This document shows, in pieces, positions 1 through 64,000 of a stretch of 64,000 nt of DNA. The notes beneath the pieces were generated by a model. The model saw only the letters and a program-made list of their open reading frames with translations, was not told the DNA's origin and did not search any database. Position numbers and translations under genes: made by a program. The stretch comes from Candidatus Heimdallarchaeota archaeon (GTDB lineage: Archaea > Asgardarchaeota > Heimdallarchaeia > Hodarchaeales > Hodarchaeaceae): positions 4,426,823 through 4,490,822 of the forward strand of contig CP070695.1 of assembly GCA_020353515.1 (NCBI GenBank), in the 5' to 3' direction. Numbering within the stretch: the stretch's first letter is position 1; every line of letters begins with the position of its first letter.

Positions 1-140
1 TCCCAACAGGAATGATTGTCATTTTCTGGTTTGATTTTCGCGTTTGCAGGGGTCAATCCTTCTATAACTTTTTTTGGATTTAAATGGGTATGCTTCCCAT
101 ATAGACCATCAACTAATGCTTGAATTAATTTTTCTTTCAT
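1..140 (-). CDS. DinB-like family protein, N-terminal part (runs off window start)
   Basis: Manual translation from ATG at 140: MKEKLIQALVDGLYGKHTHLNPKKVIEGLTPANAKIKPENDNHSCW; GGTGG RBS-like sequence upstream; the H-S-x-W pattern resembles DinB family N-termini. Confidence 0.55.
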   Translation of the reverse strand, partial: MKEKLIQALVDGLYGKHTHLNPKKVIEGLTPANAKIKPENDNHSCW

Positions 141-230
141 ATTTCCACCGACTAAATAGGATTGTGATTCACATTTCTGGTTCTGTAATGAGTAACCTTT
201 AAATCCTTCACGATGTTGTCAAGTGATTCT

Positions 231-1436
231 TTATCTAGTATTTCTCATTACCCACGAAGAAAGCCATTTCTGAGCTAGAAGGTGCTGTGATTTATCATTT
301 TTGTGTACACAGGTGACTAAACCTGGTTCAGATCGGCCAGGATGAATAAGCATTGCATAAATACACGAATTACAAGAGATACATTCCGTTGTGTGTCCAC
401 CTCGACCTTCTAACCAGCGATTAGGTAAATCTGGTTCACGGATGAGCGGACGTGATAATGCAATGAAATCTACCTTACCTTCTCTAATTATCTCTTCTAA
501 TCGTTCAATATCTCGATTTCCACCTACTAAGATGACAGGTACTCTTAGATTGAGTTTTTTAGCGTACTTTAAAAAATAACTCTGCTTCTCAAGAACTTTG
601 ATGTTTGTGTGGGATTCTGGTGCTGGAACAGGTCGGAAACCAAGTTCGGATTCACTTCTGAACAGACATTCCCACATCCCTCCACTTACTTCAATTGCAT
701 CAACACCTGATTGTTCGATCTCTTGCGCCAATTCAGGAAAATTGTCAATATCGACTCCTCCGTCAATGTAATCTGTACAGTTCATTTTGATCAGAATGGG
801 AAAATCACCAACAGATTCTCTGGCTTTGTACACAATCTCATGAATAATTCTCACTCTATTGGGAATTGAACCTCCATAAACGTCGTTTCGACGATTCGTA
901 TAAGGTGAAAGAAAGCGACTCAACAATCCGCCGTGCGCTGCATGGAGTTGAACACCATCAAAACCAACGCTTTTCATATCAACAATAGCTTCTACAAAGC
1001 ATTCGATGATATCATCAATCTCTTCCAACGTGAGCGGTTTTACCTTTCTTTTTGAGTGGGGGGAATCAACCACAGAGGGTCTAGCTGAGAGATTCCCGTT
1101 TTCGAGTTGGGCTATTATTTTACATTCTTGGTTTGATTTGTGTACAATATGAGGCATTCGTTCAATTTCATGAACCCTTAAGTCAATATAATTGACTATC
1201 CACTTTTTTGAACCATTCCTCACTGCTTGTTCTTGAAAAACTGGGAATCCCCCCGAAATAATTAAACCAATTCCCCCAAGAGCAATTTTTCTGTAGAGAT
1301 TTAAAACCTCGTTTGTCATTCTACGCTTTTTCAAGATAGATGGATCCCATGTCGCTGAACGAACCAAACGGTTACGTAAGGTCAAATTGCCTATCTTTCC
1401 TTTTGAAAAAATTCTATAATTAACTCTTCTCATCAA
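231..1436 (-). CDS. NADH:flavin oxidoreductase (Old Yellow Enzyme family)
   Basis: LRNRLVRSAT, GFDGVQLHAAHGGLLSRFLSPYTNRRNDVYGGS, ALSRPLIREP, C-terminal CISCNSC. Confidence 0.92.
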   Translation of the reverse strand: MMRRVNYRIFSKGKIGNLTLRNRLVRSATWDPSILKKRRMTNEVLNLYRKIALGGIGLIISGGFPVFQEQAVRNGSKKWIVNYIDLRVHEIERMPHIVHKSNQECKIIAQLENGNLSARPSVVDSPHSKRKVKPLTLEEIDDIIECFVEAIVDMKSVGFDGVQLHAAHGGLLSRFLSPYTNRRNDVYGGSIPNRVRIIHEIVYKARESVGDFPILIKMNCTDYIDGGVDIDNFPELAQEIEQSGVDAIEVSGGMWECLFRSESELGFRPVPAPESHTNIKVLEKQSYFLKYAKKLNLRVPVILVGGNRDIERLEEIIREGKVDFIALSRPLIREPDLPNRWLEGRGGHTTECISCNSCIYAMLIHPGRSEPGLVTCVHKNDKSQHLLAQKWLSSWVMRNTR

Positions 1437-1535
1437 AAACCCCTGAAAATATAATTTTGAATGCTGAGAGAAAACCCCGAGTTTTTAAAATACCCCTACT
1501 AGGCATAAGTAGAAAGGAAGAAGTTTTTATGATAA

Positions 1536-1784
1536 GAGAGTTTTCCTGAATCCGTAAAGATTACTATTTCAGATAATGGTTCAGGAATTGAGGAAAAAAA
1601 TTTAGAACTTATTTTTAACCAATTTGTTACATTTCCTACCAGTTATCGTAAGGCAGGAACAGGGATTGGTCTCTATTTATCTCGAAAAATCGTTGAAGCC
1701 CATGGAGGTACTATTATCGCTAAAAGTGAAGGATTAGGTAAGGGTTCCAACTTCATCATTGAGATTCCCAGACTTAAAGAATAA
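1536..1784 (+). pseudogene. Histidine kinase HATPase_c C-terminal remnant
   Basis: Manual translation FPESVKITISDNGSGIEEKNLELIFNQF...GTGIGLYLSRKIVEAHGGTIIAKSEGLGKGSNFIIEIP*. G1/F/G2 boxes present; in-frame TAA at 1533-1535 just upstream; no N or H box. Confidence 0.85.
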
Positions 1785-1857
1785 CTGCAAATACTTAATA
1801 TCTTAGAATAAGGGAAAATTTAACATTAAAAAAGGGGAAAAAAAGGATTTTCCTTGT

Positions 1858-2346
1858 TTATGAAATAAGGATGTTTCCAATTTCTGTTCCTATCTCCTGA
1901 AAGGAAGGTTCAACATTAGATTCGAGCGGTCCTTCTCTCCCATAAACAATAGCGGATTGCCGAGGTTTAATGATAGTTATTCCCATCTTTTTCATTTTTG
2001 CCTCAATCCTTCTAGCAGCACTATTCTCAAGAATGAACCACCTTTTCTTATTTAATCGTGAGTGGTTTCGAGTGTCAAAACTGAAGCCTTTCATACGATT
2101 TAAATTCACAGATTCAAGTGTCTTCAAAAAAACCTTCATAGCTTTAGATAATCCGATCATGTGAGTTGGCCCTCCAATAGCAAGGAAGTCATATTTAGCT
2201 ATTTGATTGATATCAATCTCATCAATACTCAGGCATTCAGTTGCAACACCAGATTCTTCAATTCCAGTAGCTAGACTTATAGCGACATCCTTAGTATTCC
2301 CAAAGAGAGAATGATATAATATTAACGCACGTACCATTACTATCAC
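1858..2346 (-). CDS. Flavodoxin
   Basis: LYHSLFGNTKDVA FMN-binding loop, IGGPTH, SFDTR. Confidence 0.88.
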   Translation of the reverse strand: MIVMVRALILYHSLFGNTKDVAISLATGIEESGVATECLSIDEIDINQIAKYDFLAIGGPTHMIGLSKAMKVFLKTLESVNLNRMKGFSFDTRNHSRLNKKRWFILENSAARRIEAKMKKMGITIIKPRQSAIVYGREGPLESNVEPSFQEIGTEIGNILIS

Positions 2347-2352
2347 CTTTAT

Positions 2353-3051
2353 TTAAGTAACCAGACTTTGTTTCTCCGATTTACCAATGGTTTGTCCTGT
2401 CCTTTTCCTATTTCGAATCTCTTGGAAAATTATCACTAGGAGAGATCCAAATGACAAAGGGGAAAATATACACACCCAAATTAAGCTCCAAGCTCTCGCG
2501 TGGAATGGTAGTCCAATCAACAAACCGAATAATACGATCCAGTGGAAAAAATAGAGGAAAAATACATTTTTTTCTTTTTGAGGATACAGTGGCCAATTAA
2601 TAAACCAGAAGAGGAACTCAATTACCCATAAAAAGCCAAGGATAAGTAGTAAGAGAAGACAGAATACTGATTGTTGAATTACAACCACACTATGCAAGAA
2701 GGTTATCCCTAATACAATTGTGAAAATTCCACTGTGGAAAATCAGACTGGAAGTATAATATCTGATAAAAAGTTGGGAAAGAGTATTTGATATTAATCCG
2801 AATCTATTGATTACAAAAAAGAAGTAATTAACCAATATCGGAATCTCCGAGAGAATGAATAGTGGGAAAATGATTCGTCCAAGCTCACGGCCTTCAAGGG
2901 GGATAAAAAAAGGTAGGAAATATCCACCGAGTAATACTAGAGCTAATAGAATCACTAAACTTATGAGAACTACATTCTTCATGGAATCAATTATTTTTAT
3001 ATTTACAGAATCGTTTATATTGTACATTTTTTTCATCCTTGCGATTTTCAA
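2353..3051 (-). CDS. Hypothetical multi-pass membrane protein
   Basis: About 6 hydrophobic segments; lies within a minus-strand gene run; start uncertain. Confidence 0.65.
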   Translation of the reverse strand: MKIARMKKMYNINDSVNIKIIDSMKNVVLISLVILLALVLLGGYFLPFFIPLEGRELGRIIFPLFILSEIPILVNYFFFVINRFGLISNTLSQLFIRYYTSSLIFHSGIFTIVLGITFLHSVVVIQQSVFCLLLLLILGFLWVIEFLFWFINWPLYPQKEKNVFFLYFFHWIVLFGLLIGLPFHARAWSLIWVCIFSPLSFGSLLVIIFQEIRNRKRTGQTIGKSEKQSLVT

Positions 3052-3815
3052 CTATAAAAATTCAAGATAATTCTCCCCATTAGGCTGGCGAGGATTTTTT
3101 TCATCCAATTAGTGTTTGTGTCAAAAAAAAACTTCTGTTTAGGGTTGGAAAACCCACTATCTGCCCAATAGGCATAATCCAAAGTCCCCCTGTCGGTAGG
3201 GTCGCTGTTTGCACTCTGCTGGACTTTAAATACAGCTAAAGATAGTAAAGACGGCGATCTGAACTGTTGTCTATCAATAGCAGTAAAAAGCTTCTTAGCT
3301 GCTTTTTTAATTTGCTTGTGATCTTTTTTTAAATCAGGTGGCCCTTTAACAGTCGGAATTTTCAATCCTAATGAACCAACATGATGAAAACCCCAAGCAA
3401 ATGTAGCTGCCCCAAGTGTATCTCGAGCATGTTTGTTACCTGCTGAATGGGCTGTCGTAATGATGAAGGAACATTTCTCGAAAAAAGCAGGACGATGTGT
3501 CAAATGCGCCATACGATCAATTAATGTTTTCATTTCTCCTGAAACATCAGATATATAGACAGGACTTGCAAAAATAACTCCATCTGCTCTTTTTATATTC
3601 TCTACAATCGATAAAACGTCATCTTTTCTTGGACATGAGGATTCTCCTTCATCAAAACAAGTACGACATCCTAAGCAAAACTTCAAGTTATAATCTCGAA
3701 GAAACAGGAACTCCGCATTCACTTGGCCGAGTTTTTTCATTGCCTGAATCATAGCAAAACTGGTATGATAGGTATTTCCGTTCTTTCTAGCACCTAGAAT
3801 AATTAAAATTTCCAT
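3048..3815 (-). CDS. Iron-sulfur flavoprotein / NADPH-dependent FMN reductase family
   Basis: GARKNGNT, CLGCRTC-x7-CPRKDD, FASPVY, MKTLIDR. Confidence 0.88.
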   Translation of the reverse strand: MEILIILGARKNGNTYHTSFAMIQAMKKLGQVNAEFLFLRDYNLKFCLGCRTCFDEGESSCPRKDDVLSIVENIKRADGVIFASPVYISDVSGEMKTLIDRMAHLTHRPAFFEKCSFIITTAHSAGNKHARDTLGAATFAWGFHHVGSLGLKIPTVKGPPDLKKDHKQIKKAAKKLFTAIDRQQFRSPSLLSLAVFKVQQSANSDPTDRGTLDYAYWADSGFSNPKQKFFFDTNTNWMKKILASLMGRIILNFYS

Positions 3816-3853
3816 TTTGTTCCAGCCTAGTCAAAAAGGCTAGAATACAGTAT

Positions 3854-4540
3854 CTAATCAAAATAATGCTTCAATCCCTTATCGATGATGGTGAATAGAA
3901 CATCTAAATATTCCCGAGCTCCTCTTACTAACAATACTCTGATAGCAGAATCAAGAGTACTAAGAGCCATTATAACAGAAAATGGATCTAATTTTGTCGA
4001 AACACCAGCATTTTTCATTGTTTCCAAAATAACGTCTCTCATAAGTTTCTCAATCTTCAATTGATAGTACCTAAGCTCTTTTTCACTTTCAGTTAAAAGC
4101 TGATTCGTCTCTTCCTTCTTAATCATTCTTTCGATAGCTAAACCTAATCTGCTAGGATCAAAAAAAGCTGCATAATCAGGATATTCATCAAGGAAGATAA
4201 CATAGGCATCTCCAAGAGATCGTAGTTCAAATTTGATATCAGGTTGATTTAAGGTGCTCTCAAATGTATGAAAAAGTTTCTCGAAAACTATAGCTGCAAC
4301 AGCGACAAAAAGATCATCCTTGGACTCAAAATAGTTGTAAATGGTTGCCTTACTATACCCCGCTTCATCAGCAATCTTATCAACCATGGTTTGCGAGTAT
4401 CCTTGACTTATAAAGAATTTTTCTGCGATTTTAATGATAGTATCTCGACGATATTTCCGTTCTCGTTCCAACCTTCGTTTTTTAGGAGAAATCGGTTTGT
4501 CATTAGAGCTCATAACTCTTCTCCATGAGATTGAATACAT
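3854..4540 (-). CDS. TetR/AcrR family transcriptional regulator
   Basis: TMVDKIADEAGYSKATIYNYFESKDDLF HTH signature. Confidence 0.93.
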   Translation of the reverse strand: MYSISWRRVMSSNDKPISPKKRRLERERKYRRDTIIKIAEKFFISQGYSQTMVDKIADEAGYSKATIYNYFESKDDLFVAVAAIVFEKLFHTFESTLNQPDIKFELRSLGDAYVIFLDEYPDYAAFFDPSRLGLAIERMIKKEETNQLLTESEKELRYYQLKIEKLMRDVILETMKNAGVSTKLDPFSVIMALSTLDSAIRVLLVRGAREYLDVLFTIIDKGLKHYFD

Positions 4541-4556
4541 AGGCTTATTAAGATAT

Positions 4557-4605
4557 TGTACTCAAGTCTAATTGACTTGATTATAGTTAATTTGACTCGA
4601 GTATA
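4557..4605. promoter_or_regulatory. Putative TetR operator array (3 sites)
   Basis: Three 14-bp imperfect palindromes with an ACT-N2-A(G/T)T core directly upstream of tetR: TGTACTCAAGTCTA (4557), TTGACTTGATTATA (4572), TTGACTCGAGTATA (4592). Confidence 0.6.
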
Positions 4606-4686
4606 AATATGTTCTTTTCTAGGCCTATTGAATTTTCAGTCTTCAGGACATTTCTGCAAAAGAAGTATCCCAACTAAACAACATAT

Positions 4687-7600
4687 CTATTTCTCATTAA
4701 TTCTTTGCTGTACTTTTCTAAATATCAGAGTTATGAGAATAGTTGAGAGAATGATTGAAAACGTCCAACTTGGGGTTGCACTAATTGTAGGAATCTCTCC
4801 AAATTCTGTAGTAATTGAAGATGTCCAAGTTGAGGGTAGGTTCCTAGATTCTGAAAAAATTGAAGATGTCGTGCTTTGGAATGTACTAGGTGATGTTGTT
4901 TCAATTAAATTATGAATTGTAAATATACCGTCTGATTGGTCTTCTTCTACAATCCCTTGAGAACAGCTAGCAACAACTTCAATCCTATAGCTGCCACCAT
5001 TTAATACCTGTGTTGTATCCCAATAATAACTAGTTGTTGTCAAGTCCGAAGCTATTCCAATCCAATTATTTCCTCCATCGTCAGTATAATAAATTGCATA
5101 CATGATTGAATGACCCCACGAATCCGTACTAGCTGTCCATTGGATAGTAACAGAAGTGCTAAGGATTTCGCCACCATTTGGGTACAAAATAGTCGGTTTA
5201 GAGATAGTATGATTTTCAAGTGGGCTATTAGGAGATGCTAGAGGATAGGGATCTGTGTTACCAGCACTCCCTTCTATTCCATATGGAATATCTACAATTC
5301 CATCTCTATTATTATCTGGCCTTACCCAATCCCTCCAGTAATTACGATGGAAAATATTATTGGTCCCATCATCACAAGCCTGTGAGGAACCATCATTTCT
5401 GACAAAATCATTCTTTGTGATGATATTATCTCTTGATAACGAGTGTAAACAAATTGCATATTCATAGTTGTCATAAACGAGATTGTTTGATATTGTATTA
5501 TTTGCTGAATTCACAGAAATGCCATATTTGGAATTATCGTAGACATGGTTACCTAAGAGAGTATTTTCATTGACCAAGAATTCTAATTCAATACCTTGGT
5601 CATTATTCCTAATAACATTATTGATTATCTGATTGTAATTAACGGAGGAGCCCGCAAAACCCAAACGAATGCCGTACCAACCATTGTTTTTGATAGTATT
5701 ATTCAAAATAGTAATGCCTTCGACATCAGCTGACAACCAAATGCCCTCCTCTTGGTGATTGAAGATAATATTACCTGTAATAATAATATCATTAGTAGAA
5801 TAAAACAATTCAATTCCATTTTTACTTTCACAAATTTTATTGTTTTCAATTATTCCATGTGTAACATTATAGAGGTAGATAGAAGAATGGTCTCCATTCT
5901 TTCCATTTAGAAGATTGTTATTAATATGGAAGTACATATTTGTATTTCTAATGTCTATCAGGTTAATTGTAGCATCAGTAATGTTATAATGCTCAATTCT
6001 GAATGGATTACTTGGTGTACCATCGCCATGAAAGCCTAATGTTATAAAATCATCATTACTATCGATCAAAATCGGATCGTGCTCAATATAAGCCATTATG
6101 TTTGGATCAACACAAGGATTTGGATCGATATTGCCAGTCAAACCGTCTATCGGATAGGGTTGGTCTACAATTGAGTTTTTATCGTCATCTGGGATTGTCC
6201 AGTCACTCCAATAATTGTAATTGAACACGTTCCCAATTCCATTATCGAACCCCTGGTAGGTACCATAATTGTTCTCTATGTATTTATTCCACATTACTGT
6301 GTTGTTATAAGCGTTTTCTATGTATAAACCATAATTTATGTTCTGAACTATAGTATTACCAGTCACAATATTCTCATAAGATGAACCATATAACCTAATA
6401 CCATGCATATTATTGTTAGAGATAATGTTATCAGAGATATAGTTCTCAGAACAGGGATTTTCCACAGTACCTGACAATAAAATTCCACCAAAATTATTGT
6501 TAGTGATTGAATTATTGAGTAGGGTATTATTGGTTGAACCTGTTAACCAAAAACCAATACCCCCGCTATTATAGATAGTATTATGAGTCACAATGTTGCT
6601 TTTTGCATTTCTAAAAGTGGTTCCATTCCTAGTATTACGAATAATATTGTTTGTAATTGTACAATGAGTGACATTTTCAAGACAAATACCATTATTGGCT
6701 TCAGTCAGACCATTAAGCAAGTTATTAATGATAGTAAAATATACTGTAGTATTTCGTATGGATAACAAAGAAGTTGAGGCATTACTAATGCTATAACCAT
6801 TGATTATAAACGGGTTACCAAGTGTACCATTTCCAGGAAAGCCTAATGTTGCAAAATCACCATCACCATCAATGGATATTGGATCGTGGATTTTATACAT
6901 AACTTTACCTGGTTCTACCAGAGGATGGAGATCAAAATTCATTGCTGATCCATCAATTGGATAGGCTATATCAAAAATACCGTTATCATCAGAATCAGGA
7001 TTGGATGACCAATCTGACCAGTAATTATAATCGAAAACATTTTGAAAACCACTATCATAAGCCTGTGTATTGTTATTCCTGTTTTGTATGAATTCATTAA
7101 GTTCTATGCGATTATTTTCTGCAGAAGTATCTAACATTAGCCCATAATTAATATTTTTTAGACAATAATTTCTTAACAATCGATTATCATTGTTGGGGCC
7201 GCTAGCCCCTCCAACCAAAGCAATTCCGATAGAGTTATTCTTAAGAAAATTATTTTCTAACGTATTATTGCTACCACCATCAAGCCAAATGCCGTTTAAA
7301 CCATTATTTTCACAGATATTATTAATTAATGAGTTATTACAGCTGCAAATTGGATAATTTCCGAATATCTCAATCCCATCCTCACTATTATTAGAACAGA
7401 TATTGTTTACTAACTCATTCAAGTCACTTTGTATCAAGATGATTCCTCTACTGTTGTAACTGATGATATTGCTGGAAAGGGTATTATTATTGGCTGTTGA
7501 CAATCTAATGCCCTCGTTATAGTTTCTTTCAATAACATTGTCTGAGATGGTGTTATGACTTGAAGAAGAGAGCTCAATTCCAATACCACTATCCCTGATT

Positions 7601-8238
7601 TCATTTTGTGTAATGTTATTACTATGAGTCGAAGAACTTAGGTATATGCCTTGATACTCATAATAAATTGTGTTACCAGAAATAATATTTTGATTGGCTG
7701 ATGAATAGAGATAAATGCCTGCTTCATTGTTGTGGAGAGTATTGTTTGCGATGGTTACATGATTTGTGAAAGAAACAAGACTAATAGCATTCCAAGAGGC
7801 ATAAATAGTATTGTAGATAATAATCCCATGTGTAACGTTGGAAAGAGATATTCCATCATGGCTCCAACTCATGTCTTGAAGGAAGTTGTTACTGATTTGG
7901 AAATACACATCAGTATTCATTATCTTAATTAGATCAATCGTAGAATTAATAATTTGGTATCCGTCAATTAAATAGGGTTTTAAATACGTTCCATCTCGCG
8001 TACCAGCTAAATCCCAGCCCTCATTTGCAGCTTGGACGTGAAAATCACTATTTCCATCTATGAAAATAGGGTAATGATCTTGATAATGAATTGAAGATAT
8101 ATCTTGATGAGGGATATTGGAATTGAATTTATGTGAATTCAGGGAGTTTTGGATGTTCAGTTCAAATTTATGAAATGTGAGAAAAAGGGTTACAGTCAGG
8201 AACAACAGTATTATGGAATTTGATCCCAAAAGTTTCAC
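4687..8238 (-). CDS. Surface-anchored right-handed beta-helix (NosD/CASH) protein with three tandem modules and a C-terminal Ig-like domain
   Basis: Signal peptide; repeated GIxL-x-x-x-NN-x-I-xxN; three modules each ending NYWxDW...D-x-x-GI/SI-x-D; PNGGE Ig-like domain; S/T linker, TM helix and basic tail. Confidence 0.88.
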   Translation of the reverse strand: MKLLGSNSIILLFLTVTLFLTFHKFELNIQNSLNSHKFNSNIPHQDISSIHYQDHYPIFIDGNSDFHVQAANEGWDLAGTRDGTYLKPYLIDGYQIINSTIDLIKIMNTDVYFQISNNFLQDMSWSHDGISLSNVTHGIIIYNTIYASWNAISLVSFTNHVTIANNTLHNNEAGIYLYSSANQNIISGNTIYYEYQGIYLSSSTHSNNITQNEIRDSGIGIELSSSSHNTISDNVIERNYNEGIRLSTANNNTLSSNIISYNSRGIILIQSDLNELVNNICSNNSEDGIEIFGNYPICSCNNSLINNICENNGLNGIWLDGGSNNTLENNFLKNNSIGIALVGGASGPNNDNRLLRNYCLKNINYGLMLDTSAENNRIELNEFIQNRNNNTQAYDSGFQNVFDYNYWSDWSSNPDSDDNGIFDIAYPIDGSAMNFDLHPLVEPGKVMYKIHDPISIDGDGDFATLGFPGNGTLGNPFIINGYSISNASTSLLSIRNTTVYFTIINNLLNGLTEANNGICLENVTHCTITNNIIRNTRNGTTFRNAKSNIVTHNTIYNSGGIGFWLTGSTNNTLLNNSITNNNFGGILLSGTVENPCSENYISDNIISNNNMHGIRLYGSSYENIVTGNTIVQNINYGLYIENAYNNTVMWNKYIENNYGTYQGFDNGIGNVFNYNYWSDWTIPDDDKNSIVDQPYPIDGLTGNIDPNPCVDPNIMAYIEHDPILIDSNDDFITLGFHGDGTPSNPFRIEHYNITDATINLIDIRNTNMYFHINNNLLNGKNGDHSSIYLYNVTHGIIENNKICESKNGIELFYSTNDIIITGNIIFNHQEEGIWLSADVEGITILNNTIKNNGWYGIRLGFAGSSVNYNQIINNVIRNNDQGIELEFLVNENTLLGNHVYDNSKYGISVNSANNTISNNLVYDNYEYAICLHSLSRDNIITKNDFVRNDGSSQACDDGTNNIFHRNYWRDWVRPDNNRDGIVDIPYGIEGSAGNTDPYPLASPNSPLENHTISKPTILYPNGGEILSTSVTIQWTASTDSWGHSIMYAIYYTDDGGNNWIGIASDLTTTSYYWDTTQVLNGGSYRIEVVASCSQGIVEEDQSDGIFTIHNLIETTSPSTFQSTTSSIFSESRNLPSTWTSSITTEFGEIPTISATPSWTFSIILSTILITLIFRKVQQRINEK

Positions 8239-8455
8239 TTTTCCATACCCTCTTCGATATTCCTCATTTTTAATTAGAAAGTCAGTTAATAAGGATTTTC
8301 ATATCTGGATCTACAACTGAATTCATCTCTATTTCCATTTTCCCAATATATCCCAAAGATCTTAAAAAGGATTTATGACATTGAATTTTCTAATTCATTT
8401 TAGATTCAATATTTAGAAATCTGTAAATCTCTCTACAAGGATATCGGGAAAAAAA

Positions 8456-10153
8456 ATGAGGAAATTGATTCTTATTGTACTTACTGTACTCATACTTGCT
8501 AGCTCAGTAGTAGTTTATGATTCCCACATATTGGTTTTGAAACCCAAATCAAGTACTTTGAATTGCCCGCCGAAAAATAGAATTAGAGAAGGCTACAGTT
8601 TTATCTGGGACGAGTATGATGATGCCCCTGGTGATCAACAAGGGGATGATAGTGTGGTCTTTGGTCCTTCGTATGGTCCTTACCATAACTATTCTGAACT
8701 TATCCATAAGTTAAAAGCTCTCAATACTACATATCCAGAGATTATTGAACTGTTTTCGATAGGAAGAACCTATTTTGGGAGAGAAATTTACTGTGCTCGG
8801 ATTACGAACGAATCTATTACATTATCAAAAACTGAAGTGCTGATCGTTGGTCAACACCACGCTCAGGAGCAAATCTCAGTTGAAAATGCTCTGTATTTCA
8901 TCGATAAAGTAGTTTCTGATTTTATTTCGTCTTCCACCTCCATTCAGAACCTTTTGAACACTAAGGCTATCTATGTGATCCCTAGCCTTAATATCGATGG
9001 CGCTGAACTGATGAGTCAGTTTCCCTGGCAGAGAAAAACTGCACGTCCAATTGACGAAGACGGAGATGGTGTTGAGGATGAATATGAGGCATGTGACATT
9101 GATATGGATGGATATGTTGATAAAATACATGATTCGTTCGGAGATTTCTTTGGTTATGAAGGAGTAGATCTGGATCAGGACGAAATAATTGGTAATGATA
9201 AACCAGGGGGAGTCGATCCTAACCGTAACTATGTCTACAATTTTGGGGATCCAGATGGTGCTTCTGATAGTCCTTCTGCTTGGAATTATCACGGCCCCGA
9301 ACCATTTTCTGAAAATTGTACAGCACAATTTCGTGATTTTGTCCTACAAAGGAATTTTATTACTGCTGTTTCTCTCCATTCTGGAATGGATTATACTATG
9401 ATAATAGGTCCAGGACACGAAGGTGTATTACCAGATGGGGTAGACTGGGACTTGTACACCAGCACAGGTACACAACTCGAAGAACTAACAGGGTTTTCGT
9501 ATGAAGCAGGGGGACCTGGTTATGCTACTTCAGGTGTGTGGGATGATTGGATGTATACTAATGGTACCCTTCTTGCTTTCACATTTGAGACTTATGGTAA
9601 CCCCTCTGGATACTTCTCAATTTATGATGAAAACACTGGTTGTACTCATTATAGGGGGGTGTGGGATTATTGTAATCCACCTGCAGATGAAGTGATGGAT
9701 AATAGTGCCCAAACATACCAGGGCCTCCTGTTTATGGCTGAAGAAGCCCCATACTTATTAATTGAAACTAAGAATAAGGAAGTAGGAGACCAGCTCCAAA
9801 TTGAAGTCACTGTTACTAATCCCTCCTCATATATCCGAACAAATGGTAGTGTTACTCTTGACTGTACGGTTTCTCAAGTCATAGGCCTGACTTTACTCCA
9901 AACAGAGTTAACCGCGAATCTTGGTGAATTAGGAGCGAAATCCAACAGCCAAACAACATTTAATTTTTCAATTGACAAACCAAACTATTCACTACATATA
10001 AAGCTTCGAGCATATGGCCCGAAAGTAGGGGATGCAGTTATAGAATACGATATAGATTCCTCTCAGGTAACAACAGAATCTACTATTTCAATTTCCTTTA
10101 TAGGAATAATAGCTGTTATGGTTTTTGTAACATTTAGAAGGAAAAAGACCTAG
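8456..10153 (+). CDS. Surface-anchored M14 zinc carboxypeptidase
   Basis: GQHHAQE, NIDG, QRKT, GVDPNRNY, SLHSG, TFE motifs; signal peptide; C-terminal TM followed by RRKK. Confidence 0.9.
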   Translation: MRKLILIVLTVLILASSVVVYDSHILVLKPKSSTLNCPPKNRIREGYSFIWDEYDDAPGDQQGDDSVVFGPSYGPYHNYSELIHKLKALNTTYPEIIELFSIGRTYFGREIYCARITNESITLSKTEVLIVGQHHAQEQISVENALYFIDKVVSDFISSSTSIQNLLNTKAIYVIPSLNIDGAELMSQFPWQRKTARPIDEDGDGVEDEYEACDIDMDGYVDKIHDSFGDFFGYEGVDLDQDEIIGNDKPGGVDPNRNYVYNFGDPDGASDSPSAWNYHGPEPFSENCTAQFRDFVLQRNFITAVSLHSGMDYTMIIGPGHEGVLPDGVDWDLYTSTGTQLEELTGFSYEAGGPGYATSGVWDDWMYTNGTLLAFTFETYGNPSGYFSIYDENTGCTHYRGVWDYCNPPADEVMDNSAQTYQGLLFMAEEAPYLLIETKNKEVGDQLQIEVTVTNPSSYIRTNGSVTLDCTVSQVIGLTLLQTELTANLGELGAKSNSQTTFNFSIDKPNYSLHIKLRAYGPKVGDAVIEYDIDSSQVTTESTISISFIGIIAVMVFVTFRRKKT

Positions 10154-10169
10154 ATAATACTGTACTGGA

Positions 10170-11336
10170 TCAATCTAATGCTTTGAAAGCAGCCAAAATA
10201 TTTTCTGGGGGGACATCGGCCAGAATATTATGAGCCATGGCAAAAATATATCCAGTGTGATCACTAGCTAGGGTATCAAGAATTCTATTGACTTCCTGCT
10301 CTACCTGTAATGGGGATCCTCGTGGTAAAACTTCCTGGATATCAACTCCTCCATGAAAGCAGATTTTTGACCCATATTTCTGCTTTAGACTTGCATGATC
10401 CATTCTTGGCGTAGGTTGGACAGGATTAAGAATATCAAAACCCACTTCAATCAAATCAGGGATAATCTCTACTATAGAACCACAGGAATGTAACTGGATC
10501 TTTATATGAGGAAAATCCTTTTTTATTGAGCGGATTAATGTTTTAACCTTAGGTTTCACTAGGTCTCGCCACATTTGGGGATGTATTAGAAGACGTTCCT
10601 GGGTTCCATAGTCATCACCATACATAGCTATCGATACATACTCTCCTACCTCGCTTAACCATTTTTGCCAAATTAGTTGTTGATGGTCCAAATTCTTATC
10701 AAGGAGCTCTTCTACAATGTCCCTATTTCCATATAGATCAGAAAGAAAGGTATGAAATCCTCGGAGTCCTATTACTTGCTCTAATATTCCTCCAGACATA
10801 GGATCGGCTACTACTGCGTAACCTTGTTCCCAGTACTTTTTTGCTGTTTTTTCACACCCCAAAAACCATTCTTCAGTAGGAGAGGGGAGTTTATAATCCT
10901 TAACTTCTTCCAGGGATGCTTCTGTTAAAGGATATGAGGTCATCTCATAATATAAGATTTTCTGTTTTGAAGTCCCAATCGGTTCATATTTTATACCATA
11001 CATGTTATAGAATGAGCTTAACTTGCCATTTTCCCTAATCTCTTCTTTGTTAGGAGGATTTGCTTTAACGTGACGAGTATCAATCTGTAATTTCGTCAAG
11101 ACTTTTTCATCGATGACAGCTAATTGCTGGATTAAGTCAGAAAATTCTATGTCTTTAATCAGTATGTTCCAATATCTCAATAGCTTCTCATAAGCTATTC
11201 TGGAGATCCCGCTAACAGGCCCACCCAAGTCTCTGGGTATTCGATCTATTTCACGAAACTGAATGGCATTTTCTATTCGTTCTCTCGGAATCAATTGATT
11301 GACACCAACGACTAATTCTTTCGGAACGATATGCAA
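10170..11336 (-). CDS. Uroporphyrinogen decarboxylase (URO-D/MtaA-CmuA) superfamily protein
   Basis: GDDYGTQ, LHSCGS, GFDILNPVQ, FHGGVDIQ, HNILADVPPENI. Confidence 0.88.
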   Translation of the reverse strand: MHIVPKELVVGVNQLIPRERIENAIQFREIDRIPRDLGGPVSGISRIAYEKLLRYWNILIKDIEFSDLIQQLAVIDEKVLTKLQIDTRHVKANPPNKEEIRENGKLSSFYNMYGIKYEPIGTSKQKILYYEMTSYPLTEASLEEVKDYKLPSPTEEWFLGCEKTAKKYWEQGYAVVADPMSGGILEQVIGLRGFHTFLSDLYGNRDIVEELLDKNLDHQQLIWQKWLSEVGEYVSIAMYGDDYGTQERLLIHPQMWRDLVKPKVKTLIRSIKKDFPHIKIQLHSCGSIVEIIPDLIEVGFDILNPVQPTPRMDHASLKQKYGSKICFHGGVDIQEVLPRGSPLQVEQEVNRILDTLASDHTGYIFAMAHNILADVPPENILAAFKALD

Positions 11337-12002
11337 AATCGATTTTCATTTTATTCTTTGGTTAATTATCCTTGGGATATTCTTTTTCTGTTCCTTTGGA
11401 CGATACACCACTCAGGATAGCTCATGAACATATAACGAAAGATCAGACCTCAGGAAAATCCTCAAAGATCACTCCCCTATACACAATTTTCAAATCTCTA
11501 GAAGTAAGAGTGGAGGAACGTTAGGTTAGTGACCTTCAGTTCCTCTACTTATATTGGAAAAGTGTTTCACTTTGTTGGAATCAAAGGCCAATGCTTTAAT
11601 TTAGTATAAAAAACTGAAATACATTTCTCACTTTATGAGAATAGTAGTGTAACTAGACTTGTATTTAGACAATTATTACTTTCAGTATTAGCATCTTATA
11701 AGTCTATTAACAAATAAAATACATTAAACTTCATTGTGCATTAATTCTTGACCTATTCAGAAACATCATTTGCAAGAAAGGTTTTAATCTTTCAGTATAC
11801 CGATTCATTATTTTTTACAACGTCATTTACACTCGGTAACTGGTGAAGAGCGGGGAGGAACATATGGCTGAAAAAGCCTTGGTTCCTCCCCAACTTCAAT
11901 GGGAATAGGCGGTATATAGGAAGATCTTATCTTCATCCTCGAAATCCTCAAAAGAATATAAAAAAAGAGAATACATTTCCCAACCACTGAGAATGACAGA
12001 TA

Positions 12003-12368
12003 ATGCGGATAACCAATCCAGCTCTGATTCAAGTATTAATCAAAGCATTAGCGGATAGTAATAGCTCTAACATCCTAGCTTTAACCGCTTCTCGCCCCTT
12101 ATCTGTTATGGATATTGTAGAAAGAACAAATATTCCGATCTCTTCCGCCTATCGTAGAATTAGCCAATTAGAAGAGCAAGGATTAATAGGTGTTGATCGT
12201 ACCATAGTCACACCAGAGGGAAAGTCATATAATAAATATAAAGCTTCCTTTTCTCAAGTAACTGTTAAATTTCAGGATGGAGAGTTTCTAGTTGAAGTTA
12301 TCCCAAATAAGAAGATTGTTGACAGAGCTGCACGATTATTCTTTTCATTTGATAGGAGGAAAGACTAA
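12003..12368 (+). CDS. Winged helix-turn-helix (ArsR-like) regulator
   Basis: ALAD...IL...PLSVMDI...IPISSAYRRISQLEEQGLI. Confidence 0.85.
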   Translation: MRITNPALIQVLIKALADSNSSNILALTASRPLSVMDIVERTNIPISSAYRRISQLEEQGLIGVDRTIVTPEGKSYNKYKASFSQVTVKFQDGEFLVEVIPNKKIVDRAARLFFSFDRRKD

Positions 12369-12637
12369 TGGATACAATTTTGATTAGCGTTATATCGTCA
12401 ATTGTAGCTATATTTGCAGCTAGTCCTGCTTTATACTTCACTGTCAAATTGCGTCTTCAGGACAAAACTTTGTCGGTACTCTCTGCCTTACTATTTTTTG
12501 TTTTCTTTACTCACTCCCTGAAGCACTTGTCGATAGCTCTAAATCATGCTCTCATGGCTTCTATTATGGATACAGTTACTGCCATATTTCTATTTTTCTA
12601 TGCATTATATTATTGGAAAATATATAGGAGTCAATAA
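12368..12637 (+). CDS. Small 3-TM membrane protein
   Basis: Three hydrophobic segments; start overlaps the upstream stop (TAATG). Confidence 0.7.
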   Translation: MDTILISVISSIVAIFAASPALYFTVKLRLQDKTLSVLSALLFFVFFTHSLKHLSIALNHALMASIMDTVTAIFLFFYALYYWKIYRSQ

Positions 12638-12639
12638 AA

Positions 12640-12984
12640 ATGAATAAAGAACCCATTATTATTATACTTGAAACGACTGGATTATTGGCTTTAGTGGCAG
12701 CTCTTATTATTTTTATTATTATTATCTACCTTGAAATCAAACGAAATAACTTATCTCTTTCAAGTCATAGTTTCTTTATAATATTATTATTAATATGCTG
12801 GTTAGTAGTTGAACTTCTCTCACCATGGCTTTTTGGTTCAAACTCTCTCTTAGAACATTTGACACACTCTTTCTTACTTATAATTCTAGCAGTATGGATT
12901 AATCTTCGATTTTATTGGGCTCATAAGAAAGCGAGAGAGATTTCTGATTTAGAGTGGAAAATCCAGATTGAAAGTTATAAATAG
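12640..12984 (+). CDS. Small 3-TM membrane protein
   Basis: Three hydrophobic segments; 2 bp after the previous gene. Confidence 0.7.
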   Translation: MNKEPIIIILETTGLLALVAALIIFIIIIYLEIKRNNLSLSSHSFFIILLLICWLVVELLSPWLFGSNSLLEHLTHSFLLIILAVWINLRFYWAHKKAREISDLEWKIQIESYK

Positions 12985-12998
12985 CGATTTCTCAATAG

Positions 12999-13193
12999 TG
13001 TTCAGAAGATATTTCTGATGATACATTTACTATTACCAATTCGATTAGTACTTTTACTATAACTACGAGTATAGCTACCTCTTTTTCCCCCATTGTTGAA
13101 GTTACTTCATTTTATTACCCAGTGAATTCTTTATTATTCTCTTTCTGGATTTTCCTGATTCTGAGAAGAAATAAAATCAGAAAAGCATTTTGA
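12999..13193 (+). pseudogene. Remnant C-terminus of a surface-anchored protein
   Basis: Start-less frame CSEDISDDTFTITNSISTFTITTS...LLFSFWIFLILRRNKIRKAF*; resembles EEDQSDGIFTIHN plus S/T linker, TM and basic tail of the 4687-8238 protein. Confidence 0.7.
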
Positions 13194-13263
13194 CCTTATA
13201 AAATTCTTGGATTCAGTTTAATTTATAACAAGAAAAAGAAACATTGTGTGCAGGGTATGAAGA

Positions 13264-16200
13264 TTGTTTGCTCGAATAAATTCTGTTACTAGATATAATC
13301 ATAATTTAACGAGACTTCATGCCATTATAACACAAATACAGTCAAAAATCATTGCTATCACGTTTATAGTTCTATTTGGTCTATCTGTATTCTCTCTTTT
13401 TCATATCAATGTCGTTTTGGGCGAAAAAGACTCAACATATCATTCTGTATCCTCACTAGAAAGTAAAAAATCATTCATTTTTGACACAATATCAATAAAT
13501 CAGGAAAATAATGTAGAGAGAAATCAAAATCTCATTGACATTAAAAAAATGAGAAAAGACCAATTAAAACTATTAGATAAGAATACCAATCAAATTGCCG
13601 ATAATTTAGAAAAAAGGATTCAAGAAAGTTCTCAAGAAAAACGAATGTCTATAATAGTTACAACAAAGACAAACGAGTTTCAAGGCGATGTGTTATTATT
13701 CGAGGCATACGGAGGGGTAATCCGTCATATCTGGGACAATCCTGATGACATTATTTATGGTTTTAGTGGAGAAATTCATGCTTCAAAAGTAAAAGAGTTT
13801 TCAGAGCAAGTCAAATCAAATATTGAACTAATAGAAGAAAACATACCTACTATGAGAAATTCCGATGTAGCAACCCATCTTGCAATGATACGAACTCATG
13901 TTTGGGATAATCTGAATTATACAGGAGATCCTAATGTGGCTATTGCCGTCCTTGATACAGGGATTGATGATACCCATCTCGCCTTTTCACCTGGATATCA
14001 AGATCAAAATTGGAGTAAAAAGATCGTGGGTTGGTATGATGCCACTGCTGATGGTTCAACGACACCAGAAGATTTTGGTGGACATGGTTCTCATGTCGCA
14101 GGAATAGTTGCTGCAAATGAATATAATAACAGTTATGATGACGAGAGAATTGTGTCTACATGGAGTTATAGTTATGATCCAGGACAAAGTGCTGCGGGTG
14201 CCTTTGTTTACATAATTTGGGTAAATAGAACAGGCACAATAGACATCAGTTATGTGTGGCAAGGTGAATCATCAGCAGAAGGAACAAATCTAAAACTGTA
14301 TGCTCCTAATGGCACTCTGATGGCTAGTAATACCTCTGGCAACTCGAATATGACTGTTAGTCGAAGTATTTCATCAGAGGAAGATTTCGGTTATTGGGAA
14401 GTGGCGCTTGGAGTTAGTTGGGGAGTTAGTGGAGGACAACTAGATATTGCAGGTGTTAATAAATATCCTTATCCTGAACCCACGGCCAATTATAGTCGGT
14501 TTTCAGGTGTTGCACCAGAAGCAAAACTTGTTGGAGTGAAGATATTCAATAAAACTGGCTCAGGTACATCGGTTGAAGTAATCAACGCTTTTAATTGGAT
14601 CAAAAATAACAAAGCGACGTATCACATCGCTGTTGCATCTGGATCTTTCAGTTCTTCAGGAACTGTCGTGTCTGTTGATTCTGCAGCGGCTGCATTGGTG
14701 AATTCAGGAGTTACAGTTGTCCTATCAGCAGGGAATGATGGTCAAGGTACAAATTCAATTTTCAGTCCTGGACAAGTTGATGGAGTAATCACTGTCGGGG
14801 CAACAGACGATTTTGATAGAATCACCTCATACTCATCAGAGGGCCCAGGAAAGACGTCGAATACGACAAAACCTGACATAGTTGCTCCTGGAGGAGAAAG
14901 GACTCAAGGAGCTATCCTTCAAGTTGATAGTAATGACGCAGACTCAAAAAATTCTAGTTGGAGCGATAAAATTGCTAATGATTTCACTAATATTCAAGGA
15001 ACCTCAATGTCTTGCCCGTTTGTTTCTGGATCAATAGCCTTACTAATTCAAGCTCTAGGTGGATACAATTATTGGGAAAATGGTTATGGATCTGCAACTA
15101 ATCCGTTCAAAGTTAAGCAACTGATCCTTATGACTGCCAACGAAATATATTTAGACAATAGAGGGGGAAAAGATGTTGTGGAGGGTTATGGAAGACTAAA
15201 TATTTATGCTGCTATTGAGGCAATCGAAAATTCTTATGAAATAGGAACAAAAACTAGTGGAGTCTTGTCATTTGAGCTAGGTAAAAGGAAAGTATGGGCA
15301 CAAAATGTAACTTTAACAACAGGAACGAATTACACTTTTGTGTTAACTGTTCCTGATGGTGCAGATTTTGATCTATTCTTGTATGAAGCAGACCCAAATC
15401 AATTTGGCGAACCAGTAGTAGCTACAAGATCAACAAACTTCGAAATTGGAGCAGATGAATACATTACATACACTCCAGAAGTAAGTGGAGTATATTACCT
15501 AGTTGTAAAGTCATCGTTTGCTAATCAGGGTTCAGGTACCTTCAACTTAACCTCTACGTCAGGGAGTGATTATCCAGTTGTGTCTATTGTTTCTCCAAGT
15601 GAAAATGAGGAACTTTCAGGGGAATATACAGTTCAGATTAGTGCATTAGATTCGGATCTGAAAGCTGTCTATTTAAAGGTCGCAGATGACACTTGGATAA
15701 ATACTACTTATACAGGAACATATTACGAGTATGATTATAATACTACAGCTTTACCTGATGGCAATTTCTCTTTTGTAGCAAAAGCAGTTGATTCTCAAGG
15801 ACACATAACATTTTTATCAGTAAGAAATAGTTATACTGATAATTTTAATCAGCCAATATTATTAGTTGATGATGATACAGGACAAGATTACGAGAAATAT
15901 TATACAAGAACATTACACAGATTTTCATTGCAAGGGGGTATTGGTTATGACTATCACAGTGTTCAGGCTTTAGGGAGTCCATCAGATAATTTGTTGAAAC
16001 AATATCAACTTGTAATCTGGTTTACATCAACAGATTCCAGTACTACGCTAACAGCAACTGATCAAAATAATATTATATCTTATCTCGATTCGGGGGGCTA
16101 TTTATGGATATCTGGCCAAGATATTGGTCAAGATATTGCCCCATCGTCATTCTATTCAAATTATCTTCATGCAAATTATGATGGAGATACTGTGGTTGAT

Positions 16201-18009
16201 AATATATATGTTTCAGGAGTAGTTGGTGACCTATTCGATAAAAAAAGATATTATGTAGGAGGTGGAGCAGGTAGTGGGCATCATGAGTCCCCGAGTGATA
16301 TTACTGCGAATACAGGGGCCTCAACAATTCTAAATTATGAGAATGATTCTGATTATGGCGCAGCAATCAAATATAGCGGAACACATAAGGTGATGTATTT
16401 TGCATTTAATTGGGAAGCAATAGATGACGAAATTGATAGAATGGATTGCTTAAATCTGTCATTAAACTGGTTTAATCTTGATAAAAGGCCGACAAGTGTT
16501 TCAATAACCAACCCAAAAAATGGAACGTTGTCTAACCAAAATCCAACTTTTTTATGGAGTGGAACTGATGATTATGGAATAGAAAAATACACAATATTTC
16601 GAGATGGGATCTACCTGAAAACAACAACTGAAACTACTTTAACATTGAATGATCAACCAGAAGGATGGCATAGTTATAGAATTGTTGGATCTGATGGAAA
16701 AAATCAAAGTCAAGCTGACATGATATTTCTCTTTGTGGACACAACACCACCAATAGTAGGAAGTATCATTTCTCCCATGAATAAAACCTATTCAACACCT
16801 TTCATTCCAATTTATGTTACAAACCAGAGTGCAGTTCATGCTGCATGGTATCGGTATAAAAATGGGTCTTGGTCAGGAAACTATTCCCTGATTTATGATA
16901 CTGATGATGATAGGTGGGAAGCAGAAGTTCTTCGATGGAGTGATGGTAAGTATTTAGTACAAATCTTCTTCAATGATAGTGTAGGAAATGAAGCAACTAT
17001 AGAGGAATGGTTCAGCGTAAATACGACCTCTCCCGATGTTACCATTATCAGTCCTAGTAATATCACTTATACCTCCTCAAATGTAGATGTTTTTGCCAGT
17101 AATACCTCAAGAGTTCATACTGCGTGGTTTCGGTATAGGAATGGTTCTTGGTCAGGAAACTATTCCCTGATTTATGATTCAGATGAGGAGAGGTGGAGAA
17201 CAGAAGGGCTCACATGGAGTGATGGATATTACCAAGTACAGGTTTTCTTTAATAATAGTGCTGGATATGAGGCGTTTGATCAAGAATGGTTTACTGTAGA
17301 CACCAGTGCTCCTATCGTGATCATTAACACACCTCTGAACTCATCCTATGACCGAAATAGTGTCTGGCTAAGTTATTCTGTTTCCGATGGTGATGTTACT
17401 ATCTATATTGATGGTTTAGCCCTAAGTTCAGAATTCCCTGACGGTTTGACCCTATCTGATCTATTGGATGGGGCTCATAATATTACAATCGTTGCCATAG
17501 ATGAAGCTGGAAACAGAGGAAGGGACACAGTAATTTTTACTGTGGATACTCTTACACCCACGATAAATATTATTAATCCGACTAATACTCAGTATGTGCA
17601 AAATAACATCCAATTGATCTATACTGTTTCTGAGGGCGTGGTTACAATTTATATTGATGGGATAGCCAATACAACGGCAGTCCCTAGTGAATCGTACATT
17701 TCAGATCTCTCTGAAGGGAGTCATAATATTACTATTGTGGCAATAGATTCAGCAGGTAATATTAGAAAAGTCACTGTCATATTCACGGTGGGTACTATTC
17801 CTACTACCACTGTACCTGAAATTCCTAGTACAACACACCCAATAGTTACTCCTACCTCTACATTCCAACCAATTACTGATACTACAACAACTACTACTCA
17901 ATCAGAATCCACAAAAAAACGAGGTTCAGGATTCTTATTGATCGAGGTTTTCATGATGATAGCTTTGATAGGCATTTTAGTCAAAAGACTCAGATCCCAA
18001 AGAGAGTGA
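13264..18009 (+). CDS. Surface-anchored S8 subtilisin-like serine protease with PPC-like and multiple Ig-like domains
   Basis: Catalytic triad motifs LDTGID, HGSHVAG, GTSMSCP; oxyanion SAGN; repeated DTxxP Ig-like domains; T-rich linker, GF-TM and basic tail; start uncertain. Confidence 0.93.
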   Translation: MFARINSVTRYNHNLTRLHAIITQIQSKIIAITFIVLFGLSVFSLFHINVVLGEKDSTYHSVSSLESKKSFIFDTISINQENNVERNQNLIDIKKMRKDQLKLLDKNTNQIADNLEKRIQESSQEKRMSIIVTTKTNEFQGDVLLFEAYGGVIRHIWDNPDDIIYGFSGEIHASKVKEFSEQVKSNIELIEENIPTMRNSDVATHLAMIRTHVWDNLNYTGDPNVAIAVLDTGIDDTHLAFSPGYQDQNWSKKIVGWYDATADGSTTPEDFGGHGSHVAGIVAANEYNNSYDDERIVSTWSYSYDPGQSAAGAFVYIIWVNRTGTIDISYVWQGESSAEGTNLKLYAPNGTLMASNTSGNSNMTVSRSISSEEDFGYWEVALGVSWGVSGGQLDIAGVNKYPYPEPTANYSRFSGVAPEAKLVGVKIFNKTGSGTSVEVINAFNWIKNNKATYHIAVASGSFSSSGTVVSVDSAAAALVNSGVTVVLSAGNDGQGTNSIFSPGQVDGVITVGATDDFDRITSYSSEGPGKTSNTTKPDIVAPGGERTQGAILQVDSNDADSKNSSWSDKIANDFTNIQGTSMSCPFVSGSIALLIQALGGYNYWENGYGSATNPFKVKQLILMTANEIYLDNRGGKDVVEGYGRLNIYAAIEAIENSYEIGTKTSGVLSFELGKRKVWAQNVTLTTGTNYTFVLTVPDGADFDLFLYEADPNQFGEPVVATRSTNFEIGADEYITYTPEVSGVYYLVVKSSFANQGSGTFNLTSTSGSDYPVVSIVSPSENEELSGEYTVQISALDSDLKAVYLKVADDTWINTTYTGTYYEYDYNTTALPDGNFSFVAKAVDSQGHITFLSVRNSYTDNFNQPILLVDDDTGQDYEKYYTRTLHRFSLQGGIGYDYHSVQALGSPSDNLLKQYQLVIWFTSTDSSTTLTATDQNNIISYLDSGGYLWISGQDIGQDIAPSSFYSNYLHANYDGDTVVDNIYVSGVVGDLFDKKRYYVGGGAGSGHHESPSDITANTGASTILNYENDSDYGAAIKYSGTHKVMYFAFNWEAIDDEIDRMDCLNLSLNWFNLDKRPTSVSITNPKNGTLSNQNPTFLWSGTDDYGIEKYTIFRDGIYLKTTTETTLTLNDQPEGWHSYRIVGSDGKNQSQADMIFLFVDTTPPIVGSIISPMNKTYSTPFIPIYVTNQSAVHAAWYRYKNGSWSGNYSLIYDTDDDRWEAEVLRWSDGKYLVQIFFNDSVGNEATIEEWFSVNTTSPDVTIISPSNITYTSSNVDVFASNTSRVHTAWFRYRNGSWSGNYSLIYDSDEERWRTEGLTWSDGYYQVQVFFNNSAGYEAFDQEWFTVDTSAPIVIINTPLNSSYDRNSVWLSYSVSDGDVTIYIDGLALSSEFPDGLTLSDLLDGAHNITIVAIDEAGNRGRDTVIFTVDTLTPTINIINPTNTQYVQNNIQLIYTVSEGVVTIYIDGIANTTAVPSESYISDLSEGSHNITIVAIDSAGNIRKVTVIFTVGTIPTTTVPEIPSTTHPIVTPTSTFQPITDTTTTTTQSESTKKRGSGFLLIEVFMMIALIGILVKRLRSQRE
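16866..17178 (+). repeat. Intragenic domain duplication (279-bp period) in the S8 protease
   Basis: TCTTGGTCAGGAAACTATTCCCTGATTTATGAT is identical at about 16867 and 17146; protein repeat WxRYxNGSWSGNYSLIYD. Confidence 0.85.
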
Positions 18010-18237
18010 GTTTATAGAATTTTATAGATGAAAAAATAGGAATCATCTAGATAAGATATATATTTCCCAAGCCTATCGATAGTAAAGAATTAGATTTATG
18101 AAATTCTATATCCCTTTTTTTACCTTCTCCCTTTTTTTATTCCTTATGGAAGTGTGAAAACGTTCAACTTAGGATAAATCCTCATTCCGTTACAGGGCGC
18201 TTAATAAGAGAGGAATTTCCTAATAAAATTAGAGAGA

Positions 18238-19113
18238 ATGTTCATAGACTTACTGTTGATTATATTATCTCCATTCGTTTTTCTCTATTCTTTGATAATT
18301 TTTCAGCAACAACAGCACAGAAAAATAATTGAGTGCTGTATCTGTAGACGAAAAATTGCCCCTTTGGAAGAGAGGGTCATTTGCCCATATTGTCAAACTA
18401 TTTATCATCGCACACACCTATCTCTATGGTTGAGAATAAGAAAGAAATGTCCTATATGTAAAAATCATATTGAAGATTGTAAATCTTTGTTGTCTATTGT
18501 TTTGAAAGTACAAAATCCCTCAAGTAACATTCCTAACTCTCAACCAATTGATAACTCATGTCAAATTCAAAAAAAGGAGATTCGGATTTCGTCGTTCTTC
18601 AGGGAGTCACTAGTCTTTGAATGTCCATATTGCAAAAATATCTTAAATTCTGACAAAGAAGCCTTAAACCAATGCCAAATCTGTGGTTTGCGCATATTGT
18701 GGATAAATGATATTGAATCCAGAATTAAAATTCAAAATGATTTAAATTATTATAAAAACATCAAAAGAAAGATTTATAGTGAAAATAGTGAACGAAATTT
18801 TAGTAAAATAAACTATCGATATATAGAACGTCAGAAAATGAAAAAACGAGAGTCTTTCCGACAAGAATTACAGAAACAATCCCGATTAGAATCTCAAAAT
18901 CAGATATTATTACTCAATCTTGACTATTTGAGGAGAAAAAATCATCAATTAAATAATCAATCTAGTAATCCCTTAAAGCCCATAGAATTACTGGATGAAA
19001 AAAAGCATAAAAGAAAAATGAATTATTTAAGACTAGAAAGTGTCATATTACTTCTAATGCTTATTTTGACTATATTCTTATCATTAATCTCTACAATGGT
19101 TATTATTAGATAA
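18238..19113 (+). CDS. Membrane-anchored RING-finger protein with zinc ribbon and coiled coil
   Basis: C-x2-C-x12-C-x2-C-x4-H-x2-H-x3-W-x6-CP-x-C; second CPYC...CQIC ribbon; N- and C-terminal hydrophobic helices. Confidence 0.8.
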   Translation: MFIDLLLIILSPFVFLYSLIIFQQQQHRKIIECCICRRKIAPLEERVICPYCQTIYHRTHLSLWLRIRKKCPICKNHIEDCKSLLSIVLKVQNPSSNIPNSQPIDNSCQIQKKEIRISSFFRESLVFECPYCKNILNSDKEALNQCQICGLRILWINDIESRIKIQNDLNYYKNIKRKIYSENSERNFSKINYRYIERQKMKKRESFRQELQKQSRLESQNQILLLNLDYLRRKNHQLNNQSSNPLKPIELLDEKKHKRKMNYLRLESVILLLMLILTIFLSLISTMVIIR

Positions 19114-19150
19114 CTAATATAATTAATCTAGTAATCTGGAATAAAGGATG

Positions 19151-19417
19151 TTAGAATCCTTTCCCAAAAAATTCTGTAAGATTAAAATAGACGTTGATAA
19201 CAGCCTTGTCAGAAAGTTGAATGATTAATCGGTCATAAACGTTCTGATTCTCATTCAATAGTTCCTGCTTAAGTAATTGCCATTCCACCCCTCTCTTGCC
19301 GAATTTGTTCTCAAGATAAAGGTACTCCGCATTGATTCCCTCAAAATGATCATGGACATCAGATATTATTATAGCATTTTCAATCGTTGATCCGTCATGA
19401 GCAGAGTACGATACCAT
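19151..19417 (-). CDS. Conserved hypothetical protein
   Basis: DGSTIENAIII...GINAEYLYL...W...Q-x-L...YD-x-L...YFNLTEFFGK pattern looks like a small conserved family; function unknown. Confidence 0.75.
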   Translation of the reverse strand: MVSYSAHDGSTIENAIIISDVHDHFEGINAEYLYLENKFGKRGVEWQLLKQELLNENQNVYDRLIIQLSDKAVINVYFNLTEFFGKGF

Positions 19418-19487
19418 TCCAATTTTTCTCCAATTCAGGTGTTGGTAAGCTAAAACAAAATCTGGTAATTTATAAAATACATGTCAT

Positions 19488-20936
19488 TTAAATACCAATT
19501 TTCTCTAATTCGGCTTTGATGGGTTTTATTTTTTCTGGAGATAGGTCCCAGTATTTCCAATACACTAGTGCCGCGAAGGCCATAAAAAAAGCTGGAACTA
19601 AACCAAAGTGGGCCATAATACCCCATAAAGCAGGATCAGATTGTATTGGAGCTTCTGGATCGAATGCAGTAAGTGTATGAATGATATATAATGTTCCAAT
19701 TTGAATAACTGTGACTAATCTTGCAAAAAAATTCCAAATCCCCAAATAAATACCTTCCTTTCTTTCGTGAAACTTTAAGGCTGCTAAATCAAAGAAATCC
19801 CCTTGGACTGGTATGCGAGATATTACTATTATTCCTCCTACAACACCCCACAAAGCAGCACCAAGCATCACAAACAGAAGACTTGCTTGAGCGCCAAAGA
19901 TCAAACTGAAAAAAATCAGTAATACTGGAAGCGGACTTAGCATTAAAGCGTATTTGAAGGCTTTTGAATGACCAAGTTTCTTCACAATCCAAATATAAAG
20001 TGGGATCAATAAAATAGTTGTCAATACATAAGGAAACGCTACCGTTGCTATCATTTGGCCGTATTCTGTGGATTCTGTATCTTTAATACCTAATATATAA
20101 GCAACATAATACGGTTGACTAGCGTTTATTAAAGCTAAAGCCACCGTAGTGCATAAAGTAACTATGGCTAATACGATAAATGGTTTAAGTTCAAAACAGT
20201 CTTTTATATTACTAAACAATTTAGGTAAAAACGGTTCTTGAGTTAATTCTTCTCTGAAATAAGCGTTTCTTATCGATTCCTCTTCTTTAATGCCAGGGAT
20301 TGATAGAATAAAGGAAATCAAAGCGATTATAGCTAGAATTATACTCATCATCATGTAGGAATCTGGATCTGGAGTAAGAGTTGCTACGATGGCTAATCCA
20401 ATGAAAGGACCCAGCATCATAAAAAGGTGTATGAAAGCCCCCAACGTCGTCCTTTCTTCCTTTGATCTAAACTTCACTGGAAGAAGTGCATTATAGTTGA
20501 CAAGAATGGTCGAAAGCAATCCATCATAAGCTGATAAGAAAAAAAGAAACCAGAAAAATAAAAACCAACTCCCTAAAGAAGAAACGAGGGATGCTGAGAA
20601 CAGAAGTACTAAAGCAAATAACAGAGGAATCGTACAGCCAACAATCCATGGAAATCTTTTCCCCCAACGACGAGTAAATCGGGTTTTTTGGTCAGAAAGA
20701 TGCCCAATAAACGGATCATTAAACATATCCCATATTGTGTATACTATACTTGCAAGAAACATCATTCCGATATCTAGACCGATCAACGACTCATAGAAAA
20801 AGGGATATTGTTGGGTAACTACAATGATCATTGCATTAAATCCAAACATCATTACAGCAAATGATGTGTAAGTTGATCGGGAATAATTTTGCCCCATATT
20901 AGCTGTTTGTTCTTTTAATTCACTTTGCTCGTTCAT
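19488..20936 (-). CDS. MFS transporter, GPH (glycoside-pentoside-hexuronide) family
   Basis: WDMFNDPFIGHLSD-x-x-TRFTRRWGKRFPW; ERKEGIYLG; about 12 TM. Confidence 0.9.
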   Translation of the reverse strand: MNEQSELKEQTANMGQNYSRSTYTSFAVMMFGFNAMIIVVTQQYPFFYESLIGLDIGMMFLASIVYTIWDMFNDPFIGHLSDQKTRFTRRWGKRFPWIVGCTIPLLFALVLLFSASLVSSLGSWFLFFWFLFFLSAYDGLLSTILVNYNALLPVKFRSKEERTTLGAFIHLFMMLGPFIGLAIVATLTPDPDSYMMMSIILAIIALISFILSIPGIKEEESIRNAYFREELTQEPFLPKLFSNIKDCFELKPFIVLAIVTLCTTVALALINASQPYYVAYILGIKDTESTEYGQMIATVAFPYVLTTILLIPLYIWIVKKLGHSKAFKYALMLSPLPVLLIFFSLIFGAQASLLFVMLGAALWGVVGGIIVISRIPVQGDFFDLAALKFHERKEGIYLGIWNFFARLVTVIQIGTLYIIHTLTAFDPEAPIQSDPALWGIMAHFGLVPAFFMAFAALVYWKYWDLSPEKIKPIKAELEKIGI

Positions 20937-21108
20937 TTCGTACTCAATCCTTATAAATTTAAACAGAAAGTAATGTTTGATTCAAAATACCGGACTAAAA
21001 ATCTTTTAACGTTAAAGTGATTTTTTTATTACTAAACTTAAAAAACATTCTAGAAACAATCGCAGAAAACACAACTATCACTGATCTTAATTCTAAAAGA
21101 TCCATTGG

Positions 21109-22032
21109 ATGAGTAGAATGATGAATATCAACAGGAACAAGGATCTGAATTCTCAGATAATGAAACTTTCTGATGGACGCCGCTTTGGTTATGCTGAATA
21201 TGGGGATTTAAATGGAAAACCCGTTTTTTACATTCATGGTAATCTCGGAAGTCGTTTAGAGGCAGCATTTGTTGAGGAAGAAAAACTGACGGATTTGGAA
21301 GTTAGATTAATATGTATAGATCGTCCTGGAATGGGAATTTCCGATTACCAGCCTGACCGGAAGATTTTGGACCTTCCAAATGATATATTAGAGTTAGCTA
21401 ATCATGTAGGACTTACTAAAAAACAATTTTCAATACTTGGAGGAAGTGGCGGTGGGCCTTATGCTCTCGCTTGTGCCTTTAGAATCCCTTCAGAGCGATT
21501 AAAAAGTTGTATTATCGTCTCTGGGTTAGGGCCTTATGAACTAGATAAAACGGGGATGAATTCTCGTGGGAAAAACCAACTTATCATCGCTCGACATTTT
21601 CCATGGGTATATCGTTTCTTGATTTGGTTCATGATGGGTCGTAAAGCAACAGCTGAGAACAGAAAATGGTGGGAAAAGAATTTCCAAAAACTCAATAAAG
21701 ATCTGCCGCTCCCCGATCAGGAAGTTGTCCTAAATCCAAGTATTGTTGATCGAATGATAGAAAAAACAATTGAAGCCTTCAAACAAGGTTCAAAAGGCCC
21801 TGCTCATGACTTTATATTATACACTAAACCTTGGGGGTTCAAACTAGAAAATATTCCCAAAGAAACGAATGTTTTCATATTTCATGGGGAACAAGATGTC
21901 AATGTTCCAGTATCAATGGCACGAACTATCAGTCAGCAACTCCCTAATTGTAATTCTAAATTTTATCCAAACGAAGGTCATTTATCAGTTTTGGTTAACA
22001 ATTTTCCAGAGATATGTAACCCTCTTTTCTAA
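21109..22032 (+). CDS. Alpha/beta hydrolase
   Basis: HGNLGSR, DRPGMG, GGSGGGPYA, HGEQD, EGH. Confidence 0.9.
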   Translation: MSRMMNINRNKDLNSQIMKLSDGRRFGYAEYGDLNGKPVFYIHGNLGSRLEAAFVEEEKLTDLEVRLICIDRPGMGISDYQPDRKILDLPNDILELANHVGLTKKQFSILGGSGGGPYALACAFRIPSERLKSCIIVSGLGPYELDKTGMNSRGKNQLIIARHFPWVYRFLIWFMMGRKATAENRKWWEKNFQKLNKDLPLPDQEVVLNPSIVDRMIEKTIEAFKQGSKGPAHDFILYTKPWGFKLENIPKETNVFIFHGEQDVNVPVSMARTISQQLPNCNSKFYPNEGHLSVLVNNFPEICNPLF

Positions 22033-22089
22033 TATCATCAGATTACAGGAAAAGTTGAGGTAATCCCAGCAGGATCAATCCTTCTCCAT

Positions 22090-22869
22090 TTATAGGAACG
22101 TAATTTGAGATTTATGTTCACTCAAATTTTTTTCTGAATTTGGTGTCACTGATTCAATATTTTTAATGAGAACGACGACTATCCCGGTAAATATAAATAA
22201 TCCAAAAATGAACAACCACCAAAAATTAGCCATTAAGATAGGAGCTAGGGGGGGTACGAACAATTCAACGACAATGGTATTACCCAGGTAATTGGTTCCA
22301 GAAATAATGAGCATCTTATCAATCTCGAACTGATAGTTCTTGTTTAAAAATAGTGGAAAAACAATGTAAGCTATGATTCGTAATAGATTTCTAAACCATT
22401 GTTCATTACAAGGGATGCATAAGAAGTCTTGAACAATAAAAGTAAAATCTTGGCCAAAAAAATTAGTTAAAATTGCCCCAAAGTTTAACATACAGAATGA
22501 AATTAATGCTGTGAGAATAAATAACTCTTTCTTTGTATCTATGTTTCGATATTGTTGAGCATTTTTTATAGATAAATATGATAGAAATCCGTTTGCTACA
22601 ATACCTAAGGGAAAAGATAAAAACAAAGAGAAAATTCCGAGTGGGAAATTTCTGAATGGATTCTCTTGTATTCCCTCAATAGGAACTTCTGGGATCTCTC
22701 GGTTGAGAATAATAGCTGGAACCACAATTATTCCATGACCACCTTCGTGAGAAAACATTGTAATAAAAATCAGAATAGGTAAAATTATTAAGAGTGTGCT
22801 ACTCATGAATATTAATATTAATATATTTTTTATAGAAAAAAAATCTTTTTCTGGTCGATTTAGATTCAA
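22090..22869 (-). CDS. Membrane protein with HExxH motif (possible M50/S2P-like metalloprotease)
   Basis: FSHEGGHG at the end of the first hydrophobic segment; about 6 TM; NFFGQD as candidate third-ligand region. Confidence 0.55.
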   Translation of the reverse strand: MNLNRPEKDFFSIKNILILIFMSSTLLIILPILIFITMFSHEGGHGIIVVPAIILNREIPEVPIEGIQENPFRNFPLGIFSLFLSFPLGIVANGFLSYLSIKNAQQYRNIDTKKELFILTALISFCMLNFGAILTNFFGQDFTFIVQDFLCIPCNEQWFRNLLRIIAYIVFPLFLNKNYQFEIDKMLIISGTNYLGNTIVVELFVPPLAPILMANFWWLFIFGLFIFTGIVVVLIKNIESVTPNSEKNLSEHKSQITFL

Positions 22870-22902
22870 AATTCATACCTCATTTAATTTAATTTCCGAA
22901 AC

Positions 22903-23454
22903 CTATTCTGTATCACCAATATGCCTGAAAAAAAGTTTAAGAAAGGCTGGAGTAGATTTACGAATGCGAAGAAACCATAATAGCAGTATTAATTCTCCTA
23001 CGAGTAATATAAAGAGTATTGGATAAATTAGAAACGGGGTATCAGGTGTATTAAGGGCGATGATAGTGATAATTATGTGAATAACAATTATGAAAGAAAC
23101 CATCCCAATCCCGATATTGATTCCCTGTAAAGCTAACGGTTTTCCTGTTTCTTTTTGTGAGAGGAAAGCTTCTTTTAATAAGGGTTGATCAGCTTCCATT
23201 ATATCGCGATTGATAACATCTAATATTTCAAGCGTTCTTTTTCCAAGAGGGGTAATGATATATTTGTTTTCTTCGTTTTTACTAACAAAACCTTTGATTT
23301 GATTCAAATGATAAGTGAGTTTTCCCGAAGAGATATCAAAGTGATTTAACAGATCAGTGAAGGTTTGTGGTTGGTTGAATATAATTCTTAAAGCTTCTCT
23401 ACGTATATCATGAGCAATAGCTTGAATTATAACTTTTTCTGAAGGAATAGACAT
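22903..23454 (-). CDS. Membrane-tethered winged-HTH transcription factor
   Basis: AIAHDIRREAL...TFTDLL...ISSGKLTYHLNQI...YIITPLG followed by two TM helices. Confidence 0.85.
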   Translation of the reverse strand: MSIPSEKVIIQAIAHDIRREALRIIFNQPQTFTDLLNHFDISSGKLTYHLNQIKGFVSKNEENKYIITPLGKRTLEILDVINRDIMEADQPLLKEAFLSQKETGKPLALQGINIGIGMVSFIIVIHIIITIIALNTPDTPFLIYPILFILLVGELILLLWFLRIRKSTPAFLKLFFRHIGDTE

Positions 23455-23776
23455 TATATTAACACCAACAGAACCATAAACAGAATCATTTTTATTATTT
23501 TTTGAAAAGAAAACTTTACAACCGTGCCAAATAAATTTTACAAAGGAATGGAGTATTGAAAAGAAAAATTTCCAAATTCATCATAATTTATTGTCAAACG
23601 ATGTAAGTCTTCTCAATACATTTGAGGGAAGTAATTTCATGCTGTCATCTCAGATATAAATCTAAGATGTCTTTTCTATTAATTTTTTTAACTTGTCTGG
23701 ATGATAGTGCAATAATTGGGAGAATGATTTTTCAGGCTTTAGATGAGAGTTAGGAGTTATTTTTTCTAGCGGTTTT

Positions 23777-24550
23777 TTACTCTTTTTTTTTAATAATTTC
23801 AAAGAAATAGCTTTCTTGGACTATCATTTCGTCTCTAATACTTACCATAATCCGTTTACTGATCTTATTGGCAGTTGAATAAAAATCTGGATCTGAATCA
23901 CTCCATCCCTTTTTCCGATTGTATTTTTTGAAAAGAAGTGGTTTACAAAAGGAGATTGAAATAAACGACTTAAATTTAGGGACAATCTTTCCTTGACTTA
24001 ATGCTTCGTGGGATCCATGAATATACATTGGCACTACTGGGATCTTCCCGTTGAGTCTTAAAATAACTCGTCCAACTCCTGATTTTGCTTCTCGAATCAA
24101 ATGATGATAGTCGTGTATAGGATTACTAGGAATTCTTTTACCTTGTGGAGCTATAAGTACTGCTAAATTTTCTTTTAACAGTTTAATGGCATAATCGAGA
24201 GCTGGGTTTGGATCTTGTGAATAAACTGGAAAAGCTCCAAGATATTTCAGCAAACCAAAGAATTTTTGCTCCATTGCTTTTCCACTTGCCATTAAACCAC
24301 ATGAAGTTCTATTTCCAAAGGGGTACACCAATGCACTTGCAAAAATAAAGGTATCTAAATGGGATCTGTGATTAAAACAATAAATAACTGGGATTCCTTC
24401 AGGAAAATTGGTTGTATTTTCGATTCCATTTACTTCAAATCGAAAGTATCGACGTATAATTCGTGGAAGTATTAATTTAACAAATTGGTAAAATAACCTG
24501 TGTGGAAGCGACCATGACCGTGGGGTAGTTTTTGGAGGAAGAAGCAGCAT
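23777..24550 (-). CDS. 1-acyl-sn-glycerol-3-phosphate (lysophospholipid) acyltransferase family, PlsC-like
   Basis: NHRSHLD (HX4D), GAFPV, APQGKR, KSGVGR, VVPMYI. Confidence 0.88.
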   Translation of the reverse strand: MLLLPPKTTPRSWSLPHRLFYQFVKLILPRIIRRYFRFEVNGIENTTNFPEGIPVIYCFNHRSHLDTFIFASALVYPFGNRTSCGLMASGKAMEQKFFGLLKYLGAFPVYSQDPNPALDYAIKLLKENLAVLIAPQGKRIPSNPIHDYHHLIREAKSGVGRVILRLNGKIPVVPMYIHGSHEALSQGKIVPKFKSFISISFCKPLLFKKYNRKKGWSDSDPDFYSTANKISKRIMVSIRDEMIVQESYFFEIIKKKE

Positions 24551-24690
24551 CTCAGCTCCTTATTTACTAAAATTTGTTTCTTACAATCAGAACAAAAATC
24601 ATTAATATATCGTTATTATATTATTATCTAGAGCTCTTTTCAACCTCCTTTGCTCTAAGATAAATCAACACCCTTCATGTTGACAAGAAG

Positions 24691-25050
24691 ATGAAAAGTA
24701 CTACCAAAAGAATAGATGAATTAGAACAATTGATCAAATCTCTCATGTTAGAAATTCACAACAATATCAACTACTCTGTTAAAAACATTTCCCATCTGGA
24801 AAAAGACGTAGACTACCTTAAATCCCTTATGAAAATTGATACTCTCGATGAGAAAAACGCTCTTACTGATAAACTGGTAGATGTCTTACGGGAGTTTTCG
24901 TATCAATACAGTAAATGTCAAATTTGTGGGATTGATAAAATCCTTATCCAGTGTTCTGAGTGTAAAAGACATACGTGTATGTCATGTTTGAACGTGGTGA
25001 CATCATCCTTGGGAAGGAAACAGTGTTTATATTGTGGCCATCGTGATTGA
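24691..25050 (+). CDS. Coiled-coil plus C4C4 zinc-finger (RING-like) protein
   Basis: C-x2-C-x8-C-x2-C-x4-C-x2-C-x12-C-x2-C at the C-terminus; heptad-like N-terminus. Confidence 0.75.
   Translation: MKSTTKRIDELEQLIKSLMLEIHNNINYSVKNISHLEKDVDYLKSLMKIDTLDEKNALTDKLVDVLREFSYQYSKCQICGIDKILIQCSECKRHTCMSCLNVVTSSLGRKQCLYCGHRD
25003..25033 (+). repeat. 31-bp direct repeat, copy 1
   Basis: TCATCCTTGGGAAGGAAACAGTGTTTATATT; 30/31 identical to 27950-27980. Confidence 0.9.
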
Positions 25051-25052
25051 TT

Positions 25053-27830
25053 TTATTGCCACGAATTTATTCGGGCTGCTTTTTCAATAAATCCTGCAGA
25101 TAAACTCTTCATACGAGCTTGTAAAAGAATTTGCCGTCCTTCTAAGGTTCGCGTGTAAATAAGCTCCATTTTACCAACATATTTAGCCCAATTTCTACCG
25201 AATTCTTGAGAATACTCTTTATTTGTTGCCAAGATTGTGGGAAGACCCAGATAATCCTGTCGTTTGAAAATTTTTCCCCAAATAGATCTACGTTTCAAGA
25301 GATAGCGGGGATTTTCAATTGGACTCAGAAGCTCCTCAAGGGCATCAAGGAAGATCGATTCCTCTCTTTTAGTGCAATTATGGATGTAGCATCTAACTGC
25401 ACCTAAGTATATTTCATCTTTTTCGGTTTTTATAGTGATTTTCTTAAAGGGTGTTTTAATTTTCCTAATATTACAGAGAGATATCAGCAAAGCATTCGCA
25501 ACCTGATTCATACTACCTTTCAAAGGACCATGTCTCAAAAAGAGCCACATAGCTTTGAGAAAATATGGTAGGAAGATTAAAAATCCAACAAGAATGCCAA
25601 TAAGAACGAGGAGTAAAAGAAAATCCAGCTCACCTTGGAAACGTACCCTGCTTAATCCTCGAATGTAGAGGGTGAGAAAAAATAGCGAACTCATGATTCC
25701 TTGCCAAACAATAGCAGCAATAGTATTTGTAAAGACATAAAAACGGGGTAAACTTGCTGGACTGGATCTAACCCCATGTACAAGTTTATAACCTTTATAA
25801 GATCGCAGGGCTTTCTCCCAGTCATCTACCATCGATTCTCGGTCAACTGCCATTGTCTTGGTCAATTGGTTATAATTTTTTATTTCCTTAGTAGTTATAG
25901 GGGGTTTTTTAATATTCAATCGCTCAAGTCCATTCGAAATAATAGGCTTATCAAAAGCTACTCCGAGAAAACCATTGAAACGTCGCTGTAGAATATGAAA
26001 ATCTCCTCCAATGGCTTTTCGATCAGGAAGAAACCCAATTCTTGCTTTAAATGAAGGTAAATCTAAACACACTAGATGCCAGATATTAGCGGTCTTATTG
26101 GGGGTTGTGGGGTCGATTCTTATGGCTCTACCTCGCATTTGGTTACTCAGCATAAAAGAACCCACAAAAGAAGCTAATATAAGAGAGTTGATCGAAGGAG
26201 CATCCCAACCTTCTCCTAAAAGTGAGGTTGTCCCCACTAAGACATTTAATCCCCCTTCAGTGAATAGTCGGGTAATCAGTTCAACACGCTTCCTTTTATC
26301 AGCACCTTTAAACCTTATATGAAGATAGAATGGATCATGTTTACATTCTGTAATCGTTATTCGATCCAAGGGGATTTCTTCATCCTCTATGATCTGGTTA
26401 AATAGAAATTCGCTTACTCTGGGAATGATTATTATCGACCCAGTCAACACTCCCAATTTTGGTTGAGTTCTTGTCAAATCCGAATTCAAGTAACGACGAA
26501 TTTCTTCAAAAATGGGAATTACTCCTATTTTATTGATCGCAACCGCATCCTCGGGACTCTTTGGTAAGTATTCTTTTCGAATAAAATCTGTCAAAATGAC
26601 CTGTCGTAACGACTCTCCAAGATGGGATGACTCTAAATCCACAATCTCAACTATACACTTTAGCTTAGATAAGCTTTGTTTTAAAATGCGTTCTATTTCT
26701 TCTACACCCTCCAAGTCTACTTTTCTTCTCTCAATCGCCCCCAAGGTTTTTAGTTGATCGTGGATCTGGGATAGGAAAGGGGGAAGATCTTCTAATGAAG
26801 GAAAGGAATTATACAACAAGCCTGTGAATAAAATCTCCAACCATACTAACGAGATTCTGGGTAAATCTTCTGATTCAGAATTTACAATTTTCAGAGTATT
26901 CTTGGGAATTGTCACCTCGATGCTATTAAGATACACAAGCATACTGGAGAAGAAAGCTGGTTCTTCTAAAATGGCCTCTATGTGAGTAGATGGATTAGTA
27001 ATCCATGGATGGAAGTATAAATAATCTCTGAGGGAACCATCGTGATTAATTTCGCTAATAAGATTCCAGATCTTTTTTCTAAAGCGCAAGATTTCTGTTG
27101 ATTCATCATCGGTTGGTGTGGAAAAAAGCACATAATCCTGGTGATAACATAGATTTCTTGCTTTTACAAGCTCAGGAACACTGACTTCAGTATCAGCTGG
27201 ACCACATAACTGGGTATAACGTTCCCATTCTGCTGGTAAAACATCATACGGAGGTGTTGCAGTCAAAGAAACAATGGTACTAGGAGATAAATGCTGAATC
27301 ACTTCCTGTAAGGTCACCCACCAGTTCCTTCGCAGATGATGGGCTTCATCAACAACGATAGTCCTCACATTTTGGCTTTTTAAGAGATCAATTACGTCAA
27401 AATTCCGAGTCGATCGTTTACGGGGTTTTTTTACTTCATCCCCTAGTACTTCATGATCCTCTTTGAGATACATGGCACTATAGAGCCCTTGATACGTGGA
27501 AACGGTTAAAAATCGTGGATCTTTAATGTTATCAGAAATCCAAGATGGTTTCTGTTTATCAGGAATAAAATGAGTTACAAATCGGTCGACCCATTGATTC
27601 TTTATAGCAATTGTAGGTGCAAAAATAATAGTAGGTTTGTTGAGTCGTAAAATGACTTCTAAACCTATTATTGTCTTACCTGATCCAGGTGCTGCCACGA
27701 TATGAAGACGAGAATCATCTAAATACCTTTCTAATTCCAATAAAATTCGTTCTTGATAAGGACGCCATGGATATTGGAATCTCAGATTCGAAGGAAATTG
27801 AGCCATAAAGTCTCCATTCATAGTATTCAC
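25053..27830 (-). CDS. SF2 DEAD/DEAH-box helicase (ResIII-like) with C-terminal TM hairpin
   Basis: WRPYQ Q-motif, APGSGKT, DEAHH, LTATP, LGEGWDAP, QMRGRAIR; two hydrophobic helices near the C-terminus. Confidence 0.9.
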   Translation of the reverse strand: MNTMNGDFMAQFPSNLRFQYPWRPYQERILLELERYLDDSRLHIVAAPGSGKTIIGLEVILRLNKPTIIFAPTIAIKNQWVDRFVTHFIPDKQKPSWISDNIKDPRFLTVSTYQGLYSAMYLKEDHEVLGDEVKKPRKRSTRNFDVIDLLKSQNVRTIVVDEAHHLRRNWWVTLQEVIQHLSPSTIVSLTATPPYDVLPAEWERYTQLCGPADTEVSVPELVKARNLCYHQDYVLFSTPTDDESTEILRFRKKIWNLISEINHDGSLRDYLYFHPWITNPSTHIEAILEEPAFFSSMLVYLNSIEVTIPKNTLKIVNSESEDLPRISLVWLEILFTGLLYNSFPSLEDLPPFLSQIHDQLKTLGAIERRKVDLEGVEEIERILKQSLSKLKCIVEIVDLESSHLGESLRQVILTDFIRKEYLPKSPEDAVAINKIGVIPIFEEIRRYLNSDLTRTQPKLGVLTGSIIIIPRVSEFLFNQIIEDEEIPLDRITITECKHDPFYLHIRFKGADKRKRVELITRLFTEGGLNVLVGTTSLLGEGWDAPSINSLILASFVGSFMLSNQMRGRAIRIDPTTPNKTANIWHLVCLDLPSFKARIGFLPDRKAIGGDFHILQRRFNGFLGVAFDKPIISNGLERLNIKKPPITTKEIKNYNQLTKTMAVDRESMVDDWEKALRSYKGYKLVHGVRSSPASLPRFYVFTNTIAAIVWQGIMSSLFFLTLYIRGLSRVRFQGELDFLLLLVLIGILVGFLIFLPYFLKAMWLFLRHGPLKGSMNQVANALLISLCNIRKIKTPFKKITIKTEKDEIYLGAVRCYIHNCTKREESIFLDALEELLSPIENPRYLLKRRSIWGKIFKRQDYLGLPTILATNKEYSQEFGRNWAKYVGKMELIYTRTLEGRQILLQARMKSLSAGFIEKAARINSWQ

Positions 27831-27949
27831 TGTAATTTCTCCTCCTCTTTATATATTTAAGCGTTGGAAAAAAACGGTCAGCGGTCTAGAGCTTCTTGAA
27901 ATAATAATTCAAAAATCATTTGAAAAGATGGATTTTGAATTTCTATAGC

Positions 27950-27980
27950 TCATCCTTAGGAAGGAAACAGTGTTTATATT
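27950..27980 (+). repeat. 31-bp direct repeat, copy 2
   Basis: TCATCCTTAGGAAGGAAACAGTGTTTATATT. Confidence 0.9.
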
Positions 27981-28265
27981 TTGAGTAATTTTACTTTACC
28001 TTATATAGATGTGATTTGCATCTTAATCTCTGGAAGGATAATTAAACTAATAGAAGGTTCTTTAGTATATGCATATGAGAACTAGAGGATACAAAATCAA
28101 TGGATGACCAAGATTTAAAAATTGGTTGTGAACTTGAATCAACCTTCTGGATAATAAAAATCAAGAAAATAGCAGGATATCTTTAACCACAGGATTAACT
28201 CTATAAATTCAATGACTGAATTTACTAAAAAGGCTTCATGAATTTATATCTGGATTTGTAGGACA

Positions 28266-29000
28266 TTGGTAACTTTAACAGATATACTACACCCAACTCG
28301 ATTGAAAATACTGGAGATATTGGGAGAGGGATCTCAGGCTCTTGCTACCATTGCACGAGGTCTTGACCTGTCTAAGCCTGAAATATCACGCCACTTAACA
28401 AGGATGCGGGAACTAAACTTAGTTGAAAAAAAGGATAAAGTTCATCAGTTGACAAATTTAGGTGAAGTTATCCTAAATTTAACCTCACCGATTGAATTTG
28501 TAATTCATAATTATGATTATTTTATGAATCACAAGATCGATCTACCGACTTCTCTCATTCGAGATATTGATTCTCTGATGAATAGTGAGCTGATGTCTGG
28601 AACTGGGTACTTAATGTCTAAAATGGATGAATTTCGTTCAAATATTACCAATGAAGTTAAAATGATGATCGATCAGCCTTTTCCTGGGACTAGTGTCTAT
28701 ATTGAGAAAGCCTTGCTAATTGTTCCTTCGTATGCTAAGTCAGAAAACCTTAATCTAGAAATATTACAAGAATATTGTAAATATTTTGAAATTCGTACAC
28801 TTCCAATCGTTAATCTTACCCTAGGAATTCTTGACCGAAAATATGGTTTCCTATTATTCCCTGATAGAATAATTGGAAAAATTGATTACAATCATGCTTT
28901 TACTGTTGGGGATGAAATGGGATTGGACTTTCTATCAAGAATATGGGATTATTTTTGGGAAAAGGCCAAACTAAGAGTGAAGTCTTCTGAGCAAGTTTAG
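28266..29000 (+). CDS. Archaeal ArsR-like wHTH regulator with C-terminal putative sensing domain
   Basis: HPTRLKILEIL...LSKPEISRHLTRMRELNLV...LTNLG; C-terminal IWDYFWEKA. Confidence 0.82.
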   Translation: MVTLTDILHPTRLKILEILGEGSQALATIARGLDLSKPEISRHLTRMRELNLVEKKDKVHQLTNLGEVILNLTSPIEFVIHNYDYFMNHKIDLPTSLIRDIDSLMNSELMSGTGYLMSKMDEFRSNITNEVKMMIDQPFPGTSVYIEKALLIVPSYAKSENLNLEILQEYCKYFEIRTLPIVNLTLGILDRKYGFLLFPDRIIGKIDYNHAFTVGDEMGLDFLSRIWDYFWEKAKLRVKSSEQV

Positions 29001-29024
29001 CATTTTTAGAAATCATTTCATACT

Positions 29025-29327
29025 TTGAAAAAAGTGCCAAAACTGTCAAAGAAAGTTTTTAATGATGTACTTTTCTCATATTTCCTGCATATGTCAGATA
29101 ATCACCATATCGATTTCACTGTAGTCAAATTGCAAGATGAATCTCCATTTAAAATGGAGATAAATGAAACGAGCTTTTCTTTAACTGCTAATCTTGGAAA
29201 ACTTGTACTTGTTTCATTCTCTGAAGAAATTCTTACACTTCAATTTGACAAAGGACATCTACGAATCGATATGACCTTTGAAGACATCTATCGATATTTT
29301 AACTTAAAGGAAATAAAAAAGGAGTAA
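29025..29327 (+). CDS. Hypothetical protein (start may be the ATG near 29091)
   Basis: ORF in a co-directional cluster; beta-rich pattern. Confidence 0.55.
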   Translation: MKKVPKLSKKVFNDVLFSYFLHMSDNHHIDFTVVKLQDESPFKMEINETSFSLTANLGKLVLVSFSEEILTLQFDKGHLRIDMTFEDIYRYFNLKEIKKE

Positions 29328-29333
29328 TGAATT

Positions 29334-29720
29334 ATGGAAATTAATTGGCATCTTATATTTGTAATAGCGGTCGTGGCTCATGGAATTGGGCACACGCTAG
29401 GGTTAATACACACATTCGGACTAATACATTTGACTGATATACCAACGAATGAATCTTGGTTATTATCCAAGCAACTTAAGTTTGACCAGACACTCATTCA
29501 GATTATTTCTCTTCTGTGGCTTGTCGTTGTGCTGGGGTTTCTTGTCGTAGCGGGAGCTTTCTGGTTTGAGTTAAGTTGGTGGAGAATTCTAGCTGTACCG
29601 ATGATTATCCTCTCGGTAGCATTATTCATAGTATGGTTTAACTCATTTCCTATTAACACACAAATAGGAGCTGCTATAGGAAATATCGTTATCATTATAG
29701 GGCTATTACAGTTCAATTAG
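29334..29720 (+). CDS. 4-TM membrane protein with HGxxH motif
   Basis: AHGIGH, SWLL, hydrophobic helices; AGGAG RBS upstream. Confidence 0.75.
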   Translation: MEINWHLIFVIAVVAHGIGHTLGLIHTFGLIHLTDIPTNESWLLSKQLKFDQTLIQIISLLWLVVVLGFLVVAGAFWFELSWWRILAVPMIILSVALFIVWFNSFPINTQIGAAIGNIVIIIGLLQFN

Positions 29721-29750
29721 TATAGAATTCCTAAGATAAGATGATGAAAT

Positions 29751-31271
29751 ATGGTAAAAACAGTAATAATAATTGGTGCTGGGATTGCAGGTCTATCTGT
29801 TGGTTGTTACTTACAAATGAATGGGTTTTCTACACAAATATATGAACAGCATAACATCCCAGGAGGTTGCGCTACTTCATGGAATAGAAAGGGATACCAT
29901 ATTGGAGGAAGTATACATGGGCTTGTTGGATCTTCTCCGAGTTCTCCGATGTATAAAATCTGGAATGAGATTGTCGATATGGAAAAGGTTGAATTTCATA
30001 ACTTTAAAAGTCGGATGCGCCTTCATTATAAGGAAAACGGAGATTTTAAACAAATAGATATTCCGTCTAACATAAATGACCTCCAAGACACCCTACTAAA
30101 CATTTCACCTGAAGATAAAAGTGCTATTGATGAATTTATTAACGCAATTCGCTATTTTCAAAAATCGGATATGTTTTCAAAAACAATAAGCAAACCCCGC
30201 GAGTTCTATAACATCTTAGATGTTGTTAAGATGATCCCCCAGTTACCTACCCTTCGTTTCATGAAAAAGTGGTACAAACTTACGGCTAACCAGTATTCGA
30301 AACATTTTTCTAATCCTATTTTACAAAAAATCGTAAAGAATCTCTCTTCTCCAATATTATTTGAAATTCTTGTCCTTGCTGAGATGGATAGAAGAAATTC
30401 TGGATTTCCAATCGAAGGCGCCCTAGAATTTAGCAAAATGATCGAGAAGACATATTTAGAATTAGGTGGGAAAATATTTTACAACAAAAGAGTGGTGGAA
30501 ATTAATGTATCAACATTTCCTCATTCAAAACAAGATTTTGTTACTGGAATTTCTTTACAGAATGGAGAAACCATTAATGTCGATATTGTTATTTCCGCAA
30601 TGGATGGAAAAACCATCATCTATAAAATGTTGAATGGAAAATATCTGAATAATGATATAAAAGAAACTTATGGAAAAACTAAATTAAATCCGTCAAGGAT
30701 TTTTATCTCTCTTGGATTAACAAAACGAATTACGTCTGGGTCAGGAGTTGACAGGATTTTACTAGAAAAACCACTTTTGCTGCCAGATGGAACTGAAATT
30801 AAGGCAATTGATATTCGAATATTTGATTTCAATAGTTTTGCGCCAGAAGGAAAAACCTTGGTAAATGTAGAATTCTCAACACATGAATATGCCTATTGGG
30901 CTGAATTACGTGAGAAAGATAGAGAAATTTACAAAAAGAAAAAACAAATAATAGTAGATACAGTCATTGAAAACATGGAAAAGGTTTTTGGTGAAATAAT
31001 ACAACATGTTGATATGGTAGATGTTGCCACTCCCGCAACTTTCCATAGATATACTAGTAATTGGAAAGGGTCAATTCAAGGTTGGGATAATGAAAACATT
31101 TTTTCACGGAAATTTATTAAAAAAGAGTTACCAAACCTAAAGAATTTCTACATGACTGGACAATGGGTGCAACCTGGAGGAGGAGTCCCAGCAGTTTTTC
31201 TTAATGGCCGAGATTTAGCGAAAATTATCTGTAAACGGGAAAATCAAGAATTTTCCGTTTTTACCTCCTAA
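29751..31271 (+). CDS. Phytoene dehydrogenase-like NAD(P)/FAD-dependent oxidoreductase
   Basis: IIGAGIAGL, EQHNIPGGCATSWNRKGY, VATPATFHRYT, GQWVQPGGGVP. Confidence 0.9.
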   Translation: MVKTVIIIGAGIAGLSVGCYLQMNGFSTQIYEQHNIPGGCATSWNRKGYHIGGSIHGLVGSSPSSPMYKIWNEIVDMEKVEFHNFKSRMRLHYKENGDFKQIDIPSNINDLQDTLLNISPEDKSAIDEFINAIRYFQKSDMFSKTISKPREFYNILDVVKMIPQLPTLRFMKKWYKLTANQYSKHFSNPILQKIVKNLSSPILFEILVLAEMDRRNSGFPIEGALEFSKMIEKTYLELGGKIFYNKRVVEINVSTFPHSKQDFVTGISLQNGETINVDIVISAMDGKTIIYKMLNGKYLNNDIKETYGKTKLNPSRIFISLGLTKRITSGSGVDRILLEKPLLLPDGTEIKAIDIRIFDFNSFAPEGKTLVNVEFSTHEYAYWAELREKDREIYKKKKQIIVDTVIENMEKVFGEIIQHVDMVDVATPATFHRYTSNWKGSIQGWDNENIFSRKFIKKELPNLKNFYMTGQWVQPGGGVPAVFLNGRDLAKIICKRENQEFSVFTS

Positions 31272-31333
31272 TCTTTTGGTTCCTTCCTTTTTTTAGATAA
31301 AATAACAAAGAGAAATGGAACATAAGATCTACT

Positions 31334-32248
31334 TCATAGAATCAGAAAAATGGCTCCAATTACTATGAGTATCATACCAGGTAACCGTTCTTTAATTTCC
31401 TCTTTTAAAATTAATCTAGCTAGGAAGGCAGTTACAAAAACTGATAATAAGGATGCGGGTTCCGCGACTGTTACTTCTAATCCTGCGATAGCAATAAGCA
31501 GCATAACATAAGCCCATCCATTAGCAATACCAGCGAAAATAACAGTCTTGAGATTGTTTTTCAAGGCAAGAAAACCATCAGAATATCGTCTGGTAAAGCA
31601 TGCAATTAGGAAGAAAAATACTCCAGCAAAAAATAGAATGGAGAAAGCATACACTCTTGAATCAATCGTTCTTATAGCATAAGTATCAATTATCCGTCCA
31701 AGTGCTAAGAAGAACGACCCCCCTATCATCAATAGAGATGCCCTTGATGCCTTAATCTTCTGGATTTTTTCAGCAATTTTACCAGGATATAGGAAAAAAA
31801 CCCCAATGAACATTGAAATCCCTCCTAATACTCGAAATACTCCGATATTCTCATCAAGAAAAATGATACTCAATATTAATAACCAGAGTAGAGAGGAATT
31901 ATAGAGAGGAGCAATTAATGAAGCGTCCTCTTCTGATAATGCTTTCACATAAGCAAAAAAGCCAAAAGTGTAAACAATTGAACTGATAAAGGCAAGTTGT
32001 AAATCTTCTAACCCTGTGAAAAGTGTTTCTTTAGGAATCACGAGAAGGATTGGGAATAAGAATAAGGATCCTGTTAAGAAAAATAAAGTACTGATTATCA
32101 CTGAATCGTAATCTTCAAGTTGTTTTAAGAAGATCCTTTCAGAACCTAACAAGAATATTCGTAAGAATAGAGCGAAAAAAGCAATAATAATCAGATCCAA
32201 GTGATTAAATCTCCTAATGTTATCAGTACAATTGCATAATATCAACAA
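31334..32248 (-). CDS. EamA/DMT family transporter
   Basis: Two EamA repeats, about 10 TM; start likely downstream of the annotated one. Confidence 0.88.
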   Translation of the reverse strand: MLILCNCTDNIRRFNHLDLIIIAFFALFLRIFLLGSERIFLKQLEDYDSVIISTLFFLTGSLFLFPILLVIPKETLFTGLEDLQLAFISSIVYTFGFFAYVKALSEEDASLIAPLYNSSLLWLLILSIIFLDENIGVFRVLGGISMFIGVFFLYPGKIAEKIQKIKASRASLLMIGGSFFLALGRIIDTYAIRTIDSRVYAFSILFFAGVFFFLIACFTRRYSDGFLALKNNLKTVIFAGIANGWAYVMLLIAIAGLEVTVAEPASLLSVFVTAFLARLILKEEIKERLPGMILIVIGAIFLIL

Positions 32249-32271
32249 TCTTAAATTGGGAAAAGAAAATC

Positions 32272-32300
32272 GGTTGCATATGCAACTACATTATAAAAAT
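32272..32300 (+). promoter_or_regulatory. Palindrome plus TATA-like box, copy 1
   Basis: GGTTGCATATGCAACT-N3-TTATAAAA. Confidence 0.6.
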
Positions 32301-32451
32301 ACGGTTCCTGTTTCCAAATATTTCATGGAGGAGAGTAGTGACTAGTTAAATCAAGAAGAAATAACTATTTGGATTTTATTTATATTTCGTCTCGTATGCA
32401 CCAGGACAAGGATTTAAATTCAGTATTGCGATAATTAAATATTACTAAGGT

Positions 32452-33141
32452 TCAATTCTCTACCGAACTCTTTTTTAGTAAAAGATAGGGCATCAGCGAC
32501 GTAAGTAACTTGTTTTCTGCTTTTCTTAATGTTTTTTCCACCGCATACCTCGAAACCTTAAATTCTCCAGCTAGGTCTTGTGTTCTAATCCTTCTTGGTA
32601 TTTCATAGTATCCCTGTTCAAACGCTCTAATTAGAATTAATAGTTGATGTTCCGTTAAATCACTGGTAAATTCCGTTATGGAAATCATCTGAGAAGGGAA
32701 AATCCCATTAGATTCTAATTCCTTTATTGAATTAATCTTTGTTTCTGGATAGGTTTGCAAGACTCGTACTACAGAGGATAATATGGAATTATCCAAACAT
32801 ACGATTTGATAATGGCTCCACCCTTTAGAAAATCGGATCGGATAAATTGATATACCTCCCTGTTGTTGTATCTGGGAGTTAATCGTTTTATCGCAAAGGC
32901 ATTTCATACTAATATATGAAATCGTGGTTGGATTACTCTCTATAGTCGTAATTTTCCAGCCCTGTGTACTTGGATAAAATTCCTTTGCTTCTTCTAGATT
33001 TTGCCCATTGAGCTTACTTGGAATCATCAATATATCAAATTTTGAATTGCAATAACCATAAAGGTCTTTATCTAGGAAGGATCTTGAAAAATTAAGGTGA
33101 GGAGAATCGTGTCGAATTTGAATCCTGAGTTCACTTACCAT
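32452..33141 (-). CDS. HTH_10 (bacterio-opsin activator-type) transcriptional regulator
   Basis: LTEHQ...AFEQGYYEIPRRIRTQDLA...VSRYAVEKTLRKAENKL. Confidence 0.9.
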   Translation of the reverse strand: MVSELRIQIRHDSPHLNFSRSFLDKDLYGYCNSKFDILMIPSKLNGQNLEEAKEFYPSTQGWKITTIESNPTTISYISMKCLCDKTINSQIQQQGGISIYPIRFSKGWSHYQIVCLDNSILSSVVRVLQTYPETKINSIKELESNGIFPSQMISITEFTSDLTEHQLLILIRAFEQGYYEIPRRIRTQDLAGEFKVSRYAVEKTLRKAENKLLTSLMPYLLLKKSSVEN

Positions 33142-33256
33142 AATTCAATCACTATTTCAATTAATACAGGTTAATTCAAAAACCATGTGAAAGAGGCAAA
33201 AATACCTTTCTAAAACTCTTGGGGAATAATCACTTAGCTTAATTTGAAAAAAGAAT

Positions 33257-33285
33257 GGTTGCTTATGCAACCCAAATATAAAATA
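33257..33285 (+). promoter_or_regulatory. Palindrome plus TATA-like box, copy 2
   Basis: GGTTGCTTATGCAACC-N3-ATATAAAA. Confidence 0.6.
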
Positions 33286-33444
33286 GTCCAAGGTAGCTGG
33301 ATTAGTTGCAGGAATCATTTTCTTAATAAAAGGACTCTAAATCCCTTCGCCACTATGAAATTGATGAGATTTTCCATTTTTGAGAGGACATTTTATTTTT
33401 ATGAAAGTTATAAGATAATAATTGAATTTATGTGGTAAATACTG

Positions 33445-34602
33445 ATGAAGATAGATTTTAAATATTGTTTAATAGCTTTTATTATCTGTACAGCTTCTCT
33501 TGCCCCCTTGAACATCATTACTAGTTCTAATTATCAACTTACTGATATAAATATGCTACTTGAAGAAATCGGTCAGGTTAATACTCCTGGAATGGCGAGA
33601 GACGTCATCATTAGAAATAACATTGCCTTTATAGCAGATATGGGGAATATGACATCAACATATGGAGGACTTCTGATCTGTAATATCAGTGATCCAACAC
33701 ATCCGACAATCTTAGGACATTTCTATGATGGAGGAAGGGCACATCAAATCTTTGTTGAAGAAGATCTTGTATTTGTTGCGGATAATACAGGTGGATTGGA
33801 AATTTTGAATATAAGTGATTTAACTGATCCTGTGAAAATAGCAGAATTTGAGGGAGTCATTAATGGAGTTTATAAAGTAGATCAGCTTCTTTACTTATCA
33901 GATTACTACGAAGGATTGATTATAGTAGATGTCACCAATTTAACTCACCCCTTGGAGATAGCTAGTTATTCAGACTTGGAACATCCAAGATTAAATCTAA
34001 TTGATGATAATCTCGCTTATGTTGGAGATGCAAATGGGCTAAAAGTCTTAGACATTACAACTCCTAAAAATATAACAGAAGTAATGAGTACCAATTTAGA
34101 TCATTTTGTGTTTTCATTTCAGATTGTCGGGGACTTGGGATATATGGCTTGTAGTCGTTCAATCTACGAACCTAGTGAGGGTTTAAAAATTTGGAACTGT
34201 ACTAACCCCTTGGATATTTCGTTGATCAGTAGTTTTTATGATGGTGGGAGAGCGATAGACCTACATATTTCAGAGGATTATGTTATTGTTTGCGACTACA
34301 ATGATGGATTGGAAGTAATAAATGTGAGTGATCCATTTACTCCCAATGAGATGACTCAATATTATGATGGAGGGAATGCTACCGCAGTTCAAGTTGTTGA
34401 TAATCTTATTTATGTAGCAGATGGCCAAGATGGATTAGAAATCATTAGAATGACGTTTACTACTCCTACAACAATTAGTTCTCAACATATGACCGAAACT
34501 ACCACCTCAGCTTCTACAACAAGTGCTTCAATAGGATTTACTTTAGGGCCAATCCTGTTTATGATGAGTATTCTTTTTGTATTTCTTAGAAAAAAAAGAT
34601 GA
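33445..34602 (+). CDS. LVIVD-repeat (beta-propeller) surface protein
   Basis: Repeated YVAD-x-x-xGLxIxxVSDP units; signal peptide; T-rich linker, GF-TM and RKKR. Confidence 0.88.
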   Translation: MKIDFKYCLIAFIICTASLAPLNIITSSNYQLTDINMLLEEIGQVNTPGMARDVIIRNNIAFIADMGNMTSTYGGLLICNISDPTHPTILGHFYDGGRAHQIFVEEDLVFVADNTGGLEILNISDLTDPVKIAEFEGVINGVYKVDQLLYLSDYYEGLIIVDVTNLTHPLEIASYSDLEHPRLNLIDDNLAYVGDANGLKVLDITTPKNITEVMSTNLDHFVFSFQIVGDLGYMACSRSIYEPSEGLKIWNCTNPLDISLISSFYDGGRAIDLHISEDYVIVCDYNDGLEVINVSDPFTPNEMTQYYDGGNATAVQVVDNLIYVADGQDGLEIIRMTFTTPTTISSQHMTETTTSASTTSASIGFTLGPILFMMSILFVFLRKKR

Positions 34603-34916
34603 AGAGGATCCACTACTATATTGTCTTGATGGTCAATACGATAGGTTTTGGTAACACCAGCAATATCTTGGATGAGATCAATATTTTCAAATAAAAAATA
34701 CATGCGGAGCATATTGAATACTTAAAGGATCTACTAGTGAAGGGTGTATTAATCATGGCTGGTTCCACGTTAGATGATGGTGGAGGCTAAATTATCTTGA
34801 ATACAACTTCTGAAGACACTGCACGGGACATTATGTCCAAAGATCCCTTTGTATCATCGGGAATCATGAAATCTATCTATCATCCCTTTAGGGTTTCTCT
34901 TATCAATTGTCCTTAA
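34599..34916 (+). pseudogene. YCII-related protein pseudogene
   Basis: Frame from ATG overlapping the upstream stop: ...IFK*KIHAEHIEYLKDLLVKGVLIMAGSTLDDGGG*IILNTTSEDTARDIMSKDPFVSSG...HPF; two in-frame TAA. Confidence 0.8.
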
Positions 34917-34930
34917 AATTTTTATAATAT

Positions 34931-35716
34931 TCAATCTGGGAGTGGATCCCACATTCGAAAAGCATACGGAGCGAACGTCATGGGATCGGTTTCGGCTAGT
35001 ACAGTGACTTCTTCCATTGTACTATTACCAACGGAGTAAGTAGCACCAAGAACTTTCACAACTTCGACTTCAGCCCATGGATCATGTTGAGATTCCGTTA
35101 AGGTGACCTTTGCCTCACCAACCTCAAGTGTTTGGAAATTTACCGAGATAAATTGTCTGATTAGATGAAATGAAGGTTGTAGTGTTGTTTCAATCGGTTT
35201 TTGACCATGTAGGAAATTAAATACAATCATTCCCCCTGCTTCAGTTATCAAATCTGCAAATACCTGGGCTTTTTCGGTCATTGCTCCAGTTAAAATCGCT
35301 TGAATCTCGATAAAGCGGATTCCGTGACGTTCTGCCCAACCAAGAACATTTTGACCATCCTTATTCAACTGAATCTGGGCAATTTTCTTAGGGTATCCAC
35401 CGAGTTCACGGCCTCCAGCCATCGCTAAGTCATTCGTAACTGGCATAGCAAGACAATAGAATCCAGGCTCCCCATTGAATAAAGCTCCCAAGAAAAGAGC
35501 ACTTTCATAATAAGGTAGTCCAAAATTCGTTTTGGGGTAATTAGCAACGAAGGCAAATACTAGCGGATCTTGCATCGGTTCTAATGGAGGAGGAAGAAGT
35601 TTCTGGACAATTTCTTCCTTTGTCAGCCATAATACAGACAACATCTCTGCATTATAGAAAGTGGGTCTTAAGGACATAAAACGGTTAATGTCTTCAAAAG
35701 GCCAAATAAAACTCAT
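34931..35716 (-). CDS. Acetoacetate decarboxylase family protein
   Basis: LLPPPLEP, YYESAL, GGRELGGYPKK (Schiff-base Lys motif), DPWAEV. Confidence 0.88.
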   Translation of the reverse strand: MSFIWPFEDINRFMSLRPTFYNAEMLSVLWLTKEEIVQKLLPPPLEPMQDPLVFAFVANYPKTNFGLPYYESALFLGALFNGEPGFYCLAMPVTNDLAMAGGRELGGYPKKIAQIQLNKDGQNVLGWAERHGIRFIEIQAILTGAMTEKAQVFADLITEAGGMIVFNFLHGQKPIETTLQPSFHLIRQFISVNFQTLEVGEAKVTLTESQHDPWAEVEVVKVLGATYSVGNSTMEEVTVLAETDPMTFAPYAFRMWDPLPD

Positions 35717-35931
35717 GATTTTTTCATCCTTCTAATTAAACTCTTTATATTCCCCTTTTCTTCTATATTAATCTTTTCTCAATTACAATCTTAGTCCTTT
35801 AAAATTTACATCCATACCTCTTTAGTTACTCATTTTTCTTATTGATCCAATTCTGATACAGTTTGCTCTAAAATATAGAATTATAAAACAACAAAAAATT
35901 TTCCTGTGTAATCAAGGTATGTGAATGTAAA

Positions 35932-36681
35932 ATGAATGGGTCATTGATGAAGTATAATATTGTAGCAATTATCGCTGGAATAGGGTTTACATTGGTTATA
36001 GTAGGAGCAATAGTTATTATCCCTGATCTTCTCGTCAATATTCCAACAGAGCCTAATGGAAACAATGGTAATCATAATGGTGATAAATTTACAATTGGAT
36101 CTCGTATTGCTTCCTATATCGAGTCGAGATCCTCCGATATTCTCTTTACTTGGAGTTACAACAATTCAATTGTTAATGTCAACTTTACTTACCAAGTAGG
36201 AGATTATGTTGATGGAGTTCTTACTTATGGGTCGCACATTAATGGGTCGGTAGCAAATGTCTCTTTAGTGGGAGTTTTTGGATCACAAACAGAAGAGATC
36301 TCGTCTTCAACCCTTGATTCGATTTTTACTAAATTTGAAATCGCCATAGAGGATCTTAATGAAACATCAGACACAATAACAGGTCTAGGAGACATAACTC
36401 CATGTCCACCAACGTTTGTTTGGGATATCGCATTTAACGATAATACATCCATTAGCCTTATGTATTCCAAAGATCAACATGTTCTTGCAGCTATTAATGG
36501 AACATGGACTGCCTCAGAATATGGATTATCTGGAGAAGACATTATAGAATTTCCCCAATTTGAATATGAATATCATAGTCAAGAAGTTCCTTTACCATTT
36601 TTGATACTGGATGAAACTGCAGAACAACATGTCCTTGACGCTGTAAATACGTATGTTGACTTGGTTTCAGGACCTTTTTAG
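35932..36681 (+). CDS. Hypothetical protein with N-terminal membrane anchor
   Basis: N-terminal TM followed by an acidic domain with N-x-S/T sequons. Confidence 0.7.
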   Translation: MNGSLMKYNIVAIIAGIGFTLVIVGAIVIIPDLLVNIPTEPNGNNGNHNGDKFTIGSRIASYIESRSSDILFTWSYNNSIVNVNFTYQVGDYVDGVLTYGSHINGSVANVSLVGVFGSQTEEISSSTLDSIFTKFEIAIEDLNETSDTITGLGDITPCPPTFVWDIAFNDNTSISLMYSKDQHVLAAINGTWTASEYGLSGEDIIEFPQFEYEYHSQEVPLPFLILDETAEQHVLDAVNTYVDLVSGPF

Positions 36682-36712
36682 AAGATGGACAGTACTATGG
36701 TTGTGGTAATAG

Positions 36713-37207
36713 ATGACTAAACAAGATTTTTATAACTTAGATTCCCATAAAAACATGTCTAAAACTATAAGTTCAGGATATCAAGAGAACCTGCAAGGAA
36801 AAACTCTAAGGATTTATAGTTATTTACTGACGCACACTGAAGCAGGTATAAGAGAGCTTCAAAGAAACTTAGGGCTTTCAAGCTCAAACGTCGTCACTCA
36901 TCACATTAAGAAATTGATAGAATATGGATTAATAAAACAAAATTCTGAGACCAACAAATATATAGTAGTAAAAGAGGTAAAAATAGGTGTATTATCGCTG
37001 TATACTCGCTTTGGGAGATATTTAATTCCCAAAAACCTTTTTCTTCTCACATTCTTCTGTACAATGACCTTAATGTATATAGCTTTGATTATTGTTCCAA
37101 ATGGAATTCTTACACATGGTGATCTCTTCTTTTTGAGTTCTACAATCGTTGGTGTAATATTCCTCATAAAAAGTTCTTATGACATCTGGCGACTTAAACC
37201 ACTATGA
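36713..37207 (+). CDS. Membrane-tethered winged-HTH regulator
   Basis: LQGKTLRIYSYLL...GIRELQRNLGLSSSNVVTHHIKKL plus two C-terminal TM. Confidence 0.82.
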   Translation: MTKQDFYNLDSHKNMSKTISSGYQENLQGKTLRIYSYLLTHTEAGIRELQRNLGLSSSNVVTHHIKKLIEYGLIKQNSETNKYIVVKEVKIGVLSLYTRFGRYLIPKNLFLLTFFCTMTLMYIALIIVPNGILTHGDLFFLSSTIVGVIFLIKSSYDIWRLKPL

Positions 37208-37271
37208 CAAGTTCGTTACCACAAGAGGGAGGTTGACGATTAATCATAATCAATTATTACTTCATTCAATG

Positions 37272-38996
37272 TTAAAAGAAACCTCCCAGAGTGAAAGTAT
37301 CTGCAATGATCCAAGCGATGATCAAAGCATTGAAAAGCGCTCCTGGACCAATGGAACGAGTTAATCGATAAAACCAGTCAGTAAAAAATGAAGAAATGAT
37401 GATAATAGGAATAACACCCCACATAAACTCTAGGATAAGTCCCAAAAATCCTGGAATAATCTTTAGATCAAATAAAAATAATGGACCATACAATATCACG
37501 ATAAGAAACGCAAAAAGAACAATTTTACTTCCCATAATCTTGAAAAATTGTACTACTGCTGATTTTACATCTTCTCCTTCTTTCTGATTATAATATTCAT
37601 AGAAAAACAGACCATCCGCAAAAAAATTGACGAATAAAAATGGGATGAAAACGAAAAAGAGGAACAAACGCGGGATCGGTAATAAATCTCCAAATAAAGG
37701 AGTCAGAACTTGGAAATTGATATTGAGAATGATCTTCAAAGACATGCTTGAAACATATATGATAACAATTAAGATCGCAACAATCAATGTCTCTTGTTTG
37801 TTAAACGAGTTTATTACATCTCTTCTAATATCTGGGACAACTTCAGTAAATTTAGGTAAGATAAATTTAAGTAACAACAATCCTAAGATTCCCCATACAA
37901 ACAACCACCAAATGATTGAAGTTCCAAATAGTAAGGGAGGAATGAAAAAACCTATTATCATCATTGGGAGAAACAGAATGGCCCCCATAAAACCCCAAAG
38001 ATGTAGTATTTTCCAATTTTTATGAAATGTTCTTCCACCCCAACTTTCTCCCTTTTTTTGGGGAATATCAAATAAATTATATAACAATGCAGAAAAACTA
38101 CAAAGAAAACCAATAAAAGCGATAAAACAACCAATAATCAAAAGATCTCTTACAAGAAAAAGAAAATCAGTAGAAGAGATTAGGTTTTGAGTTGGAGGAT
38201 TGAGAGCTAAACTCATCCAATGGACAATTTCAGCCACAATTGAGGGATCAAATGCCTCAGCAAGATGGATAGTCGGTGTTAAGACAAGTTTCCGAGCAGT
38301 ATTTGAAGAGAAATCTCCATACTGAATATTTGGTTCAACAACCTCACTAGTGTTAAATACTGGAGCTAAATCATCTCTTAATGAGGGTATATCAAATAAA
38401 ATATCTTGCTTACCTACAGCAATTAGTAGATTTTTGGGAAATGTAGCATTAAGGTTACCATAAGCCATATCCTCAACCATTTCTCCCAATCCCCCACCAA
38501 TTAGAACTGTTGCAGAGATATTACCATGAGCTGCACTTGTACTACGCACTGCCCCTGCTCCAAGACTGTGACCAATAAGGCCAATAGAGGAGCTATTCAC
38601 ATAAGAGAGCGATTCAATATATCTAACTGCCGATAGAATTCCTAAAGTAGGATCACTCGCAAACCCAAAAGTCCCTCCAGAATTACCATGACCAATTTCA
38701 TCCACAGCCAACGAAAGAATTCCTCTTCGACTGAGTTCCAATGCGATCCCACTCATGTATTCCTTAGAGCTCGCAATTCCATGTGTCAGAATGACTGCAG
38801 GGTGGGGAGCCATAGGAGAAGCACTTTTTGGTTTATACAGTAATCCACTAAGTTGAATTTCAGCATGAGCTATAGAAACCAATTTTACATCCACGGTTCC
38901 AAAATTAGAATTCAATAAACCAGCAGTAACCATACCAATTGTAAAGATAAGAAAAAAGATTACAGAAAAGAACAATGCTTTTCGATTAAGAGACAT
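37272..38996 (-). CDS. Alpha/beta hydrolase with multi-pass membrane C-terminal domain
   Basis: HGIAS, GHGNSGG, GHSLG nucleophile motif; about 8 C-terminal TM. Confidence 0.85.
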   Translation of the reverse strand: MSLNRKALFFSVIFFLIFTIGMVTAGLLNSNFGTVDVKLVSIAHAEIQLSGLLYKPKSASPMAPHPAVILTHGIASSKEYMSGIALELSRRGILSLAVDEIGHGNSGGTFGFASDPTLGILSAVRYIESLSYVNSSSIGLIGHSLGAGAVRSTSAAHGNISATVLIGGGLGEMVEDMAYGNLNATFPKNLLIAVGKQDILFDIPSLRDDLAPVFNTSEVVEPNIQYGDFSSNTARKLVLTPTIHLAEAFDPSIVAEIVHWMSLALNPPTQNLISSTDFLFLVRDLLIIGCFIAFIGFLCSFSALLYNLFDIPQKKGESWGGRTFHKNWKILHLWGFMGAILFLPMMIIGFFIPPLLFGTSIIWWLFVWGILGLLLLKFILPKFTEVVPDIRRDVINSFNKQETLIVAILIVIIYVSSMSLKIILNINFQVLTPLFGDLLPIPRLFLFFVFIPFLFVNFFADGLFFYEYYNQKEGEDVKSAVVQFFKIMGSKIVLFAFLIVILYGPLFLFDLKIIPGFLGLILEFMWGVIPIIIISSFFTDWFYRLTRSIGPGALFNALIIAWIIADTFTLGGFF

Positions 38997-39052
38997 TTTA
39001 GGGACTCCTGCTTCGTGGGCTTCGTGAATTCACTTTACCCTGCATATTATTT

Positions 39053-39471
39053 ATGCTTTTATTGGTTATACCGAGATATTCTCTCAACTACATAGAAGTA
39101 AACGTACCCTCTGAACCACACCCTGCAAATGCAATGTGGATAGAACCGTCGATTGTACTGCAGATATTGGCGACAAATTTAATGTTACCGTCTTTGCAAA
39201 TGTCACCCTGAATAGTTTTGCATGGCAAGTAAAATTATTATTTAATTCAACATTTTTTAGAACTACAAAAATTGGTTACACAAGTGATGATAAAAGTGAT
39301 TTCTTTTCTGAATACTCCCCAATGCCTGTAACTCCAAGAATTAACAACGAAGAGGATTATATTCTCCACGGGGAGTCGCTACTTGGCAATGATGAAAAAG
39401 CGCCTGGATTTGGAAGCTTAATATGGATTGAACTTTTGGGAAAAGAAAAAAGAGAAAGAAAGGATTATTGA
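39053..39471 (+). pseudogene. Frameshifted, truncated cohesin-like surface-protein domain
   Basis: One frame from ATG 39053 gives ...EPHPANAMWIEPSIV; it continues in another frame as TADIGDKFNVTVFANV...FAWQVKLLFN...GFGSLIWIE and ends abruptly at the convergent ABC gene. Confidence 0.65.
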
Positions 39472-41165
39472 ACTAATCTGTCTCTTGCAGATACAACTTT
39501 CTTTAGAACAACAATATAGATTAAGATAGCAATGACTGTACAAACCAAAGCACTAGGAAGGACATCTATCAAGACCTTTTCGCCTAAAAATATCCCCATA
39601 TAGTCAAAATAGCTAAATGGGGTTAATGCAAGTAGTAAGAAGTTTTCAGTTATAAATCCAGCCAAAAGCAGAAGAATACTAATCGTAAATCCCAGTAATA
39701 ACGTTTTTTGAGTGTGCTTATACGGGACTAGAAGTCCTAATGAGAGAAATGTGATGAAAAATACACAGTACCCCCACATAAAGATCAAATAAGTTGTAGC
39801 AGCATTCAATAAATCCCCATTATTTTCAAGTGTAAAATCAATTAGCACATAGCTTAGAAAGCTAACAAAGAACAATGTTATAAGTCCTATTAGGGCGGCA
39901 ACAGTTCGATTGAAAATTATTTTTGTCTCACTTTGTGGAAGTACCCACGTAATTTCAGCGATTCTATCTTTTTTGTCTCTGAAAATAATGTTGTTTATGA
40001 TAATAAGAATAAAAGGACCAAAAGGTATCATCCAAGCCCAAGCAAAAAATTCCAGGGTAAACCAACCTTCCAGGGTTGGTTCTAGTTCATAATTGAATAG
40101 AGCTGCGTCAATAAATGGGATATCAATGCTAGCAAAAGTAGCGGCTGTCTTTACCTCTCCTTCATATGTACCTCCTTGCATGATTGTAAGACCGATTGTA
40201 ACGATTAAAAAGACAGTCATTATTCCGACCATTGAATGTAATTGATCACGCAAGGCAGGAAATCTCCATCCAAGACTTGCAATTAGCTTTTCGAGTGGTA
40301 GTTTAATAGCTGAAAGTTTTTTTGTGATCTTTTTGCTTGTTATCTCAGATTCATCAATTATTGTTTTCTTATAACCTCCTTCAATGAAATCCTTTCGATG
40401 GATTGATAAGATAGATAGTATAATTAAGATAATTGATAAAAGTAGTGCTAAAAGAATGAATTCTTCATTCCAAGTTCCCATGATCGCATTTTGGGTATTT
40501 TTCGTTTTAGAAAATAGATTTAATTCCAATAGAGCCTCAAAATCTTTGTTATTTCTAAAAGCCATATCTGAGAAAAATCCAATTATAGTATAGCCTCCCC
40601 CAATAATATAACCAGTTTTTTTGGAGAAGGATATTGAACACCCAAACCCAGTCAGAAAAGCGATAAAAATCGCAAGCATTCCTCCAATAACAAAACTAAT
40701 TGTTAAATTTATTATTGAATCAGCGTTACCATTAATTAGAAGAAAGACTATAGATAAGAAGTAACTTGGAATACATATTAACCAAATTAAACCAGTTAAT
40801 AGAATTGAGTTCTCTAGAAAATCCCTTGTGAGTGATTTGGGTGTTGAAAATAAGAGTTCCTTTCCATCCTTTTCTGCTATTGGTAAAATATTGACTCCAA
40901 GAAGGATTGCTGAAAGTGGTAAATAAATGCTAATTACCATACCTGCTGCAATAATTGTCCATATATGAAATCCTGGATTATCATATTGGAGTTCTCCAAC
41001 AAATCTCTCATAATAAATGACGATATTTTGCATTGACTCCTCGCCAGGATAGATTATTGGAAAAAATACAGTAATAGCAGAAAAAAGTAGGACCGAAAGC
41101 CCAAAAACAGTTTTATGACGGATAAAACGAAGATAAAGGAGTTCAATGAATTTCGGAAGGTACAT
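39465..41165 (-). CDS. ABC-2 type transporter permease (duplicated domain)
   Basis: Two repeats of about 6 TM; EKDGKELLFSTP; downstream of the ABC ATPase. Confidence 0.82.
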   Translation of the reverse strand: MYLPKFIELLYLRFIRHKTVFGLSVLLFSAITVFFPIIYPGEESMQNIVIYYERFVGELQYDNPGFHIWTIIAAGMVISIYLPLSAILLGVNILPIAEKDGKELLFSTPKSLTRDFLENSILLTGLIWLICIPSYFLSIVFLLINGNADSIINLTISFVIGGMLAIFIAFLTGFGCSISFSKKTGYIIGGGYTIIGFFSDMAFRNNKDFEALLELNLFSKTKNTQNAIMGTWNEEFILLALLLSIILIILSILSIHRKDFIEGGYKKTIIDESEITSKKITKKLSAIKLPLEKLIASLGWRFPALRDQLHSMVGIMTVFLIVTIGLTIMQGGTYEGEVKTAATFASIDIPFIDAALFNYELEPTLEGWFTLEFFAWAWMIPFGPFILIIINNIIFRDKKDRIAEITWVLPQSETKIIFNRTVAALIGLITLFFVSFLSYVLIDFTLENNGDLLNAATTYLIFMWGYCVFFITFLSLGLLVPYKHTQKTLLLGFTISILLLLAGFITENFLLLALTPFSYFDYMGIFLGEKVLIDVLPSALVCTVIAILIYIVVLKKVVSARDRLVQ

Positions 41166-41176
41166 TCTACTGTCTC

Positions 41177-42067
41177 CTATTTTTGAGTCTTATAAAATTG
41201 CATAAAATAGTCTTCAAGGCTTGCAGGAGGGTAAGAAAGCTCTTCAGGTTCCATTAAGAGAAGATTCTCAAGAAAGGGTTTGATAGAAGCTGATTGCGGG
41301 ACTAATATACTCACTTTATCTCCTTGAATTTCAAGCAGGTTGGCACCAAGAGCTCTTAGTTGCTCTTCATTAGGATGCTTAAGTTGTACTTCCAATTTCC
41401 TTGATACATTTTTATTAAGAGTATGAATCTCTTCAACCTTAACCAAAGTACCCTCTTTAATGATCGCCACTCGATCACAAATTCTTTGCACCTCAGAAAG
41501 ATTGTGACTACTGAAGAAAATTGTTTTTCCTTCTTTTTTTGATTCTAAAAGTAGCGTATAAAGTTCTTGTTGAAGAAGTGGGTCAAGTCCTGATGTTGGT
41601 TCATCTAGAATTAAGATCTCTGGATCATGCATGAGCGCGGCTACAATACCAACTTTTTGCTTATTTCCTTTTGAGAGTTCTCCTATCTTTTTTTTCTGAG
41701 GTAATGTAAATCGTTCAACTAGTTCATTTCGTCTTTTACTGGGATTTTTACGCATGTTTTGAATGTATGAGAGAAATTCATTTACAGTATAATTCTCTGG
41801 AAGGATAAACTCCCCAGGGATATACCCAATATTCTCCCGTATTTCAGGATTCTTTCTAGTAACCTTATTGCCATTGATCCAAATATTTCCTGATGTAGGT
41901 AGAAGAATATTTATCATACAGCGAATTGTTGTCGTTTTACCTGCTCCATTTGGACCAAGGAAGCCAAATATTTCGCCTTCCATGATTTCAAGGGATAGGT
42001 TTTCAATCCCACGAGATTTCCCGTAATATTTTGTTAGATTTTGGATTTTTATTTTTGGTTTTTTCAT
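41177..42067 (-). CDS. ABC transporter ATP-binding protein
   Basis: GPNGAGKTT, LSKGNKQK, ILDEPTSGLD, SSH. Confidence 0.95.
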   Translation of the reverse strand: MKKPKIKIQNLTKYYGKSRGIENLSLEIMEGEIFGFLGPNGAGKTTTIRCMINILLPTSGNIWINGNKVTRKNPEIRENIGYIPGEFILPENYTVNEFLSYIQNMRKNPSKRRNELVERFTLPQKKKIGELSKGNKQKVGIVAALMHDPEILILDEPTSGLDPLLQQELYTLLLESKKEGKTIFFSSHNLSEVQRICDRVAIIKEGTLVKVEEIHTLNKNVSRKLEVQLKHPNEEQLRALGANLLEIQGDKVSILVPQSASIKPFLENLLLMEPEELSYPPASLEDYFMQFYKTQK

Positions 42068-42100
42068 TTTTAAGACCTAATTGAATACCTTTTGCATGAT

Positions 42101-42175
42101 TATCGCAAATGACGGAAATTATGCAACAGCTTTTATATTTTTCGAAAATGCCAGAAATTTCATAAATGCCAGAAA
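42101..42175. promoter_or_regulatory. Putative operator array between the ABC operon and a divergent regulator
   Basis: 18-bp units T(T/A)TC-N10-GAAA: TATCGCAAATGACGGAAA (42101), TTTCGAAAATGCCAGAAA (42140), TTTCATAAATGCCAGAAA (42158). Confidence 0.65.
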
Positions 42176-42226
42176 TAAATAAAAATTTAACTTTGCTTAT
42201 CTATTATTGTTTTGGACATGAATTGA

Positions 42227-43342
42227 ATGAAAACAGCTCTTAGTCAATCCCCTTTCATAGATATAAAGAGAAATTATCTTGTTTTTATGGAACAGACATT
42301 AACTTGGTTTGATCCAAATCTAGTAAGGATTCTATTTACTTTACTCATGGAAGGGGAAGCTCTTGATCAAGATCAAATAATTGAGTTAACTGAGCTAAAT
42401 AGGGCGTCTGTTTCAGCAACGCTTTCAAGATTAACAGATTCGACTAGTAAATTCTTAGTCCTTCAAACTCGGAAAAAAGGGCAACGTAAAAAGTATCAGT
42501 GTCCTCAAAAGCTGGCAGTATATTTTCGAACTCTTTTAATAGAAGGTTTAGAAGTGACTAAATTCAGTTTGGAACAAGTTCCTCTATTGATTCACAGATT
42601 AGACTCACTATCTTCTCAAAGTTCTGAAATTTTACGTTTAAGAAGATTTCTCAATGAATATTGGGAGCTATCTAATTATTTTCATTTCACCGTAACATAT
42701 TTCCAAAATAATTTGGAAAAGTTTGTTAAGAATCCTGATTCAATTTCTCAATTAATTGGCAATCTTTCACTAAATGAAACTAAAGTTTTTAACTTTCCTG
42801 GTCCTAAATATAATTTAATAAGCGGGGATAGTCTTGAAAGAATCAAAAAGGATTTTCTTGAAGATCAAGCTGCAAGTCAATCCTCAAGTGTTGGTAAGAA
42901 GAAAGAACTTGTAATGATAGGTTTATTATTTTTTGTGGAAGAAAAACCACTCACACAAGATTATATAATTAGAATCACTGGTTATAGTCGTTCAACTGTT
43001 TCAGTGACGCTAAAAACACTCATTCGACTTAATATCCTTCAGGTAATTAAAAAGCGTAAAGATAGAAGAAAATTTTACCAATTAAAATATACTTTGACTG
43101 AAAACTTGTTCAACACTGTTAAACAGTTCCGGTATATATTTTCCAATGCTAAAGAAATCATCCAAGTTCAATTTCAATCATATCTCGAAAAATTTGAAGA
43201 GAATGGAGAAAAAGAAAAGTTATCAACATTTTTAGAGGAAAATATCCGTTTTTTTGAGTTATTTGAAGATTATACTAATGCTTGTACCTATATATTAGAG
43301 GAATTTTTATCAAAACATGAACCCTCAAACTTAGATCTATAG
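42227..43342 (+). CDS. Tandem GbsR/MarR-like wHTH regulator
   Basis: Two wHTH units: LDQDQIIELTELNRASVSATL and LTQDYIIRITGYSRSTVSVTL...RRKFY. Confidence 0.8.
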   Translation: MKTALSQSPFIDIKRNYLVFMEQTLTWFDPNLVRILFTLLMEGEALDQDQIIELTELNRASVSATLSRLTDSTSKFLVLQTRKKGQRKKYQCPQKLAVYFRTLLIEGLEVTKFSLEQVPLLIHRLDSLSSQSSEILRLRRFLNEYWELSNYFHFTVTYFQNNLEKFVKNPDSISQLIGNLSLNETKVFNFPGPKYNLISGDSLERIKKDFLEDQAASQSSSVGKKKELVMIGLLFFVEEKPLTQDYIIRITGYSRSTVSVTLKTLIRLNILQVIKKRKDRRKFYQLKYTLTENLFNTVKQFRYIFSNAKEIIQVQFQSYLEKFEENGEKEKLSTFLEENIRFFELFEDYTNACTYILEEFLSKHEPSNLDL

Positions 43343-43542
43343 CCAGTCATTTAGTTTCACTCTGTAGTAAAAGTAAACCCGCACTTAATATTTAACTATG
43401 CCCAAGGTTTATTATGTGAGGAAACTGGAGTACTTGAGAAATAAAGATAAGATTCATTTAATCATCCAGAATTCATATATTCACATTGTAATCAAAACCT
43501 ATCTGGTTTATATAACATTCCTAAAATCGTGAGAGTGAATAT

Positions 43543-44100
43543 ATGAGTATTTTAACATCATTCTTTGAAAAATATAAATTTGAACAGTATCTATTAGGAT
43601 TTCTAAGAATTGCTTACGGTTTTGAATTTCTTTGGGCATTTTTAGACAAACTACTAGGACTGGGAATAAACACTACTCCAGAAAATTCATTTTTAGCTGG
43701 TGGTAGTCCAACTGAGGGTTATTTACTATATGCATCAAATCCTAATAGTCCTTTTTCAGCGATTTTTAATGGTCCAGATGCATTGTTACTGCAGCTTGGG
43801 ATCTTAGTTGATTTAGCTTACATGGCGATGCTTTTAGTTGGAGGAATAACTTTAATCACTGGTATTGGAGTTCGTATAGGTGGTTTTTCAACAGCAATTT
43901 TCTTCTTTTCGGTTTGGCTTTCTTCTATTCCCCCTGAATTTAACCCGATTCTTGAAGAACATTTCCTTCAAATGTGGATTTTGATTTTCTTTGCCATTTC
44001 AAGCTCTGGTTACTGGCTAGGACTTGGAGAACGTTGGCATCGTTTCTTAGAATTGAATCTGAGTAAGAAATTAGGAAGATTAACTTGGATTTTACACTAA
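43543..44100 (+). CDS. DoxX family membrane protein
   Basis: LRIAYGFEFLWAFLDKLLG...GGSPTEGYL...NPILEEH...GLG. Confidence 0.85.
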   Translation: MSILTSFFEKYKFEQYLLGFLRIAYGFEFLWAFLDKLLGLGINTTPENSFLAGGSPTEGYLLYASNPNSPFSAIFNGPDALLLQLGILVDLAYMAMLLVGGITLITGIGVRIGGFSTAIFFFSVWLSSIPPEFNPILEEHFLQMWILIFFAISSSGYWLGLGERWHRFLELNLSKKLGRLTWILH

Positions 44101-44306
44101 CTAAAATCGTTTTTTTTTCTAAAATGAGATTAATTATTTTCTTAGAAAATCTGCTATGACATTTTTGGATTAATTATTGGAATACTACTACGTTTAGGGT
44201 TATTACGTCCAAGTTATGATTATCTCATATGTTTTTATCAAAACATGATTGTCTATTTAGAGTTGAAACATAGATATTTCTCACCCCCTCTCTTTTTTTT
44301 GATTAA

Positions 44307-44885
44307 TCACCATATTTTGGGAATTAAGCGATAAGGGACTTTTTTCATATATTCATTATAGTTTAAAAGATCCTTCAACAACATTTCTTCTTCTTTACGG
44401 ATCCGAAAGACTAACAAAAAGGGTATTGGTACCGCCAAGAATATGGATACTAACGAACCAAGTGTAATTGGCGTACTAAAAGCCAGAAGTATAAAACTCA
44501 CGTACATTGGATGTCGTATGATTCCATATGGTCCAATCGTAATTAATAAGTGATTTTCATGTATTATTAGACCCTTTGAAGAGTAAGAATTCGCTCTCAT
44601 GACCCAGAAATTAATAATGTATGTGAGTGCAAGCCCTAAAAACCCGATTATCCTAATTAAACTCTTTAATTGTGTCCATTGGAATTTATAATCAAATCCT
44701 GGCAGAATTATCAATTGAAAAAATAAAAGACCGAAAATAACTAGGAAAATATTGTCAGCTTTGCTAGTAGACAGTTTTTTACGTTTTCTCAGCGTCGATA
44801 GATCCTTGATAATGAAGTAAATAGTCATAGTGATGTAGCATTGCTCATTTTCGATTTGAATAAGTTGGTTTGGATACTCTCTCAC
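44307..44885 (-). CDS. Isoprenylcysteine carboxylmethyltransferase/PEMT family protein (5' end possibly degraded)
   Basis: HLLITIGPYGIIRHPMY, RIRKEEEML, YMKKVPYRLIP. Confidence 0.8.
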   Translation of the reverse strand: MREYPNQLIQIENEQCYITMTIYFIIKDLSTLRKRKKLSTSKADNIFLVIFGLLFFQLIILPGFDYKFQWTQLKSLIRIIGFLGLALTYIINFWVMRANSYSSKGLIIHENHLLITIGPYGIIRHPMYVSFILLAFSTPITLGSLVSIFLAVPIPFLLVFRIRKEEEMLLKDLLNYNEYMKKVPYRLIPKIW

Positions 44886-45065
44886 TTTCGTTTTATTTTA
44901 TGATTTTTGACTAAACGTATTAGGAGAGAACAAAAAAAGAATTATATTCAAAAAAGGGTTTTAAGAGGCTCAATTTTTTTTAGATAACAATTAGATGATG
45001 AGGTCAATTGTCATTCATCAAGTAGATTTAAGAAGCAAAAAGGAAGTAGGTTTTCCCAATGTTGG

Positions 45066-46631
45066 TTGAGGAATATGTCAAGGTCAATTGAATTTGAAAG
45101 GTCGGAAACACTTTATCTTTTCTTTTCTTATGATCAAGAGGATTTAATTCAAGAATTTGGGAGGATTGGACTTACTCCGAAGACATATGAGGATACTCCT
45201 GTTACTAGGACTTTATACTTAGGAGCCACTGTTGGTATGAGGCCTGGGGTATCTATTAAGGTCAGATCATATTCTCCAGATTGGGCAAAAAACGTTTATC
45301 ATATAACTCCTGATTCAGAATTCGATTTATTAGAGATTAAATTAACCACTGGGCAAGCGACTATTTCTAGCAGTTTAATAGATTCTCAAGATGAAAGCAG
45401 TGATCTTGTTTTCTCCTTTCAGCGTTCTCTAGATGACGCTTTACTTAAAAGACGACCCCGTCTGAAAAGAAAGTCTCGCTTAATGAAAGCCAAAAACCCT
45501 AACTTTCCTTTTGAAGGGAAAAATTCGAATAAAATAACATTCAAGCAAGTAATTCAAGTTTTAACAAGTTCTAGTGAGCTAGATGAATTTTTAAATCCAA
45601 AGCTGCTCAATAATCTTAATGGTAAGGTTAGACCATTATATGGTAAAACGATCCTTCCATTCATAGTTACGCAGTATGGTCGAATTCATTTTGTCCCACA
45701 AGAAGATGCTGGAGAATGGAAGGATGTAGTTAGAGTAACGATTGATCCAGGTGTTGAATTTTACAATTTAATTCAGAAAGATCCTGAAACTTTTGTAGAT
45801 AAACCAGAGATGATCGCAGAGTTTTTGATGAAAGAGAAACATTCCCGTTTAGAATTAAAAATAGATCCAACAGCTTTAGAACAGTATCCTAAATTTAAAA
45901 ATGATTTAAAAGCAATCTTTAAAAAATATGGAGTAATGAACAGTATCTCAAAGAAATGGACTGGTTTAAATGCAACTACAGATCATTATATAGCCCAACA
46001 AAATCTTTGGTGTGAAAGAGAGAATAGATATTGTACTTTCCCTGTTCATCGATCATGGTACCGTTTTGGTAGTCCAAGACTAATCTTTTCTAAGCTAGTA
46101 AACCCCTCTGAGAACTTCGTACCATATGCAAATGATCTCAAAGTCCTGATAAAAAATGTTCACAGCGTTGATGCAGTTACCCATGCGGATCAAGAATTCC
46201 ATGTTTCTTTACAGGCATCTCGGCTTATTTTTAATTTACCTCCAGAAATTCAACCTTATGAAGATAATAACTCTAAATTAAATGTCATTCGAGAAAAGAA
46301 ATCTATTCGAGATATACAACTCTATTCAAAAAAGCAACTAGAGAAATTAACAGAAGAATTCCCAATGGATATTATAGGACATTCATATTACCGCAGTTTT
46401 GGAGGTCTGATTTGTTCTGAAAACACCAATCGGATATATAAATTCTCGATCGAAAGGAAACGCACAATGATTGATCGACAATTGAAAGCAAAATTTTATT
46501 GTAAGTTACGATATTTAGGCTCCAAATTCAGATTGCTTCAAGATGATGAAGAGGAGATTGTCTCTGATTTTAAGACTTTTTACGATAAATTCAACGATCA
46601 TTTCTCCCGGCCAATTGAGCTCTATCTATAA
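45066..46631 (+). CDS. VTC-like (triphosphate tunnel metalloenzyme) domain protein with a second, degenerate CYTH-like domain
   Basis: Ordered motifs FERSETLY, TRTLYL, IKVRSY, LLEIK, KSR, LPFIVTQYGR, RVTID, LELK, ISKK parallel the VTC consensus. Confidence 0.6.
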   Translation: MRNMSRSIEFERSETLYLFFSYDQEDLIQEFGRIGLTPKTYEDTPVTRTLYLGATVGMRPGVSIKVRSYSPDWAKNVYHITPDSEFDLLEIKLTTGQATISSSLIDSQDESSDLVFSFQRSLDDALLKRRPRLKRKSRLMKAKNPNFPFEGKNSNKITFKQVIQVLTSSSELDEFLNPKLLNNLNGKVRPLYGKTILPFIVTQYGRIHFVPQEDAGEWKDVVRVTIDPGVEFYNLIQKDPETFVDKPEMIAEFLMKEKHSRLELKIDPTALEQYPKFKNDLKAIFKKYGVMNSISKKWTGLNATTDHYIAQQNLWCERENRYCTFPVHRSWYRFGSPRLIFSKLVNPSENFVPYANDLKVLIKNVHSVDAVTHADQEFHVSLQASRLIFNLPPEIQPYEDNNSKLNVIREKKSIRDIQLYSKKQLEKLTEEFPMDIIGHSYYRSFGGLICSENTNRIYKFSIERKRTMIDRQLKAKFYCKLRYLGSKFRLLQDDEEEIVSDFKTFYDKFNDHFSRPIELYL

Positions 46632-46692
46632 TTTTCTCGCACTTTACTAAATTCAAACATAACCAGTGATTTAAAGACTAAGTGGATCTTCA

Positions 46693-47349
46693 ATGTGGGA
46701 ATGGCGTTTTTTTTGTGACTTAGCGAGTGCCTCTTATTTTTTTACTAATCAAACAGATTTGGAATCAGCAATTAACTCAGAAGATCATGAGATACGTTTT
46801 GATAGGTATGTGAATCTGCGTACTCCAGAATTAGGTTTAAAATTTCGAAACATTAGAAATAATGTTAGAAAAGCATTACTTGAGCTAAAAGTCTTGTTTC
46901 AGACAAACCAATGGAAAGCGGAATTTTGGGAAAAACCAATAAGAAGATACACATTTACTCATCCAGGTAGAGAAGTAATCCCAACTATTCTCCATGAAGA
47001 ATCAAACAAACTTTACCCAGAATTATCAAAAAAAATCAATTGGATTCTTGACCATATTTCAAGTAAGGAGTTAGAATTCACTACTATTAAGAAAAAACGC
47101 AAAATACTTCATCTATATGATCCTAACAAAGTTGTTAAGTCTAAATTTCAGATCCCCAAAGCGTCCACAAGAATTGAACAAACAGTGGTCGAATTTAATC
47201 AAACAACATGGAAGACGATCTCAATACAATCTTATAATGATCAAACAATCAAAGGAATCCTTGATAACCTTGCGATAGATGAGCGATACATTATTTCAGG
47301 TTATCCAGGTTTTTTAATAGGACAATCCACAACTAATAATAATCTTTAA
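46693..47349 (+). CDS. CYTH-like domain protein
   Basis: WEWRFF, RFDRY, GLKFR, LELKV, EFWEK, KKKR, EQT, WKTISIQ, GYP. Confidence 0.65.
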   Translation: MWEWRFFCDLASASYFFTNQTDLESAINSEDHEIRFDRYVNLRTPELGLKFRNIRNNVRKALLELKVLFQTNQWKAEFWEKPIRRYTFTHPGREVIPTILHEESNKLYPELSKKINWILDHISSKELEFTTIKKKRKILHLYDPNKVVKSKFQIPKASTRIEQTVVEFNQTTWKTISIQSYNDQTIKGILDNLAIDERYIISGYPGFLIGQSTTNNNL

Positions 47350-48571
47350 CTTCGATAACCGATGGATCAATCTTCAAATCTTGGATTAACGTCCTTTGCT
47401 TTGTATCTATTTCAATTCGTTCTAAGCTTGGTAATTCTGATAATTCTTCTGGAATTTCTTTAAGTGGATTATGCCGTAATCCTAAGACACGCAATTTTTG
47501 ACATTTGTGAATATTTTCTGGTAATTGGGTGATGTTGTTTGAGTTTAAGTATAGAAATTCAAGGTTCTCTAACTTATTAACATCAAAGGAAAAATCTTCT
47601 ATTTCATTGTGTGAAATCCAAGCTTCACGTAAATTGGTCATATTTTCCAAACTCGGTAAAATTTTTATGTCATTGTGGCTTAAATCGAGTTTTTCTAATT
47701 TTATTAACTTTGAAAATGATTCTGGAATTTCTGTTAAGAAGTTATTATAACCTCCAAAATCTTTAAGAGATAAAATATCACCTATTCCATCTGGTAACTC
47801 TCTTAACCTGTTACACTCTAATTCCAGACGTCTTAAAACCTTAAATTCTCCAATATTATCTGGTAATGTTTCCAAGTAATTATCTCGGATATCTAATCTT
47901 TCTAACTTTTCAATCTTAACTATAGATCTGGGAAGTTCAGCTATTCTATTCTTTTGTATGTTTAAATAATTTAATCTAGGAAACCGTGTCATATCTTCAA
48001 AAAGACGCGAGAATCTATTTGTGCGCAGAATCAGTTTTTCTAAGCCCACAAGTCCACTAAGATTTTCTGGTACTTCTGTCAAAAAATTTCGTCGAACATC
48101 AAAAATTTCCAGTTTGGTTAAACGATTAAGATTTTCAGGTAATCTTGTCAATTGATTTCTGCCTACTGCTAGTTTCATTAAATTCGTGCAATTGCATATA
48201 CTCTCTGGAAGAATTGACAGGTTATTCCTTCGAATTTCTAGGTGTTCTAACTTTTCCAAATTACCAATTGATTCTGGTAATTCAATAAGCTGATTACGAT
48301 TAAGATCAAGCCGAGTTAGAGTGCGAAGATCTCCTATATTATCAGGTAGTGTTTCTAATTTGTTCTCTCTTAGATTTAAGCGTTCCAAATGCTTAAGTTC
48401 AGAAATTGATTCAGGGATTTGAGTCAGTCCAAGACTCCTCAAATTTAGCAATACAATCTTATCCTTATCGAAAACTGTATTACCTCTACTTAACAGTTGA
48501 TTAACTGAATACTCACGAAATTCAAAATGAAACTCATCAATTATTTGATTCAAAACTTCCAGTTCACTCAT
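47333..48571 (-). CDS. Leucine-rich repeat protein (about 15 repeats of 23 aa)
   Basis: LxxLxLxxNxLxxLPxxIxxL repeats. Confidence 0.93.
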   Translation of the reverse strand: MSELEVLNQIIDEFHFEFREYSVNQLLSRGNTVFDKDKIVLLNLRSLGLTQIPESISELKHLERLNLRENKLETLPDNIGDLRTLTRLDLNRNQLIELPESIGNLEKLEHLEIRRNNLSILPESICNCTNLMKLAVGRNQLTRLPENLNRLTKLEIFDVRRNFLTEVPENLSGLVGLEKLILRTNRFSRLFEDMTRFPRLNYLNIQKNRIAELPRSIVKIEKLERLDIRDNYLETLPDNIGEFKVLRRLELECNRLRELPDGIGDILSLKDFGGYNNFLTEIPESFSKLIKLEKLDLSHNDIKILPSLENMTNLREAWISHNEIEDFSFDVNKLENLEFLYLNSNNITQLPENIHKCQKLRVLGLRHNPLKEIPEELSELPSLERIEIDTKQRTLIQDLKIDPSVIEVKDYY

Positions 48572-49898
48572 AGACCCTCACTCCTTTGGCTTTTAAGTCA
48601 CTTATTATCGGCATGGATTGGTCAGATAAGGGATTATTCTTGACGTTGATCATCTTGAGGTTGGGTAAATCAAGTAACGATTTGGGAAGATCTCTGAAAT
48701 TATTGTTATCTAAGGCTAGACCTTCAAGTTTTGTCAATTTGTCTATATCAGAGGGAAGATCGGATATTTGATTATTGGAAACCCAGATCTCTCTTAATAT
48801 TGGTAGATCACATACAGCTGGTGGAATGTCCTTAAGTTGATTTTTCGAAAGAAATAGGAATTCTAGGTTTCGTAAATTCTTAATATGATCTGGAACATCC
48901 GTTAATTGATTGTTATTATAATTTAATTCTTTTAAGTTATCAATTGATGTAATTGATGGAGAGATCTCCGTGATTTCATTCTCTTCTAGGGTTAAAATTC
49001 GTAACAGCTTTAAATTCTTCAACGAATCGGGAAGATCTTTTAGCTTATTATCTGAAAAGCTTAATTCAGTTAGTAGCTTTAGTTCCCCCACTCCTTCAGA
49101 TATTGAGGTAAGATGATTCGCAATGAAGTCTAATCTTGACATGTTTTTTAATTGCCAAAGACTCTCAGGTAGAGAAGTTAACTGGTTTGACCTAAAATCT
49201 ATCCTATTCAAATTTATTAAATTCCCTAGTGCGTCAGGTAATTCTATTAATTGGTTCTTTTGTAAATTAAAAGTAACTAATCCTTGAAGATTTTCAATTT
49301 CATCAGGGATTTTGGAAATGTGATTATTCCCTAAATCTAATTCTATAAGATTGACTAATTTTGTTACTGACAGTGGTATCGTGGAAAGACCCATGTTACG
49401 TAAACTGAGTAATTCCAAACGGTCTAACCTATCAATATCCTCGGGAAAGGATTCTATGGATAAATAATTATTGTTTAACAAAAGCTGTCTGAGATTAGAG
49501 ATCGGTAAGATTTCTTTTGGAAAAGAAGTAAATAAACATTCACGTAAATCTAATCGCCGTAGCCTTTGAAGTTTGGCAATTTCTTTGGGTAATGATTTTA
49601 TTGGATTCCAACGTAAATCCAAGCGTTTTAAATTGATTAGCTTTGTAGTACCAAGAGGTAGGGATTTAAGGTCATTGGTACGTAAATCTAATCTATTTAA
49701 TTGTTTAAATAACCCAATTTCATATCCTAGTTCCTTGATATGTAACTCCCTGAGATCTAATTTTTTGAAAAAATCAATAACATATACTGTTCTTCGCCGA
49801 TTTAATATTTCATCAATTTGAATATCCCCTGGAAGCTTTTGAAGTAAGTTTTTGAGATTTTCAAGTTCAAAGCTTTCAGTCATTAATGTTTCCATCAC
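48564..49898 (-). CDS. Leucine-rich repeat protein (about 17 repeats of 23 aa)
   Basis: LxxLxLxxNxLxxLP repeats; 8-bp overlap with the downstream LRR gene. Confidence 0.93.
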   Translation of the reverse strand: MMETLMTESFELENLKNLLQKLPGDIQIDEILNRRRTVYVIDFFKKLDLRELHIKELGYEIGLFKQLNRLDLRTNDLKSLPLGTTKLINLKRLDLRWNPIKSLPKEIAKLQRLRRLDLRECLFTSFPKEILPISNLRQLLLNNNYLSIESFPEDIDRLDRLELLSLRNMGLSTIPLSVTKLVNLIELDLGNNHISKIPDEIENLQGLVTFNLQKNQLIELPDALGNLINLNRIDFRSNQLTSLPESLWQLKNMSRLDFIANHLTSISEGVGELKLLTELSFSDNKLKDLPDSLKNLKLLRILTLEENEITEISPSITSIDNLKELNYNNNQLTDVPDHIKNLRNLEFLFLSKNQLKDIPPAVCDLPILREIWVSNNQISDLPSDIDKLTKLEGLALDNNNFRDLPKSLLDLPNLKMINVKNNPLSDQSMPIISDLKAKGVRVYE

Positions 49899-49996
49899 TT
49901 TAAGTCAACCTTTCTTAAGAAATGACAAATTAGATCAAATATCTACAGTCTAAAAAACATTTTTACTTATTTACACTAATAAACTAATTAATCTTT

Positions 49997-50380
49997 TTAA
50001 CAAGTAGTGTGAAAAACACCTACTACTCTTTCGCCCTGCTCCAAAAGTTCATTTGTTTTAGCGAGAACCAAGGGTGTACGGTCTCGTATCAGTACAACAT
50101 TCTCTTCTTTCAGTTTCGATGTTAACCAGCTTTCCGATTCTTGGGTTAATGGTAAAATGCCAGTTTGGCCTGTTCCAATAACCAAGTAGCTGGGCTTGTT
50201 CTGAAATAGCCTTTGGAGTTCCCATAAAGAAAGTTCCTTGTGCCCCCTTATTCGCTTTGAATGAGATTTATTCCGCTTAACGATTCCCTGGTCAGGTAAA
50301 AGATAGACATCATGAGGATACTCTTGATTGGATATTGTTATGGCCCCAAATCGGGTTGATTCAAAGTTTATTCTTTTCAT
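49997..50380 (-). CDS. Mth938-like (DUF498/AAMDC) domain protein
   Basis: FGAITI, YPHDV, LVIGTGQTG, C-terminal HTTC. Confidence 0.88.
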   Translation of the reverse strand: MKRINFESTRFGAITISNQEYPHDVYLLPDQGIVKRNKSHSKRIRGHKELSLWELQRLFQNKPSYLVIGTGQTGILPLTQESESWLTSKLKEENVVLIRDRTPLVLAKTNELLEQGERVVGVFHTTC

Positions 50381-50773
50381 ACCTTAACCCAAAAATTACA
50401 TCTTTAATAAACTTGTTTCAGTTTTTCTCAAGAATAATTTTTCTGTAAGTGAATAGATTGATGCTAAATAAATAAAAAATACAATAAAACCCTCCCTAGG
50501 CAGATTTGGCGTTCCTCTAATTATTATCAGAGGTTGCAGATACTTGAAAAATTGGATAATCAAGAAGAACACTAAACTGAGTGAAATGGAAGAGATTTTT
50601 TTTATAAATGATTTTGTTATGACAAATTTCAGATAAATTAGCTTATCAGCTTTTTCTTTAAACTTTGGAGTTTTATCATTTAACGCGCCAATTTAGAGAC
50701 TCTTTTATTTTCAAATGAATAAAGGTTGCTGGAAATCCTCTAATATCACTCAATATTAAAAGATTGGATTATC

Positions 50774-52888
50774 ATGGTATTAAGTTCCTCACAAGACCTT
50801 TATCAGCCAACAATAAAAGATATCCTCCTCCTACCCTTATTTGGAGATATTCAAACGAATCCTAATGGAACAAAAGTAGCTTATTGCACAGGTTACATGA
50901 ATTTGAATGAGAATAAAATCAATAGCTACTGTTGTATTCAAGACCTTGAAAAAGAAAGCACCTATTACCTTACACGAACAGGATCGCTTGGAAATTTTCA
51001 TTGGGTTAATAATGAAACCCTGGCAGTAATGAAACGAACTGACTCCGCTCCATTTCAAATTTTTCTGTTTGAAAGTCTAGTCGGAGAAGGATTTCAGGTA
51101 ACTGACCATGCAGGAGGGATAAATGACTTTCAACCATTTGCTAATGGTTTTGTATTCATTGCTAATAATCCTGAGAAAGATGAAAAGAAAAAAAGGGAAG
51201 CTCGCTTTGGGAATTTTATCCAAGTAGAGAATGAAAAAAGTATTTCCTCATTGTACTATGTTGATACGGGCAAGATGAAGGAGTACAACCAATTAATCGC
51301 ACAATCGTTAGAAGATGAACATAAAAACGGTGTCAAACTAGTTTTTGACCTGGGAATGTTCCTACCAGAACCCGTAAAGATTGAATCAGTCATTCCCTCT
51401 TCAACTAACGATTCTGTATTTTTAAATTGTCGGAGTAAAGATGACCTGGTATTTGGGCATGAAACGTCTCATTATCGGATTCAATTCAATTCAGAGACAA
51501 TTTTTCAGAAAGGTTCAAAACCAGTTGTAACAAAAATAGATCTCCCAGAAGGAGCTAAAATCGTAGCAATATCTCCTGATGGGGCGAAGCTATTAATTCT
51601 TTATAAAAAACGTGATAATCGTGATTATACTCAAGCAGATTTGTGGATACTGAATGTATCGGATATAGGACGAGGTAATCTTCAGGAACATCTTTCTTGT
51701 ATTACTTCCAACTTTGATCGGGATCCACTTTCTTATAGAATATGCTGGACTAAAGCAGGAATCTTTATTACCTATTGGGATGAAAGTCAGGTAAATGTTG
51801 CAAGATTATCTGAAGCTGGGGCTATTGAGGTTATAGATTTACAGGGATTAATGCCCAACCTCTTTTTTCATGTTAATGACTTAGGGATTGTAAGCTTCCT
51901 TGGATTCTCTCCTTCAAAAATTAATGATGTATATATGAATCTACCAACAGAAACTGGTCGAAAAACACTTCCATTGACCCACTCTAATGATCTAGTTACT
52001 AATTGGGATCTAGGAACGGTTGAATCAATAAGATGGACAAGTAGGGATGGAACCGAGATCGAGGGGATCTTACGTAAACCCAGTAACTTTGATCCTAGTC
52101 GAAAATATCCCCTACTTATAAATATTCACGGTGGACCCCACCACTCTTCTGCTAATGCTCTTTTAGAAGGAATGGATAAATTTTATTATCCTTTAGTTCA
52201 ATTCACCAATAAAAACATCCTTATTCTGAAACCTAATTACCGTGGCTCTTTGGGGAAAGGGCAGGCTTTTAAGGAACTACTCATTGATAATGTGGGAGTT
52301 GGAGATTTATGGGATCTGGAATCAGCAATCGATTATTTGGTTCGTCAAGGATTTGTTGATGAAACAAAGATTGGTGCCTGTGGTGGAAGTCAAGGAGCTT
52401 ACATCAGTGCATTCGCAGCCATGCATTCTAATCGGTTCTGTGCGGTTAGTGGTTGTTCGACTCTGTCAAGCTGGGCCACTTATTTCTTTGGCTCTGATAG
52501 TAGGTACAGTATTCCTTTTTCTGGAAACTCGTATCGGAGTAAAGGGCCATTTGATACAGGGATGAAAGAGACATTTGAAAAAACAGCTCCGATGAATGGA
52601 ATCAACAATACTCGGACACCGATACTCCTACAACATGGTGAAAACGATGAACGTGTCCCCCTCTATAGTTCAAAGATGATCCATAGAGCTCTTAAGGAAA
52701 AAGGGATTCAGACAGAGCTCTTTATTTTCCCAGGAATGGGACACAGCATATCGAAACCCCGTGAGAATTATGCTGTGCTGATTCAGAACTATCGGTGGTT
52801 TCTCCATCATCTGTTGGGGGAAGAATTGGATTTCTTCAAAGATGATGAAAAAGATCAATTGGAGTATCAGTCTTATGTAAGAAGCTAA
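50774..52888 (+). CDS. S9 family (prolyl oligopeptidase/acylaminoacyl) peptidase
   Basis: HGGP, PNYRGS, GGSQG, HGENDERVP, GMGH. Confidence 0.92.
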   Translation: MVLSSSQDLYQPTIKDILLLPLFGDIQTNPNGTKVAYCTGYMNLNENKINSYCCIQDLEKESTYYLTRTGSLGNFHWVNNETLAVMKRTDSAPFQIFLFESLVGEGFQVTDHAGGINDFQPFANGFVFIANNPEKDEKKKREARFGNFIQVENEKSISSLYYVDTGKMKEYNQLIAQSLEDEHKNGVKLVFDLGMFLPEPVKIESVIPSSTNDSVFLNCRSKDDLVFGHETSHYRIQFNSETIFQKGSKPVVTKIDLPEGAKIVAISPDGAKLLILYKKRDNRDYTQADLWILNVSDIGRGNLQEHLSCITSNFDRDPLSYRICWTKAGIFITYWDESQVNVARLSEAGAIEVIDLQGLMPNLFFHVNDLGIVSFLGFSPSKINDVYMNLPTETGRKTLPLTHSNDLVTNWDLGTVESIRWTSRDGTEIEGILRKPSNFDPSRKYPLLINIHGGPHHSSANALLEGMDKFYYPLVQFTNKNILILKPNYRGSLGKGQAFKELLIDNVGVGDLWDLESAIDYLVRQGFVDETKIGACGGSQGAYISAFAAMHSNRFCAVSGCSTLSSWATYFFGSDSRYSIPFSGNSYRSKGPFDTGMKETFEKTAPMNGINNTRTPILLQHGENDERVPLYSSKMIHRALKEKGIQTELFIFPGMGHSISKPRENYAVLIQNYRWFLHHLLGEELDFFKDDEKDQLEYQSYVRS

Positions 52889-53074
52889 AAAAAAAAAGAA
52901 AGAGAAGGTATTACAGCTTAACAACAATTGTTTCAGCTAAGATGTCCATAATGTAGACTACATTTATTGGAGTAAAACTAGCTATTTCAAAAATGAGATT
53001 AGATGCAATAAACAATAGAAAAAAAGAAAAAGAAGAAGGGGAAGGAATTGGAGAATCAAATACAGTGATCCAGA

Positions 53075-54502
53075 TTACGGTTTGATATTTCGGTTTAAAC
53101 GGAAGAAGTTTTGAGGATCAAACTTCCTCTTTAACTTCGAAAGTCGCTCAAGCTTAGCGGTTCCGTAAGTAGTTTTGACTCTATCTTCTCCTTCATCATA
53201 ACTTTGGAAATTCACATAAGCACCGCCAACTGAAAACGGTTGTAAGGCATCCCAAAATGCCCGAGTCCATTTAATGTGCTTGTCTGATTCGTTTGGATCT
53301 ATCCATGCAGTGTTGAGGATGAGCGAATAAGAAGCATTTCGGTGACTATATGCCGTTGAATCTTCGTCGATACGACTTACTGCTCCACCAAGATGAAATC
53401 CCGCAATGACCGAGAGCGGAGAGGTGATTCGTGAAGCATGTTCAACAAGTGTATCAATGATATCATCGTTAAGAGCAGGGAGAAATTCTGATTTGACGTA
53501 ATAATTCAGCCCTGGTCGAGCAGAAACATCCAAAAACGATTGGAGTGCTCGGAATGGTTTAGGACCGATTCCATCGATCAGTGGCGTTCCATATTGCCGT
53601 AGAGGTGCGATTAATGACTCTCCTTCTTCGATTGATGATCCTGTATATAAAACTAATATCCCAACCACGGGTTTACCATGAACCACTTTTGGTAAGAAGG
53701 GTGCAGGTGGAGCAAGACGGAGAAGTGGGACAACTGTAAGTTCATCAGGAGTATCAGCGATGAAGTCGCGGTAGAAGCGTAAAAATTCTGGAGCTACTTC
53801 CATAGGATGGAGCAGCATTCCCCCAAGAACCTGGGGACCTATTTTTTGAAGTTTATATTCGAAAGAGGTGACGATACCGAAATTTCCACCACCTCCACAT
53901 AAGCCCCAAAAGAGATCTTCATTTTCTGTTTTACTGGCCTTTAAGAATTCACCTTCAGCTGTAACCAGATCAACAGAAATAAGGTTGTCAATGGTGAGTC
54001 CATACTTGCGCGAGAGATACCCAAATCCTCCACCAAGGGTTAACCCTGCAATGCCAGTAGTCGTAACTATACCAGACGGAACAGCTAAACCAAACACCTG
54101 GGTTTCATGATCCAGTTCTCCGAGAGTGACACCAGCCTGGGCACGTGCTGTGCAAGATTTTGGATCCACGTGAATTCCTTTCATGCGGGAGAGATCAATC
54201 ACCATTCCATCATCACATAATGCGTTACCAGTTACGTTGTGTCCCCCGCCTCGGACAGCCACTAAGAGATTGTGTTCACGTGCGAACTTTACTGCATCGA
54301 TGACGTCTGCAGGACCAGTACAACGCACAATGAGCGCTGGACACTTGTCAATCATACCATTCCAAATCTTACGGGCATTGTTATATTCATCGTCTGAGGG
54401 TAGTAGGACGTCCCCTTGGATTAGCCCTTTCAGATTTTCTATGGCATCTCCTGAAAGGAAGGCTTCTTCATGTGATAAAGTGATAGTTTTAATCTTAGAC
54501 AT
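53075..54502 (-). CDS. FAD-binding oxidoreductase (berberine bridge enzyme-like)
   Basis: VRGGGHN, TGIAGLTLGGG, GGGGNFG, YVNF, KRKFDPQNFFRLNRNI. Confidence 0.92.
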   Translation of the reverse strand: MSKIKTITLSHEEAFLSGDAIENLKGLIQGDVLLPSDDEYNNARKIWNGMIDKCPALIVRCTGPADVIDAVKFAREHNLLVAVRGGGHNVTGNALCDDGMVIDLSRMKGIHVDPKSCTARAQAGVTLGELDHETQVFGLAVPSGIVTTTGIAGLTLGGGFGYLSRKYGLTIDNLISVDLVTAEGEFLKASKTENEDLFWGLCGGGGNFGIVTSFEYKLQKIGPQVLGGMLLHPMEVAPEFLRFYRDFIADTPDELTVVPLLRLAPPAPFLPKVVHGKPVVGILVLYTGSSIEEGESLIAPLRQYGTPLIDGIGPKPFRALQSFLDVSARPGLNYYVKSEFLPALNDDIIDTLVEHASRITSPLSVIAGFHLGGAVSRIDEDSTAYSHRNASYSLILNTAWIDPNESDKHIKWTRAFWDALQPFSVGGAYVNFQSYDEGEDRVKTTYGTAKLERLSKLKRKFDPQNFFRLNRNIKP

Positions 54503-54811
54503 GTATTATCCTCCTTCCATAAACAGTTTTGTTAAATTTAATTCCTTTTTCGAAAATTATTAAAGTCATAATTAACACATATTTACGCTTAACAATTGTT
54601 AAGTATTTATTTTATTTACCTGCGTTATTCGTAAACTCTTAATATGGATAGCTAATAAGATATAATAAGATTCAAAGGAAGACTTGTGAAGCTAAGGATC
54701 CATCATTTTTTCTTCTAAAATGATATCACAAGGGATTATTTTGATAAGTATTATAAAGTAAGTTTCAACTGATCAATCAAATCACTCATTTTAACAAAAG
54801 GAAACAGTTGA

Positions 54812-55693
54812 ATGAAATCTGTGATCCTTCTAGTGGAAGATGATGAAGCATTACTAGAGCATTCTAAATTAATTTTAGAAAATCATGAATACAAGATCTT
54901 AACAGCCAAAAATGGTGTTGAAGCATTAGAGATTCTTGAGACCAATGATCAGTTACCAGATTTAATCCTTTGTGACATTATGATGCCCGAAATGAATGGT
55001 TATGAATTTTTTAATAAAATGATAGATAACCCTGATTGGAACCTGATTCCATTTATTTTTCTGACAGTAAAAGATTCTCCTGAAGATGTTCGCTTTGGAA
55101 AAATGCTTGGAGCTGATGATTATCTTGCAAAACCCGTTAACGAGTTGGATCTTCTAGCAAGTATAGCTGGCAAAATTAATCGGGGAAGAAAACATAATTT
55201 ATGGAGTAAACAGATCCGAAGTCATTTACTAACTGATCAACAAGTAGAAATTAGTTCTGACAAAATCGAGGAAAAAAAGACAGTCATAGTGTTCTTGGTG
55301 GTTTGGGATGACAAGATTGGTCCATACTTAAAACTTGTTTATCCAAAGAATGCAAAACTTCCAATCTCAGTCGAATCAATCGGAATCCAGCTATTCCAGG
55401 CTGCAGGCCCAATGTATGGAACCATTGATTATTATGCTGCTCAAGGAGTATTATTTCGAGTGGCGAATATTGACATGGACAGTTATTTATATTTTTCAAC
55501 TATTGATGATGAAGATGCCCGGGGAGGAAAACGTCAAATTATGATCGCAGCCCTCGCTCAAAGAATCAATTATTTTGAATCAATAAGAATATCAGAAATA
55601 CTCGAAGATTTTTTTGTAGAGAATATAGAAGTACAAGAAGATAATATCAAGGATTTATGGGAAAGAATTGGGGAGATAATGACATCTATGTGA
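54812..55693 (+). CDS. Response regulator receiver fused to a uDENN/longin-like domain
   Basis: REC: LLVEDD, LILCDIMMP, FLT, ADDYLAKP. C-terminal: VVWDDKIGPYLKLVYP ... DEDARGGKRQIMI. Confidence 0.8.
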   Translation: MKSVILLVEDDEALLEHSKLILENHEYKILTAKNGVEALEILETNDQLPDLILCDIMMPEMNGYEFFNKMIDNPDWNLIPFIFLTVKDSPEDVRFGKMLGADDYLAKPVNELDLLASIAGKINRGRKHNLWSKQIRSHLLTDQQVEISSDKIEEKKTVIVFLVVWDDKIGPYLKLVYPKNAKLPISVESIGIQLFQAAGPMYGTIDYYAAQGVLFRVANIDMDSYLYFSTIDDEDARGGKRQIMIAALAQRINYFESIRISEILEDFFVENIEVQEDNIKDLWERIGEIMTSM

Positions 55694-55734
55694 TAGATAT
55701 CTTGACTTCTGAAGAGACATTAATTTTAATGAGT

Positions 55735-56577
55735 TTAAATATGGTTTTCCAGCCATTCCTTTAAATCTGTCAATACTTGATTACGTCCAGGCTCTGGTTC
55801 GTTATAAACTTCGTGATATAATCCCTTATATAATTTTAACTGTTTATTAGCGGCTGAAATGTGCGAGAACAACTCAGATGTCTCAAGTGTAAGTTTATCG
55901 TGTTCTCCAGATTGAACTAATACTGGGATCTGGATTTGTGACAAAGATTCTGGAAATTTTTTAGTAATTTTCAGATATTCTGCTCCGAGACGGTAAGTTA
56001 TAAATTTAAATATTAATGGATCGTTCTTGTAGGCTTCTACGACGTTTGGATCACTTGAAACATCGGGTGCCAAGTCAATTTTAATCTTCCCTTTTGGTCT
56101 TATCTTTGAAAGTATTCCTGAAAGTAAAACAACTAGTGGATTTACCTTACTTGTGGTTGGGTAACCAAATCCTGAAAAAATAATTCCAGTCAATTCCTCT
56201 GGATATTTTTTTGCATAATCAACGGCAATTAAGACCCCCATTGAGTGACCTAACAAAAAAAAGGGAATATTTTCCTCTTGTTCTTTGATAAGATGGGTAA
56301 ATTTTCTTGCATCCTCAGAATAGTCGTTAAAACTGTTAACATAGCCCCTTGTCCCTTCTGATTTGCCATGGCCCCTGAGATCATTGATATAGACTGCAAA
56401 CCCATTTGGAACTAAAAAATCTACTACATTGTTATAGCGAGAGCTGTGTTCTGCTAATCCATGAATGATTTGAATGATGGCTTTTACTTTTCTCTCTGGC
56501 TGCCATACCTGATAATATAAATTTAGGCCATCATCAGTGGCAAAGTGTTCTTCTACATGTTTCATAATTCTTCTCAC
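55735..56577 (-). CDS. Lysophospholipase / monoacylglycerol lipase (Hydrolase_4)
   Basis: HGLAEHSSRY, DLRGHGKS, GHSMG, YHEVYNE. Confidence 0.92.
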   Translation of the reverse strand: MRRIMKHVEEHFATDDGLNLYYQVWQPERKVKAIIQIIHGLAEHSSRYNNVVDFLVPNGFAVYINDLRGHGKSEGTRGYVNSFNDYSEDARKFTHLIKEQEENIPFFLLGHSMGVLIAVDYAKKYPEELTGIIFSGFGYPTTSKVNPLVVLLSGILSKIRPKGKIKIDLAPDVSSDPNVVEAYKNDPLIFKFITYRLGAEYLKITKKFPESLSQIQIPVLVQSGEHDKLTLETSELFSHISAANKQLKLYKGLYHEVYNEPEPGRNQVLTDLKEWLENHI

Positions 56578-56701
56578 ATCACTTTTTTGATAGAAAAAAC
56601 AAAAGGAGGAAGTTTATGTTTAACTTATTATATGAGATAATAAGGATTAAGATGAATTTGATAATATTCTTAAATCTGAGGACTTGTAAAAAAATTATTC
56701 C

Positions 56702-57592
56702 TTGAAAAATTCCCCAGGAATGACATCCGATTTGGAAATGCATGTATTAGCTGTATTTGGCTTGGTAGTGAACTTAGTTGCTCGTTTTATAGGAGCAATT
56801 GTATCTTTTGATATGTATACCAAAACAAAGGAAAAAAGACATTTTTTACAACTTATAGGTTGGTTTTTTCTGTTTGTTTCTGGACTATTACCATTTGGAA
56901 TAACTTTAACTCAAGATCTCTCTGTTGTGAGTCTTATACGTATCTCAGATGTGATAACCCTTAATATTGGACTATACCTGTTAATTACAGGACTCTCATT
57001 GTATTTTGTAACATATCCAAGAAATCTGGTAGGGGGTGGTTTAGGGATTATTATAATCGTGCCTATACTTGTATTCATTCTCCTGGATGTTGTAATAGCA
57101 ATCAATGTTTCAGTTTTCTTTCAGTTTGTTATAATATTGATTTTTCTGGCTCTTGTTTATTCTAATCGAAAAGAAATCAAAATTATTTTACAATACAGCT
57201 ATGGCTTGATAGTTCTCCTGACAACATTCTTGGTAGGTTACATTATAGCCTATGTTTATGTTATTACACGTGTACCTAATTATAGCTACGGATTATACAT
57301 GAGTACTGATGTTATAGGAATAATGGCATACTATTCAGCAGTTGCAATGGTAACTTTACTTGGATTAATGGTTTTCTTACATTTGGAGCAAGGTATCTTT
57401 TTTAAGAAGAAGAACATCTTAACAGATGATTATTCACACAAGATTGGCAATATTCTACAAATCATTATGGGAGCAGGAACAACAATTAAGGAATTATCTG
57501 ATTCAAATGAAGTAAATACAACCACTGATTTAATCCTGGAGAGATCAGAGGAAGCTGGAGAGTTAATAAAAAAAATTAGAGAGATGGATTAA
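56702..57592 (+). CDS. 7-TM membrane protein with C-terminal HisKA-like (DHp) helix, no ATPase domain
   Basis: Seven hydrophobic segments, then DDYSHKIGNILQIIMG and a helical hairpin, then stop. Confidence 0.72.
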   Translation: MKNSPGMTSDLEMHVLAVFGLVVNLVARFIGAIVSFDMYTKTKEKRHFLQLIGWFFLFVSGLLPFGITLTQDLSVVSLIRISDVITLNIGLYLLITGLSLYFVTYPRNLVGGGLGIIIIVPILVFILLDVVIAINVSVFFQFVIILIFLALVYSNRKEIKIILQYSYGLIVLLTTFLVGYIIAYVYVITRVPNYSYGLYMSTDVIGIMAYYSAVAMVTLLGLMVFLHLEQGIFFKKKNILTDDYSHKIGNILQIIMGAGTTIKELSDSNEVNTTTDLILERSEEAGELIKKIREMD

Positions 57593-57628
57593 TACCACCC
57601 GAAGTTTGAAAACCAAGATAATTTTCCG

Positions 57629-58699
57629 TTATTTCATGAGTACCTCATTAAGTTCTTGGAGAAAGGCATCAAGAAACTGCTGCAGCTCAGCTCTGGGCTG
57701 TGGATGAGGGATTGTAATCCCCAGTGGCTGAAATTGATGTTTTTGGTCTGAGGTTTCTATGATGAGAAACAGATAATATTCTGGTTCATATTCTCGAATA
57801 TCCCAGTGAATATCAGTGATTTGATATTTAGAAATGGTTTTAAAGCGATTTAATTTCCAGAACTGTCTACCGACTTGTATTTTATCATTTTCTGCTACTA
57901 TCACAAACCGGGAGAGAAGCAGCATGGAGACCAAGGGTGTAAAAATAACTCCAACTACACTGATTCCTAAACTTATCGTTAAAGTAAAATTCTGCTGGAA
58001 AAATCTAATCAATTCCGTAATAAAAAAGAGAAAGAAGGCAATGACAATTATTGGACTAATTATTCTTGGGACATAACTCTTGTTTATAGGAGAACTAATA
58101 ACGATTTTAGTTTGATTTGGAGATTTTTTAGTTTCATACGAGAACCTCATGGGCCATTCTCGCTCTCCTCTAAACGCTTGGAAGAGGTCAAAGAAGAATG
58201 AACCAATTAAGGCAAAAAAACCACAAATCACTATAATAATCCACGGGATAACTAGAAATCCAGTATCAAAGCCAAGAACACGTTGATTTGTACAATATAA
58301 TTTTAATCGGGCAGAATCTTGAGTTGGTTCGACAATAACTTGGGCAACTAAGGTATAATCCCCAGATTCTTCAACTTGAAATGAATCTCCCAAGGCTGGA
58401 TAATAAACATAAGGTGGATCAGGATCCATTTCGTATTCTAGGTCTTCTCCAATGAGAAAGGCGGAGAATATCACTTCTTTTCCTTGTAAAATTGAAATAT
58501 TTATGGTTTCATCCCCAGACCACGCTCTTACTTCAAAATGATAATACCAGTCTTTCTTGAGGTCTAATGTGAACGTTTTAGTGCCTTCAGTGGGTAAGGA
58601 AAAGTCCTTTTCAATTGTTTGAACAGAAATAGCCAGGAGACCAAGCCCTCCAAATAAAACTAAAAGGTAGAGAATGACGAATGTACGCCTTAATCTCAT
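57629..58699 (-). CDS. Hypothetical membrane protein (extracellular beta domain, TMs, PH-like C-terminus)
   Basis: N-terminal TM, beta-rich domain, three further TM. Confidence 0.7.
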   Translation of the reverse strand: MRLRRTFVILYLLVLFGGLGLLAISVQTIEKDFSLPTEGTKTFTLDLKKDWYYHFEVRAWSGDETINISILQGKEVIFSAFLIGEDLEYEMDPDPPYVYYPALGDSFQVEESGDYTLVAQVIVEPTQDSARLKLYCTNQRVLGFDTGFLVIPWIIIVICGFFALIGSFFFDLFQAFRGEREWPMRFSYETKKSPNQTKIVISSPINKSYVPRIISPIIVIAFFLFFITELIRFFQQNFTLTISLGISVVGVIFTPLVSMLLLSRFVIVAENDKIQVGRQFWKLNRFKTISKYQITDIHWDIREYEPEYYLFLIIETSDQKHQFQPLGITIPHPQPRAELQQFLDAFLQELNEVLMK

Positions 58700-58905
58700 C
58701 GGAATTATTTATCCCCTGCTAAATTCATTGAGGAACAATGAAATTACATGAGTTTTTGTATGTGAAAGTTTGAGAGTATAAAAGTTCTTACAATACTAAA
58801 GAGTGTTAAGGAAAATTAGATCTTATTACAGGGGCCATTGATGAAATAATGGTCTAAGGCAATGGAAGCGAACTTTCAGCATGATTTAGAAGAGACAGAT
58901 GAATA

Positions 58906-59352
58906 TTGATGAGCTGCGATATTCATAGTCTTGATCCAGTAGCAAATTGTAACAATTTTAATAGAACTATTTGCTCTGAATGTTTGAAACTTATTAAAAA
59001 ACCATCAGGTGTGTTTTTCTTGAAACCTCCAGATGAAAGGTGCCCTCTCTGTTACTGGGATGGTGTTATTGAAATAATGACGAGTAAAACATATTTTTTA
59101 AAGCATATTTTAGGAATCATAGGACTATCAACCGCTGTTTTTATATGTCAGATTTATTTCGGTAATTATTTTCTAAATATTTCCTCCTGGCTTTTTTTAG
59201 GGGTACAATTCTTCATTAAATTGATACCCCAGATAATAGTGTTATTATTGCTTTATTCTTTGTGTTTTAAAACTCCTAGAGTCAAAAAAAAGGCTTTGGA
59301 TAACAAAATGCAGTTAATTTCCATTTTGGAAGAAGAAACTAAACTAGATTGA
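58906..59352 (+). CDS. B-box-like zinc-binding plus 2-TM protein (one ligand degenerate)
   Basis: C-x2-H-x7-CNNF-x4-C-x2-C...CPLC, then two TM. Confidence 0.6.
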   Translation: MMSCDIHSLDPVANCNNFNRTICSECLKLIKKPSGVFFLKPPDERCPLCYWDGVIEIMTSKTYFLKHILGIIGLSTAVFICQIYFGNYFLNISSWLFLGVQFFIKLIPQIIVLLLLYSLCFKTPRVKKKALDNKMQLISILEEETKLD

Positions 59353-59572
59353 AATAATTTGGTAGCATAATTGTCTGAATCTGACACGAAAGGTTAAAAT
59401 GCGGATATTCGTTAAATTATGTTTTAGTTTCCTATACTAAGTATCACGACTCCACTAATTAATATATTTGAATTTATAAAGGGTAGAGATTTAACGATTT
59501 CATTCAAAATTTTAGAACCAAATTTGCTATAATAACGATGGACGATGAAATCAGGCACAAAAACTCAAGACA

Positions 59573-60874
59573 GTGAATAAAATGAAATTAAAAAACATTT
59601 TTAGTTTCTTTATCTTTGTTACTATCATTTTTGGGGTATCTCTCACCCCAAAATCCTCGTTAAATGACGTTTCAGGAGATGATTCCTATTCAGGTTTAAG
59701 AGGTGTCAATTTAGGCAATTTTTTGGAGGCACCAAATGAGGGAGATTGGACTAATGGGCTTTTAATCAAAGAAAAACATTTCCAGCGGATTGCCTCAGCT
59801 GGATTCAACCTCGTACGTGTACCTATACGGTGGAATGCTCATGCTATGGATATTACTCCTTATACCATTGATTCCTCTTTCTTTGATCGGGTTGATTGGG
59901 TAATTGATCAGAGTTTTGCAAATAATTTGTCAATTATTATCAATATTCACCATTATAATGAGTTAATGGCTGATCCTGAAAGCCATAGGGGTCGATTCCT
60001 TGAGTTATGGCAACAAATCTCCCACCATTATCAGAATTATTCCCACGACTTATTTTTTGAAGTGTTAAATGAGCCCCATGATAATTTAACTAACATCCTA
60101 TGGAATCAGTACCTTCAAGACGCTATCGATATTATTCGTGTAACAAATCCTGATAGAACTCTGATCGTAGGCCCAACAAATTGGAATAATGTTTGGACAC
60201 TGTCTGACCTTGTACTCCCCCAAAACGACTCCAACATCGTGGCCACTTTCCACTTCTACTCTCCTTTTGAATTTACGCATCAAGGTGCTGAATGGGTCTC
60301 AGGAAGTAATGCATGGCTAGGGACTAATTGGACGAGTTCTCAGGCTGAAAAGGATGGAATTGACAATGAAATCGACTTTGCAGTTAATTGGGCTAAAACA
60401 AATAATAGAAGCTTATTTATCGGAGAATTCGGAGCATACCAATACGGATACATGAATGGTCGAATTGAATGGACCGCCTATGTCCGTGCAAAGGCGGAAT
60501 CAATCCCTGAAATGTGGGGTTGGGCCTACTGGGAGTTTTGTTCTGGTTTTGGAATCATGGACAGTAGTTTAAGTTATTGGTACACAGGACTATTGGGTTC
60601 TCTCCTTCCAGATAGTCCATTGATTAAAAGAGACTATTCTACAAGCAGTTCGCTTCCTGTCCTAGAATCGACTCCGGGATCTGAAAGTAGTTCTATCTCA
60701 TTTACTACGACATCAGAGTCCACTAATCTGGAAATAATGCCCATTCTTTTATTAACTTCCCTTATCACTGTTTTTTATAAAAAAAAGCAAGAAAAATCAA
60801 AAGAACTAGATACTATTACTTCAAAAAAGAATGAGAAAAATAAACCAAATGAGAATAGGATAAATCTGCATTAA
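59573..60874 (+). CDS. Glycoside hydrolase family 5 (endoglucanase-like), surface anchored
   Basis: RGVNLGN, VRVPIRW, NIHHY, LNEP (acid/base), FTHQGA, IGEFG (nucleophile), YWEF; signal peptide; S/T linker and TM. Confidence 0.93.
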   Translation: MNKMKLKNIFSFFIFVTIIFGVSLTPKSSLNDVSGDDSYSGLRGVNLGNFLEAPNEGDWTNGLLIKEKHFQRIASAGFNLVRVPIRWNAHAMDITPYTIDSSFFDRVDWVIDQSFANNLSIIINIHHYNELMADPESHRGRFLELWQQISHHYQNYSHDLFFEVLNEPHDNLTNILWNQYLQDAIDIIRVTNPDRTLIVGPTNWNNVWTLSDLVLPQNDSNIVATFHFYSPFEFTHQGAEWVSGSNAWLGTNWTSSQAEKDGIDNEIDFAVNWAKTNNRSLFIGEFGAYQYGYMNGRIEWTAYVRAKAESIPEMWGWAYWEFCSGFGIMDSSLSYWYTGLLGSLLPDSPLIKRDYSTSSSLPVLESTPGSESSSISFTTTSESTNLEIMPILLLTSLITVFYKKKQEKSKELDTITSKKNEKNKPNENRINLH

Positions 60875-60885
60875 TCACAAATTTC

Positions 60886-61400
60886 ATGGAGGAAAAGATT
60901 ATCATTCAAACTAAACCCATCTTAGTACAGGAGCTAGTTCAGGTATTGGAAAACTGGTCACGGAATTTTTAGCCCAGAAAGGTTATCTTGTTTATGCCTG
61001 TGCACGGAAACCAATTGATATTGAGAGGCTGAATAAGATAGAAAATGTTATCTCATTCCAGTTAGATGTTACCAACCCAGTAGATGTCCAACAAGTCGTA
61101 GCTCGGGTGAACAAGGAAGATAGAGGGTTGTACGGACTTGTAAATAACGCTGGTGTTGGGGATAGTTAGCCGATCTGTGCTACAAGTGAAGAAATGTTAC
61201 ATCGTGTTTTCAATGTAAAATTTTATGGTCCTCTCCGCATCACAAACGCATTAATATCCTTTTTAATCGAATCCCGAGGCCGAATCGTTAATATAAGCTC
61301 TGTCTCTGGACTGATCACACGCTGTTCTAGATGCATTATTTAATGAACACCCAAAATCAAGATATTTATTTATTTCTCAATTAGAGAACGAACTGTTTAC
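60886..61400 (+). pseudogene. SDR family oxidoreductase pseudogene
   Basis: KPILV/frameshift/TGASSGIG...LDVT...VNNAG...in-frame TAG...GRIVNISSVSG, then jumps to DALFNEHPKSRY; the YxxxK region is missing. Confidence 0.85.
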
Positions 61401-61551
61401 CTTGGTTCTCAAATATCAATTTCTCAAGGTTTACCAGCTTTTCGAAGATAATTCTCATGGGTTTACCGTAATGGATTTATGGAATTTATTGGATGAGGTA
61501 ATTAATGAGAATTAAAGGAAATTGTGGAAAGGAACCTTAGGACCCATATAA

Positions 61552-61878
61552 TTAATCAATTTCGTATTTCGAAGCTAGTTTAACGATTAGAAAAATAACG
61601 AATGCTATTATGATGAATGTGACCAATTCTCCAAGGAAATGGCCAATTAAAAAGTCAGCAGTCCCAATTGAATAAGTTATCTGATCCCAAGGGACATCCG
61701 CTCCAGGAAGGAGCTCGAAAATGGGCATGATGAGATCATTAACAAATGCTTGAACGAGAGAGCCCAAATAGATGCCCATAATGAAAGCGACAGCTAAGCC
61801 CAAAACTTTATAATTCTTGAGAAATTCTTTAAACTCTTGAAAAAGATTTTTTGGTTTTTCTTCTGATTCAGTCGTCAT
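61552..61878 (-). CDS. mscL: Large-conductance mechanosensitive channel
   Basis: EFKEFL...VLGLAVAFIMG...LVQAFVNDLIMP...GHFL...FIIIAFVIFLIVK. Confidence 0.92.
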   Translation of the reverse strand: MTTESEEKPKNLFQEFKEFLKNYKVLGLAVAFIMGIYLGSLVQAFVNDLIMPIFELLPGADVPWDQITYSIGTADFLIGHFLGELVTFIIIAFVIFLIVKLASKYEID

Positions 61879-62011
61879 TTTTTCACCTCAAGTAGGGAAA
61901 AAGAAAATTGGTTAGTAGACTATACATAATTTCCTAATAAATATTATTACATCCTAGAACTGATCAAAAATTGTTATCACCGAAAAAAAGCAAGTTCTCA
62001 AATTAATGGTA

Positions 62012-62644
62012 TCATTCTTTCCCTAAATTCAACAATGGAGGGAAAGGACTCGCTAAAATAAAGGTGAAATAACTATTTGGGTCAATTTCAGCAAGAGGTT
62101 GTAAACTGAGTTTATGATCTTCATGAAATTGATAGATGAATTGATTGAGCTCTTTTAGAAAGAGTTCACCTATTTCTTTGTTCATTATTCCTACAGACAT
62201 TAGTTCCTTTTCAGCTAGAATATTCTGAACAAAATTATTGATTTCTCGCGTTTTAGAATTGAAAATATTTTCCAGATTTCGTTGAACGGCTAGTAATGTT
62301 ATTTTCATAAACTCTAAGTCCATATTTGCTAGTGCCTCTTGTACAACTGAACCCAAATCTCCAAATTTACGTAAAAAATTGTTTGGACTCAATTTCCAAT
62401 AATTAATTGCAAAATTACGAATTGTTTCTGTCTTCGATACAAAGACCAATCCAGTTCTCTCTAAATTTCTCAAATTTCGGGTAATGGTTGATTGATCTTT
62501 GTTTGTTAAATTGGCAAGTTGTTTTACAGTCAATTCTTGATGAATTATTAAATTCCAAGCTATCAATGCTCGTGTTTCAGATTTAAACAACCTTTCAAAA
62601 TAGTTTCTAAGGTTTGCTCCTTCTTCTGTGGCTGTAATTCCCAT
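62012..62644 (-). CDS. Winged-HTH (MarR/ArsR-like) regulator
   Basis: LTVKQLANLTNKDQSTITRNLRNLERTGLV. Confidence 0.85.
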   Translation of the reverse strand: MGITATEEGANLRNYFERLFKSETRALIAWNLIIHQELTVKQLANLTNKDQSTITRNLRNLERTGLVFVSKTETIRNFAINYWKLSPNNFLRKFGDLGSVVQEALANMDLEFMKITLLAVQRNLENIFNSKTREINNFVQNILAEKELMSVGIMNKEIGELFLKELNQFIYQFHEDHKLSLQPLAEIDPNSYFTFILASPFPPLLNLGKE

Positions 62645-62709
62645 CTTTGTTCTGTCTCCATGAACACATTACTATCTGACACAATAAATACATTTTTATA
62701 TAAACATTT

Positions 62710-62759
62710 TGCATCATGCATACAGGTGCGTTGCACAATACACACGAGTGCACAACGCA
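62710..62759. promoter_or_regulatory. Putative operator array (TGCA-N3-TGCA-like, 3 copies)
   Basis: TGCATCATGCA (62710), TGCGTTGCACA (62727), TGCACAACGCA (62749) in a divergent intergenic region. Confidence 0.55.
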
Positions 62760-62792
62760 TCATAAATAAAAATTCACTTTGGTGACAAAAAA

Positions 62793-62963
62793 ATGAAAGG
62801 AAAAAAAATCTTAACAAGAATAGAAGAAAACACAAAATTCTTTGATCTTTGCTACTGGAAAGAACGTCGAAAAAATCCAGATTCACCCAATTTAAAGAAT
62901 TGGACTGCAAAAAAACGGAAAAACTTTCAGAACCTTTGGTTTGGTGAGGAAAGTGATCAATGA
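62793..62963 (+). CDS. Small basic 56-aa protein
   Basis: GGTGA RBS, then MKGKKILTRIEENTKFFDLCYWKERRKNPDSPNLKNWTAKKRKNFQNLWFGEESDQ*; overlaps the start of the CPBP gene. Confidence 0.5.
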   Translation: MKGKKILTRIEENTKFFDLCYWKERRKNPDSPNLKNWTAKKRKNFQNLWFGEESDQ

Positions 62964-63747
62964 AAATAAGAGTCATATAAGGAAAACAGTCTCAATCCAT
63001 CAACATTCGTTTAGATTTCTCATCGCGCTTCATCTGCTACCTGGAGTGTTACTATTTATGGGAATGATCTTGTTTTCTCAACCTGTAGTAGTTAATTTCT
63101 TTGGAATTGATCCAAAACTTGGTCCTGTTTTTGGTTACCTCGCTGCTTCGACCTTACTGTTGGTAGAAGTACTTTGGCTAGTACGAGAGAAAAGAAAATC
63201 GGAAAGCAGCGAACTACAAAAAAAGATCATAGAATATACCGAGGGAAGCCCGATGTGGCAATATTTCGTCGCCATCCCAATCTTAGTGGCTTTTACATTA
63301 ATCATGTACTTGGTAATCGCTCCACTTGTGCAACCATTCATTATAGATACGTTCTTCAGTTGGTACCCACAAGAATACAACTTTCAAGCTATTATACATG
63401 ACCCGTCGGTGTTATCTAATTTTAAAACATATGCAGGAGCCCAATTATTGGCGATTGTAAATTTCATATTACCAGCAACAACTTTAACTATAGTAGAAGA
63501 GTTTTATTTTCGAGGATACCTGCTACCACGCATGGAAGAGCATGTGAAAGGATATGCACCGTTATTAAATGTAATCCTCTTTTCGGTGTATCATTTTTTT
63601 TCACCATGGGAAAATTTGATAAGGATCCTTGCCCTTCTTCCAGTTGTTTACTTAGTTTGGTATAAAAGGGACATTCGATATCTATTGATCACTCATCTAC
63701 TAGCAAATGCAGTAGGCGGAATATATGTCCTATTTATGGCTTTTTAA
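62941..63747 (+). CDS. CPBP (Abi/Rce1-like) intramembrane glutamic metalloprotease
   Basis: EEFYFRG, FSVYH, HLLAN motifs; multiple TM. Confidence 0.9.
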   Translation: MVRKVINENKSHIRKTVSIHQHSFRFLIALHLLPGVLLFMGMILFSQPVVVNFFGIDPKLGPVFGYLAASTLLLVEVLWLVREKRKSESSELQKKIIEYTEGSPMWQYFVAIPILVAFTLIMYLVIAPLVQPFIIDTFFSWYPQEYNFQAIIHDPSVLSNFKTYAGAQLLAIVNFILPATTLTIVEEFYFRGYLLPRMEEHVKGYAPLLNVILFSVYHFFSPWENLIRILALLPVVYLVWYKRDIRYLLITHLLANAVGGIYVLFMAF

Positions 63748-63804
63748 CTCCCAACTGCCAGCTAGCCCTTTTTTCCAAGGAGACCTATCAGCCTCATTTT
63801 CTCT

Positions 63805-63999
63805 TCATATTAGAGGAAACTGAACCACCACATAAAGAAGAATACTAAATGCAATAATAGAAATCACAATGTCGAATTTCCCTGTATTTAGAAATGGGAT
63901 AAATAATGGTGTTTTGACTTTATAGCTATCATATTCAGTACCAAATTTCTTCAATAGGTATTTATCTTCTATAAATGCCAGAATAATATAAGCAAGTAG
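63805..63999 (-). CDS. ICMT/PEMT family methyltransferase, C-terminal part (runs off window end)
   Basis: Manual translation LLAYIILAFIEDKYLLKKFGTEYDSYKVKTPLFIPF...*. Confidence 0.7.
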   Translation of the reverse strand, partial: LLAYIILAFIEDKYLLKKFGTEYDSYKVKTPLFIPFLNTGKFDIVISIIAFSILLYVVVQFPLI

Positions 64000-64000
64000 T

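What the first reader, a model, noticed from the sequence alone, without database searches (positions are those of the whole stretch)
47333..49898. Coupled LRR paralogues with an arginine ladder, converging on the VTC/CYTH pair
Two stand-alone LRR genes overlap each other by 8 bp, and one overlaps the CYTH gene end by 17 bp. Concave-face positions are strikingly Arg-rich in the N-terminal halves (RLDLRTN, RLDLRWN, RLDLREC; RLNLREN, RLDLNRN, HLEIRRN, IFDVRRN, KLILRTN, RLDIRDN) and aromatic or neutral in the C-terminal halves. In-register blocks are shared (NLQKN-RIDFRSN versus NIQKN-RLDIRDN). This suggests a heterodimeric receptor for a linear polyanion such as polyphosphate or nucleic acid. 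With the neighbours it may form a four-gene system (inference; the adjacency could be chance).
Basis: partly seen in the sequence, partly recalled or inferred. Interest (0 to 1): 0.7.

Follow-up and report, generated by a model that had tools for sequence, protein, structure and literature searches.

The report
Asgard LRR pair linked to polyphosphate-type enzymes
Two arginine-rich leucine-rich-repeat proteins of an Asgard archaeon sit in a gene cluster, conserved across several Asgard lineages, with two tunnel-fold enzymes related to the eukaryotic polyphosphate polymerase, which gives these otherwise unexplained repeat proteins a first testable functional context.

Summary
Two LRR-only genes (412 and 444 aa) overlap by 8 bp. 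The first overlaps the convergent upstream gene by 17 bp. Their concave-face positions are far richer in Arg than those of 108 homologues.

- P0003 is a tandem triphosphate-tunnel (TTM) protein. Its N-domain matches yeast Vtc4/Vtc2 (Z about 11). Its C-domain is a second TTM.
- P0004 is a CYTH-fold protein (pLDDT 90, Z 13.7 to YgiF).

The main new result is synteny. The order VTC-like, CYTH-like, then convergent LRR-A and LRR-B recurs at 33-40% identity in 10 of 12 Asgard genomes that carry the VTC-like gene, spread over four GTDB families, with unrelated flanks. LRR-A and LRR-B are separate, anciently duplicated orthologous groups, and several Arg columns are invariant.

One genome has a CYTH-CHAD gene (CHAD is a known polyphosphate binder) where the LRR pair would be. 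The host genome lacks PPK1, PPK2, PPX and CHAD.

The four-gene system is therefore well supported. That the LRR pair is a heterodimer or binds polyphosphate is untested. Invariant Asp, Asn, Gln and Tyr among the Args fit a protein-binding scaffold almost equally well.

I found no published description. A first-reader note of this scan flagged the enzyme pair in another genome.

The parts
45066..46631 (+). P0003: tandem triphosphate-tunnel protein. The N-domain (residues about 11-306) is VTC-like and the C-domain (about 319-516) is a second TTM fold. The real start is probably the ATG at 45075.
   Evidence: P0003 has no Pfam hit above threshold (sub-threshold VTC E 0.07). Two homologues at 35-40% identity hit PF09359 VTC at 1.3e-7. 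In the model (pLDDT 56), residues 11-306 align to Vtc4/Vtc2 tunnel domains at Z 10.3-11.3. Residues 319-516 align to YgiF at Z 9.3, Med18 at about 9 and SaTTM at 8.4. The database copy is 518 aa.
46693..47349 (+). P0004 ('P4'): a 218-aa CYTH-fold triphosphate-tunnel protein, 61 bp downstream of P0003.
   Evidence: No Pfam or PDB sequence hit. The model from 23 homologues has pLDDT 90.3. Foldseek gives CYTH/TTM structures at probability 1.0. VIA-align gives Z 13.7 to YgiF, 12.3 to 2gfg and 10-11 to archaeal and plant TTMs. Invariant tunnel-type residues are E3, R5, E33, R35, D37, K50, R52, E64, K66, K81, K134, R136, E162 and E179.
47333..48571 (-). LRR-A: a 412-aa LRR-only protein with a 60-aa N-cap and 14 units of 23 residues. 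The concave face of units 1-9 is Arg-rich.
   Evidence: LRR_14 8e-43 and LRR_8 2e-37. Unit register. Arg statistics. Invariant concave residues are R138, R183, Y/N/Q of unit 7, R225, D227, R229, R248, E250 and Y of unit 10.
48564..49898 (-). LRR-B: a 444-aa (probably 443-aa) LRR-only protein with 15 units. Units 1-3 and 7-8 carry conserved R-x-D-x-R ladders.
   Evidence: LRR_14 2e-40. Units. Conserved residues are R69/D71/R73, R92/R96, D117/R119/E120, K214, R232/D234/R236 and R255/D257.
48564..48571 (-). 8-bp overlap (ATGAGTGA) of the LRR-B stop and the LRR-A start, consistent with translational coupling.
   Evidence: In orthologous loci the junction ranges from an 8-bp overlap to a 24-bp gap, apart from one 89-bp overlap (G282/L009) that probably reflects a miscalled start.
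47333..47349 (.). 17-bp overlap of the convergent 3' ends of P0004 and LRR-A.
   Evidence: In other lineages the convergent ends range from a 23-bp overlap to a 62-bp gap.
49997..50380 (-). DUF498 gene upstream of LRR-B on the same strand. Probably not part of the conserved module.
   Evidence: PF04430 3.6e-10. It is kept next to the cluster only in the nearest relative G012. Other lineages have a NUDIX or a Ras-family GTPase gene in this position.

Best explanation
The finding is the LRR half of an Asgard-specific four-gene module made of two convergent operons. One operon encodes a soluble tandem-tunnel enzyme with a Vtc4-like N-domain (P0003) and a CYTH-fold tunnel protein (P0004). The other encodes two anciently duplicated SHOC2/Roco-class LRR proteins that are co-transcribed and probably translationally coupled.

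Shown: the gene order, the folds, the separate orthology of LRR-A and LRR-B, the Arg enrichment and the conserved Arg columns.

Inferred: the tunnel proteins make or process a phosphoanhydride chain, most likely inorganic polyphosphate, since the genome has no PPK1, PPK2 or PPX. The LRR pair is the non-catalytic binding subunit. Its conserved R-D-R ladders on the concave faces hold the anionic product or substrate, plausibly as a metal complex. On this reading the LRR pair does the job that the CHAD domain does in bacterial TTM and polyphosphate operons.
For: Synteny:
- The VTC-like, P4, LRR-A, LRR-B order is found in G000, G012, G282, G274, G162, G275, G278 (split over two contigs), G130 and G131. 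G014 has it without P4.
- That is 10 of the 12 genomes carrying the VTC-like gene among 400 Asgard genomes, in families f1, f19, f20 and f21, at 33-40% identity and with unrelated flanks.
- In the window's genus only 3 of 22 genomes have P0003, and the same 3 have an LRR-A orthologue.

Folds.

LRR-A and LRR-B orthology: 17 of 17 best cross-family hits fall on the same positional type.

Arginine:
- 13 Arg and net +8 against a background of 3.0 +/- 1.6 Arg and net -2.5.
- Orthologues in other families still have 6-9 Arg.
- Invariant Arg columns.
- Arg is chosen against a Lys-preferring genome.
- Many orthologues are basic overall, pI 9.1-9.5, against a background pI of 5.95.

Polyphosphate context:
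- In G279 the VTC-P4 pair is followed by a CYTH+CHAD gene (CHAD 2.7e-25) and there is no LRR pair there. CHAD is a specific polyphosphate-binding module often joined to TTMs (PMC6537752).
- The own genome, 96% complete in one contig, shows no PPK1, no PPK2 above cut-off, no Ppx-GppA and no CHAD.
- A NUDIX gene heads the LRR operon in five genomes.
Against: - No binding or activity has been tested, and no LRR protein is known to bind polyphosphate (no paper found).
- The conserved concave patch is mixed. It has invariant Asp/Glu at x5 between the Args, plus invariant Asn, Gln, Tyr and Gly, as in protein-binding LRRs.
- Net concave charge outside the window's genus is only 0 to +5. LRR-A of the window is acidic overall, pI 5.35.
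- The CHAD substitution is a single genome.
- In family f19 the gene heading the LRR operon is a Ras-family GTPase, which points to SHOC2/Roco-like signalling.
- The window's P0003 has Leu at position 16 where 9 of 10 diverse members have Arg. This may be the catalytic Lys200 position of Vtc4 (from memory, not tested), so the enzyme may be altered here.
- Distant P4 relatives lie beside nucleoside-metabolism genes rather than polyphosphate genes.
Confidence: 0.4

Rival explanations
1. The LRR pair is a protein-protein scaffold or regulator in the manner of SHOC2 or Roco LRR domains. Its conserved concave patch docks onto P0003, P0004 or an upstream signalling protein such as a small GTPase, and switches the tunnel enzymes on or off. 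The Args make salt bridges to an acidic protein segment, not to a polyanion.
For: - The nearest relatives of LRR-A are Roc-COR and SHOC2-annotated LRR proteins at 30-37% identity.
- The conserved patch is chemically mixed: R, D, E, N, Q, Y and G.
- A Ras-family GTPase gene (PF00071 3.5e-23) heads the LRR operon in G130 and G131.
- P0003 has a conserved acidic segment (..ASEDGLL..) inside a low-confidence loop, residues 94-154.
- Nearly all characterised cytosolic LRRs of this class bind proteins (general knowledge).
Against: - P0003 and P0004 are themselves basic in the window genome, pI 9.0 and 9.3, which makes them poor partners for an Arg-rich face.
- This reading does not explain why Arg is so much more frequent than in 108 homologues, SHOC2-annotated ones included.
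- It does not explain the CHAD gene in the LRR position in G279.
- The GTPase neighbour occurs in only one family.
Confidence: 0.35
2. The module acts on nucleotide or RNA 5'-polyphosphate ends rather than on inorganic polyphosphate. Possible substrates are an NTP-derived signal, adenosine polyphosphates, or 5'-triphosphate RNA. The tunnel proteams would then be triphosphatases or cyclases, NUDIX a pyrophosphohydrolase, and the LRR pair a nucleic-acid or nucleotide sensor, possibly in defence.
For: - The TTM fold also matches Cet1-type RNA triphosphatases and class IV adenylate cyclases at Z about 8-9.
- NUDIX genes sit in the LRR operon, with weak similarity to NAD diphosphatase and RNA pyrophosphohydrolase models.
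- Distant P4 relatives lie next to an AMP/thymidine-phosphorylase-like gene with an IF-2B-family gene, a nucleoside hydrolase, and a purine/uridine phosphorylase.
Against: - The best structural matches of the P0003 N-domain are the Vtc2/3/4 tunnels, not Cet1.
- No PADLOC defence-model hit of any weight.
- No nuclease, helicase or other nucleic-acid enzyme is in the conserved block.
- The CHAD neighbour in G279 points to polyphosphate.
Confidence: 0.15
3. The adjacency has no functional meaning. The LRR pair is one more member of the Asgard LRR expansion that happens to lie beside the TTM operon.
For: Asgard genomes are rich in LRR proteins of unknown function (bioRxiv 10.64898/2026.10.28.762692). 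A third Arg-rich LRR paralogue in this genome (9 Arg, net 0) lies in an unrelated context.
Against: - The same order and orientation recur in four families at 33-40% identity with unrelated flanks.
- Presence and absence co-vary within the genus.
- The highest-scoring LRR-A matches in the 400-genome search (190 bits or more) are all cluster-linked.
Confidence: 0.05

Closest known systems
Eukaryotic VTC polyphosphate polymerase complex (Vtc4/Vtc3 or Vtc2/Vtc1; PDB 3g3q, 7ytj, 8i6v)
   Same: The P0003 N-domain has the Vtc4/Vtc2 tunnel fold (Z 10.3-11.3 over 220-233 residues). More than one tunnel domain works together: here there are three in two proteins, while VTC has one active and one inactive.
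   Different: No SPX domain and no membrane domain are found. P0003 is soluble, carries a second TTM domain in the same chain, and is not recognised by Pfam VTC at threshold. Its partners are LRR proteins, which VTC does not have. The catalytic-lysine equivalent is unresolved.
CYTH/TTM proteins joined to CHAD polyphosphate-binding domains (E. coli YgiF, PDB 5a60; CHAD: PMC6537752)
   Same: A tunnel enzyme is paired with a non-catalytic, basic binding module. YgiF is the best structural match of P0004 (Z 13.7). A true CYTH-CHAD gene takes the place of the LRR pair in G279.
   Different: The binding module here is a pair of LRR solenoids, not a helical CHAD domain. It is encoded on the opposite strand, not fused. 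Polyphosphate binding is not shown.
SHOC2 and Roco-type LRR domains (SHOC2-MRAS-PP1C; LRR-Roc-COR proteins)
   Same: The same 23-residue LxxLxLxxNxLxxLPxxIGxL repeat class. The best database hits are Roc-COR and SHOC2-annotated proteins. A Ras-family GTPase gene is adjacent in one family.
   Different: There is no Roc-COR domain and no long disordered N-terminus. There are 14-15 units rather than about 20. Concave-face Arg content is above all 108 homologues scored. The genes come as a conserved pair next to TTM enzymes.
Bacterial VTC-DUF4956-CotH gene triad
   Same: A prokaryotic VTC-domain protein in a conserved gene cluster whose biochemistry is unknown.
   Different: No DUF4956 is found in the genome, and no CotH or membrane partner is in the block. 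The partners are CYTH-like and LRR proteins instead.

Membership tests
Leucine-rich repeat proteins, 23-residue SHOC2/Roco-type class | Tandem LxxLxLxxNxLxxLPxxIGxLxx units detected by the Pfam LRR models | tested here: met
   LRR_14, LRR_8 and LRR_4 at E 1e-33 to 1e-43 for both proteins. There are 14 and 15 units at a 23-residue spacing.
SHOC2 orthologues | About 20 LRRs preceded by a long disordered N-terminal region carrying an RVxF PP1-binding motif | tested here: not met
   There are 14-15 units after a 60-66-residue N-cap. Reading the N-caps shows no [RK]-x-[VI]-x-[FW] match. NCBIfam and Pfam give only generic LRR-level matches.
Roco proteins | Roc GTPase plus COR domain in the same chain as the LRR | tested here: not met
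   Only LRR families hit. The proteins end right after the last repeat.
VTC domain (Pfam PF09359), for neighbour P0003 | Sequence match to the VTC model above the gathering score | tested here: inconclusive
   P0003 itself scores 13.5 bits, E 0.07. Two family members at 35-40% identity match at 1.3e-7, and a 25%-identical member matches at 9.7e-5.
VTC domain (Vtc4-type tunnel), for P0003 | Vtc4/Vtc2 tunnel fold | tested here: met
   Z 10.3-11.3, rmsd 4.1-4.8 over 215-233 residues, for model residues 11-306. The nine best rows are all Vtc2/3/4. The model has only pLDDT 56.
Active polyphosphate polymerase (Vtc4) | Catalytic lysine on strand 1 (Lys200 of yeast Vtc4) and the full set of tunnel-lining residues | tested here: inconclusive
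   No sequence alignment to Vtc4 could be obtained. Family-invariant charged residues alternate on predicted strands. Position 16 is Arg in 9 of 10 diverse members but Leu in the window protein. Its equivalence to Lys200 rests on my memory of the Vtc4 sequence.
Eukaryotic VTC complex | SPX domain and Vtc1-type membrane domain | tested here: not met
   No SPX match in the genome, but the control genomes cannot ring for this family. There are no predicted membrane helices in the P0003 model and no membrane gene in the conserved block.
CYTH domain (Pfam PF01928), for neighbour P0004 | Sequence match to the CYTH model, and the N-terminal ExExK motif | tested here: not met
   No match for P0004. 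One of 23 relatives reaches E 0.017. Strand 1 reads WEWR, that is, one Glu and an Arg; the first Glu is missing in all members.
Triphosphate tunnel metalloenzyme fold, for P0004 | Eight-stranded tunnel fold with charged residues lining the strands | tested here: met
   Model pLDDT 90.3. Z 13.7 to YgiF, and 10-12 to a dozen CYTH structures, over 156-189 residues.
CHAD polyphosphate-binding domain | Helical CHAD domain (PF05235) | tested here: not met
   No CHAD in the window proteins or in the genome. CHAD is present only in the G279 locus, in place of the LRR pair.
Known anti-phage defence systems (PADLOC) | Match to a defence-system protein model | tested here: not met
   Only marginal hits: 20 bits to an LRR-containing candidate, and 14 bits for P0003.

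The most novel reading that the evidence does not exclude
LRR-A and LRR-B form a heteromeric cradle that reads or holds a linear phosphoanhydride polymer. That polymer would be inorganic polyphosphate, or a nucleotide polyphosphate, made by a soluble Asgard relative of the eukaryotic VTC polymerase. In some lineages a Ras-like GTPase or a NUDIX hydrolase would add a regulatory layer. This would be the first LRR receptor for an inorganic polymer. It would also be an archaeal, membrane-free counterpart of the VTC system, in the lineage nearest to eukaryotes.
Probability: 0.25. Interest if true: 0.85.

Novelty: new variant of a known kind. Interest (0 to 1): 0.64.

Why it matters
Asgard archaea share with eukaryotes an expansion of LRR proteins, and a recent survey states that their function is unresolved (bioRxiv 10.64898/2026.10.28.762692). 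This cluster gives one pair of them a conserved genomic partner with a recognisable chemistry, so their function becomes directly testable with four small soluble proteins.

It also defines two unannotated, apparently Asgard-restricted tunnel-enzyme families. One has the fold of the eukaryotic polyphosphate polymerase, and it sits in a genome where PPK1, PPK2, PPX and CHAD were not found. If the enzyme makes polyphosphate, it bears on how polyphosphate is made in archaea that lack PPK, and on where the eukaryotic VTC system came from.

Tried and rejected

Neighbourhoods were rebuilt from the genome search, the fetch from genomes and the search for related loci instead.
- The search for related loci with the P4 alignment failed because no stretch was conserved enough.
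- Pfam, NCBIfam and PDB sequence searches of P0003 and P0004, alone or as profiles, gave nothing significant. Catalytic residues could therefore not be mapped onto Vtc4 by sequence.
- BLASTP of P0003 against P0004 shows no detectable similarity.
- No fused VTC-LRR protein turned up among longer proteins, and that search is weak evidence.
- PADLOC shows no defence-system membership.
- Paper searches for Asgard + VTC + polyphosphate, triphosphate tunnel + LRR, and polyphosphate + LRR + polyP-binding found nothing relevant.

**Ideas considered and dropped**
- I first guessed a Leptospira-type bacterial LRR expansion, from the GC content and LRR richness. I dropped it once homologues proved to be Hodarchaeales and other Asgard archaea.
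- I considered that the extra Args in the window's genus compensate for the Leu at P0003 position 16. This fails because G014 keeps Arg16 yet has 12 concave Args.
- The ABC ATPase that recurs near three loci belongs to a ubiquitous family and lies at varying distances, so I treat it as coincidence.
- A 499-aa ORF upstream of a distant P4 relative is a nucleoside/AMP-phosphorylase-type protein, not a VTC-like protein.
Full report
**What is in the window.** Four ORFs lie between 45066 and 49898.
- P0003: 521 aa, + strand.
- P0004: 218 aa, + strand, 61 bp downstream of P0003.
- LRR-A: 412 aa, - strand, 47333-48571.
- LRR-B: 444 aa, - strand, 48564-49898.

The LRR-B stop and the LRR-A start share the octamer ATGAGTGA, with a GGAG-like stretch just upstream. 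The 3' ends of P0004 and LRR-A overlap by 17 bp. LRR-B probably starts at the ATG one codon into the ORF. P0003 probably starts at its fourth codon, since the database copy is 518 aa.

**The organism.** The window lies in a 4.94-Mb single-contig genome. Homologues of P0003 are labelled Hodarchaeales or Hodarchaeota and Heimdallarchaeota. Related loci come from assemblies titled Promethearchaeota, the NCBI name for the Asgard phylum. This is an Asgard archaeon, not a bacterium.

**The LRR proteins.** Both proteins consist only of a roughly 60-residue N-cap followed by 14 or 15 repeats of 23 residues, of the LxxLxLxxNxLxxLPxxIGxL type. Their nearest relatives in a 5.8-billion-protein search are only 30-37% identical. 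These are generic LRR proteins from all domains of life, among them LRR-Roc-COR proteins and proteins annotated as SHOC2 or LRRC1.

**Is the arginine ladder real?** I registered every repeat and counted residues at the four solvent-exposed concave positions (x3, x5, x7, x8).
- In 1457 repeats from 119 homologues, Arg makes up 6.7%, 3.5%, 9.8% and 6.7% of those positions.
- The best nine-repeat window of each homologue averages 3.0 Arg (sd 1.6, maximum 8) and a net charge of -2.5 (sd 3.3, maximum +4).
- LRR-A has 13 Arg and +8 in its first nine repeats, beyond every homologue.
- LRR-B has 9 Arg, also above the maximum, but a net charge of 0.
- The genome prefers Lys overall (R/(R+K) 0.41), yet LRR-A concave positions hold 14 Arg to 4 Lys.
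- Most other LRR proteins of this genome have 0-5 concave Arg. One paralogue has 9.

**What the neighbours are.** Neither P0003 nor P0004 matches any Pfam, NCBIfam or PDB sequence at a meaningful level.

P0003 has only about a dozen relatives of near-query length in the 5.8-billion-protein collection. Two of them, at 35-40% identity, match the Pfam VTC domain at 1.3e-7. A structure model from ten sequences is of modest quality (pLDDT 56) but gives a clear answer.
- Residues 11-306 align to the Vtc4, Vtc3 and Vtc2 tunnel domains at Z 10.3-11.3 over 215-233 residues. These are the nine best rows.
- Residues 319-516 form a second tunnel domain: YgiF Z 9.3, Mediator Med18 about 9, Sulfolobus TTM 8.4, Cet1-type RNA triphosphatases about 8.

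P0004 has 29 relatives in a search of 1.84 billion representatives. The model built from 23 of them has pLDDT 90.3. It matches CYTH-family tunnel enzymes over its whole length: YgiF Z 13.7, 2gfg 12.3, and a dozen more at 10-11.

The P0004 family keeps a nearly full set of tunnel-lining residues: E3, R5, E33, R35, D37, K50, R52, E64, K66, K81, K134, R136, E162 and E179. It lacks the first Glu of the classical ExExK motif, and strand 1 reads WEWR.

The label 'VTC/CYTH pair' is therefore right at the level of fold. It is not shown at the level of activity.

**The decisive result: conserved gene order.** I searched 400 Asgard genomes with the P0003 family profile and found it in 12. I fetched the flanks and compared all ORFs.
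- Ten genomes have the LRR pair directly convergent on the enzyme operon: G000 and G012 (family f1), G014 (f1, without P0004), G282 (f21), G274, G162, G275 and G278 (f20; the G278 locus is split over two contigs), and G130 and G131 (f19).
- Protein identities to the window are 33-40% outside the genus.
- The surrounding genes are unrelated between families. They differ even between G000 and its close relative G012, which has Fur and catalase where G000 has a methyltransferase-like gene and a MarR-family gene.
- LRR-B to LRR-A junctions run from an 8-bp overlap to a 24-bp gap, apart from one 89-bp overlap (G282) that probably reflects a miscalled start. The convergent ends run from a 23-bp overlap to a 62-bp gap.

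Within the window's own genus, only 3 of 22 genomes have P0003, and the same three have an LRR-A orthologue. The highest-scoring LRR-A matches in the 400 genomes (190 bits or more) are all the cluster-linked genes. Lower-scoring hits in other contexts are longer, generic LRR proteins.

The genomes are related, so this amounts to four or five independent lineages, not ten. Even so, chance adjacency is no longer tenable.

**The exceptions are informative.**
- In G279 (f21) the VTC-like and P4 genes are followed, on the same strand, by a 542-aa protein with CYTH (1.2e-7) and CHAD (2.7e-25) domains, and there is no LRR pair. CHAD domains are specific polyphosphate-binding modules typically joined to TTM enzymes or placed in polyphosphate operons (PMC6537752).
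- In a Heimdallarchaeota lineage (G082 and a 120-kb metagenome contig) the enzyme pair stands alone after mevalonate-pathway kinases. Its P4 gene is so diverged that only profile comparison finds it (98% probability).

The enzyme pair is thus the core, and the LRR pair is its commonest companion.

**The gene at the head of the LRR operon varies.** It is a NUDIX hydrolase in five f20/f21 genomes, a Ras-family small GTPase in the two f19 genomes, and a DUF498 protein in G000 and G012.

**LRR-A and LRR-B are distinct, old paralogues.** For all 17 full-length proteins, the best hit in another lineage is the protein in the same position: A to A (mean 215 bits), B to B (223 bits), against A to B (169 bits). 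The duplication therefore predates the spread of the cluster, and both copies have been kept. This fits the idea that they work together, but it does not show a heterodimer.

**Conservation of the arginines.** The very high Arg count of LRR-A (12-13, net +7 to +8) is a feature of the window's genus. Orthologues in other families have 6-9 Arg and a net charge of 0 to +4. LRR-B has 6-9 Arg and 0 to +5 in all lineages. All of these lie above the background mean.

Specific columns are invariant or nearly so.
- LRR-A: R138 (unit 4, x8), R183 (unit 6, x7), R225/D227/R229 (unit 8) and R248/E250 (unit 9).
- LRR-B: R-D-R in units 1-3 (R69/D71/R73, R92/R96, D117/R119/E120), K214, R232/D234/R236 and R255/D257.

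The same map also shows invariant residues that are not basic: Gly in unit 4, Tyr-Asn-Gln in unit 7, Tyr in unit 10 and Asp in unit 11 of LRR-A, and Asp-Gly-Asn, Asn-Gln-Lys and Tyr in LRR-B. The surface is a specific, mixed patch in which each Arg pair brackets an acidic residue. It is not a uniformly basic groove.

Overall charge varies. The window's LRR-A is acidic (pI 5.35), while most f19 and f20 orthologues of both proteins are basic (pI 9.1-9.5), against a pI of 5.95 for the homologue background.

**Genomic background.** The host genome is 96% complete in one contig. It gave no match to PPK1, Ppx-GppA, CHAD or DUF4956, and only a sub-threshold PPK2 match. It has two ordinary CYTH proteins elsewhere. 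The SPX search was uninformative because no control genome can ring for that family. If this organism makes polyphosphate, P0003 is the only candidate enzyme I could find.

**Interpretation.** I regard as established that this is a conserved four-gene module found only in Asgard genomes in the collections searched, that the enzymes have VTC-like and CYTH-like tunnel folds, and that the LRR pair has an unusually Arg-rich and partly invariant concave face.

How it works is inference. The tunnel proteins make or process a polyphosphate-type chain, and the LRR pair binds it, possibly as a metal complex bridged by the conserved Asp residues, in the role that CHAD plays elsewhere.

The main rival (about 0.35) is a SHOC2/Roco-style protein scaffold that regulates the enzymes. 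It is favoured by the mixed chemistry of the patch, the GTPase neighbour in f19 and the general behaviour of this LRR class. It is disfavoured by the basic character of the enzymes themselves and by the CHAD swap.

A nucleotide or RNA 5'-polyphosphate reading (about 0.15) draws on the NUDIX neighbours. It also draws on the fact that distant P4 relatives sit beside an AMP/thymidine-phosphorylase-like gene, an IF-2B-family gene, a nucleoside hydrolase and a purine/uridine phosphorylase.

**A caveat for the window's own enzyme.** Strand 1 of the VTC-like domain reads E-R-x-E-x-R-Y in 9 of 10 diverse family members. In the window protein and its close relatives the second Arg is Leu. By the structural offset and my recollection of the Vtc4 sequence, this may be the position of the catalytic Lys200. 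I could not test this, because no sequence alignment to Vtc4 could be obtained.

**Novelty.** I found no paper that describes this cluster, an Asgard VTC-like protein, or any LRR protein that binds polyphosphate. The library is limited to open-access papers and preprints. A recent preprint states that Asgard LRR proteins are of unknown function.

Earlier first-reader notes of this scan had guessed the tandem-TTM nature of P0003 here, and had seen the same enzyme pair in another genome. Neither note had tested the link to the LRR pair.

The folds are known, but the combination is not. I class it as a new variant of a known kind: a tunnel-enzyme cluster with a novel binding partner.

Noticed in passing
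window 45105-45116 (P0003 residues 14-17): Strand 1 of the VTC-like domain reads E-T-L-Y in the window protein and its close relatives. It reads E-x-R-Y in 9 of 10 diverse family members, including G014 of the same genus. The Arg may correspond to the catalytic Lys200 of Vtc4 (from memory, untested).
   Followed up: partly
L050:5666-8014 (G077), L051, L047 (G108), L049 (G353): Distant members of the P0004 family occur without any VTC-like or LRR gene. They lie beside nucleoside-metabolism genes: an AMP/thymidine-phosphorylase-like gene plus an IF-2B-family gene, an inosine-uridine nucleoside hydrolase, and a PNP/UDP phosphorylase. This hints at a nucleotide-type substrate for the family.
   Followed up: partly
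P0165 (474 aa); L049:2148-3542 (G353): A form of the P0004 family is fused to an N-terminal domain with about four hydrophobic helices, that is, a membrane-tethered CYTH-like tunnel protein.
   Followed up: no
L016:5626-7254 (G279): A CYTH+CHAD protein is encoded directly after the VTC-like/P4 pair, in the one genome where that pair has no LRR genes nearby.
   Followed up: yes
L013:12809-13339 and L015:3754-4272; L009-L012 and L044: The gene at the head of the LRR operon varies. It is a Ras/Roc-family small GTPase in family f19, a NUDIX hydrolase in f20 and f21, and DUF498 in the window's clade.
   Followed up: partly
G000:C1:406686-408074 (L046:6187-7575, outside the window): A third LRR-only paralogue (462 aa, 32% identical to LRR-A) also has 9 concave Arg (net 0). 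It lies among an ABC ATPase, a beta-propeller protein and two overlapping DUF5906 ORFs, not near TTM genes.
   Followed up: partly
window 45066-50380 versus L003 (G012:C158): The five-gene block (VTC-like, P4, LRR-A, LRR-B, DUF498) is 69-92% identical between G000 and G012, but both flanks differ. The block has moved or sits in a variable region. P0004 evolves fastest (69%).
   Followed up: partly
L007:5237-8909 (G014:C243): G014 keeps the VTC-like gene convergent on LRR-A and LRR-B but has no P0004 gene. The gap is only 74 bp, and no P0004 match was found elsewhere in that 95%-complete genome.
   Followed up: partly
models m89f5702f4a51 (residues 319-516) and mee11ef456091: Both tunnel domains also match the Mediator head subunits Med18/Med20 and the trypanosome RESC1/RESC2 proteins at Z about 7.5-9. 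These are non-enzymatic heterodimers with a tunnel-like fold, so the similarity may be only a shared fold.
   Followed up: no
LRR-A residues 27-35 and LRR-B residues 32-40 (window 48467-48493 and 49779-49805): The N-caps of both LRR proteins share a conserved R-x-x-T-V-[FY] motif. R29 is invariant in LRR-A orthologues, and R34 is nearly so in LRR-B.
   Followed up: no
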